From Chlamydiales bacterium (GTDB lineage: Bacteria; Chlamydiota; Chlamydiia; Chlamydiales; SM23-39), in the NCBI GenBank assembly GCA_965261025.1, contig OZ253438.1, positions 810,001 to 842,000 of the forward strand: a stretch of DNA of 32,000 nucleotides, in the 5' to 3' direction. Position numbers and translations under genes: made by a program. The notes below the pieces were generated by a model, which saw only the letters and a list, made by a program, of their open reading frames with translations, made no database searches and had not been told where the DNA came from. Shown piece by piece: positions 1 through 32,000 of the stretch. Within the stretch, counting starts at the first letter, position 1. Each line of letters opens with the position of its first letter.

Positions 1-396
1 TCCTCCCATGAAAGAAAAGTCTAAAACTCCTAAAGCTACTTCCTGCCCTCCAACCCTGCATGTGCCGGTGCTAACAGCGTCCTTTTTTTGGGTCTTTTCC
101 TGCGCTTTTTTAAGCCTATCTTGGTAAGACTCTGTATCCACAAAAGAAAGCTCATCTCTCGGAACTATTTCAGCAAAAAGCTCTACAAAAGTTCCCTCGT
201 CAGCTAAAAGGCAGATCCTTTTCGACAGAGGAAATCTATAGTGATATTCGCACTTCGGGCATAAATAAAGATTTGCCTCCAGTTCGTTAGCATGGATCAG
301 CTCATTACAACAAGAACACTTGAGCCACCCACTAAAACCATCCTTTTTAGTAGTCTGTACCTTGATCTTTGGCTTCTGCCTTGAAAAAAGTCCCAT
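1..396 (-). CDS. accD: acetyl-CoA carboxylase carboxyltransferase beta subunit, N-terminal 132 codons (gene continues past position 1)
   Basis: Absent from the ORF track because it is open at the window edge. Reverse translation from the ATG at 396..394 gives MGLFSRQKPKIKV..GWLKCSCCNELIHANELEANLYLCPKCEYHYRF..ADEGTFVEL..VALGVLDFSFMGG. This shows the paired-cysteine zinc ribbon and the FMGG motif typical of AccD. Confidence 0.85.
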   Translation of the reverse strand, partial: MGLFSRQKPKIKVQTTKKDGFSGWLKCSCCNELIHANELEANLYLCPKCEYHYRFPLSKRICLLADEGTFVELFAEIVPRDELSFVDTESYQDRLKKAQEKTQKKDAVSTGTCRVGGQEVALGVLDFSFMGG

Positions 397-679
397 ATTC
401 CCCTAAATAAAAACCAAGAACGCATCTATTTTACTGGATCCGGTGAATTTAAATGAATAGCCCACCCACTCTCTCAGAAGGATATCTCTCTAAATTTTCT
501 ATCTTTTTGAAAATCAATAAGTTTTGTTTTAAAAATTCTTTTATGAAGTCGGAAAAAATTAAAAAATAAATGAATCATCAGATCCTGATCTAAAAATGTA
601 GCCGAGGAACTACCTTCATCTGAATATCCCCTTTGACTTCGAGAGTAAAGAATGCCTACTCATAAATTAAAAAATTTCT

Positions 680-707
680 TTGATATTTATATTTGCCATG
701 CTAGAAT
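680..707 (+). promoter_or_regulatory. sigma-70/66-like promoter candidate for the DUF4116 repeat gene
   Basis: TTGATA (680-685), a 16-nt spacer, then TAGAAT (702-707), about 37 nt upstream of the ATG at 744. This is a sequence match only. Confidence 0.3.
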
Positions 708-743
708 CCTTCTCTTATTAAGTTCTTACATGTAGGATGTATT

Positions 744-1775
744 ATGCAAATAGATGCTTGCTTGAAGCGGGTTGATGGATACTGTGATTATGTGCCTTTT
801 CTAAGTACCGGCTCTAATCTGATAGACTTATTCTTGAAATCAATGGTTTTTCCTTTTCTTGAAGAACAGTCTATAAGGAACAACCATCACTACACTTATC
901 TGGAGGAAAAAAGTTTCTATCGATGTGCTGTACTATTAGTACCTCTAGTGGGAAATGTTCTAGTGGGATTATCCGATTTTGTAAAGGAAGAATCTAGTGA
1001 TAAAGACTCAATAGCCCCTGTTCAACAAGATGGTTACGCTCTTCAGTTTGCAAGTGATGATTTAAGAAATAATAAAGAGATAGTCTTAGCTGCCGTAAAG
1101 CAAAATGGTTATGCTCTTCAGTATGCGAGCAAAGCATTACAGAACGACAAAGGCGTAGTACTAGCTGCTGTCAACCAGAATGGTTACGCCTTTGAATATA
1201 CCAGTGAAGCTTTGAGAGAAGACGAGAATATAGCCCTAGCTGCTGTCAACCAGAATGGTTACGCTCTTCAGTATGCAAGCAAAGCATTACAGAACGATAA
1301 AGACATAGTACTAGTTGCTGTCAAACAGAATGGTTATGCCTTTGAATATGCCAGTGAAGCTTTGAGAGAAGACAAGAATATAGCCCTAGCTGCTGTGAAA
1401 CAAAATGGTTACGCTCTTCAGTATGCAAGCAAAGCGTTACAGGACGACAAAGAAATAGTACTAGTTGCTGTCAAGCAGAATGGTTACGCCTTTGAATATG
1501 CCAGTGAAGCTTTGAGAGAAGACGAGAATATAGCCCTAGCTGCTGTCAACCAAAATGGTTACGCTCTCAAGTATGCAAGCGAGGCATTAAAGAAAAATAG
1601 AAAAGTAGTAGTACATGCCATCAAACAAAATGGTTATGCTCTTGAGTATGCGGAGAAGTTTCAAAACAACAAAGGTATTGTGCTGATTGCCGTGAAAAAA
1701 ACGGGTTGTGCTCTCAAGTATGCAAGCGAAGCATTACAAAACGACAAAGACATAGTACTGGCTGCCGTTAGTTGA
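744..1775 (+). CDS. DUF4116-type tandem-repeat protein with a hydrophobic N-terminal region (candidate secreted or host-interaction protein)
   Basis: 343-aa ORF. From about residue 95 it has ten 25-aa repeats of the form QNGYALQYAS(K/E)AL(Q/R)(N/E)DK(D/E)IVLAAVK, which match my memory of the DUF4116 repeat. Hydrophobic stretches lie at residues about 20-40 and 60-78. A promoter-like element lies upstream. Confidence 0.8.
   Translation: MQIDACLKRVDGYCDYVPFLSTGSNLIDLFLKSMVFPFLEEQSIRNNHHYTYLEEKSFYRCAVLLVPLVGNVLVGLSDFVKEESSDKDSIAPVQQDGYALQFASDDLRNNKEIVLAAVKQNGYALQYASKALQNDKGVVLAAVNQNGYAFEYTSEALREDENIALAAVNQNGYALQYASKALQNDKDIVLVAVKQNGYAFEYASEALREDKNIALAAVKQNGYALQYASKALQDDKEIVLVAVKQNGYAFEYASEALREDENIALAAVNQNGYALKYASEALKKNRKVVVHAIKQNGYALEYAEKFQNNKGIVLIAVKKTGCALKYASEALQNDKDIVLAAVS
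1026..1772 (+). repeat. in-frame tandem repeat array, 75-bp unit (ALQYASKAL and AFEYASEAL types alternating as a 150-bp super-repeat), about 10 units
   Basis: The AATGGTTA(C/T)GC repeat starts recur at 1104, 1179 and 1254 (75-bp spacing). The blocks from about 1179-1328, 1329-1478 and 1479-1560 are nearly identical at the nucleotide level. The terminal units are more diverged. Confidence 0.9.
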
Positions 1776-1905
1776 TTAGCCCACTAAGGCAAACCTTCTA
1801 AGCTCAACCACTTTTTAGCTCTCAAGCCTTACTTGGCAGAGAAGCTCTTCTGTTTCTCTTAATATACTTTCTTAGGGTCAGTTTGAAAGCTGGAGAAGTT
1901 CTCTC

Positions 1906-1950
1906 AAAAAGCCCTTTGGATTGGCTACTACTTACTAGCAAGGGCTTTTT
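1906..1950. terminator. possible bidirectional hairpin terminator between the convergent DUF4116 gene and sodA
   Basis: AAAAAGCCCTT (1906-1916) pairs with AAGGGCTTTTT (1940-1950). An inner GCTA/TAGC pairing is also possible. T-runs follow the stem on both strands. The right arm overlaps the last sodA codons. The loop is large, so this call is tentative. Confidence 0.35.
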
Positions 1951-2536
1951 CATATCTCTTTTCAACCACATCCCAATGTACAATTTGCCAAATTGCCTTG
2001 ACGTAATCTGGTCTTAAGTTTTTGTATTGCAGATAATAAGCATGCTCCCAAACATCTACTCCAAAAAGAGGTATAAGACCTTGTAAGCTCAAAGGATCTT
2101 GGTTTTGGCAAGTAGCTATCTGAAGTTTTCCTGAAACGGGATTAAAACCGAGCCAGCCCCACCCAGACCCTTGAATTGCGACGGTTTTTTGAACAAACAG
2201 TTCCTGAAACTTCAAAAAAGAGGAAAACTCTTTTTCTATTTCCTTTTTCATATTCCCTGAAGGTTCTTTCTTTGCCTTATTTGCCGGACAGAGTCCCTCC
2301 CAGAAAAGGGTATGGTTAACGTGTCCTCCTCCATTGAATTTCAAGGCAGGCTCAAAGGAAAGCATAGAAGAGAGATCTCCCTTTTTTTCCGCTCCCTGAT
2401 ACTTTTCCAAAGTAGCATTATAATTATTTATGTAAGCTTGGTGATGCTTTTTATGATGAAGCTCCATGATCTCTTTTGAAATCACCGGCTCTAAATCCTG
2501 ATAATCGTAGGGAAGTTCGGGGAGTTTTTGTAACAT
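1928..2536 (-). CDS. sodA: Mn/Fe superoxide dismutase
   Basis: The track ORF 1928..2746 is trimmed to the internal Met at 2536 (MLQKLPELPYDYQDLEP..). AAGGAG lies 7 nt upstream of that Met. The ELHHKKHHQAY and DVWEHAYYL metal-ligand motifs are present. The 70 upstream codons overlap hemD and are low-complexity. Confidence 0.9.
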   Translation of the reverse strand: MLQKLPELPYDYQDLEPVISKEIMELHHKKHHQAYINNYNATLEKYQGAEKKGDLSSMLSFEPALKFNGGGHVNHTLFWEGLCPANKAKKEPSGNMKKEIEKEFSSFLKFQELFVQKTVAIQGSGWGWLGFNPVSGKLQIATCQNQDPLSLQGLIPLFGVDVWEHAYYLQYKNLRPDYVKAIWQIVHWDVVEKRYEKALASK

Positions 2537-2550
2537 ATAAGATGACTCCT

Positions 2551-3231
2551 TCAGGTTAAAACAAGATGTCTCAGTATATCTACGGAATAAATTTCTGGGC
2601 AACAAGAGATCTTTTGTAAAAGCCTGTTTTTTGTAGACTCTCCTTGGAAAAAAAAAGGTAGGAAAAAAGGAGGTTTTTCTTTTGTCCGAAGAAAAGCCTC
2701 TACTGTCGATGGACTGGTAAAAATAATTCCTCGAATTCTTTCCCAAGGAATTTTTTTCTTAAAATTTTGGTATTGGAGAAAATAAAAAATAGGAGCAAAA
2801 CAAAAAATGCCCTTTTTTTGAAAAAAAAGGAGAAGATCTTTTCTTGCTAAGCAAGATCTAGGCCAAAAAATACTTCTCTTTTCCTTTTTCTCTTCAAAAA
2901 AATCCATTAATCCCTCCTGACTAGAAATCTTCGGTATTTCAGAAAAAACGCCCTGCTCTTCTCCCTTTTTTTGGGTAGCAGGGCCTACCGAGATAAATTT
3001 TTTCTCTTGTAGAAAAGAGGCCAAACCCTTTTCTTGTACACAGGAGAAAAAAAACTCTACCGCTACCTGGCTAGTAAAAAGGATATGGGTGGCTTTTGAG
3101 AACTTTTCCGTTTCGAAAAAAAAGCGTCTCTTTTCCAAAGAAAGGGGAAAAGGCTTTATCAAAGGAGTATGGCACACTCTATCTTTTAAAAAGCAAGGAG
3201 GTTTTATTCCAAGATATAAAAATTCCTTCAT
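2551..3231 (-). CDS. hemD: uroporphyrinogen-III synthase
   Basis: 226-aa ORF with the duplicated-half pattern HILFTSQVAVEFF..ISVGPATQKK and IIFTSPSTVEAF..QGESTKNRL. It sits 10 nt downstream of hemC. Its TGA overlaps the sodA ribosome-binding site (tgAAGGAG). Confidence 0.7.
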   Translation of the reverse strand: MKEFLYLGIKPPCFLKDRVCHTPLIKPFPLSLEKRRFFFETEKFSKATHILFTSQVAVEFFFSCVQEKGLASFLQEKKFISVGPATQKKGEEQGVFSEIPKISSQEGLMDFFEEKKEKRSIFWPRSCLARKDLLLFFQKKGIFCFAPIFYFLQYQNFKKKIPWERIRGIIFTSPSTVEAFLRTKEKPPFFLPFFFQGESTKNRLLQKISCCPEIYSVDILRHLVLT

Positions 3232-3241
3232 AAAAGATGTC

Positions 3242-3907
3242 TTATGCTAGGGGAACCTTAGAAAAAAGCTGCTGTAGATCTTTTCTTTCTTTATGTACTA
3301 AAAGGCTCAATTTTCCCTGCAAGGACTCGGTCTGTTCTTCAAAAAAAAGACGGGGTAAGTAAGTCTTTTTCAGCCGAATTAAGGCTGCTTCTGCTACAAC
3401 GATGCCTTCTACCCCTTTTTTTTCTAAAAGAGCCAACCTCTCCTCGATAGTTCCTCGAATGTCAAAACAACGAAGATCCCCCCTTTTATGCTGCACCATT
3501 TTTTCTCTTCTCTCAGAAGAGACCCCCACCAAAGCTTTGAAAGAAAAATCTTTCCAGCTTCCCTTTTTTTTCATGACTAAGACATCCCTCGAATCTACTC
3601 CCTTAGAAAGAAATGCTTGGCAAAGTCCCTTCGGGAGAGGGCATGGTACATCTTTTGCAGAATGAAGCGCTCCTTCACATTTTTTCTCTAACACCAAATT
3701 GTCTAATTCCTCTGTAAAAAAGTTGGTTTTTCCCATGGCTCTTAAAGAGGTTTTCTTATCTTTATCTCCTTTGGTTTGTAAAAAGAGAGGCTCTAGAGAA
3801 ATTTCAGGAAACTTTCTATAAAAAAAAGAGGCAAATTCTGCAAATTGCGCTCTGCTTAAAGGGGAACTTCTCACTGCAATGATAAGCTTACAAAAGCTTG
3901 GCAGCAT
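3242..3907 (-). CDS. hemC: porphobilinogen deaminase (hydroxymethylbilane synthase), short form lacking the C-terminal domain
   Basis: IIAVRSSPLSRAQ, QTKGDKD, FFTEELDNLVL and GALHSAKDVP match HemC domains 1-2. The ORF stops at 221 aa. It overlaps the radA 3' end by 20 nt. Confidence 0.85.
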   Translation of the reverse strand: MLPSFCKLIIAVRSSPLSRAQFAEFASFFYRKFPEISLEPLFLQTKGDKDKKTSLRAMGKTNFFTEELDNLVLEKKCEGALHSAKDVPCPLPKGLCQAFLSKGVDSRDVLVMKKKGSWKDFSFKALVGVSSERREKMVQHKRGDLRCFDIRGTIEERLALLEKKGVEGIVVAEAALIRLKKTYLPRLFFEEQTESLQGKLSLLVHKERKDLQQLFSKVPLA

Positions 3908-5243
3908 CTTCTACCCAACGAACAAAAACCATCTCAATCTTAGTAGAAAAAGCTCGAACCTCTTCCTGATTTTTCTTTGGTAAAATCACCCTTTCAAATC
4001 CCATATGAATTGCCTCTTTTACTCTAGCCTCGACGTGTGATGCCCTTCGAATCTCCCCCGATAGCCCAAGCTCTCCCAGAGCCATACTTTTTCCTCGGAG
4101 CTCCCGGTTAGAAAAAGAAGAAATCAAGGCTAAAAAAATAGCAAGATCAATGGAAGGCTCTACAATTTTTAGCCCTCCTGCTAAGGAGACAAATACATCA
4201 CACATATGCATCTTATAACGAATTTTTTTCTCAATTACCGCTAAAATAAGTGCTAAACGACTCAAGTCAATACCTGCTCCCTTTCTTGAAGGAGAGGGAT
4301 AGGCAGTAGGAGTTACTAAAGCTTGTATTTCCAGCAAAAAGGGTTTTCCTCCTTCTAGGGAGGAAGAGATTACCGATCCAATCTTTTTTTCCTCCCTTTC
4401 TTCTAGAAAAAGCTGCGAAATCTGCTCCAACTCTACCAAGCCTTTTTCTTTCATCTGAAAAATCACTACCTCCGTGGTAGGACCAAACCGATTTTTTACA
4501 GAACGTAACAGGCGAAATCCAAAATTCCTATCTCCTTCAAAATCTAAAACTGTATCTACCATATGCTCTAATACCCTAGGTCCTGCTATTTCTCCGGATT
4601 TGGTAACGTGTCCTACTAAAAAAAGGGCAATGTTGTACACCTTGGCAAGCATCATAAGCTCCATGGTAATCTCCCTTACCTGGGAAATGGATCCTGGAGC
4701 TGAAGGAATCTCTTTTTTATACAAAATCTGAATTGAATCCACTATCAATACATCCGGCTTTAGTTGCTCTATTTGCTTGTAGATGGCAGAAAAAAGCGTT
4801 TCAGAAAAAAGAAGAATAGCTTCATGAGAAACCCCCAACCTTTTGGCTCTTAAAGCAGTCTGCTCACAAGATTCCTCTCCCGATACATATAAGATAGTCT
4901 TCCCCTTTTTTGCAAAGGAGAAGGCTAATTGCAACATCAGGGTAGACTTTCCAATACCTGGACTTCCTGCTACTAAAGTTAAAGAGCCTCTTACTGTACC
5001 TCCTCCCATAATTCTATCAAAACCGGCAAAAGAGGAATTCAGTCTTCCTTTTTCTTCCCAATTTACTTCGGAAAGTCGCACTGGTTTGGTTTTTTTTTCT
5101 TCCCGAGAAAACCGTGATTCTTCTAAAAAATCCTCTTCCTCAGAAAAACTATTCCAAGAACCGCATACACCACAACACCCAGCCCATTTCGTCTGAGTAT
5201 GGCCACATTCTTTACAACTCCAAATAGTCTTTACCTTACCCAA
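3888..5243 (-). CDS. radA: DNA repair protein RadA/Sms
   Basis: N-terminal CKECGH..CCGVCGSW zinc finger, Walker A GSPGIGKST, the KNRFGPT motif and a Lon-like C-terminal domain. 451 aa. Confidence 0.95.
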   Translation of the reverse strand: MGKVKTIWSCKECGHTQTKWAGCCGVCGSWNSFSEEEDFLEESRFSREEKKTKPVRLSEVNWEEKGRLNSSFAGFDRIMGGGTVRGSLTLVAGSPGIGKSTLMLQLAFSFAKKGKTILYVSGEESCEQTALRAKRLGVSHEAILLFSETLFSAIYKQIEQLKPDVLIVDSIQILYKKEIPSAPGSISQVREITMELMMLAKVYNIALFLVGHVTKSGEIAGPRVLEHMVDTVLDFEGDRNFGFRLLRSVKNRFGPTTEVVIFQMKEKGLVELEQISQLFLEEREEKKIGSVISSSLEGGKPFLLEIQALVTPTAYPSPSRKGAGIDLSRLALILAVIEKKIRYKMHMCDVFVSLAGGLKIVEPSIDLAIFLALISSFSNRELRGKSMALGELGLSGEIRRASHVEARVKEAIHMGFERVILPKKNQEEVRAFSTKIEMVFVRWVEDAAKLL

Positions 5244-5985
5244 GCTTATCCCTTTTTCTTAAAACTTCTAGAGCATCTCTAGCGGCCTCTTGCTCTGCTT
5301 CTTTTTTGGAAGAGCCTTTTCCTTTTCCCTGTATTTTCCCTGCAAAGAAAACGGTAACCAAAAAAATTTTTTCATGTTGCAGTCCCTCCTCTGATTCTAC
5401 CTGATAGAGGGGATGTTCTTGGAATTTTTTTTGTGAATACTCTTGAATTTCTGCTTTGTAGTTGCGCAAAGGATCTTGAATTACCTTTTCGATACATCCT
5501 TCTAGCTTCTTTATAAGTAACGATTTCATCTTTTTCCATCCCGCATCCAGGTACATAGCTCCCACTAAGGCCTCAAATACATCGGCAAAAATAGAAGTCT
5601 TCCCCCTAGAAGCCGTCTTTTTTTCCCCTTTCCCTAAAAAAATATACTCTTGAAGTTCCCAAGTTTCAAAATAAAAACAGCACGCTTTAGCTTCTACAAG
5701 CCTTGCATGAAGCATAGAAAGTTCTCCTTCCTCTTTTTCCGCAAAGCGGTGGTACAGATAGTCTGTGATCAGCAATCCCAGGACTGAATCACCCAAAAAT
5801 TCCAGCCTTTCATAACTTACCTTAAGCCAATCTTTGTTTTCATGAAGAAAAGAGCGGTGAATGAAGGCAGAAAATAAAAGCTTTTCATCAGAAAAAGCGT
5901 ATCCCAGTTTTTTTTCTATCTCTCTTTGGGTTTTTAAAAATTCTTCTTCAACAAGATTTTTTTTCTCTTTTTTAAAAAAACCCAT
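5236..5985 (-). CDS. rnc: ribonuclease III
   Basis: ERLEFLGDSVLG catalytic signature plus a C-terminal dsRBD (GKGKGSSKKEAEQEAA). It overlaps the radA start by 8 nt. Confidence 0.95.
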   Translation of the reverse strand: MGFFKKEKKNLVEEEFLKTQREIEKKLGYAFSDEKLLFSAFIHRSFLHENKDWLKVSYERLEFLGDSVLGLLITDYLYHRFAEKEEGELSMLHARLVEAKACCFYFETWELQEYIFLGKGEKKTASRGKTSIFADVFEALVGAMYLDAGWKKMKSLLIKKLEGCIEKVIQDPLRNYKAEIQEYSQKKFQEHPLYQVESEEGLQHEKIFLVTVFFAGKIQGKGKGSSKKEAEQEAARDALEVLRKRDKLG

Positions 5986-6056
5986 GGTAAAAATCCCGCA
6001 CTAAAAAACCATTGCCCTCTTTTTCATAAACAGAGTAGAATCCCACCCAAAAGACT

Positions 6057-7265
6057 ATGATAAGACCCAATCCCCACTTTGCAAAACTCTCTGAAGGCTA
6101 CCTCTTTTCCAGAGTAGAAAAAGAGGTACAAAAGCTCAAACAAAAAGATCCCTGTCTTTCCTTTTTCAACTTAGGAATAGGAGATGTAACGCTTCCTTTG
6201 GCCTCTTCTGTAGTAAAAGAAATCTTAGAATCTACTCAAGCCCTAGAAAAAGAGCCGAAAGGATATGGTCCCAGCCAGGGCTATTCTTTTTTAAGAAAAT
6301 GGATAGCAGAAAAGGATTATAAAAATGTTTTTTCAGAAGAAGAGATTTTTATCGGCAATGGCACAAAATGCCAACTAGCACAACTCAGTTTTCTCTTTCA
6401 TCAGGAAACGAAGGTGGCCCTTTCCGATCCTTCTTATCCTGTCTACATAGATACGAACGTCTTAGCAGGAAGATCGGGTCCCTTAGAAAAGGGTCAATAC
6501 GCTTTTTTTACCTATCTCCCCTTAACAGAAGAAAATGAATTTACCCCCATTCCACCCCAACATCCGGTAGATCTTATCTATCTCTGTTCTCCAAATAATC
6601 CTACAGGAACCTCCCTTTCTAAAGAGAAGATAAAAAAATGGATCGACTATGCCAAGGAAAACAAAGCCCTGATTCTCTGGGATGGCGCCTATGCCGATTT
6701 TATCACTAGTCAAAGTCCCAAGTCCGTTTACGAAGTAGAGGGAGCTAAAGAAGTTTGTATAGAGCTTCGTAGTTTTTCAAAAAGAGCAGGATTTACAGGT
6801 CTTCGTGTCTCTTACTGCGTGATCCCTAAAGAGCTTACCTTAGATAAGGCTCCCCTTTTCTCTGTTTTTAACCGTCTAGTAGATACTCAATTTGGAGGTG
6901 TTCCCTATATCCTTCAAAAAGCGGCTGCTTCTGTATACTCAGAAGAGGGAGAAAAACAAATAAAAGCCCAAATCCAAGAATATCAGAGTAGAGCTTGTTT
7001 TCTAAGAGAAGGTCTCTCTTCTTTGGGTTTTTCTTCATGGGGGGGTGAAGATTCTCCTTTTCTTTGGGTAAAGACTCCTTCTTCTCAAACTTCCTGGGAG
7101 TTTTTTCACTACCTTTTAGAAAAAGCCCGTATTATTTCTATTCCAGGAAGTGGTTTTGGTCAAAAAGGGGAGGGATTTGTTCGTTTTTCTTCTTTTGCCC
7201 CTTTTCCTGTTTTGAAGGAGGCTATTTATCAGCTACAAAAGTTGAATATATGCGCCTTGTCTTGA
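6057..7265 (+). CDS. dapL: LL-diaminopimelate aminotransferase
   Basis: The N-terminus RPNPHFAKLSEGYLFSRVEKEV and the PLP-lysine region SFSKRAGFTGLRVSYCVIPKEL match the DapL family known from Chlamydia and plants. 402 aa. Confidence 0.85.
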   Translation: MIRPNPHFAKLSEGYLFSRVEKEVQKLKQKDPCLSFFNLGIGDVTLPLASSVVKEILESTQALEKEPKGYGPSQGYSFLRKWIAEKDYKNVFSEEEIFIGNGTKCQLAQLSFLFHQETKVALSDPSYPVYIDTNVLAGRSGPLEKGQYAFFTYLPLTEENEFTPIPPQHPVDLIYLCSPNNPTGTSLSKEKIKKWIDYAKENKALILWDGAYADFITSQSPKSVYEVEGAKEVCIELRSFSKRAGFTGLRVSYCVIPKELTLDKAPLFSVFNRLVDTQFGGVPYILQKAAASVYSEEGEKQIKAQIQEYQSRACFLREGLSSLGFSSWGGEDSPFLWVKTPSSQTSWEFFHYLLEKARIISIPGSGFGQKGEGFVRFSSFAPFPVLKEAIYQLQKLNICALS

Positions 7266-7942
7266 CCTCACAACAGATCTCTTTTTATCGGGAGAAGGGA
7301 TTCATCGAGTTTGAAAACCTTCTTTCTTTGGAAGAAAGTAAAAGAGCCCGTCTTTCAGCAAAAATGTTTTTCGAAAAAACCTTAAATATTGCTCCCGATG
7401 AGTTCATTTCCCACCCGGTTTCCTCTTTTATCGAGGAAGGGAGAGACCTCTTTTTACAAGATGCTTATTTAAAAAAGATAACTTTACGAAGATCTTTAGC
7501 AGAGATTGCTTCTAGTCTTTCTCAAGCTAAGATACTTCGCTTGGGGTTCGAGCAAGTTTTTTATACCAACGCTCAAATGTACCCTCCCTTTGCAAGTCCT
7601 TTTTATCCCAAAGATTATTTTCCTCTACAAGGGTTAGAGATTCTTCTTTGTATTCGTCTTTCCTTTTCAAAAAAAGAATCAGAAGAAAACTCTTTCCTCC
7701 CCAAAAATCAAGGAAGTGGCCTTTTTTTCTCCCCTGAGAGCTTACTAGATCTGAGACCTATTTTTACTACTTCTTCTCAATATTTTTTATGGATTGGTTA
7801 TGTGAATAAGGGCGCGCGCTTTATAGAAAAAGAGAAAAATTCCTTCTCTTTCTACTTAAAAAAGCAAGGCTATGCTACAGGGGATCTCTTAAAAGAGCCT
7901 CACCATCCCATTGTTTTTCAAAAGCAGCACAATTGGCTCTAG
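7250..7942 (+). CDS. hypothetical protein (weak PhyH/2OG-oxygenase-like N-terminus, no clear HxD motif)
   Basis: The track ORF 7064..7942 is trimmed to the ATG at 7250 (MRLVLTSQQISFYREKGFIEFENLLSLEE..). The upstream 62 codons lie out of frame inside dapL. It overlaps the dapL end by 16 nt. Confidence 0.55.
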   Translation: MRLVLTSQQISFYREKGFIEFENLLSLEESKRARLSAKMFFEKTLNIAPDEFISHPVSSFIEEGRDLFLQDAYLKKITLRRSLAEIASSLSQAKILRLGFEQVFYTNAQMYPPFASPFYPKDYFPLQGLEILLCIRLSFSKKESEENSFLPKNQGSGLFFSPESLLDLRPIFTTSSQYFLWIGYVNKGARFIEKEKNSFSFYLKKQGYATGDLLKEPHHPIVFQKQHNWL

Positions 7943-8715
7943 CAAATCCAGCTATGTAATTTTTCGGTTATCAGAAAGCAAAGCTCTTTTCCTTCTAGAA
8001 AAAGGGCATCCTCTCCCAAAAAAGCATACAATAGGCGAAGTTCTTTTACCTCCAGCTCTTTTCCTTGATAAAATTGCCTTCTGGCAAGGTCCACTAAAAA
8101 AGAAAGTTCTTCTCTCAGTTTTGGCAAAGCCTCTTCTTTGGGTAGTTTTTTTTGTCGGAAGATATTTTTCAGCTCTTCTGGCAAAGGAATTAAAGAAAGA
8201 TCCGCCTCTTTCCCTACTTTTTCTATTTCTTCCAGTCCCTGATAAAAATTAGGAAAAGGGGAGCCAGGTTCAAACTCTTCGACTATAGGGAAATGCCAGG
8301 CAAAATGTATCTTGTGAAATAGCTCCCAAGCAGCTTCTAACTCCAGAGAGTGATTTCTCTTTCCAGAGATTTTTAAAAGCTTTTCATATATATAAAATAA
8401 TTTTTCATATACCTGACTTGGAGACAACTCGTATTTTGCTTTTTCCAGCTTCTGCAGACTTGTAAAAAGATTTTTTATCTTTCTTTTTTCTTCTCTCCTT
8501 ACTTTCTTTTTTTGTAAAAGATTTTCTTGAAGCTCTTCTCCCCAATTTCTAAGCTCTTGAAAACAAAGCTCTTTCTCTGGAATATTTCGTAAAACTTCTT
8601 TTAATTCTTGAAAAAGGCTTCTTAATTCTTGAGGTTTTTTTTCTCCACAAACCATCTTTTGGTATATCCAGGAGAGTTTTTGATGACATTCTGATACTTT
8701 ATGAAAAGGTTTCAA
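7939..8715 (-). CDS. hypothetical protein, E/K/L-rich and probably coiled-coil
   Basis: 258-codon ORF with a TTG start at 8715 preceded by GGAGG 5 nt upstream. Preferred over the overlapping + strand ORF 7911..8252, which has no ribosome-binding site and a low-complexity product. Confidence 0.6.
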   Translation of the reverse strand: MKPFHKVSECHQKLSWIYQKMVCGEKKPQELRSLFQELKEVLRNIPEKELCFQELRNWGEELQENLLQKKKVRREEKRKIKNLFTSLQKLEKAKYELSPSQVYEKLFYIYEKLLKISGKRNHSLELEAAWELFHKIHFAWHFPIVEEFEPGSPFPNFYQGLEEIEKVGKEADLSLIPLPEELKNIFRQKKLPKEEALPKLREELSFLVDLARRQFYQGKELEVKELRLLYAFLGEDALFLEGKELCFLITEKLHSWIC

Positions 8716-8894
8716 AGGAACCTCCGTATATTATAAATAATTTCCCTATTCTTATTTTAATATAAATCTAATATAAAGTCAATTCTTAAAAAGATTGTTA
8801 ATTATTAGTTTTTATTTTAAAAAAATAAATTATTTGTAATAAAAAACAGTTTTTTATAAAATGGAGCCAATTTCTTTTATAAGCAAGGTATTTT
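8716..8894. promoter_or_regulatory. extremely AT-rich divergent intergenic region (probable promoters for both flanking orphan genes)
   Basis: Hand count gives about 13% GC over 8761-8880. TAATATAAA occurs twice, 11 nt apart (8758-8766 and 8769-8777). Divergent ORF starts lie at 8715 and 8895. Confidence 0.4.
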
Positions 8895-9701
8895 ATGGAA
8901 AGTACGATGGGCATTGTATCGGGTGTCTTTAACTATACCCAGGGTAAGATAGGCCCTTATCTAGATAATAAGGCTTTTTCTTTTGTTTCAAAAATAGTTA
9001 CCGCTCCTTTTTATCTCATAAAAGCGTTCTTTTCTCTTGTAAATTCGTATACCTTTTGTTTAGGACAGGTTAAAAAATCATCCATACTAACAACCCCAGA
9101 GGGAAAAGAGAAAACAAGATCTACAGCAGGATCAAGGGGTATAGTAACTGTTTCTCTACCTAACAGCAGTCCCACAACAAATTTCCCAGTCACAGTTATT
9201 CTAGCAGAAGAGGGCACAGAACTAATCGATGAAGGAACAGGAGAAAGACTGGAATTCTACCATGAGGGTCCCCTTCTACAAGTACCAAGATTAGTCCAGA
9301 TAAAGCTATGTGCATTACTCTGTTTATTATATGGACAAGAATTTCTATCTGGAACACAACCCTTCAATACAAAAAAGAATCCACCCAAGGAAGATAACCG
9401 AAACAGAGATCAACTAAAGATAGAAACTATCCCTCCCGAGATTCACTCTGAAACAGCAATCCAAACAACAAACCCACTACAACCTGCGCCAGTAACGAAA
9501 AAGCTATCCAAGGAAGAAAATATTCTCCCACAATCCCTATCTACTTATTGCTCTGCTTTTCCTTATCATCTTTCTAATATCGGGAGGGCAAAAAAGACCG
9601 AGTTCATAAGAAGTTTGTCCTCTTGGAGGGTTTTTTCCCAGCAGGAAAGGCTTGATTTTTCTACAAAAAAGACTCTTAGATCTTCTGCCCTATTTTTTTA
9701 G
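8895..9701 (+). CDS. hypothetical protein (orphan; T/P/S/N-rich C-terminal half)
   Basis: 268-aa ORF downstream of the AT-rich region. I recognise no motif. Its composition differs from the neighbouring K/F/E/L-rich core genes. It overlaps hemY convergently by 26 nt. Confidence 0.5.
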   Translation: MESTMGIVSGVFNYTQGKIGPYLDNKAFSFVSKIVTAPFYLIKAFFSLVNSYTFCLGQVKKSSILTTPEGKEKTRSTAGSRGIVTVSLPNSSPTTNFPVTVILAEEGTELIDEGTGERLEFYHEGPLLQVPRLVQIKLCALLCLLYGQEFLSGTQPFNTKKNPPKEDNRNRDQLKIETIPPEIHSETAIQTTNPLQPAPVTKKLSKEENILPQSLSTYCSAFPYHLSNIGRAKKTEFIRSLSSWRVFSQQERLDFSTKKTLRSSALFF

Positions 9702-11019
9702 AATAGGCTATACAGTCATTTACCGAAACACCTTCTAGATAATTTCCTACTAGGGTAATTTTAGGAAAAGCCTCTTGTAACCTTTTGTGAAGATTTTCTA
9801 TCGTTTCTTTATGATCTTGATAAAATTGCGGAAGCGCTTTGATAGCCTTAGTAACAGAAAACGCCTTAGGCTCTTCTTCAATCTTTAGATACTTTTTAAT
9901 ACTGTTTCGAGCTATCTCTACAAGCTCCTTCTCCGTTTTTTCCGCTACTTCGGGATGCTGAGCTCCCCCTAACATTACCCCTAAAGCAGTCATTTGTGAA
10001 AAATCCATTTTCTCCGGGAAAACAGAAGATTCAAAAAGCGTTCCCATATGCATATCTTTTTGCAGAGAGGGAACCAGATAGCCAAAAAATCTCTCTGAAA
10101 AGAACTCTCTTTCAAAACCCAAGTTTACAGAAGCCACAGAAGCGCACTCTATTTGAGAAAGAATTGTGTGAACCTTTTTATCTAAAGGGAAAAATAGCCT
10201 CTGGGTTTCTTGTTTAGGAAGCGCTAAATAAAGCTCCTCTGTTTCAAAGGTTTTTTGGGGGGTAAAAATTAGGATCTTTTCCCCTTGAGGCTCTATTTTT
10301 GATACTTCTGTGCCCAGATGAAAAGTCACTTTCTTTAATGCTTTTGCTAAAGCCTGTATGAGAGAAAAATTTCCCTTTCTAAAACTCACTAAACCAACGT
10401 AGGAAAGCTGCCTAGAAAGTTTTTGCTGCATCTGAAAAGCTCTCATAGCAGAAAGTATCGATTTTTTTTGTTTTACTGCTTCGTATAGAGAAGGGAAACA
10501 CTCTTTCATAGAAAGTTTCTTTGCGTTTCCTGCATAAATCCCCAAGGTAAACGGATCAAAAAGTATTTCTGCTGCATGTTTACCCAGTCTTTTTTCTACA
10601 AAGGCGTGTATTGTTTCCTTTTCCTCAAATCTTTTCGGAAAGATAAAGTCTTTAAGAAGAGGCAAACAAACTTTCCTTGTCAAAGAAGAGCGCAAAAAAG
10701 AAAAAGGACCTGTGGGAATTTTTCTTAGCCTCTTGCGGTGATAGATATATCTTGTTTCTGCTCCTGGGCAAGAGTGAATTACCTCTCTTTGAAGATCTAG
10801 CTCTTTGACAAGGGATAATATCTCTTCTGCTCTGCTTGCTTTAAAGCATCTAGGCCCTTTTTCAAATAAAAAACCCCCTACTTTTTCGCTATGACACCAA
10901 CCTCCTAATCTTTCCCTTTTTTCCAAAAGAGTAATCTGGGCCTCTGGCTCTTTTTTCTGGATAAAATAAGCGAGGCTAAGACCTGAAATTCCTCCTCCCA
11001 AAATAGTGATCTTTCTCAT
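9676..11019 (-). CDS. hemY: protoporphyrinogen oxidase, FAD-dependent (HemY type; often annotated hemG in chlamydiae)
   Basis: N-terminal dinucleotide-binding motif ITILGGGISGLSLAYF..LLEKRERLGG. 447 aa. It is the last gene of a tkt-hemE-hemN-hemY run on the minus strand. Confidence 0.85.
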   Translation of the reverse strand: MRKITILGGGISGLSLAYFIQKKEPEAQITLLEKRERLGGWCHSEKVGGFLFEKGPRCFKASRAEEILSLVKELDLQREVIHSCPGAETRYIYHRKRLRKIPTGPFSFLRSSLTRKVCLPLLKDFIFPKRFEEKETIHAFVEKRLGKHAAEILFDPFTLGIYAGNAKKLSMKECFPSLYEAVKQKKSILSAMRAFQMQQKLSRQLSYVGLVSFRKGNFSLIQALAKALKKVTFHLGTEVSKIEPQGEKILIFTPQKTFETEELYLALPKQETQRLFFPLDKKVHTILSQIECASVASVNLGFEREFFSERFFGYLVPSLQKDMHMGTLFESSVFPEKMDFSQMTALGVMLGGAQHPEVAEKTEKELVEIARNSIKKYLKIEEEPKAFSVTKAIKALPQFYQDHKETIENLHKRLQEAFPKITLVGNYLEGVSVNDCIAYSKKIGQKI

Positions 11020-11023
11020 ATGC

Positions 11024-12403
11024 CTAAATCCCTTTTGCGTAAGTGTTTTCTTTCATCTCGTAATATGCGTCAAATAAGGAAGCTATATTCCTCAAAAAAA
11101 AAGAGCCTTTTTCTGTTACTTTTAGCTCTTGCTCCCCATCTTGTAAAAATCCTTTTTCTTCCGCTTTTTTATAACAAGGAAAAAAAAGTTCTTCAAAGGA
11201 TTTGGCAAACTTCTGTAGAAAAGGCTTTTTCTCTACTCTCTGATAGCACATAATCTGTTGAATAACCCAGTATCTTAATTGATCCTGGGGGGTTAAGAAA
11301 AACCCCCTACAAACTGGACTTTTTTTTCTACGAATAAGCGCATAGTACTCTGAAAGAGTTTTGACATTTTGAACATAGAGCCCAAATCCTTCTCCTTGCA
11401 AAAAACCAATCGAGGTTACCCCTAAGCCTACATACTGAGAAGCTTTTTGCACAGCGTATCCTTGGAAGTTACGAATAAGTTTTTTTTCCTTCAAAGCGCA
11501 TACCAAACTATCTTCTTTTTTCGCAAAGTGGTCCATACCAATTGCTACATATCCTTTTTCTTGAAATAGTTCTTTCGCTTTTTGATAGAGTTGAAATTTT
11601 TCCAAAGAAGAAGGAAGCATTTTCTCTTCTAGGGCCCTTTGATGTTTTTTCAACCAAGGAACATGGGCGTAGGAAAAAAGCGCTATTCGATCTACAGAAA
11701 AAAGCAAAATTTCCTCCAAGGTTCTAGTAAAAGAAAAAAGGCTTTGTAAGGGAAGACCGTAAATCAGATCAACATTGATACTAGAAAAATTTAGCTTTTT
11801 GGCTTTCTCAATAGTTTCAAGGGTCATTCGGTACGATTGTCTTCTTTTGATAGCTTCTTGCACCTTAGAGTCTAGATCTTGAACTCCAAAACTAATCCTA
11901 TCTACTCCTAGATCTTTTAAAAACCTTAACTTTTTTCCCTTGTCTTGAAAAACTGACCTGGGATCTACTTCTATGGCAATCTCTGTTTTTTTTGAAAAAA
12001 TAAAATACTGCTTCAATTTTATAAAAAGCGCTTCTAATTCCCCTTCTTCTAAAGAAGTAGGAGTTCCTCCTCCTAAGTGGATCTCTACAAGCTCTATCCT
12101 CCCCTTTGCTTGATAAAACAGCTCCATCTCTGCAAAAAGCGCCTTTAGATAAATCTCTCTATTTTCTTTTTTTCGATTTAAGACCACAGAACAAGCGCAA
12201 AAAAGACACATTTTTTGGCAAAAGGGAATATGAATATACAAGGAAAAAGGCTCTCTTACCTTTTGTAGCCCCTGCAGATAATCTTGAACAGAGATAGGAT
12301 AAAAATGGGGCACAGTAGGATAGCTAGTATACCGTGGAACAGAATAGTTAAACTCCCGTACTAAGGAGAGTTTTTCCTTTAGGGGAAGGTTTTTGAAGGG
12401 CAT
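11024..12403 (-). CDS. hemN: oxygen-independent coproporphyrinogen-III oxidase (radical SAM)
   Basis: FNYSVPRYTSYPT N-terminal motif, CQKMCLFCAC radical-SAM cluster and GGGTPT. 459 aa. Confidence 0.9.
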   Translation of the reverse strand: MPFKNLPLKEKLSLVREFNYSVPRYTSYPTVPHFYPISVQDYLQGLQKVREPFSLYIHIPFCQKMCLFCACSVVLNRKKENREIYLKALFAEMELFYQAKGRIELVEIHLGGGTPTSLEEGELEALFIKLKQYFIFSKKTEIAIEVDPRSVFQDKGKKLRFLKDLGVDRISFGVQDLDSKVQEAIKRRQSYRMTLETIEKAKKLNFSSINVDLIYGLPLQSLFSFTRTLEEILLFSVDRIALFSYAHVPWLKKHQRALEEKMLPSSLEKFQLYQKAKELFQEKGYVAIGMDHFAKKEDSLVCALKEKKLIRNFQGYAVQKASQYVGLGVTSIGFLQGEGFGLYVQNVKTLSEYYALIRRKKSPVCRGFFLTPQDQLRYWVIQQIMCYQRVEKKPFLQKFAKSFEELFFPCYKKAEEKGFLQDGEQELKVTEKGSFFLRNIASLFDAYYEMKENTYAKGI

Positions 12404-13364
12404 ATTTTTTTACCATACGGACGAAATGCTGAACAGAAGGAAAAGCAACATTAGGCCAGATCCCCTGTCCCAAGTTCACGATGTATCCCGGTTCTTGCCT
12501 CATAGCAGATACCATCTTTTCTACTTTTTGTTCAATCTCGGAAAAGTTTAGAAAAAGATCCTCTACAGCAAAGTTACCTTGAAGAGAAATACTTTTAGGA
12601 ATATTTTTTCGATATTCCTTTAAAGAAAGGGTGCTGTCTACACTTATAGCGGAAGGGTGCAAGGAACTAATTTTTTCTATTTTACCAAGACAAGAAGGTG
12701 CGTAGAGAATAAAAGAAATAGAAATAGTCTTACAAAGCTTTTGTAGAAAAGGGAAAGAAAATTCTTCCCATAGAGAAAAAGATAAAACATCTAAGTGGCT
12801 TTCAAAAACTTGTACAGCCTCTACTTTTTTCTCAATCTGAGACTGCAAAAAAAGGATACAGGCCTCTGTGATCCTTTCAAGGTACTCTTTTGCTTTTTTC
12901 GGATTTTCCCGGATAAAGATCTTGGTCTTCTGAAAGGGATATCGGTCGTTTAAAAAATAGCAAAAAACCGTAAATGGAGCCCCGCAAAACCCTAAGATAG
13001 GCACGGAAAGAAAAGGGCGTGCTCTTTCCAAGGTCTCTTGAACATAAGAAAAGGCTTTTCCTGTTTTTTTTTTAGAAAAAAGCACATAAGGCCCTTTTTT
13101 ATCTAAGAAAGTGACCTCACATCCCATTTGCTCTAAGGCAAGAGTAATATCAGAAAATATAATGGCTGCATCCAAGCTCAAATCTTGAAAGGGAAGAAGC
13201 ATTACCTTGCAAGCAAGCTTTGGCTCTTTAAAAAGTTTTTGAAGAGGGTATTTCCTACGAAAACTTTGATAGGAAGGGAGATACCTACCCGCTTGCCTCA
13301 TGATCCAGATAGGAAAAAGTCCTGTTTCTTTGTCCTCTAGCGCTTTTAAAAAATTTGCTTTCAC
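12348..13364 (-). CDS. hemE: uroporphyrinogen decarboxylase
   Basis: PIWIMRQAGRYLPSY signature near the N-terminus. GTG start at 13364 forms a GTGA overlap with the tkt stop. The 3' end overlaps hemN by 56 nt. Confidence 0.9.
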   Translation of the reverse strand: MKANFLKALEDKETGLFPIWIMRQAGRYLPSYQSFRRKYPLQKLFKEPKLACKVMLLPFQDLSLDAAIIFSDITLALEQMGCEVTFLDKKGPYVLFSKKKTGKAFSYVQETLERARPFLSVPILGFCGAPFTVFCYFLNDRYPFQKTKIFIRENPKKAKEYLERITEACILFLQSQIEKKVEAVQVFESHLDVLSFSLWEEFSFPFLQKLCKTISISFILYAPSCLGKIEKISSLHPSAISVDSTLSLKEYRKNIPKSISLQGNFAVEDLFLNFSEIEQKVEKMVSAMRQEPGYIVNLGQGIWPNVAFPSVQHFVRMVKKYALQKPSPKGKTLLSTGV

Positions 13365-15355
13365 GTCTTCGCTAAAAGTCTTTCTAAGATAGAATCTACA
13401 TGAAACCCAAATTCCTCTTCTAAATCCTGAATGGGAGCAGACTTACCAAATCCTTCTACTGCAATACAAATTCCCTCAAGCCCTACATACCTAGCCCATC
13501 CAAAATCAGAAGCGGCCTCAATGCTTACCCTTTTTCCGGAATCCTTCCCTAAAACAGTTTGTTTATAGCTCTCTTCTTGTTTATCAAAAAGCTGCCAACA
13601 AGGAAAGGAAACTACTCTTACCTTTTTCTCCATCTTCTCTAAACGCTCTGCTACTTCTAAAGCTAAAAAAAGCTCCGACCCTGTTGCCATTAGGGTAAAG
13701 TCTACTTTCCCCTCTTCTTTTTTTACAAAATAAGCTCCTCTTTTTAGACCCTCTTCATAAGATAGCTCTGTCTGTTTCAAAGAAGGTAAATTCTGTCTGC
13801 TTAAGATAAGGGCTGTAGGCCCTTTGTACTCTAAAGCAGCAATCCAAGCCATTTTTACTTCCCAACCATCTGCAGGACGAATCACTTGAAGATGTGGTAT
13901 AGCTCTTAAACAAGCTAGGTGTTCTACTGGCTGATGCGTAGGACCATCTTCTCCTAAAAAGATAGAGTCATGAGTAAACTGATAAATCACATGATAGGAA
14001 GAAAGACAAGCAAGTCGAATGGCATTTCTCATGTAGTCAGAGAAAGTTAAAAAGGTCCCACAAAAAGGCAGGATCATCCCTACTCTAGAAAGCCCATTTA
14101 CTATCCCCGACATAGCAAACTCTCTCACTCCAAACTTGATATTTTTTCCAGAAAAATCTCCTTTTTTGATCAAGGCAAAATCTTTCATCATAGTCATATC
14201 CGATCCAGAAAGATCTGCAGAGCCCCCATAAAGCTGTGGAATCTTCTTTCCCAAAAGCTGCAACACCTCATTCGAAGCCGATCTTCCTGAAATTTGCGCT
14301 TTCATAGAAACTTGACTTATTTCTTGTTCTAAATCCTTTGGTAAAAGACCTTCTTTCATAACTTCCCACTGCTCAAATAGGGAAGGGTGCACTTTCGACC
14401 ATTTACGCACCAAATCTTCCCACTCTTCCTGCTTTTCTTTTCCCTTTTCTTTCTTTTCTTCAAAAAAAGAAATGACTACCTGAGGAACATAAAATGGTTC
14501 TGAGGAAGTAAGGCAAAGCCCTTTTTTTGTTAAAGCAGCTTCTTCCTCTCCTAAAGGAGCGCCATGAACCTTATGGGTTCCAGCTTTATTCGGAGAGCCT
14601 CTTCCTATGATCGTATGTGCTACGATAAGGGTTGGTTTTTTTTGAGAAGAAAGAGCCTCAAAAACTCTATCTACTTCCTCAAAATCATACGGATTCATCT
14701 CCACAACATCCCAGCCGTAGGCTCTATAGCGCATTTTCACATCTTCTGAAAAACACTCAGAAATAGGTCCGTCCAAACAGATATGGTTTGCATCATAGAG
14801 CAAAACCAGATTGTCTAAATTCCAAAATCCCGCTAAAGAAGAGGCTTCTGAAGAGATCCCCTCCATAAGACATCCATCTCCTGCTAAACAATACACCTTA
14901 TTATCGATTAACTGAAAATCTTGGGTGTTAAATTTTTGAGCTATAATTTTTAATCCCAAAGCCATCCCTACCGAATTAGCAATCCCTTGCCCTAAGGGAC
15001 CTGTGGTCACTTCTACTCCAGGTGTTTCAGGAAATTCAGGATGACCTGGAGTTTTAGAGTGAAGTTGTCTAAAGTTTTTGATTTCCTCTAAGGAAAGATC
15101 ATATCCTGCTAAATGAAGCAAAGAATAAAGCCACATGGAACCGTGACCTGCAGAAAGAACAAGGCGGTCTCGATTCACCCAATTGGGATCTTTTGGATTA
15201 TATTTCAAAATTTTTCCATACAGATAAGCTCCTATCTCAGCGCATCCTAGAGGCAACCCTGGATGCCCTGAACCCGCTTTTTGTATCGCGTCAATAGAAA
15301 GTCCTTTCACTGTATCTGCGATTTTTTGTAGTTGACTTTTCAGTTCTTCATTCAT
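13361..15355 (-). CDS. tkt: transketolase
   Basis: SGHPG and GDGCLMEGISSEA thiamine-diphosphate motifs. Typical length of 664 aa. Confidence 0.95.
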   Translation of the reverse strand: MNEELKSQLQKIADTVKGLSIDAIQKAGSGHPGLPLGCAEIGAYLYGKILKYNPKDPNWVNRDRLVLSAGHGSMWLYSLLHLAGYDLSLEEIKNFRQLHSKTPGHPEFPETPGVEVTTGPLGQGIANSVGMALGLKIIAQKFNTQDFQLIDNKVYCLAGDGCLMEGISSEASSLAGFWNLDNLVLLYDANHICLDGPISECFSEDVKMRYRAYGWDVVEMNPYDFEEVDRVFEALSSQKKPTLIVAHTIIGRGSPNKAGTHKVHGAPLGEEEAALTKKGLCLTSSEPFYVPQVVISFFEEKKEKGKEKQEEWEDLVRKWSKVHPSLFEQWEVMKEGLLPKDLEQEISQVSMKAQISGRSASNEVLQLLGKKIPQLYGGSADLSGSDMTMMKDFALIKKGDFSGKNIKFGVREFAMSGIVNGLSRVGMILPFCGTFLTFSDYMRNAIRLACLSSYHVIYQFTHDSIFLGEDGPTHQPVEHLACLRAIPHLQVIRPADGWEVKMAWIAALEYKGPTALILSRQNLPSLKQTELSYEEGLKRGAYFVKKEEGKVDFTLMATGSELFLALEVAERLEKMEKKVRVVSFPCWQLFDKQEESYKQTVLGKDSGKRVSIEAASDFGWARYVGLEGICIAVEGFGKSAPIQDLEEEFGFHVDSILERLLAKT

Positions 15356-15388
15356 GCAAATAAACCTTTAGATTTTCCTTGAAAGCTA

Positions 15389-15414
15389 CCTTTTTACCTA
15401 TCCTTTTTACCTAT
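15389..15414. repeat. perfect 13-bp tandem duplication (CCTTTTTACCTAT x2) in the tkt/alaS divergent intergenic region
   Basis: Read directly: 15389-15401 is identical to 15402-15414, followed by a partial third copy CCTT. Confidence 0.9.
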
Positions 15415-15659
15415 CCTTCTACAAAAGGCGCAAGAAAAAAGGAGAAGGGTAAACTCTGATCTAGAAGTGCTCTTCTTCTTAAGGAAGTAACCTTGTTATG
15501 ATAAGACCTTATAACCTTACCTTGAGGTGGAAGCGCTTTCTTGAAACCACCTACGGTCCACATTTTGCCCAAGAGCCTAGTTACGAAGCAAGAACTTTGA
15601 CTTTTCTCTTCTTTTTGTTTACCCTTGAAGTACCTGCAAATAAGGAGATCTTTTCCCCA

Positions 15660-18272
15660 ATGCTATCTGATAGTTTGAGAAAAAAATTTCTACACTATTT
15701 TGAAAAAAAAGGACACCGCGTTTTTCCTTCTGCCCCTGTAATCCCTTTTCAAGATCCTTCTCTGCTTTTCATCAATGCGGGAATGAACCCTTTTAAAGAT
15801 ATTTTTCTAGGTAAAGAGCTGCCTAAAACCAAAAGAGCTGCCTCCTCTCAAAAATGTATTCGAGCAGGAGGAAAACATAACGACTTAGAAAACGTAGGAC
15901 ATACTTCACGACATCTAACCTTTTTTGAAATGTTAGGAAATTTCTCTTTCGGGGACTATTTCAAAAAAGAGGCTATAGCCTATGCCTGGGAAGTAGCCAC
16001 CGAAATTTTGGAGATAGAAGTAGAAAAAATCTGGGTTACTGTTTTTGAAAAAGATGAAGAAAGTCTTGAGCTTTGGAAGCCTTTTCTTCCCTTTTCCCGA
16101 ATAGTGAAGATGGGGGAAAAAGATAATTTTTGGTCTATGGGAGATATAGGCCCTTGCGGGCCTTGCTCTGAACTTTTATTCGATAGAGGAGAAAAATTTT
16201 CCTCTGCCAAGAATCCTTTAGAGGACGAAAAAGGGGAACGCTTTTTTGAGTTTTGGAATCTTGTTTTCATGGAAAACCAAAAACAAGCTTCTGGAGAGCT
16301 TATAGAGCTCCCTAGCAAAAGTATTGACACAGGGGTCGGGCTAGAAAGGCTTGCCCTGTTAAAGATGGGTGTAGATAACGTCTTTGAAACAGATATTTTA
16401 CAGGCTTTGATCCAGGCAATAGTAAAAGTTACCCGTATTCCTTTTTCTTCGGAAAAAAAGAGCTGCTTTTACGTTATCGCTGATCACATTCGTTCTTTGA
16501 GCTTTGCTATAGCAGATGGGGCTTGCCCTAGTAATCTGGATAGGGGCTATGTACTTCGTAAAATTTTGCGAAGGGCCGTTCGATATGGAAGGCAGCTTGG
16601 TCTGAAAGCGCCGTTTTTATCTGATCTAGTTACCCCTTTAGTAAATCTAATGGGAGAGGCTTATCCCGAGATAAAACAAAGCTCTAACAGAATAGAAGAG
16701 ATTCTCTACCAAGAAGAAGAGAGTTTCCTAAAGACCCTGCAAAAGGGGGGCGATATCCTACAGTCTATATTAGAGTCTTCAAAAAAAGAGGGATTTTTAT
16801 CTGGAAAGGATGCCTTCAAGCTAAAGGATACCTACGGACTTCCCTTAGAAGAAATTCGTTTAATGGCTCACGATTATCAGCTAAAGGTGGATACAAAAGA
16901 ATTTGAGCATTTAGAGAAAAAAGCGAGAGAGCTCTCCCAAAAGGCTCACTGGAAAAAAAGGGAGCACATTTGTCAAGGCCTTTCCTTTTCTGAAATTCCT
17001 CCTACTGTGTTCACCGGTTATCAAGAAAAAGAGGAATTTTCTCCAATTGGGGGTATTTTAAAGGAGGGAAAATGGGTCCTTTCCCTGGAAGAAGGAGAAG
17101 AAGGGGTTTTATTTTTAGAAAAGACCCCTTTCTATGCAGAAATGGGAGGACAAGTCGGTGATACAGGTCATATCACCAAAAAGCAGGCGGGTTTTTTGGT
17201 AGAAGATACCAAAGCTTTTTCGAAAAACTGGATAGGTCATGTAGGAAGAGTAGAGAAAGGCTCTTTCTGTGTACAAGACTCTGTAAAAGCTCTTTTTGAC
17301 TACTCTAGAAGGATAAAAATCCAAAATAACCACACAGCAACCCATCTATTGCACTGGGCTTTACAAAAGGTTTTAGGAGAACATATTAAACAAGCAGGTT
17401 CTTTAGTAGAAGAGAAGAGGTTTCGTTTTGATTTTTCCCATCATAAAACTATTTCCACTTTGGAACTTTTTAAGATAGAGCTTTTGATTCAAGAGAAAAT
17501 CTGTGAAAACTTGGCTGTATCCACTTATGAAATTCCTTATAAACAGGCGCAAAAAGATCCCCATATAAAGCAATTTTTTGGAGACAAATATGAGGAAAGA
17601 GTAAGAGTTGTGGATATGTTCTTTTCTAAAGAACTTTGCGGAGGAACCCATACTTCATTTACAGGAACTATTGGAACCGTAAAAGTGGTAAAAGAAAGTA
17701 GCATTGCAGCAGGCACCCGGAGAATCGAAGCAGTAACGGCAGTAGAAGCGCAAAATTTTATACAAGAAAGAGAAAAACTCTTATACCGAATTGCGGAACA
17801 ATTAAAGACCCCTCCTTCTAAACTAGAACTCAAAATTTTCTCCCTAATAGAAGAAAAAGAAGGACTCGAAAAACAGGTAAAAAAATCCCTGCAATCTCTA
17901 CAAAAAGAACTAGCTAAGAAACTGCAAGAAAAGGTCTTTTCCCAAAAGGGGTTTTCTTTAATCTGTGAAGAAGTAGACTTTCCCCCTTCTGAACTGATGG
18001 CTCTTTCAGAAGAAGCCTCTAAAGGGCTTTCTCCTTCTGTAATTATTTTAGGTTCCAAAAAAGATCTTTCTTGTCTTATAGTTGCCCGCATTTCCCAAGC
18101 GCTTTCTTGCTTTGATGCAAGAGAGCTTTTACAGAAAATAGCCCCTTTAATCCAGGGTGGTGCTGGAGGAAAAAAAACCTTTGCCCAAGCCGGAGGAAAA
18201 AAGGGAGAAAATTTATCCACTGCTTTATCCAAATTGAAACAAGACCTTGAAGATCCCTCTTTTAAAAAGTAA
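15660..18272 (+). CDS. alaS: alanine--tRNA ligase
   Basis: The track ORF 15498..18272 is trimmed to the ATG at 15660 (MLSDSLRKKFLHYFEKKGHRVFPSAPVIP..LLFINAGMNPFK), with AAGGAG at 15642-15647. HTATHLLHWAL and CGGTH motifs are present. Confidence 0.93.
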   Translation: MLSDSLRKKFLHYFEKKGHRVFPSAPVIPFQDPSLLFINAGMNPFKDIFLGKELPKTKRAASSQKCIRAGGKHNDLENVGHTSRHLTFFEMLGNFSFGDYFKKEAIAYAWEVATEILEIEVEKIWVTVFEKDEESLELWKPFLPFSRIVKMGEKDNFWSMGDIGPCGPCSELLFDRGEKFSSAKNPLEDEKGERFFEFWNLVFMENQKQASGELIELPSKSIDTGVGLERLALLKMGVDNVFETDILQALIQAIVKVTRIPFSSEKKSCFYVIADHIRSLSFAIADGACPSNLDRGYVLRKILRRAVRYGRQLGLKAPFLSDLVTPLVNLMGEAYPEIKQSSNRIEEILYQEEESFLKTLQKGGDILQSILESSKKEGFLSGKDAFKLKDTYGLPLEEIRLMAHDYQLKVDTKEFEHLEKKARELSQKAHWKKREHICQGLSFSEIPPTVFTGYQEKEEFSPIGGILKEGKWVLSLEEGEEGVLFLEKTPFYAEMGGQVGDTGHITKKQAGFLVEDTKAFSKNWIGHVGRVEKGSFCVQDSVKALFDYSRRIKIQNNHTATHLLHWALQKVLGEHIKQAGSLVEEKRFRFDFSHHKTISTLELFKIELLIQEKICENLAVSTYEIPYKQAQKDPHIKQFFGDKYEERVRVVDMFFSKELCGGTHTSFTGTIGTVKVVKESSIAAGTRRIEAVTAVEAQNFIQEREKLLYRIAEQLKTPPSKLELKIFSLIEEKEGLEKQVKKSLQSLQKELAKKLQEKVFSQKGFSLICEEVDFPPSELMALSEEASKGLSPSVIILGSKKDLSCLIVARISQALSCFDARELLQKIAPLIQGGAGGKKTFAQAGGKKGENLSTALSKLKQDLEDPSFKK

Positions 18273-21200
18273 ATCTCTTACCCTTTTCAAAGAGCTAGTG
18301 GAGACAAAAAGCTCTTTTTTAATAGAAAAGCAAAATACTTCTGCTAAAGCGTTCCTTTTGTCTATTGCTCAACAAGCGCTACAAAAACCCCTTTTGATCA
18401 TTACAGGAGGAGTGAGAAAAGAAGATTGGTTTTCAGATCTTTCTTTTTTTCTACAAAAGAAACCTTTGGAACTACCTGCCTGGGAAGCTTTACCGGGAGA
18501 GACTCTTTCTCCTAGTTTCGATGTGATGGGAAAAAGACTTTCTACTCTGCTTCAAATGAGAGAAGAAAAAGCGCCTTGTGTAATAACGGCAGTTCCTTCT
18601 TTTGTACAAAAACTTTTTTCACCAAAAAAATTGGAAAAAGCCGTTCATATTTGGAAGGTAAAAGACGAAGTTCCCTTTGATTTGATTTCTTCTTTCCTAG
18701 AGGGTCTCGGTTACAAAAAGGTAAAACTCGTTTCTGACAAAGCAGAATTTGCCCTTCGAGGAGGTATTGTAGATATTTTCCCTCCTACTAGTTTATCCCC
18801 CTACCGGGTAGAATTTTTTTCTGATGAGATCAAGAGTATCCGAACTTTTGATGTAGGTAGCCAAATTTCTCAGAAAAAAGAAGATTCTCTTCTTTTCACG
18901 CTGGCTGATGAAAAAAAAGCACTCCAAGAAGAGCCAGCGCTCTGCGATCTTTTTTCCTACTTTAAAGAGCCTCCCCTTTTGGTATTAGATAATCTTCTCT
19001 CGTTGGAAGACACTTATACCTCTTTTTCTTCTCTTATCCATCAACAATCTCGTTTTTTTACTCCTTTACAGAAGCTTTTAGAAAAAGCTTCTTCTTTTCC
19101 CAAAGTCCTTTTCTGCAAAGAGCCTTTGAATACTCTTTTCACCTATAAGACTTTGAAAAAAGAACCTCTTTTTCACGAGATTTCTCTAGAGTTTTTCTCT
19201 CATACTTTCGAGGTAAGGCAGTTTTTTCCCTCCCTGGTCTCTATTTCCTCCTTTTTCTTATCAGAAAAGGAAAACCTTCTTGAGGCTTTAGCTTCTCCTT
19301 CTTGTCCCAAGGTAGATCTTACCTTTGTCCTAGACTCCGAAGAGAAAAGAAGACGCCTAGAGCAGTCCCTAAAAGAAAAAAAAATTCCCCTTTCCTCTTT
19401 TGCAAAAGGCTACCTTCCAGAAGGGTTTATTATATCTGATGCTTTAACAGGATTTGTAACAGAGGCAGATCTAACAGGAAGCAAAAAAATACGCAGGGAG
19501 AAATGGAGAAATTTATCTTCTGCTCCCCCTTCTCAGTTTCATGAACTTGTCCCGGGAGATTATGTAGTACATTTTCATAGTGGAGTCGGCAAATATTTAG
19601 GCTGTGAAAAAGAGGTAAATCATCAGGGATCTGCCACTGAGTTTTTAGTTCTTCAATATGCAGAAGGGAGCAAGCTCTATGTTCCTCTATCACAATCTTA
19701 CTTAGTAAGTAAATATGTCGGGACCTCAGAACAAACTCCTTCTTTACATACCTTGGGAACAAAAAAATGGCAACAGATAAAGAGGAAGGCAGAAAAACAA
19801 ATTGTAGGATATGCCTCTGACCTTTTACAGCTTTATGCAAAAAGACAAATAGCAGAAAGGGAACCTATTTTAGAAGATTCTCAAGAAATGTTTTCTTTTG
19901 AAGAGGCCTTTTCCTATGAAGAAACGGAAGATCAGAAAAAAGCGATCCAAGAAATTAAAGATGATTTTAGAAAAACAGTGCCCATGGATCGGCTTATCTT
20001 AGGTGACGTAGGATACGGGAAAACAGAGATTGCCATGAGAGCTAGCTTCAAAATGGTAGTTGATGGAAGAAAACAAGTGGCTGTTTTGGTTCCCACCACA
20101 GTCTTAGCCATGCAGCATTTTGATTCGTTTCAAGAAAGGATGAAGGATTTTCCCCTTTGTATAGAAGTGCTTTCCAGAGCAAATACTCCCAAAAAAAATA
20201 AGGAAATTCTAACAAAGGTAGCAGAGGGACATGTGGATATTATCATAGGAACGCACCGGCTTTTGTCTAAGGATGTCTCTTTTAAAAACTTAGGTCTTGT
20301 GGTAGTCGATGAAGAACAAAGATTTGGAGTAAAGGCAAAAGAACATTTAAAAAAGGTCAAAGAAGGAATTGATTCCCTGACTCTTTCCGCTACCCCTATC
20401 CCAAGAACTTTGTATATGTCTTTGATTCAAATTCGAGGTCTATCTCCCATCAATACCCCCCCTCAAGATAGGCTCCCTGTACAAACCATCTTAGCGGAAA
20501 ATGAAGAGAGCCTGATTCAAACAGCTCTTTTAAGGGAGTTTTCTCGGGAAGGACAAGTATTTTTTATCCATAATCGAGTAGAATCCATCTATCACAGAGC
20601 AGAAGTAATACAAAAAATGGTTCCTCAAGCAAGAATTGCCATAGTTCATGGGCAGATGGATCCAGATGCTGTGGAAAATACCTTCCATAAATTTAAAGAG
20701 GGAACACTTGATGTCCTTTTTGCAACCAGCATAGTAGAAAATGGAGTAGATGTTCCCAACGCAAATACTATCTTCGTTGACAATGCGCACTGCTTTGGTC
20801 TAGCAGATCTATACCAACTAAGAGGAAGGGTTGGTAGATGGAATAGGACAGCCTATGCCTATTTTTTAACACCAAAACAAGTAGCCGAGCCCGCAAGGAA
20901 AAGGCTTTCTGTTTTTTTAGAAACAGGAGGCTACGGAGGGGGCTTAAAAATTGCTATGCGTGATCTAGAAATCCGAGGAGCGGGAGATCTTTTAGGAACA
21001 GAGCAATCAGGACAAGTAGCAGCCATTGGATTTCATCTTTATTGTAAACTTTTGAAAAGAGCTATTGCTTCTATAGAGAAAAAAAGCCCTTCCCCCTTTA
21101 TGGAAACTCTTATCGATTTTCCTTTTCCAGCAAAAATTCCCGAAGAGTACATAGATGATGTAGGTCTTCGCATGGAGATCTATCACCGTTTTGGAGAAGC

Positions 21201-21501
21201 TTCTTCTTATCAAGAAATGGAATCGATTCTGCAAGAGCTAAAAGATCGTTTCGGCTCTCCTCCAAAACCTGTCGTATGGCTGTATCATATGAGCAGGATT
21301 CGTCTTTTTGCCTACTACAACCAATTTACAAAAGTGCAGTTTACCCCAGGGGTTTTTTTCGTAACAAAAATAAAACAGGAACCTGTTAAGTTTTTATATC
21401 CCAAAACAGAAGATCCTGACTTTTTGGAAAAGTTTTTCCTAGAAGCTCTATCCAGACACTACGGGGGTTTAAAAAATCCAGACCAGATGAAACTCCCTTG
21501 A
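18247..21501 (+). CDS. mfd: transcription-repair coupling factor
   Basis: GDVGYGKTE Walker A, VVDEEQRFG box, helicase C-terminal motifs (QLRGRVGR) and RNAP-interaction/TRG-like regions. The TTG start at 18247 overlaps alaS by 26 nt. An in-frame GTG at 18298 is an alternative start. Confidence 0.9.
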   Translation: MKIPLLKSKSLTLFKELVETKSSFLIEKQNTSAKAFLLSIAQQALQKPLLIITGGVRKEDWFSDLSFFLQKKPLELPAWEALPGETLSPSFDVMGKRLSTLLQMREEKAPCVITAVPSFVQKLFSPKKLEKAVHIWKVKDEVPFDLISSFLEGLGYKKVKLVSDKAEFALRGGIVDIFPPTSLSPYRVEFFSDEIKSIRTFDVGSQISQKKEDSLLFTLADEKKALQEEPALCDLFSYFKEPPLLVLDNLLSLEDTYTSFSSLIHQQSRFFTPLQKLLEKASSFPKVLFCKEPLNTLFTYKTLKKEPLFHEISLEFFSHTFEVRQFFPSLVSISSFFLSEKENLLEALASPSCPKVDLTFVLDSEEKRRRLEQSLKEKKIPLSSFAKGYLPEGFIISDALTGFVTEADLTGSKKIRREKWRNLSSAPPSQFHELVPGDYVVHFHSGVGKYLGCEKEVNHQGSATEFLVLQYAEGSKLYVPLSQSYLVSKYVGTSEQTPSLHTLGTKKWQQIKRKAEKQIVGYASDLLQLYAKRQIAEREPILEDSQEMFSFEEAFSYEETEDQKKAIQEIKDDFRKTVPMDRLILGDVGYGKTEIAMRASFKMVVDGRKQVAVLVPTTVLAMQHFDSFQERMKDFPLCIEVLSRANTPKKNKEILTKVAEGHVDIIIGTHRLLSKDVSFKNLGLVVVDEEQRFGVKAKEHLKKVKEGIDSLTLSATPIPRTLYMSLIQIRGLSPINTPPQDRLPVQTILAENEESLIQTALLREFSREGQVFFIHNRVESIYHRAEVIQKMVPQARIAIVHGQMDPDAVENTFHKFKEGTLDVLFATSIVENGVDVPNANTIFVDNAHCFGLADLYQLRGRVGRWNRTAYAYFLTPKQVAEPARKRLSVFLETGGYGGGLKIAMRDLEIRGAGDLLGTEQSGQVAAIGFHLYCKLLKRAIASIEKKSPSPFMETLIDFPFPAKIPEEYIDDVGLRMEIYHRFGEASSYQEMESILQELKDRFGSPPKPVVWLYHMSRIRLFAYYNQFTKVQFTPGVFFVTKIKQEPVKFLYPKTEDPDFLEKFFLEALSRHYGGLKNPDQMKLP

Positions 21502-21525
21502 AAGCATTCCTTATTGACTTTTTGC

Positions 21526-22575
21526 TTAAAAGGAGAGAGAAAAGGAAAACTTGGGCCTTCCCAAGGCTGCAGAGGTCGTCGAAGAAGAAACTACTGCATC
21601 CAAAAGAAAGAGCGTAAAGTCGTACCAAGAGTGAACCGCGGTACTTTCTTTTAAGGAATGGTTTTTATGAGTAAGCCACCCAAAATAGCCCCCGAAGACC
21701 GTAATAAAAGGAATAGAAAATAGGTAGTATTTTTTTCTATTTCTTTCGGAAAGAAACTGTGCATTGGGTATATGAGCTGCACCAAAAAGTAGAGAGGAAG
21801 CAATAATTCCTCCCCACGGAGTTAACCTTTCTGAAAGACTAGACTGCAGATATCCTCGAAAAAAAGCTTCTTCTCTCAACCCAACAGCAAAGGCAGAAAG
21901 AACATCCACTTCTTGGCTTCCCCTAATTCTAGCACTACAATCCTTTTCTTTTTCAAAATAGACCAGGTAACTTAAGAGCATCCCCCCTCCTAAAGCTCCT
22001 AAAATTCCTCCCCACACTTCCGGTTTTTTTAGCACTTTGTAGTTGAAAGGAGCATAGCTCAAATCTGCAAAACTATCTTCAGGCATGGGATAAAAAAAGC
22101 CCTCTTGTCGATTATACCTGCGAGCATCTCGATAAGCTGCATACATACCATATTGCCAAGTAGTTGATGCAGTAATTCTCCCTATTCGTATAGAAGGATC
22201 ATGATATTGAGCCTCACTTAAAAAGGCAGTCTTTGAAAAATCTCTTGCAAGAATTTTTCCTAAGAAAAAAGTCCCAAAAAGTTCTCCAGCGGTCCTACCC
22301 TCCCCCAAATAAAGATGCCCCAGCCCTGGTATCAAAGAAAGACTCGTGGCAAGGCCTACATTTTTTCTCTTTAAAGTAGGCATAGAAGCGCTTTTAACCT
22401 CTGAAACAGAGGGAAGTTTTCCAGGAATCACGCTGGAAACACTAGGCTTTATGTCGATCTGTGCTATTTCTTCTATTTCAGGTTCTTCTTTCTCCATTTC
22501 TGGATCTACTGTATTCTCCGCAAAAGCAAAAGAAAAACCCCATATCCAAAAAAGACATCTATATAAGCAACCCAT
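21526..22575 (-). CDS. CPBP-family (CAAX/Abi) intramembrane glutamic endopeptidase with an N-terminal signal peptide and an extra membrane region
   Basis: REEAFFRGYL (EExxxR), FGAAHIPN (FxxxH) and HSWYD (HxxxD) motifs in the C-terminal third. The N-terminus MGCLYRCLFWIWGFSFAFA looks like a signal peptide. Confidence 0.8.
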   Translation of the reverse strand: MGCLYRCLFWIWGFSFAFAENTVDPEMEKEEPEIEEIAQIDIKPSVSSVIPGKLPSVSEVKSASMPTLKRKNVGLATSLSLIPGLGHLYLGEGRTAGELFGTFFLGKILARDFSKTAFLSEAQYHDPSIRIGRITASTTWQYGMYAAYRDARRYNRQEGFFYPMPEDSFADLSYAPFNYKVLKKPEVWGGILGALGGGMLLSYLVYFEKEKDCSARIRGSQEVDVLSAFAVGLREEAFFRGYLQSSLSERLTPWGGIIASSLLFGAAHIPNAQFLSERNRKKYYLFSIPFITVFGGYFGWLTHKNHSLKESTAVHSWYDFTLFLLDAVVSSSTTSAALGRPKFSFSLSF

Positions 22576-22629
22576 TTATATCTTCTCCTAAAAAACCGGG
22601 AGATTCTATCTGCCTGTTTTTGTTTGAGT

Positions 22630-22706
22630 CAACAGAAATGACCAACCACAATGTATCTCAAGATGCCTTACATGGGGAAGTGGCCATAACAGATGAGCCT
22701 ATTTAA
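22630..22706 (+). pseudogene. 3' fragment of a second dinD-like gene
   Basis: CAACAGAAATGACCAACCACAATGTA.. aligns with dinD 24167-24240. The translation TEMTNHNVSQDALHGEVAITDEPI compares with TEMTNHNVTQDNLLGEPAITKEHI. There is no matching upstream coding sequence, because the CPBP gene start region lies there. Confidence 0.7.
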
Positions 22707-22711
22707 AATAA

Positions 22712-23179
22712 TCAAGCGGTTAAAATGGCATATTCTTTCTCTTCTTTTACTCCCCGTTTCTCCCATTCGTTGGTTAATTGCTCACGGATAGCTATACCGC
22801 GCATCCTTTTTTCAATCCAATCATCTGGATATCCCTTGGCTTTGTAAATAGCTCGGCTCCGTTTTATGGAAAGCTCTGGATCTTCTATCTCTTGGATACG
22901 TTCATAACCTATTTTTGCAAGCCATCTTTTAAAAGCTTCCGCTTTCTTAGAAGGGATAGATTGGATAATCCTAAAAATGGTTTCTGTATTTGCTGTGTCG
23001 GTTTCACGCATCTTTCCATCAGGAGCTTTTAATTTCAACTGTACGGAAAAATCGTACAGTTGACTAAAGCCTTCTTTTTCAACTAATTGAAGTTTTAAAT
23101 CTGACCAATATCTTCGAGGATTAGAGCTTTCTGTTAAAACAGCAATTTTTGAGGTTTTTTCTTCTACTTCATTTGCCAT
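22712..23179 (-). pseudogene. truncated Bro-N/phage-antirepressor-like protein (distant DinD-superfamily relative)
   Basis: The 155-aa ORF VLTESSNPRRYWSDLK..LKLKAPDGKMRETDTANTETIFRIIQSIPSKKAEAFKRWLAKIGYERIQEIEDPELSIKR..LTNEWEKRGVKEEKEYAILT matches, from memory, the middle of a widespread family of about 270 aa annotated as Bro-N domain proteins. The first about 30 aa of the Bro-N domain and about 100 C-terminal aa appear to be missing. Confidence 0.5.
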
Positions 23180-23244
23180 AAACTACCTCTTTGAAATAAC
23201 AGACTGTAAACTTATATTTTAAATAAAAGAAAATAACAAGAAAC

Positions 23245-23433
23245 TTGCCCATGACCGGACGATTATCGAACCAGATATTGGAAGGTATGCGCAAAATTTA
23301 TGAGCTGAAAGCTTTCTTCAATAGAGAAAAACAGCCTTGCTATTCTTACTAAAAGCAAGCTTTTTTCATGGAAAGTCATCCTAAGCTGATATAAGTCCCT
23401 ATAGTATTATCCCCCTTAACAAACCTAGAACCT
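23245..23433 (+). repeat. direct repeat R1 (189 bp) beginning with a tRNA-Leu 3'-end mimic
   Basis: TTGCCCATGACCGGACGATTATCGAACCAG.. aligns with R2 at 24420. The first 95 nt or so are about 85% identical, the middle has diverged, and the terminal CCCTTAACAAACCTAGAACCT is identical. Confidence 0.85.
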
Positions 23434-23461
23434 CCATCTATTATTAGATATACAAAAAATT

Positions 23462-23491
23462 TTGATAAAAAGTTGCTATTAAGTTTATAAA
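23462..23491 (+). promoter_or_regulatory. sigma-70/66-like promoter candidate for dinD
   Basis: TTGATA (23462-23467), a 17-nt spacer, then TTATAA (23485-23490; alternatively TATAAA at 23486-23491). AAGGA lies 9 nt before the ATG at 23529. Confidence 0.35.
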
Positions 23492-23528
23492 GTTACATCC
23501 CAGTTATCCTTAATAAGGAACTTTTACC

Positions 23529-24386
23529 ATGTCTAATAAAGAGATTCTCCAAAAACGACAAAGCCACTTCGATAGTTTAGCCCAATCTACTCCTGAAGAA
23601 AACGTTGAGTTCTGGTTCGCTAGAGATTTACAGGAGCCTCTTGGATATGCAAAATGGGAAAATTTTATAACTGCTATCCTACGTGCCATAGAATCTTGCA
23701 AAACAACAAATTGTGATCCCAACGACCATTTTCGTGGCGTCAGGAAAATGGTCACATTAGGTAGCGGTGCTGAGCGTTCTATAGAAGATTTTATGCTAAC
23801 TCGCTATGCCTGCTATTTAATTGCCCAAAACGGCGATCCTAGAAAAGAAGCTATAGCTTTTGCTCAAAGCTACTTTGCCATCCAAACAAGGAAACAAGAA
23901 TTAATAGAAAAAAGAATGCTTTTACAAACCAGATTAGAAGCTAGAGAAAAGCTTAGAGAATCAGAGAAGACTCTTTCACAAAACATATATGAACGAGGAA
24001 TAGATGAAATGGGTTTTGGTCGCATTCGCTCTAAAGGAGATCAGGCTCTTTTTGGAGGTAACTCCACCCAAAGCATGAAAAACAAGTATGGAATTATACA
24101 AAGTCGTCCTCTTGCTGATTTCTTACCAACTTTGACTATTGCTGCCAAAAATCTAGCAACAGAAATGACCAATCACAATGTAACCCAAGATAATCTACTA
24201 GGAGAGCCTGCTATAACAAAGGAGCATATCCAAAATAACCAAAGTGTCCGAGATATGCTTGCTGAGCGTAATATCAAACCAGAAAATCTCCCTCCAGAGG
24301 AAGACATCAAAAAATTAGAGCGACTTGTAAAATCAGAAGAGAAAAAGCTGATAAAACAGTCTAATAAACTTCCTAAAAAAGTTTAA
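23529..24386 (+). CDS. dinD: DNA-damage-inducible protein D homologue
   Basis: The 285-aa product is collinear with my memory of E. coli DinD. WFARDLQEPLGYAKWENF aligns with WSARQLGKLLGYSEYRHF. LTRYACYLIAQNGDPRKEAIAFAQSYFAIQTRKQEL aligns with [36 protein letters not shown]. Confidence 0.85.
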   Translation: MSNKEILQKRQSHFDSLAQSTPEENVEFWFARDLQEPLGYAKWENFITAILRAIESCKTTNCDPNDHFRGVRKMVTLGSGAERSIEDFMLTRYACYLIAQNGDPRKEAIAFAQSYFAIQTRKQELIEKRMLLQTRLEAREKLRESEKTLSQNIYERGIDEMGFGRIRSKGDQALFGGNSTQSMKNKYGIIQSRPLADFLPTLTIAAKNLATEMTNHNVTQDNLLGEPAITKEHIQNNQSVRDMLAERNIKPENLPPEEDIKKLERLVKSEEKKLIKQSNKLPKKV

Positions 24387-24419
24387 TTACCAAAACCCAA
24401 GTGTTTAACGCTTAAACTG

Positions 24420-24606
24420 TTGCCGATGACTGGACAATTATCGAACCAGGTAATCGAAGGAATGCGCAAAATTTATGAACTAAAGCCTTTCTTAATAGAG
24501 AAAACCAGTCTTATTTTTCTTGATAGAAGCGCATTCTTTCCGTAGAAACTCGTTATCATCCAGTAAAGTTGTCCCAGTGTTGTCTCCCTTAACAAACCTA
24601 GAACCT
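24420..24606 (+). repeat. direct repeat R2 (187 bp) beginning with a tRNA-Leu 3'-end mimic
   Basis: TTGCCGATGACTGGAC-AATTA-TCGAACCAG: 16 nt plus 9 nt are identical to 27129-27153 of the tRNA-Leu gene region, interrupted by a 5-nt insertion in the T-loop equivalent. The rest aligns with R1. Confidence 0.85.
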
Positions 24607-24872
24607 ACTCCCCTTATTTCTGATAGCATCTTTTTTTGACTTTGTTAACTGAGCTTCAATTTCTTGTACAATAGGAAGTTTAGAACACAAGAGTCCTTCA
24701 AGCGTCCCTGGGATACATAGAATAGAGAAAGTTTGAAAATGCAATAAAAAAAGCTCTAACAGCTTTGTAAACAGTCTGGAAATAATCCTAACTATCCCTT
24801 TGTCGGCTCCGACAAACTGATCTCAGGAAGGAAAAATGCTACTCAAATTGTTAGAAGATTAAGTTGCATATA

Positions 24873-25202
24873 TCAGAGATTTGAATCAAAAAAATATTTC
24901 CAAACAGAACTGCCAAAATTTACCCAAAAATATGCGACAGAAAGAATCGTCAAGCAAAGTCCGCATAAGAACAATAAGCACCGGCTCATCCATTGAGAAA
25001 CTCTTCCTGATCTTTGAGTTAGAAAATCTTTACGCAACAAGGTGACGCTACTATCATCGGGTATGATCTGAAAGGAGGAAAAACTATGACAAAAAGGGTG
25101 CGGTTCTTGTGAAGCAAACCAATCTACCTTGAGAAATTGTTCAACCGGCACTAAAGTTTTTTTGCGCTTCTTTCCCGATTCAGGATCAAACCTTTCCTCC
25201 AT
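24873..25202 (-). CDS. hypothetical ORF, possibly a decayed gene fragment
   Basis: Only an ORF-track ORF of 109 aa with no motif I recognise. The C-terminal half looks like out-of-frame low-complexity sequence, and another frame reads more protein-like (MDEPVLIVLMRTLLDDSFCRIFLGKFWQF). No convincing ribosome-binding site. Confidence 0.2.
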   Translation of the reverse strand: MEERFDPESGKKRKKTLVPVEQFLKVDWFASQEPHPFCHSFSSFQIIPDDSSVTLLRKDFLTQRSGRVSQWMSRCLLFLCGLCLTILSVAYFWVNFGSSVWKYFFDSNL

Positions 25203-25274
25203 GGGGGTGAAAGGTAGTTTATAGCACGGCCTCAGATTAAAAGAATTTTTTATTTGAAAAAAAACTCTCTAACC

Positions 25275-25289
25275 ACTAATTTTATTAGT
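25275..25289. promoter_or_regulatory. small palindrome upstream of abiEi (candidate antitoxin operator)
   Basis: ACTAAT-TTT-ATTAGT is a perfect 6-bp inverted repeat 25 nt upstream of the ATG at 25314. It is short and in AT-rich DNA, so this is speculative. Confidence 0.15.
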
Positions 25290-25313
25290 AACTATGGAGA
25301 ATATCTTCAAGTC

Positions 25314-26120
25314 ATGAACATGGAAACATTTCTAGCTCATAACCAGATTTTTACGATTAAAGAGATAAGGTCTGCTCTCAGAATAGAGAAAGGCAATAGC
25401 ACTTTGAATAACTTATTAGCGTATCATCTTCGACAAGGGCATATCGTCCGAATTCGAAAAGGTCTTTATTACACAATTCCTAGAGGAGCTGACGCAAAAA
25501 CCCATCCGATAGACCCTTATTTAATTGCCAGTAAAATGACTTCTGATGCCACCTTGGCATATCATACCTCTTTGGGATTTCATGGAAAGCTGCATTCTTT
25601 ACGAACTGATTTTATCTATATTACTCAGAAAAAATTAAAACCTCCTTTTGTTTTTTGCAACTCCACTTTTAAAAGCATTTCTATTCCCAAAGGAACTTTA
25701 GCTAGCCCCAGTTTTGGCATTGAGATTGTCGATTATCAGGGATGTAAGCTTCGGGTTACTACTTTAGAGCGAACTTTTGTAGATATTCTTGATAGACCTA
25801 CTTTAATCGACAACTGGGAAGAAATTTGGCGTTCTTTAGAATCTATTGAATATCTAGACCTTCAACAGGTTCTTGCATATGCAAGACTTCTAAATAACGC
25901 GACCACTTATGCTCGAATAGCATTTTTTCTTGATCAACACTGTGATACATTTGGTCTTTCAGAAAAAGACTTAGTAAATTTTGATAAATTTATACCCAAA
26001 AGCCCCCACTATTTAGACCTTCATAGTAAAGAGCCTAATCAGCTCATTGCTAGATGGAATCTTATTGTTCCAAAATCATTACTCCAAAGAACTTGGGAAG
26101 AGCCTCATGAAAATCTCTAA
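25314..26120 (+). CDS. abiEi: AbiEi-family antitoxin / transcriptional regulator (type IV TA)
   Basis: N-terminal winged-helix region FTIKEIRSAL..LLAYHLRQGHIVRIRKGLYYTIP, then ASKMTSDATLAYHTSLGFHG and TLERTFVDILDRP, typical of AbiEi. The start is uncertain: the track uses TTG at 25254, and I prefer ATG at 25314. The stop overlaps the next gene's ATG by 14 nt. Confidence 0.75.
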   Translation: MNMETFLAHNQIFTIKEIRSALRIEKGNSTLNNLLAYHLRQGHIVRIRKGLYYTIPRGADAKTHPIDPYLIASKMTSDATLAYHTSLGFHGKLHSLRTDFIYITQKKLKPPFVFCNSTFKSISIPKGTLASPSFGIEIVDYQGCKLRVTTLERTFVDILDRPTLIDNWEEIWRSLESIEYLDLQQVLAYARLLNNATTYARIAFFLDQHCDTFGLSEKDLVNFDKFIPKSPHYLDLHSKEPNQLIARWNLIVPKSLLQRTWEEPHENL

Positions 26121-27082
26121 AGAGCTACTTATTCGAGAATCCAGTCGCACGGGTTTTCGTTTGGAAATATTGGAAAAAGTATGGCACCTAATGAACGTTC
26201 TTGAAGGAATTAATGCCCATCCTTTTCTACAAGAACGTTTGGTCTTAAAAGGAGGCACAGCCCTCAATCTGTTTTATCTTCGATCTTCCTCGTCTATCAG
26301 TTGATATCGATTTAAACTATATAGGGATGCCAGATCGAGAAGGAATGATACAAGAACGCCCTCTTATTGAAAAGGCTATGGAAGCTATTTTTCAACGAGA
26401 AAACCTTATGATACGCCGCATCCCAACCAAACATGCTGGTGGAAAGTGGCAGCTAAAATACCAAGGTGTTCTTGGCAATCAAGGTAACCTAGAAATTGAC
26501 CTGAATTTTATGTTCAGAGTCCCTCTTTGGGATATTCAAAAATGTTCCTCTAAAGTTATTGGTCATCATCAAATACACGGAGTTCGAATTCTTGATTTTC
26601 ACGAGCTAGCAGCTGGGAAATTAACCGCATTATTTGGTAGAAATGCCTCACGCGATTTATTTGATACGCATCATTTACTAACCAATATACAGTTCAATTT
26701 AGAGCGGTTACGGCTAGCCTTTATTCTGTATATCGGCATGAGTTCAATTAAAAATCCTCATGAACTCTCCCCTGAATCACTTTTGTTCGATGAAGCTGAT
26801 TTTCGAAAACAGCTTCTGCCTGTCTTGCGAAATACCAAGAACGAACGTGATCATCAATCTTGGAAAGATATCAAACTTCAAGAGTGTAAACAGGCTCTGG
26901 CCAAACTATTGCCTTTTAATGAACAAGAAGCAAAGTTTTTAAAAATCCTGATTCAAAAAGGAGAAATTCGCCCATCTCTACTTACAAATGAACCCCTCAT
27001 GCAATCTAAAATTGAAAAACTACCTTCCCTTCATTGGAGAGCCTCACTTGTGCAGTCATTACCGAAACAAGTAATTTCTTAG
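26107..27082 (+). pseudogene. abiEii: AbiEii-family nucleotidyltransferase toxin (DUF1814) interrupted by a single frameshift
   Basis: The first frame (26107-26304) gives ..LVLKGGTALNLFY, then nonsense and a stop. From 26279 another frame reads FDLPRLSVDIDLNYIGMPDREG.. and continues to 27082, including AAGKLTALFGRNASRDLFDTHHL. Joining the frames at about 26278 restores the canonical KGGTAL / RxSxDxD / K..R..D.D motif order. Confidence 0.8.
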
Positions 27083-27129
27083 CTAATGACTAAAAAATTC
27101 TATATTTATGAAAAATACTTCTGGAAATT

Positions 27130-27212
27130 TGCCGATGACTGGACTCGAACCAGCACCTTATTGCTAAGAGCAGATTTTGAATCTGCCGTGTCTACCATTT
27201 CACCACATCGGC
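27130..27212 (-). tRNA. tRNA-Leu (anticodon CAA), class II with a long variable arm; CCA not encoded
   Basis: The reverse complement is GCCGATG-TG-GTG-AAATGGTAGA-CAC-G-GCAGA-TTCAAAA-TCTGC-TCTTAGCAATAAGGT-GCTGG-TTCGAGT-CCAGT-CATCGGC-A. All stems pair (one G-U pair in the T stem), the variable arm forms CTTA/TAAG, and the T-loop is TTCGAGT. Confidence 0.9.
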
Positions 27213-27259
27213 AAATGGGAGGACTTTATCATGGAAAGAAAATTAAAGCAAACTCCTCT

Positions 27260-27478
27260 TTAAGATCCTTTTATAGAAGATTCCCGCTCTTCTTCCCATT
27301 TATAAGGGGCTCTTTTTTGAAGTTTCGGAGTAGTATAGGGATAAAAAACGTCCTTGTCCCCCCTTTCAATAAACTCCCCTTTTGCCTTTTCCCTTTGGAG
27401 TCTTTCCTTTTTAGAAAGCTCTAACTCACTGCAAGAGAACAAGAAAAGACTCATGCCCAGAAAATAAAAAAACCGCAT
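27260..27478 (-). CDS. small putative lipoprotein (72 aa)
   Basis: MRFFYFLGMSLFLFSC has a signal peptide with a lipobox-like LFSC, followed by a charged tail. GGGAG lies just upstream, though the spacing is short. Confidence 0.45.
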   Translation of the reverse strand: MRFFYFLGMSLFLFSCSELELSKKERLQREKAKGEFIERGDKDVFYPYTTPKLQKRAPYKWEEERESSIKGS

Positions 27479-27554
27479 AACTCCCTTTTTTGACTCGATA
27501 GTAGTACTTTTTGGGATTTTTTTTTATAGTCCGGTTTTTGAGGGGGTAAGGATA

Positions 27555-28817
27555 ATGCACGAGTCTTTAGAGGAAAAATTAAAAAGAGAAGCTTCTTTGG
27601 CTTTAAACAGTGAAAGCCTAGAAGAGGGCATGCGTCATTTATCAAGAGCCTTCTACCTTTTTTCCGAAGAAAGCGAAAGAATAAAAAAGAACTATCTGAA
27701 ATTAAAGGAAGAGTTAAAAAAGACCCACTTGCACCTGGATAAAACCCATGAAGAACTTATAAAAAGTGTAACTCAGCTAAAAACCACTTCCTCCTACTTA
27801 AACAGCCTTTTAAAAAATATTTCTCAAGGTATTTTATTTATTCACATGAATGGAACCATTCTCTCCTACAATAAAGCAGCAGAAAAAATCTTAAAAATAG
27901 AAGAGTCTAAGGTTCTTTTTCGAAAATATACGCAAGTTTTCAAAGACACCTTCTTTGGTTTTTCTGTAAAGGACGCTCTTGATTTTGGTATGCTCACCTC
28001 CTTGAGCTATTTTACTCACTTTCTAGAAGCAGAAAGAAGAGAAATAGAAGTGACTTCTTCTTTTTTATCTGATGGAGAAAACCCCTATGGAGGTCTTCTT
28101 CTACTCTTAAGGGACATCACAGAATTTGAAAAGCTAAAACAAGTTACTCATAGAACCAGTAGACTACAACAACTAGGAGAAATAGCCGCGACCATTGCTC
28201 ACGAAATTAAAAATCCTCTAGGGGGAATTAGAGGATATGCCTCCTTGCTTTGCCAAGATTTAAAAACCCGTTCTGAGAGGGAAAAGATACAAAACATTAT
28301 AGAGGGAGTAAAAATTCTAGATAAACTCGTAGAAAAAGTCCTGGTCTATACAAAACCTTTAGAGCTCCAGCTTCACTCTCATGACTTTTCTATGTTTTTG
28401 AGAAACACGTGTAAATTCCTAATCATGGATCCCAATTTTAATAGAAAATATCAGCTAGAAATCCATATCTCAGATGATCCCTTGTTTGTCCCTTTTGACA
28501 AAGATGCGATGCGCTCTTGCCTTTGGAATCTGATCATCAATGCTTTTCAATCTATGAAAAAAGGAGGAAAGGTAACTGTTTCTTTAATGAAGCAAGATCA
28601 AAGCATTCTTCTAAATATTTCCGATCAAGGAATAGGCATTGCTGAAAAAGATCTAGAAAACATTTTTTCTCCTTTTTTTACTACGAAAGAAGAAGGTAAT
28701 GGCCTTGGTCTTGCCGAAGCACACAAAATTGTACAAGCCCATAGAGGAAAAATCGAAGTGCGCTCCCAATTAGAGAAAGGAACTACCTTTACCTTATCAC
28801 TTCCTATAAGGAGATAG
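27555..28817 (+). CDS. atoS: soluble PAS-domain sensor histidine kinase (NtrB/AtoS-like; CtcB equivalent)
   Basis: There is no transmembrane segment. It has a coiled-coil N-terminus, a PAS-like region (ISQGILFIHMNGTILSYNKAAEKIL), the H-box AHEIKNPLGGIRGY, the N-box NLIINAFQS, G1 DQGIGI and G2 GNGLGL. Confidence 0.9.
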   Translation: MHESLEEKLKREASLALNSESLEEGMRHLSRAFYLFSEESERIKKNYLKLKEELKKTHLHLDKTHEELIKSVTQLKTTSSYLNSLLKNISQGILFIHMNGTILSYNKAAEKILKIEESKVLFRKYTQVFKDTFFGFSVKDALDFGMLTSLSYFTHFLEAERREIEVTSSFLSDGENPYGGLLLLLRDITEFEKLKQVTHRTSRLQQLGEIAATIAHEIKNPLGGIRGYASLLCQDLKTRSEREKIQNIIEGVKILDKLVEKVLVYTKPLELQLHSHDFSMFLRNTCKFLIMDPNFNRKYQLEIHISDDPLFVPFDKDAMRSCLWNLIINAFQSMKKGGKVTVSLMKQDQSILLNISDQGIGIAEKDLENIFSPFFTTKEEGNGLGLAEAHKIVQAHRGKIEVRSQLEKGTTFTLSLPIRR

Positions 28818-28822
28818 TAGCT

Positions 28823-30178
28823 ATGCAGACGGTCTTAATTGTAGATGATGACTTTTTAATTCGCTCTTTTTTAGAAGAGAGCTTTAAAAGAATGAAAAAG
28901 AAAGCCCTTGTGGCAAGAAATGGAAAAGAGGCTTTAGATCTTTTGGCAGAAAAGACCTTTGATCTGGTGCTTACCGATATGAAAATGCCAGGAGCTTCTG
29001 GCCTCGAAGTCCTAAAAAAAGCTAAGGAAAGTAATCCTGCTGCTCTCGTTTTAATAATGACTGCCTTTGCCTCTGTCGAAAATGCAGTGGAGGCAATGAG
29101 ACTCGGAGCTTTTAACTACCTAATCAAACCCTTTTCTTTAGAAGTACTACAGGCTTTACTAAAAAAAGCAGAACAACATGAAGCCTTGATCCAGGAGAAT
29201 TTTTCTTTAAAACAGCAGATTCATTCCCTACAAGAGCCTTATGTTTTAGATTATAAAAGCCCTTCCATGCAAAAGCTTTTTTCTGATGTGAAAAAGATCG
29301 CTAAAAGCCAAGCACATGTTTTTATCACGGGAGAATCAGGAACGGGAAAAGAAGTTTTAGCTTCTTCTCTACACCATCTTTCTCCTAGAAAAGATTCTCC
29401 TTTTATTCGGGTAAATTGTGCTGCTATTGCAGAAAACCTGTTAGAATCAGAATTTTTTGGCCATGAAAAAGGGGCCTTTACAGGAGCTTTGCAAAGAAGA
29501 CTAGGACGTTTTGAACTAGCACATAAAGGAACCCTTTTATTAGATGAGGTAACAGAAATCCCCTTAAATCTACAAGCAAAGCTACTTCGTGCAGTGCAAG
29601 AAGAAACCTTTGAAAGAGTAGGGTCAGAAAAGTCACAAGAAGTAGATGTCCGTATTATTGCTACCTCTAATCGTGACATGAAAGAGGCAATAGAACAAAA
29701 AATATTTAGAGAAGATCTTTATTATCGTTTAAACGTTGTCCCCTTACACATTCCCCCTTTAAGAGAGAGAAAAGAGGATATTCTTTCCCTAGCAAATCAC
29801 TTTTTAAAAAAGTTTTGTCAAGAAAACCATAAGGAGCTCAAAGAATTTTCTAAAAAGGCAGAGGAAAAGCTTCTTAGTTATACATGGCCGGGTAACGTAA
29901 GAGAGCTGGCAAACCTAATTGAAAGGGCTACTGTTTTGAGTACGGAGAAGGTTTTATCGGAGAAAGATTTTTCCTTAGAAGAAAACCAAGAGCCTTGTTC
30001 CCAAGAAGCTATTACCTTAAAAGAACTGGAAGAAAGATCTATTTTAGAAAGGCTAAAAAAATTGGATAACCACAGGGAAAATACCGCAAAATCCCTGGGA
30101 ATTAGCCCTAGAACTCTTCGAAACAAGCTACAAGAGTATGAAAGAAAATCTCTTTCCCAAAAAAGTCTATTAAACTGA
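28823..30178 (+). CDS. atoC: sigma-54-dependent NtrC-family response regulator with a C-terminal Fis-type HTH (CtcC equivalent)
   Basis: Receiver domain (DLVLTDMKMPGASG), AAA+ domain (GESGTGKE, ESEFFGHEKGAFTGA, LLLDEV) and C-terminal NTAKSLGISPRTLRNKLQEY. It starts 6 nt after the kinase stop. Confidence 0.92.
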   Translation: MQTVLIVDDDFLIRSFLEESFKRMKKKALVARNGKEALDLLAEKTFDLVLTDMKMPGASGLEVLKKAKESNPAALVLIMTAFASVENAVEAMRLGAFNYLIKPFSLEVLQALLKKAEQHEALIQENFSLKQQIHSLQEPYVLDYKSPSMQKLFSDVKKIAKSQAHVFITGESGTGKEVLASSLHHLSPRKDSPFIRVNCAAIAENLLESEFFGHEKGAFTGALQRRLGRFELAHKGTLLLDEVTEIPLNLQAKLLRAVQEETFERVGSEKSQEVDVRIIATSNRDMKEAIEQKIFREDLYYRLNVVPLHIPPLRERKEDILSLANHFLKKFCQENHKELKEFSKKAEEKLLSYTWPGNVRELANLIERATVLSTEKVLSEKDFSLEENQEPCSQEAITLKELEERSILERLKKLDNHRENTAKSLGISPRTLRNKLQEYERKSLSQKSLLN

Positions 30179-30387
30179 ATTTATGAGTAAAATCTTGTTG
30201 TGCTAAAGCTCCCACTGAGAACTGTATAGCTGGATGATTTGTAATATATTGTTAATAAAAGAGTTATAAAAATAATATCTATCTTAAGTAAGCTAAAGTA
30301 AGAGGAAATAAGTACTAGACTAAACTATAGAAGTTTCCTACAAAATCTCAGAAAGATCCTTTAAAGCAAGTATGATAGAATGCATGC

Positions 30388-32000
30388 ATGAGACTATACA
30401 CAGCACTATTTTCCTCTTTTTCCTTAAAGCCCACTACCCCGTTAGAAGTTGTGGAAAGCTCTCTTTCGAAAAAAGTTGTTTCTTCTGCGATAGTAGCTTT
30501 TGCTTTGTTGGCTTTAGTGGTATACAGACTTACCCAGACAACTAGATCTAAGAGTAGGCCCCTTCTAAAAGCTTCCAGTTCCTTTGAAAAAATTTTAAAA
30601 AACCTAAAACTAAGTCTAGTTCCCTCTATCTTCAAAGATCAAACTGATCCTAGAGAATATGTAAAGCAAGCCTTGAACAGGTTTCAAGAGCGGCAAAAAA
30701 AGAGAATTTTAGCAGCCTGGAAGCAACTTCAAAATTCCTCAAGAAAACCTTCCCTTAAGGCTTTATCTGCTGCCTTTTACTTCTTGCAAGAAAACCCTGT
30801 ACCAGAGGCACTAATATGCCGGACTTTTGTATTTCTCGTAGTTCACTACACCTTTTACGAAGATGCACCTTCTAAGGATTTTTACCAGTTTTTATTTAGA
30901 ATACCAGTAGAACCTTTGATGGTTGTGTACGAAAAACTCGTTGAAGCTGAAAAGACCCAGAACTCCTATTTATTATTCTTCCCAGATGAGCACTACGAAA
31001 ACTTTTTTCCAGATAGCACCAGACAAATCCCAAATTATCCCTACTTAGCTCTTTCCCTTTTTAGGCAAGGCAAAATAGAAGTTGCCCTGCTAGCTACGAT
31101 ATGGCACTTGAAAAATATGGAAAATCTCTTTCAAGAGCATACTCAAGAAATTATCCGATGTAGTACCGATCAAGCTAAGGACTCCATAATAAATTCTTCT
31201 GGGTTGGTAAGTTGGGAAAACCCTGCAGTAAAAAACACAATGGATATGGCTTTATTAAACTCTCTACCTAAATATCCTGTATGGATACTACAACCTAAAC
31301 AACCGATTTATTTCTGTAAGGAAAAGGATGCTATGTTTTGTGAAATGCTCCGAAATGGATTCGTAAAGGCCCTTTTTTTGGCAACGGATATCCAGAAAAC
31401 TCAAGACATTTGCCTCTTTTCCTCTGCTATCATAGCTAAAACTCAAAAGAGTCCTTCACGGCAAATCTCGAACGCCTCTTCTATTTTACTTCTAGATTTT
31501 TCCCGGGCTTTTTCGCTTCGAAGCCAAGTTCTTAATTCTCCTTCCCTTCTACCTTACTTCTCTGCTGGCATTCTTTATCCAGAAGACATGGTGAGGGACT
31601 ATATAGAAAAGAAAAGAGGATTTACGGTTTCTCCTCCGGATATTCCTGCTAATTTACTAAAAACGGATCAGGCAGACAAAATGGCTACCACCTCTTTTAG
31701 CTTTACTGTACATGATTTATATCACCTTGCATGCATTTGGACTATACAACCTAATGTTCACCAAAAAGTTCGAAACCTAATAGGGGCCGTCCAAAAAGCA
31801 AATCTATCAGAAGAGACAAAGTCCACTATTATTGCTGGACTTATAGACTTTGATATTCCAGAGCTTGTTTGTCTCTCAAAAATTAGCGAATCCTATCAAG
31901 AAAACTGTCTCATTAAAAATATAAAAGGCATGTTGTCGGCTGAGTTCAATGATGGCTGTGTAAATTCGTCGACTGAGCTACCTCAGATTAAGAAAATCCT
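30388..32000 (+). CDS. large hypothetical membrane-anchored protein, 5' 537 codons (continues past the window end)
   Basis: Not in the ORF track because it has no stop within the window. ATG at 30388 gives MRLYTALFSSFSLKPTTPLEVVESSLSKKVVSSAIVAFALLALVVYRL.., with one predicted TM helix. An uninterrupted reading frame then runs to 32000. I recognise no family motif. Confidence 0.65.
   Translation, partial: MRLYTALFSSFSLKPTTPLEVVESSLSKKVVSSAIVAFALLALVVYRLTQTTRSKSRPLLKASSSFEKILKNLKLSLVPSIFKDQTDPREYVKQALNRFQERQKKRILAAWKQLQNSSRKPSLKALSAAFYFLQENPVPEALICRTFVFLVVHYTFYEDAPSKDFYQFLFRIPVEPLMVVYEKLVEAEKTQNSYLLFFPDEHYENFFPDSTRQIPNYPYLALSLFRQGKIEVALLATIWHLKNMENLFQEHTQEIIRCSTDQAKDSIINSSGLVSWENPAVKNTMDMALLNSLPKYPVWILQPKQPIYFCKEKDAMFCEMLRNGFVKALFLATDIQKTQDICLFSSAIIAKTQKSPSRQISNASSILLLDFSRAFSLRSQVLNSPSLLPYFSAGILYPEDMVRDYIEKKRGFTVSPPDIPANLLKTDQADKMATTSFSFTVHDLYHLACIWTIQPNVHQKVRNLIGAVQKANLSEETKSTIIAGLIDFDIPELVCLSKISESYQENCLIKNIKGMLSAEFNDGCVNSSTELPQIKKI

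Follow-up and report, generated by a model that had tools for sequence, protein, structure and literature searches.

In an environmental chlamydia-like bacterium, the locus between a CPBP protease gene and a tRNA-Leu(CAA) gene raises the question of how about 4.5 kb of DNA with no recognizable integrase came to carry repeated copies of the 3' end of the adjacent tRNA. The region lies within the window, meaning the whole 32,000-nucleotide stretch that was analysed, and was interpreted in an initial annotation as a fossilised island left by successive integrations. From the comparisons described here, it is likely a tandem array of integrase-less cassettes that were site-specifically recombined into the 3' end of tRNA-Leu and exchanged between species. 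Judged on its sequence relationships, it is not a single fossil island.

The presumed integration target is an intact tRNA-Leu(CAA) gene at one end of the array (27129-27213, minus strand), which ARAGORN and Rfam (RF00005, 59.2 bits) both recovered as annotated. An orthologous tRNA gene was found upstream of the same kinase gene in the related loci L001, L002, L081-L084, L086, L088 and L089. The 3'-terminal 25 nt of the tRNA, hereafter called core C, occupy 27129-27153 on the plus strand. The 16-mer TTGCCGATGACTGGAC, which is the reverse complement of the tRNA-Leu 3' end, occurs in one shared orientation at 27129 and 24420 (no mismatches) and at 23245 (two mismatches). These three matches compare with 0.08 expected, and none of 100 shuffles reached three. 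The annotated recurrence of the tRNA end at 24420 and 23245 in the same orientation was thereby upheld, but not as a contiguous 25-nt match: both copies are laid out as 16 nt, 5 nt and 9 nt, with a five-nucleotide insertion (GATTA at 23245, AATTA at 24420) in the T-loop position. Copies of the tRNA end stand at the distal boundary of the units at these two positions and, as an uninterrupted 24 nt, in L082. Active att sites do not usually have such an insertion beside the core, the internal core at 23245 is degenerate in part, and the internal core of L001 reads TTGCAAGGTGGCCGGAC. Given the degenerate cores and the insertion, some or all of the units in the window may no longer be mobile.

Both non-tRNA core copies are followed by further shared sequence; rather than isolated scars, they form the left ends of a direct repeat of about 200 bp, here called R, whose two copies are 75% identical. 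R(A) (23245-23445, plus strand) consists of a core matching the tRNA end at 14 of 16 positions, followed by GATTA, TCGAACCAG and the repeat body. In R(B) (24420-24618, plus strand) the core matches at 16 of 16 positions and is followed by AATTA, TCGAACCAG and a body of about 170 bp. The conserved R block is ATGCGCAAAATTTATGA, and a promoter-like site (23416-23444) lies inside the conserved right block of R(A). Outside the core, R resembled the tRNA body and its flank no better than shuffled sequence did (z -1.5 to 1.0). Within the window and the relatives' loci R was present at the tRNA-Leu locus only, which leaves unsupported the alternative that the tRNA-like segments belong to a genome-wide dispersed repeat. 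Exact matches to the R patterns in genome, viral and metagenome collections were confined to the orthologous locus, and neither these nor the phage and plasmid collections yielded a parent element with R.

The array comprises four small cassettes in tandem, two of them reduced to remnants, with sizes of about 1-3 kb and one or two genes apiece. Its left chromosomal flank is a core-genome gene for a CPBP/Rce1-like membrane protease (21526-22575, minus strand; Pfam Rce1-like, 3e-18), whose orthologue in L001 (3062-4090, 67% DNA identity) bounds the array there as well. Cassette 1 is represented by a fragment (residues 210-241) of a second, more divergent dinD (22592-22711, plus strand) fused to a truncated Bro-N gene; positions 22630-22715 are 76% identical to 24157-24242 (tblastn 69%, E 4e-8). 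Cassette 2 (22712-23244, minus strand) has lost its own R and retains the Bro-N gene (22712-23179; PADLOC PDC-S13, 7e-66) and a terminal segment, arm B (23180-23244). Compared with a 244-residue orthologue, this gene bears a 75-bp in-frame deletion near 23141/23142 and a 3' truncation at 22715. Cassette 3 (23245-24419, plus strand) is intact at 1.17 kb and reads R(A), dinD and arm y (24387-24419, plus strand), the last being its tRNA-proximal end. Its dinD gene (23529-24386, plus strand) encodes DNA-damage-inducible protein D, the N-terminus of which is a Bro-N domain (Pfam Bro-N, 3e-10; PADLOC PDC-S13, 6.8e-117), and homologues carry the name DinD in their sources.

Cassette 4 (24420-27128, plus strand), nearest the tRNA, has core copies at 24420 and 27129. 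After R(B) it contains the frameshifted C-terminal remnant of a gene for a YhcG/DUF1016 PDDEXK nuclease (24609-24738, minus strand), which was matched by blastn at 80% to L001 7419-7527 and by tblastn to YhcG residues 326-356 (E 3e-4). These are the first 130 bp or so of what had been reported as about 650 bp of unassignable DNA. The description held for the remainder (24739-25253), in which six frames gave no Pfam match at E<=1 and a 109-residue ORF (24873-25202, minus strand) matched neither Pfam nor PADLOC. An apparently intact gene for the antitoxin/regulator AbiEi follows (25254-26120, plus strand; PADLOC AbiEi, 3.3e-90 over the full profile; Pfam AbiEi_4), and then that for the nucleotidyltransferase toxin AbiEii (26107-27082, plus strand; Pfam; PADLOC AbiEii, 1.7e-62 from profile position 76). 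The translations place a +1 frameshift in AbiEii at about 26278-26281, directly ahead of the catalytic RLSVDIDL motif, so the AbiE (abortive-infection, type IV toxin-antitoxin) pair joins a full-length AbiEi to a frameshifted AbiEii; the frameshift may be a sequencing error. Arm X (27068-27128, plus strand), the tRNA-proximal end of the cassette, begins within the last 15 nt of AbiEii. Cassettes 3 and 4 have core copies on both sides and so keep both att sites, whereas the distal sites of cassettes 1 and 2 are gone. Pfam and PADLOC together bear out the AbiEi/AbiEii, dinD, truncated Bro-N and dinD-fragment content given in the initial annotation, and damage was seen in AbiEii, Bro-N and the dinD fragment, in keeping with its count of at least three truncated or frameshifted genes. 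Its proposal of higher GC in the island was not borne out: 1-kb windows range from 35 to 39% over 22500-27500 and from 32 to 41% elsewhere. GC is thus flat, and the compositional argument for an island fails.

All of the assignable cargo matches PADLOC models for defence or defence candidates (PDC-S13 for DinD and Bro-N, PDC-S02 for YhcG, and AbiE). Some cargo genes face one way and some the other, and a promoter-like site of its own lies ahead of dinD. An integron-like system, with R as attC and the tRNA end as attI, would also give single-gene cassettes at one site with a common recombination element and arrival beside an anchor. However, the flanks of the array are the CPBP protease gene, the tRNA and a two-component system, with no adjacent intI, and R formed no hairpin of the attC type when folded as DNA on either strand (z 0 to -1.9 versus shuffles). 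Together with the mixed orientation of the cargo and the promoter-like site of dinD, these observations make an integron the least probable of the readings considered.

The absence of an integrase noted initially extends beyond the window. The large ORFs of the window include none for an integrase, excisionase or transposase. A six-frame scan of 24387-25260 at E<=1, an interval that takes in the unassigned DNA, detected no recombinase domain, and the arrays of L001, L082 and L085 with their flanks likewise yielded no recombinase. The units contain no integration or transfer genes, no array bears a trace of conjugation genes, phage structural genes or ICE or IME remnants, and no helper element is visible at the tRNA-Leu locus in any relative's contig. 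Cassettes without a recombinase would have to be mobilised by an enzyme acting in trans. Host XerC/XerD, acting on dif-like sites within C or R, would account for the absent integrase, and the size, missing recombinase and cargo of the cassettes, including toxin-antitoxin genes, recall IMEX elements and the dif modules of Acinetobacter, the latter of 0.77-3.0 kb (PMC6449649). However, the best match to XerC/XerD arms in 22576-27240 was 13/22, below the shuffle mean of 14.5, with E. coli dif serving as a reference that may not match the lineage's own site. The target, moreover, is a tRNA 3' end, of which the repeats are direct copies 16-25 nt long, unlike 28-bp sites alternating in orientation. 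Movement by Xer is accordingly considered very improbable.

Comparison with three related genomes showed that the same cassettes occur in related species in different orders. Occupied arrays are available from three species only, and the mechanism proposed below rests on their comparative anatomy. Arms B (after Bro-N), y (after dinD) and X (after AbiEii) are each joined to the tRNA in one genome and to R in another. Arm B leads into R(A) in the window; in L001 it meets the real tRNA, which Bro-N and B abut with nothing inserted between. The cassette 2 remnant is 93.7% identical to L001 8994-9424, and B plus core is 91% identical to the L001 junction of Bro-N and real tRNA. Arm y meets R(B) in the window and the real tRNA-Leu in L081-L084. 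Arm X, 98% identical to L001 8633-8693, meets the real tRNA in the window and an R copy in L001, where the counterpart of cassette 4 consists of R, an intact YhcG gene and X. Cassette 3 is 90.4% identical over 1206 nt to L082 1247-2437, in which R-dinD-y is the only cassette, with a methyltransferase gene on one side and the real tRNA-Leu on the other. This simplest state, seen in L082 and L085, comprises one 1.17-kb R-dinD-y unit flanked by 24 nt of the tRNA end in direct repeat, free of the 5-nt insertion. R(A) shares 84-90% identity with the R copy in the dinD cassette of L082 but only 75% with R(B), which argues that R travels with its cassette. In more distant relatives the site is empty and housekeeping genes lie 75-300 bp from the tRNA 3' end: a PFOR gene in L002, an enoyl-ACP-reductase-like gene in L088 and a SET-domain gene in L089. 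The junction swaps and empty sites strongly support the earlier proposal of successive site-specific integrations at the tRNA-Leu 3' end.

Such arrays could conceivably arise with no site-specific recombinase, if R had been amplified locally and RecA-dependent or illegitimate recombination had done the rest, whether R copies crossed over unequally or DNA of relatives was taken up with the aid of homology. The R copies, at about 200 bp and 75-90% identity, are adequate for homologous recombination, and junctions with microhomology occur where a Bro-N fragment meets mid-R at L001 5277, at the 75-bp Bro-N deletion and at the fusion of truncated dinD with Bro-N. Recombination of R with R, however, has no means of making or resolving arm-C-tRNA junctions: tRNA and cassettes have only the 16-25-nt core in common, beyond which R is unlike the tRNA body and flank. 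All three arms break at the identical nucleotide in three genomes, and the backbones of the species, at 59-77% identity, are too divergent for the locus to be replaced by homologous recombination. This route is therefore regarded as improbable. Illegitimate rearrangements are present in the arrays of both the window and L001, including deletions, the dinD/Bro-N fusion and, in L001, an IS fragment, and not every junction is thus a clean recombination product.

The divergence of the cassettes was compared with that of their surroundings. Between the window and the L082/L083 species, identity at four-fold-degenerate sites is 82% for dinD and 33% for the adjacent kinase gene, a value at which kinase sites are saturated in the comparison with the L082 species. 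Between the window and L001, the corresponding values are 91% for Bro-N and 46% for the kinase. The non-coding R and dinD upstream region is 84% identical, versus 59% for backbone intergenic DNA. By these measures the cassette DNA is far younger than the host backbone. Serial integration at tRNA-Leu of integrase-bearing prophages, ICEs or IMEs, with subsequent decay in place, would fit the truncated and frameshifted genes and the loss of every integrase, and stacking with partial tRNA copies is its classic pattern (bioRxiv 10.1101/2020.12.28.424599; PMC5704250). Identical units are not, however, expected from independent decay, and R-dinD-y of the window agrees with that of the L082 species in both boundaries and in its 1.17 kb of content; the same applies to Bro-N-B and to X. 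With integrase, conjugation and phage structural genes leaving no trace in any array, decay in place seems unlikely. The fossilised island of the initial annotation thus gives way to discrete units of 0.9-2.7 kb, whose identical boundaries across species and youth relative to the backbone argue that they spread between species in integrase-less form.

The mechanism proposed for this exchange of cassettes builds on their anatomy, in which each unit consists of core C (a copy of the last 16-25 nt of the tRNA), R, and cargo of one or two genes that terminates in a specific arm. R is a conserved non-coding arm of about 180 bp, always placed on the side of C where the tRNA body would be. A circular intermediate would bear arm-C-R as attP; its only indirect sign is the X-C-R junction between two tandem units of L001, the equivalent of such a site. 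Conservative site-specific recombination of attP with the C of the tRNA would regenerate an intact tRNA (arm-C-tRNA) and leave the old flank joined to C-R on the far side, so that every new arrival would move the older cassettes farther from the tRNA. Where R bears the T-loop insertion, strand exchange would fall within the 16 nt 3' of it, because the tRNA would otherwise inherit the insertion. The exchange point is defined by 16-25 bp of identity, which bounds the crossover position rather than mapping it. The enzyme, probably a tyrosine recombinase, would come from a helper element or be encoded elsewhere on the chromosome, beyond the window.

The closest analogues are CIMEs (cis-mobilizable elements) and tycheposon arrays; in function, the units come nearest to the cassettes of integrons or to dif modules. 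CIMEs, known from tandem accretion at tRNA genes among ICESt1/ICESt3-related elements of Streptococcus thermophilus (PMC5704250), likewise have attL and attR flanks, lack integration and transfer genes, stand in tandem at a target-gene 3' end through repeated site-specific integration, and rely on the recombinase of another element, as would the cassettes. Classical CIMEs, however, derive by decay from ICEs or IMEs, measure at least several kb and usually lie beside a helper, whereas the cassettes are units of 0.9-2.7 kb with one or two genes and a common arm of about 200 bp, have no ICE/IME trace or helper at the locus, and are shared, unit for unit, by different species. In the genomic islands of Prochlorococcus, tycheposon arrays (bioRxiv 10.1101/2020.12.28.424599) are similarly stacked at tRNA genes with partial tRNA copies between them, newcomers pushing older elements deeper into the island, in a small genome without classical machinery for horizontal transfer and with niche or defence cargo. 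Tycheposons differ in encoding their own tyrosine (910/937) or serine recombinase, often with a replication module, and in their size of about 10-20 kb. Integron cassettes are alike in being single-gene, recombinase-less units with their own recombination site, one anchor and reshufflable arrays; the cassettes described here differ in their tRNA anchor, the absence of an adjacent intI, an R that is not attC-like, cargo in both orientations and their own promoters. The pdif modules of Acinetobacter are also small (0.8-3 kb), recombinase-less and bounded by sites, include toxin-antitoxin genes and are found nearly unchanged between species (PMC6449649), but they use 28-bp XerC/D sites and are mainly plasmid-borne, in contrast to a chromosomal tRNA gene with no dif-like site. 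Insofar as the PADLOC matches indicate function, the genes that these cassettes carry between species would serve in defence.

The sole tRNA gene in the window, a tRNA-Leu(CAA) identified by ARAGORN and Rfam, lies on the minus strand at 27129-27213. Three occurrences of TTGCCGATGACTGGAC, the 3' end of this gene in reverse complement, were found in the 32 kb, always in one orientation, against 0.08 copies expected by chance. These copies lie in the tRNA gene itself (27129), at 24420 with no mismatches and at 23245 with two mismatches. The initial annotation had described a 25-nt repeat of the tRNA end. The repeat is real, but in the two upstream copies it is broken by a 5-nt insertion (AATTA or GATTA), after which the next nine tRNA nucleotides, TCGAACCAG, follow. 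The accessory genes listed in that annotation (AbiEi, AbiEii, dinD, Bro-N, and a dinD fragment) were all recovered. Its suggestion of raised GC content was not borne out: 1-kb windows ranged from 35 to 39% across the region versus 32 to 41% elsewhere, and this flat profile of 35-41% rules out a compositional island. The rest of the window is occupied by housekeeping genes, for example those for haem biosynthesis, transketolase, AlaRS, Mfd, and a two-component system.

Each upstream copy of the tRNA 3' end (hereafter the core, C) forms the left end of a direct repeat of about 200 bp, called R, present at 23245-23445 (R(A)) and 24420-24618 (R(B)) with 75% identity. A cassette comprises R, one or two cargo genes, and a tRNA-proximal arm. 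Cassette 4 (24420-27128) adjoins the tRNA and contains R(B), a 130-bp YhcG remnant on the minus strand (24609-24738), about 515 bp without assignment, AbiEi, a frameshifted AbiEii, and an arm called X. Cassette 3 (23245-24419) is intact and consists of R(A), dinD, and arm y. Cassette 2 (22712-23244) retains only a truncated Bro-N and its arm B, and cassette 1 (22592-22711) only a dinD fragment, the 3' part of this second dinD. The Bro-N gene of the window carries a 75-bp in-frame deletion in addition to its 3' truncation, and a +1 frameshift, which could be an assembly error, interrupts AbiEii at about 26278-26281. If insertion always took place at the tRNA-proximal core, cassette order would reflect relative age with the oldest leftmost; the heavier damage on the left fits this reading, but only loosely because cassette 4 is damaged too.

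Loci of related genomes were recovered using the kinase gene directly upstream of the tRNA as bait, and the relatives were placed in Chlamydiota by the names of their homologues. Occupied sites were observed in three species only, all of them metagenome assemblies. The window has the arrangement ...Bro-N-B-C-R(A)-dinD-y-C-R(B)-YhcG'-...-AbiEi-AbiEii-X-C-tRNA. A relative whose kinase is 83% identical in amino acid sequence to that of the window, L001, has the arrangement ...R'-YhcG-X-C'-R-Bro-N-B-C-tRNA. In the species represented by L081-L085 (kinase 61% identical) the arrangement is flank-C-R-dinD-y-C-tRNA, a single 1.17-kb cassette between uninterrupted 24-nt repeats of the tRNA end. Arm B corresponds to the 65 bp upstream of Bro-N, y to the 33 bp downstream of dinD, and X to 61 bp starting inside the end of AbiEii. 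All three arms were seen in both contexts, next to the real tRNA in one genome and next to R in a different one, and the switch invariably falls on nucleotide 1 of the core. Such reciprocal junctions are what conservative site-specific recombination would produce between the C of the tRNA and an attP built as arm-C-R.

An empty site was seen in more distant relatives (kinase 45-52% identical), with a PFOR, enoyl-ACP-reductase-like, or SET-domain gene 75-300 bp from the tRNA 3' end. The tRNA-Leu loci of L080, L086, L088, L089-91, and L092 are empty or lie at a contig break, and none contains an integrase. Four assemblies (L080 position 1; L086 1-156; L092 1-62; L081 position 1) have a contig end at tRNA-Leu(CAA), no more than about 150 bp away from this gene, or inside dinD, which fits repeats or population heterogeneity at the site. 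Between the tRNA and the kinase, the window has a 72-aa ORF (27260-27478, minus strand) where distant relatives hold a gene of 270-286 aa. That gene is Peptidase_M15-like in L002 (9129-9959), is also present in L086, L088, L089, and L092, and was apparently cut short in the clade that carries cassettes.

DinD is 78-86% identical in amino acid sequence across thousands of proteins of unrelated bacteria, including Chromatiaceae and Parachlamydiaceae. Because this protein identity is uninformative, it was discounted as evidence of transfer, and synonymous and non-coding sites were compared. Between the window and the L082/L083 species, four-fold sites are 82% identical in dinD versus 33% in the kinase; between the window and L001 they are 91% identical in Bro-N versus 46% in the kinase. 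For non-coding DNA, R together with the region upstream of dinD is 84% identical between the window and L082, versus 59% for the backbone tRNA-kinase intergenic region. The window and L001 share 98% identity in arm X. The complete R-dinD-y unit of the window matches that of the L082 species at 90.4% identity over 1206 nt and begins and ends at equivalent positions in both. R(A) is closer to the R of the dinD cassette in the other species than to R(B) of its own genome, which indicates that R moves together with its cargo. With four-fold identities of 82-91% for cargo versus 33-46% for the kinase, the "fossilised island" of the initial annotation gives way to cassettes which, these comparisons indicate, spread from one species to another already in the small state, lacking an integrase, that is seen today.

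The cassettes have also been rearranged. The L001 counterpart of cassette 4 has an intact YhcG and no AbiE, yet the last 15 nt of AbiEii are kept inside X. This suggests an ancestral R-YhcG-AbiE-X unit from which different parts were lost in the window and L001 lineages. A mosaic at L001 5175-5512, in which Bro-N residues 169-202 are followed by the middle and right part of R and then by two YhcG pieces, shows repeated illegitimate recombination among cassettes. At L001 6997-7400, a frameshifted N-terminal fragment of a Tn5/IS4-type transposase (Tnp_DNA_bind, 1e-15) adjoins and truncates one copy of R. A micro-inversion of the hairpin-loop type was observed in the Bro-N coding sequence (23036-23062 in the window, 9314-9342 in L001), with a 7-nt loop, GAAAAAT in the window versus ATTTTTC in L001, flanked by 10-bp inverted repeats (CAACTGTACG / CGTACAGTTG).

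Two blocks of R are conserved, one beside the core, TCGAACCAG..ATGCG(C/A)AAAATTTATGA, and one at the far end, CCTTAACAAAC(C/T)TA(G/C)AACCT; they are also written TCGAACCAG...ATGCGCAAAATTTATGA and CCTTAACAAACCTAGAACCT. Several identities for R were considered. As a known RNA it was rejected: Rfam returned nothing but the real tRNA at E<=5, and R has a disrupted T-arm and lacks a 5' acceptor partner. R folds no better than shuffled sequence, which rules out attC-like folding. The presence of a common TCATGGAAAG raised the possibility that R is a decayed copy of the tRNA and its upstream flank, but beyond the core its semi-global alignment scores were no better than those of shuffles (z -1.5 to 1.0). 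A short ORF (MTGRLSNQILEGMRKIYELKAFFNREKQPCYSY followed by a stop) lies on the plus strand at 23251-23352 and 24426-24545, at L001 8717-8800, and at L082 1262-1345. The stop is conserved, the start codon is not kept in L082 or in L001, and a frameshift interrupts copy B. Third positions account for 10 of 18 variable columns, an excess with p=0.043 when a single phase is considered and about 0.13 once three phases are corrected for; with this excess non-significant and the start not kept, R was not established as coding sequence. At 23416-23444 (plus strand), 85 nt upstream of dinD, lies a promoter-like site, TTAACA-17-TATTAT. The -35 element falls in the invariant right-hand block of R; a good -10 element is confined to the dinD cassettes (window copy A and L082), the match being poor in cassettes whose cargo points the other way. 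R may supply the -35 element of a predicted outward promoter for the cargo.

Exact-pattern scans of genome, viral, and metagenome contig collections, which miss divergent copies, detected R only at the orthologous locus (L085), and blastn of R against phages and plasmids returned nothing meaningful; neither search recovered an integrase-bearing parent carrying R. In line with the initial annotation, no recombinase or transposase domain was detected in any sizeable ORF of the window, and the proposed six-frame check for recombinase remnants, run over 24387-25260, detected none. No recombinase was found in the L001 array apart from the Tn5-type transposase fragment, nor around the L082/L085 cassette. 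A Xer-based mechanism has no support, dif-like sites having been looked for and ruled out, and an integron-type mechanism is not tenable given the lack of attC folding and of intI. Because these routes are unsupported and none of the three settings contains a recombinase, the enzyme would act in trans, supplied by a helper element or by another part of the chromosome, and we infer that it is most likely a tyrosine recombinase. The tRNA is intact while the R copies of the window hold the 5-nt T-loop insertion, so strand exchange would be confined to the 16 nt 3' of the insertion (the T-stem 3' strand and the acceptor 3' strand). With the L082-type R, which lacks the insertion, exchange could take place anywhere in the 24 nt. 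A dedicated, tRNA-anchored cassette-capture system in this small group of environmental chlamydiae, functionally equivalent to an integron, is a tentative and rather unlikely extension of this model. Such a recombinase, encoded elsewhere or by a helper, would recognize the tRNA-Leu 3' end and R, and would insert, excise, and reshuffle at that 3' end single-gene defence cassettes circulating among species as recombinase-less minicircles.

Every assignable cargo gene in the window and L001 arrays matches a PADLOC model. DinD (23529-24386) and the full-length Bro-N of L001 match PDC-S13 (7e-117 and 1e-104, respectively), YhcG matches PDC-S02 (7e-141), and a DUF4143 ATPase of L001 matches PDC-S01 (4e-48), the PDC families being candidates defined by defence-island association and not validated systems. 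AbiEi (3e-90) and AbiEii (2e-62) also have PADLOC matches, and a further, partial match links DinD to a Type I R-M specificity-subunit model (2e-46). The term "defence cassette" is reasonable as a name for this predicted function. A "quasi absence" of anti-phage systems has been described for Chlamydiota (DefenseFinder, PMC9090908). When the whole island was compared with plasmids and phages by blastn, as initially proposed, only the dinD and Bro-N coding regions matched (68-78%) and the rest of the island did not. Relatives of these two genes occur on phages, phage satellites, and plasmids. Bro-N (22715-23137) has 71% DNA identity to a "phage antirepressor" gene on plasmid CP008938.1 of the amoeba symbiont Candidatus Paracaedimonas acanthamoebae, which hints at gene exchange within amoebae. 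The window also encodes a 343-aa protein with six DUF4116 repeats (1e-99; 744-1775, plus strand) that has no bearing on the array.

Element stacking at tRNA genes is well known, but the units known from earlier work either encode an integrase or are large elements in evident decay. The window array has the same stacking pattern as tycheposon islands and matches the accretion model for ICE, IME, and CIME tandems. Like CIMEs as defined, the cassettes keep both att sites and have no integration or transfer genes. Unlike described CIMEs, they are minimal, share a conserved 200-bp arm, have no ICE remnants or adjacent helper, and recur as identical discrete units in different species. Integron cassettes and Acinetobacter dif modules are functionally alike, but their defining sequence features (attC folding and intI for the former, the dif site for the latter) failed here. 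With a site of about 200 bp plus one gene, the transferable unit seems close to the minimum size possible for its kind. Little is understood of how genes move between obligate intracellular bacteria. Three different units, each observed in both junction states among the three species, provide a compact, testable model for the spread of recombinase-less cargo. Chlamydia-like organisms are hard to manipulate genetically; if the cognate recombinase were identified, the core and R would constitute a ready-made site-specific integration tool for them.

Follow-up and report, generated by a model that had tools for sequence, protein, structure and literature searches.

Why should a dinD gene of a Chlamydiales bacterium be bracketed by two direct repeats, each of which carries an interrupted piece of a tRNA gene and a short open reading frame? 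A sequence-only reading of the 32-kb window (the whole stretch of DNA analysed here) described the repeats as sharing a modified tRNA mimic and a possibly coding 5′ segment, and suggested that they could allow loss or amplification of dinD or mark an uncharacterised cassette-type element. Based on the comparison of this window with related loci, we propose that both repeats, R1 and R2, are most probably hybrid B-O-P′ junctions of large-serine-recombinase (LSR) islands, and that the 4.5 kb from the CPBP-protease gene to tRNA-Leu(CAA) are likely to be a stack of decayed LSR islands inserted at the tRNA 3′ end.

Two direct repeats and the debris around dinD

A repeat search and a MAFFT alignment bore out that R1 (23245–23433) and R2 (24420–24606), both on the plus strand, flank dinD as direct repeats. 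Their identity is 85% in the first 74 nt and 70–81% beyond, about 80–85% overall, and a weaker similarity runs some 12–25 nt past these ends, to ~23455 and ~24630; two more conserved blocks of 21 and 17 nt are, within the window, confined to R1 and R2. The gene between them (23529–24386, plus strand) had been rightly named dinD, for DNA-damage-inducible protein D with a Pfam Bro-N domain, as it matches NCBIfam NF008573 with 377 bits against a cut-off of 242, and it is the only intact gene between the repeats.

To the left lie a second dinD-like 3′-end fragment (22630–22715, plus strand, 76% identical to 24157–24242) and a Bro-N gene relic (22712–23179, minus strand), which has a 25-aa internal deletion, has lost its C-terminal 64 aa, and is 94% identical in DNA to an intact 244-aa gene beside the tRNA-Leu of the closest relative, L093. 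To the right, the 3′-end relic of a YhcG/DUF1016 PDDEXK nuclease gene (24598–24744, minus strand) converges on R2; it was recognised by blastn to the 3′ end of the L093 YhcG gene (L093 5385–5493, 80%), by BLASTP (12 of 19 residues identical, E 9e-6) and by the Pfam assignment of the L093 gene. It is followed on the plus strand by the genes of the AbiEi antitoxin (25254–26120, Pfam PF13338) and the frameshifted AbiEii toxin (26047–26304 and 26327–27082, Pfam PF08843). The region from 22.6 to 27.1 kb is better regarded as an island graveyard than as core genome. R itself was also considered as a decayed Bro-N C-terminus, since the L093 Bro-N ORF enters R by 18 nt; this was rejected, as Bro-N and DinD C-termini have no counterpart in any frame of R, and it is the other strand that is conserved.

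The tRNA-derived segment

The window holds a single tRNA-Leu(CAA) (27129–27213, minus strand; ARAGORN, and Rfam tRNA with 59 bits), the 3′ end of which is overlapped by LSR genes in related loci. On the minus strand both repeats end in CTGGTTCGA[TAATC/TAATT]GTCC(G/A)GTCAT(G/C)GGCAA, that is, in the last 25 nt of this tRNA with a 5-nt insertion, with no mismatch in R2 and two in R1, and the number of chance matches to this tRNA-derived pattern expected from dinucleotide shuffles of the window is 0.00. The same 5-nt insertion relative to tRNA-Leu had already been noted in both repeats, and the conclusion drawn from it, that the repeats do not stem from two copies of the resident gene, is upheld: a common kind of donor is indicated by the same interrupted sequence being kept in distant chlamydial genomes.

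The tRNA mimic did not stand: the segment comprises only the crossover core, which is the 3′-terminal 15–16 nt of the tRNA, and next to it the half-site that belongs to the element. Searches of the region with Rfam (E ≤ 10) and ARAGORN returned the real tRNA only and no match in R1 or R2, and on neither strand did R1 and R2 fold into a common or unusually stable structure, the MFE folds of the two differing and having z-scores of −1.0 and −1.5. A tRNA-like or tRNA-derived RNA class was rejected, as neither a cloverleaf nor an acceptor-T-arm mimic with conserved structure was found. The notion that R is a tRNA-derived structured RNA, a mimic or an sRNA transcribed from the minus strand, draws on the likeness of its minus-strand 3′ end to the T-arm and acceptor 3′ strand of tRNA-Leu; however, besides the failed searches and the unlike folds, R has no 5′ acceptor strand and its substitution pattern follows the plus-strand codon phase, which leaves this notion barely credible and effectively refuted.

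Serine recombinase islands at tRNA-Leu(CAA)

The interrupted sequence recurs in at least 30 other chlamydial contigs, where it marks the far end of an island at tRNA-Leu(CAA). R-type sites, all with the same 5-nt interruption, lie 1.4–9.4 kb from tRNA-Leu(CAA) in ten loci (L061, L066, L033, L063, L086, L093, L107, L115, L116 and L117), and in eight of these (all except L093 and L116) both element ends are on one contig. The elements of such related loci have a hybrid site at either end, B-O-P′ and P-O-B′, with a short core in common with the target.

At the tRNA, LSR genes abut and overlap the tRNA in antisense in at least 16 of the 106 tRNA-Leu loci. Their products show Resolvase and Recombinase domains, with Zn_ribbon_recom slightly under the cut-off, and their nearest NCBIfam models are XisF and Ccr; the intact LSR of L096 has 534 aa and matches PF00239 (2e-20), PF07508 (2e-8) and PF13408 (23 bits, cut-off 25.3), with a CxxC...YYHCxxxC pattern. 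The LSR make-up of resolvase, recombinase and zinc-ribbon/coiled-coil C-terminus is therefore present in related loci, whereas the 32-kb window has no recombinase gene; most of the LSR genes seen are pseudogenes. A conserved in-frame stop in the LSR, as in recoding, was discarded, since the only case, in L061, is a Cys codon replaced by TGA, and no interruption occurs there in L096 and L098. We saw no tyrosine integrase, and the repeat is interrupted after 15–16 nt, unlike that of a tyrosine-integrase tRNA island; a classical tRNA 3′-duplication island with a long P arm was dropped because the recombinase is a serine recombinase. A scan of viral contigs with the core sequence gave no match.

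The left flank of the far junction is the native tRNA terminator hairpin in L110, L112, L113, L115, L118 and L126, matching LSR-free sites such as L090, L003 and L058, and the other loci have the 3′ end of an older LSR in its place, a sign of tandem arrays. Mini-elements of 1.4–4.4 kb in which the integrase gene is missing or decayed are common (L033, L086, L115 and L117). From these loci, a complete element is predicted to carry its LSR gene next to the tRNA, reading through a terminator-like hairpin and the core into the tRNA antisense (..SLSGELPMTG|LEPA..), and to present at its far end the flank, the core TGCCGATGACYGGAC, the P′ half-site AATTA-TCGAACCA and then a conserved tail frame. The family, widespread in environmental Chlamydiae, would insert through its LSR at the tRNA-Leu(CAA) 3′ end.

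Attachment sites and a 5-bp shift

Read on the plus strand, the tRNA 3′ end (27129–27155) is TGCCGATGACTGGAC|TCGAACCAG and would constitute the crossover core and the B′ half-site. As seen from the alignment, the tRNA matching and the homologous junctions of other loci, R2 has a tRNA-identical core (24420–24435, TTGCCGATGACTGGAC) followed by a P′ half-site (24436–24449) made of the linker AATTA and the ZD-like motif TCGAACCAG; in R1, for which the L093 comparison was used along with alignment and tRNA matching, the core (23245–23260) bears the two mismatches and the P′ half-site (23261–23274) consists of the linker GATTA and TCGAACCAG. In the B′ (tRNA) half, ACCGGAC is directly followed by TCGAACCA, and the P′ half reads ACCGGAC-AATTA-TCGAACCA. 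The attP, which is a reconstruction and not an observed sequence (..TTTGTCCGGTGAATTGCCGATGACCGGACAATTATCGAACCATTTTG..), contains a perfect 9-bp dyad, ACCGGACAA, at positions 7–15 on either side of the axis TTG|CCG; the databases searched, 5.8 billion protein clusters among them, yielded no circular (attP) form.

The ZD motif has been located 5 bp nearer the centre in attB than in attP (Rutherford et al., 2013; PMC3783163). The same 5-bp shift is found here, with a clear motif in only one of the two half-site pairs. Measured from our dyad axis, the distal motif is 3 bp more remote from the centre than it is in the Listeria integrase structure. We infer that what had looked like a 5-nt T-loop insertion reflects the distal motif, that of the zinc-ribbon domain, lying 5 bp further outward in the attP than in the attB half-site.

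Left of R1 and R2 no half-site is recognisable. At the tRNA, the spacer from the AbiEii stop to the core (flankX, 27083–27128, plus strand) reads ..ACTTCTGGAAAT|TTGCC, set against ..TTGTCCGGTGAA|TTGCC in the flank comparison, and LSR C-termini match 27102–27164 by tblastn; from this weak similarity, flankX is likely to be all that is left of an LSR 3′ end or P half-site.

Exchanged junctions in the closest relative

L093 has the same flanks as the window with their partners exchanged. Its tRNA is joined to the flank and the Bro-N gene that lie left of R1 in the window (91–94% identity), and its R copy is joined to the flank that lies left of the tRNA in the window, the flankX stretch being 98.5% identical to L093 4215–4279, there beside the R copy and not the tRNA. 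Window 23136–23274 matches L093 3422–3288 with 91.4% identity, across both flank and core. The sequence left of the R1 core (flankY, 23180–23244, no strand assigned) directly follows the tRNA-Leu 3′ end in L093, so that it would have been the B half of the attB into which the R1-bearing element inserted. Judged from the alignments, such a swap of flank partners between the two genomes is the mark that site-specific exchange leaves.

The exchanged partners would also suit units that are still mobile, namely the Bro-N, dinD and YhcG/AbiE units as integrase-less cassettes, CIME- or integron-like, moved by an LSR elsewhere in the genome, with R1 and R2 as live sites. The cassette DNA is 89–98% identical, against only 77% for the core genes of the window and L093, which suggests recent movement; the common mini-elements and the identity of the R2 core with the tRNA core point the same way. 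However, the window lacks an LSR, the left half-sites at R1, R2 and the tRNA are without the ACCGGAC dyad, the R1 core carries its two mismatches and that of the L093 R copy is heavily mutated, pseudogenes lie all around, and LSR excision normally requires a directionality factor, so that live cassettes appear unlikely. We therefore return to R1 and R2 as junctions of decayed islands: with no recombinase, a frameshifted R2, a mutated R1 core and pseudogenes around, the window copies would be relics that are inactive at present. Since they are relics and the window has no recombinase, the earlier suggestion of dinD excision or amplification through R1 and R2 is unlikely to hold, save for homologous recombination between the ~80% identical repeats. 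Of the proposed uncharacterised cassette element, the cassette-like mobile units stand but the new mechanism does not, the repeats being LSR-island hybrid junctions. Integron cassettes (attC) were also rejected, as R has no extended palindrome, there is no IntI, and the sites derive from the tRNA core.

R1 is closer to the L093 copy (L093 4096–4210, 88.7%) than to R2 (80–85%), which speaks against an in-situ segmental (tandem) duplication of [R-dinD], by replication or recombination error, with a single integration event. The R1/R2 differences are moreover mostly synonymous, as if the two had diverged under selection in separate elements, and the repeat is an att junction either way. The dinD 3′ fragment further left does suggest repeated dinD units, but its spacing is unfit for a regular unit, and a duplication would also agree with the lack of any LSR relic left of R2. 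Altogether such a duplication is quite improbable, although, with no half-site recognisable left of R1 and R2 and no LSR relic left of R2, internal duplication or rearrangement could have yielded one of the two copies, and tandem integration is a tentative history for the dinD unit in the middle.

A conserved reading frame starting in the core

The ORFs reported in R1 (23251–23352, 33 aa, a short lineage-specific version) and R2 (24426–24545) were correct, as was the tally of 10 substitutions over 22 codons, 6 of them at third positions and 5 synonymous, on recounting. The 1-nt indel said to separate the frames exists, but it is better placed at about codon 19 of R2; with the indel repaired, R2 reads ..ELKAFLNRENQSYFS*, parallel to ..ELKAFFNREKQPCYSY* in R1. 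The distal part is ~80 nt of non-coding sequence in R2, and in R1 is succeeded by ~20 nt of a YhcG-3′-like relic, to ~23455. The R2 ATG is indeed in frame with dinD, 13 sense codons past its TAA, which is probably a coincidence. By the Nei-Gojobori method dN/dS is 0.27 between R1 and R2; for the tail it is 0.21 between R1 and L093 and 0.05 for both L066/L033 and L066/L063, so that the suspected purifying selection extends over more copies and is strongest, at ~0.05, among intact ones. By this substitution pattern the micro-ORF is, or was, a real coding sequence on the plus strand under purifying selection, and the third-position bias in R1 and R2 would stem from selection on the tail frame in the donor elements.

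A search of 5.8 billion protein clusters found the tail in 45 clusters (32–81 aa, E 1e-5 to 1e-19), across which its length and C-terminus (..KIYKRAV*) are conserved. Five of these (P0001, P0003, P0007, P0020 and P0037) extend upstream in frame into the LSR C-terminus, and wherever an LSR 3′ end adjoins the core, the tail shares the frame of that C-terminus. In complete elements a conserved frame of 44–46 codons, MTGQLSNHFVEGMRKIYELEPFIK.., comes after the P′ half-site, and the codon preceding CCG is TTG, ATG or GTG in 22 of 22 metagenomic junctions. No full-length LSR-plus-tail protein (attP form) is among the 45 hits, and Pfam and PHROG searches with the tail peptide gave no family. A universal LSR-tail fusion was ruled out, as LSRs of the L027-type subfamily, to which the relics on the left side of the L061 and L066 junctions also belong, terminate within the core at a TGA in another frame.

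The tail may work within the LSR or as a peptide of its own. Conceivably, though this is doubtful, the reading frame through the att core is a state-dependent switch: the tail would form the last 41 residues of the LSR in the circle and be detached on integration, the recombinase then ending in residues coded by the tRNA antisense and the tail perhaps becoming a free 44-aa peptide from the core NTG/ATG. If true, it would be a built-in sensor of integration state that controls the direction of recombination or the stability of the recombinase. It is very unlikely that the micro-ORFs of the window are an expressed small protein, such as a directionality factor or regulator, kept for itself. The open frame of 33–35 codons in the R1 and L093 versions, the invariable TTG, ATG or GTG before CCG and the conserved length and C-terminus would accord with such a protein, but R2 is frameshifted, the tail of the window lineage is truncated and departs from the consensus after ~24 residues, a Shine-Dalgarno sequence is lacking upstream, as had been remarked, the window holds no partner recombinase, and no Pfam or PHROG match suggests a function.

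Discussion

The preferred history is that of decayed LSR islands. R1 and R2 would be the far-end junctions of two related elements, presumably inserted one after another, and the recombinase genes and most cargo would later have been deleted, leaving dinD, which is the cargo of the middle unit, the YhcG stub and the broken AbiE pair, the latter as cargo of the tRNA-proximal unit. The puzzling modified tRNA mimic and micro-ORF of the window would thereby become an ordinary scar of past island insertions. The chlamydial island family combines a tRNA target and a cargo of defence and toxin-antitoxin genes with a strongly conserved short ORF across the att site, and its members would swap the tRNA terminator for the antisense of their own gene end. 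With short, defined att sites at a conserved tRNA, intact members are candidate new site-specific integrases, and the att-spanning ORF offers a testable idea on directionality wired into gene structure. Literature searches gave no earlier account of chlamydial tRNA genes that carry serine-recombinase islands. Systems of this kind are known, while the variant, with a tRNA target and an ORF spanning the att site, is apparently undescribed.

Among known systems, CIMEs are cis-mobilisable, integrase-less derivatives of ICEs, and integrative elements are known to accrete in tandem. The window resembles both in having several units at one tRNA with att-type repeats between them, no recombinase of their own, and defence and toxin-antitoxin cargo; unlike them, its units are smaller (1.2–2.7 kb), are tied to a serine rather than a tyrosine recombinase and give no sign of current mobility. 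In SSV1-type elements attP lies within the gene of an archaeal tyrosine integrase, and insertion at a tRNA gene breaks this integrase gene into two large parts. The chlamydial islands likewise have an integrase gene that would hold attP and be partitioned at a tRNA, but only the C-terminal tail would be detached.

The large serine integrases of phiC31, Bxb1, A118/LI and SPbeta (SprA), together with XisF and Ccr, have the same Resolvase, Recombinase and Zn-ribbon architecture, and likewise use short att sites with a dyad about a central crossover and leave hybrid junctions flanking the element; in LI, A118 and others the element-derived half-site has its distal motif 5 bp more remote from the centre than the host half-site does (PMC3783163), as it is here. 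In contrast with these, the chlamydial islands have a tRNA 3′ end as target, an unusually long common core of 15–16 nt and a recombinase ORF that would run across attP. In mycobacteriophages, tRNA-overlapping attB sites have been reported for tyrosine integrases, and in BPs, Brujita and Charlie the attP lies in a gene 3′ end that overlaps the tRNA 3′ end, so that integration swaps the C-terminal tail of a protein (PMC9262239). The placement of the reconstructed chlamydial attP within a gene 3′ end, overlapping the tRNA 3′ end, resembles this integration-dependent immunity; however, in those phages the integrase is a tyrosine integrase, the split gene is the repressor and the lost tail is a degradation tag, whereas in the chlamydial islands it would be the serine recombinase gene that crosses the site, and the 41-aa tail set apart from it shows strong conservation. 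If the state-dependent switch were real, it would be the equivalent, among serine integrases, of integration-dependent immunity, or else an integrase-RDF fusion that occurs in nature.

Results

R1 (23245-23433) and R2 (24420-24606), the direct repeats flanking dinD, are 85% identical across the initial 74 nt and 70-81% identical for the remainder, and on the minus strand both end in CTGGTTCGA-[TAATC/TAATT]-GTCC(G/A)GTCAT(G/C)GGCAA. This terminal segment is the final 25 nt of tRNA-Leu(CAA) (27129-27213, minus strand; Rfam 59 bits), the sole tRNA gene in the window, plus 5 additional nt behind the T-loop TTCGA, with no mismatch to the 25 nt in R2 and two in R1; the interrupted motif gave 0.00 matches in shuffled sequence. 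The sequence-only reading had described each repeat as carrying a modified tRNA mimic and a possible micro-ORF, and its ORFs, substitution counts and dinD label were all right on recheck. A 112-aa ORF antisense over the tRNA gene (27086-27424, plus strand), of a type that gene callers may annotate, is almost certainly spurious.

The stretch from the CPBP-protease gene (21526-22575, minus strand), its left edge, to the tRNA is mostly debris. It holds an 86-nt remnant of another dinD-like 3′ end (22630-22715, plus strand) abutting a Bro-N ORF relic (22712-23179, minus strand), which lacks 25 internal and 64 C-terminal residues of its intact homologue in L093, the closest relative of the window; intact dinD (23529-24386) between R1 and R2; a YhcG/DUF1016 nuclease gene reduced to a 3′ stub (24598-24744, minus strand); an unknown 109-aa ORF (orf109) between this stub and AbiEi; an intact AbiEi antitoxin gene (25254-26120); a frameshift-split AbiEii toxin gene (26047-26304 and 26327-27082); and a 46-nt spacer between AbiEii and the tRNA. 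No recombinase of any type was detectable across the 32-kb window. A sigma-70-like TTAACA-17-TATTAT, a consensus match only, lies in and just beyond the distal end of R1 (23416-23444, plus strand), 85 nt before dinD begins; the att scar may supply the dinD promoter.

Scanning with the tRNA 3′ 25 nt, with a gap of 0-6 nt allowed and one genome per species, yielded 106 loci, nearly all from Chlamydiae, and every exact match was an ungapped tRNA. At one of them (L061), a large serine recombinase (LSR) gene on the 3′ side of the tRNA points at it and terminates in ..EESLSGELPMTGLEPALSCLK, its residues LPMTGLEPA being coded by the antisense of the tRNA 3′ half. The LSR genes match Pfam Resolvase and Recombinase; the L096 gene is intact (534 aa), with a zinc-ribbon match slightly below cut-off, and those of L061, L088, L070, L040 and L107 are pseudogenes. 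Of the 106 loci, at least 16 show LSR C-terminal similarity, and about 21-26 have the LSR-associated hairpin ..CCGGTGAA beside the tRNA; with its T-run, on the tRNA strand, it looks like a terminator, and a comparable native hairpin, ..CCGAATG..CATTCGGT.., stands at LSR-free sites.

The majority of LSR genes in the family are pseudogenes, through a TGA replacing a zinc-ribbon Cys codon (L061, 7232-7234) or frameshifts (L107, 17909-19508; L088, L070 and L040), and they usually keep the last 40-130 codons. The antisense of this kept stretch forms the terminator-like hairpin and T-run directly 3′ of the tRNA, and the LSR remnant may therefore be retained for tRNA termination.

At the far end, blastn of R on the 106 loci placed R-like sequences 1.4-4.6 kb away from the tRNA at L061, L066, L033, L063 and L086, and three R-like pieces at L093; all these copies share the interrupted motif ..ATGGTTCGATAATTGTCCGGTCATCGGCA.., and a metagenome pattern scan brought 20 more junction contigs and fetched the L107 contig a second time. 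In every case the R-like site is the distal boundary of the element. It reads, on the LSR strand, as a left flank, the core TGCCGATGACYGGAC, and AATTA-TCGAACCA with a short tail frame that starts inside the core, (L/M/V)PMTGQLSNHFVEGMRKIYELEPFIK(x)ESSLADE(x)KGSKIYKRAV*. Six distal sites (L110, L112, L113, L115, L118 and L126) have the native terminator hairpin as their left flank and are therefore simple junctions of host half-site, core and element half-site (B-O-P′); at L061, L066, L107, L108, L111 and L122-L125 this flank is the 3′ end of another LSR, which indicates tandem arrays. Complete elements on single contigs extend from 1.4 kb (L033) to ~9.4 kb (L107), with cargo including AAA_21/OLD-like ATPases, a SocA/Panacea antitoxin pair and a ResIII helicase. 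One typical far-end junction with an LSR relic (L113; ENA OOOS01000020.1) comes from an assembly labelled human oral metagenome, a surprising origin for an element of Chlamydiae type. In the homologue P0036, MPEARIELTTFALRMRCTT stands in frame ahead of the tail ORF and resembles the T arm of a different tRNA read in antisense, and this junction may adjoin a different tRNA gene.

The attP reconstructed by linking the LSR 3′ end with the far-end site reads ..GTTTGTCCGGTGAATTG|CCGATGACCGGACAATTATCGAACCA..., and positions 7-15 on either side of its axis form a perfect 9-bp dyad, ACCGGACAA. In the tRNA half of attB, ACCGGAC is followed immediately by TCGAACCA, whereas in the P′ half TCGAACCA lies 5 bp farther out, after an A/T-only spacer. 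For the Listeria integrase, the zinc-ribbon-domain motif of attB was shown to be moved 5 bp centre-ward relative to attP, in which the segment binding the linker between recombinase and zinc-ribbon domains lies in between, and the same shift was inferred for most other LSRs (Rutherford et al. 2013, PMC3783163). The "modified T loop" matches this 5-bp rule in size and direction; because the distal motif lies 3 bp farther out than for the Listeria integrase and is clear in only one half-site pair (tRNA half/P′), we infer, rather than show, that it represents this shift. The codons TTA-TCG-AAC are invariant in the 8 blastn-found copies, with downstream codons freely variable at synonymous sites, which agrees with a DNA-level constraint besides coding. 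The P′ 11-mer TTATCGAACCA recurs within the LSR coding region, ~110 nt upstream of the core (codons SYRTTP; L107, 19355-19365; L116, about 470), and may be fortuitous or mark an accessory site.

As for the tail, Nei-Gojobori dN/dS with the core left out was 0.05 for both L066 vs L033 and L066 vs L063, 0.21 for R1 vs the L093 copy, and 0.27 for R1 vs R2 with the indel repaired. Among 5.8 billion protein clusters, 45 match the 46-aa peptide (32-81 aa), all unnamed or hypothetical, and an organism is given for two of them, Chlamydiales in both cases; the peptide matched no Pfam or PHROG family. Five of the 45 run upstream in frame into ..NEKTGQILFEESLSGE, the LSR C-terminus, and therefore LSR, core and tail form one frame wherever the LSR 3′ end adjoins the site, as it would in the predicted excised circle; a full-length LSR plus tail protein was found in 0 of the 45. 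A second LSR subfamily (L027 type) terminates at a TGA within the core, in a different frame. The codon ahead of CCG-(A/C)TG is TTG, ATG or GTG, never CTG, in 22 of 22 far-end junctions (L107-L129), which suggests that the tail ORF keeps a start codon once the element is integrated; since this codon is always one of those three and the inner ATG is frequently ACG, the tail may also be translated by itself.

Discussion

In L093, the window's R1-left flank and, after it, a full-length Bro-N gene (91-94% identity) directly adjoin the tRNA 3′ end. Next comes an R copy with a mutated core, and the 65 nt behind this core match the window's tRNA-left flank at 98.5% identity; therefore, four arms are common to both genomes and alternatively paired, which is the outcome of site-specific exchange at the core or of separate insertions of the same units in another order. 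The exchange is comparatively recent, because the mobile parts are far more alike than the core genes (kinase and regulator genes, 77% identical). R1 resembles the L093 copy (88.7%) more than it resembles R2. The full YhcG gene of L093 stops precisely where an R fragment has its distal end, which accounts for the YhcG stub beside R2.

In tRNA orientation, we propose that the stretch from the tRNA to the CPBP protease comprises three units: first, next to the tRNA, an LSR-end relic, AbiEii′, AbiEi, orf109, YhcG′ and R2; then 33 nt, dinD, a YhcG relic and R1; and last the left flank of R1 (23180-23244), Bro-N′ and dinD′, before the CPBP protease. Two or more elements whose left ends are of YhcG type would have inserted successively beside a Bro-N gene that formerly adjoined the tRNA, an arrangement kept in L093, and their recombinase genes would have been lost afterwards. 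No LSR relic lies left of R2, and thus the dinD unit could derive from tandem insertion and then deletion, or from local duplication or rearrangement.

The att sites of the window look dead, because R1 has a mutated core, no left half-site is recognisable, the R2 frame is broken and no recombinase is nearby. This leaves homologous recombination between the ~80% identical R1 and R2 or, improbably, mobilisation by an unseen LSR. The R1/R2 finding is an explained relic.

Mechanistically, the island family is an LSR integrative element with putative recombination, and its related loci show most features of that class. LSR integrative elements are known as a kind, and what is new here is the family revealed by R1/R2, of which the literature search found no description in Chlamydiae. 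It is unusual in its target, the tRNA 3′ end, tRNA-overlapping attB sites being reported in mycobacteriophages for tyrosine integrases (PMC9262239); in its common core of 15-16 nt; in a recombinase ORF that spans the reconstructed attP and overlaps the tRNA antisense; and in a strongly conserved 44-46-codon frame starting in the core. Conceptually, the family comes closest to integration-dependent immunity, wherein attP lies within a repressor gene and a C-terminal tag is removed upon integration (PMC9262239).
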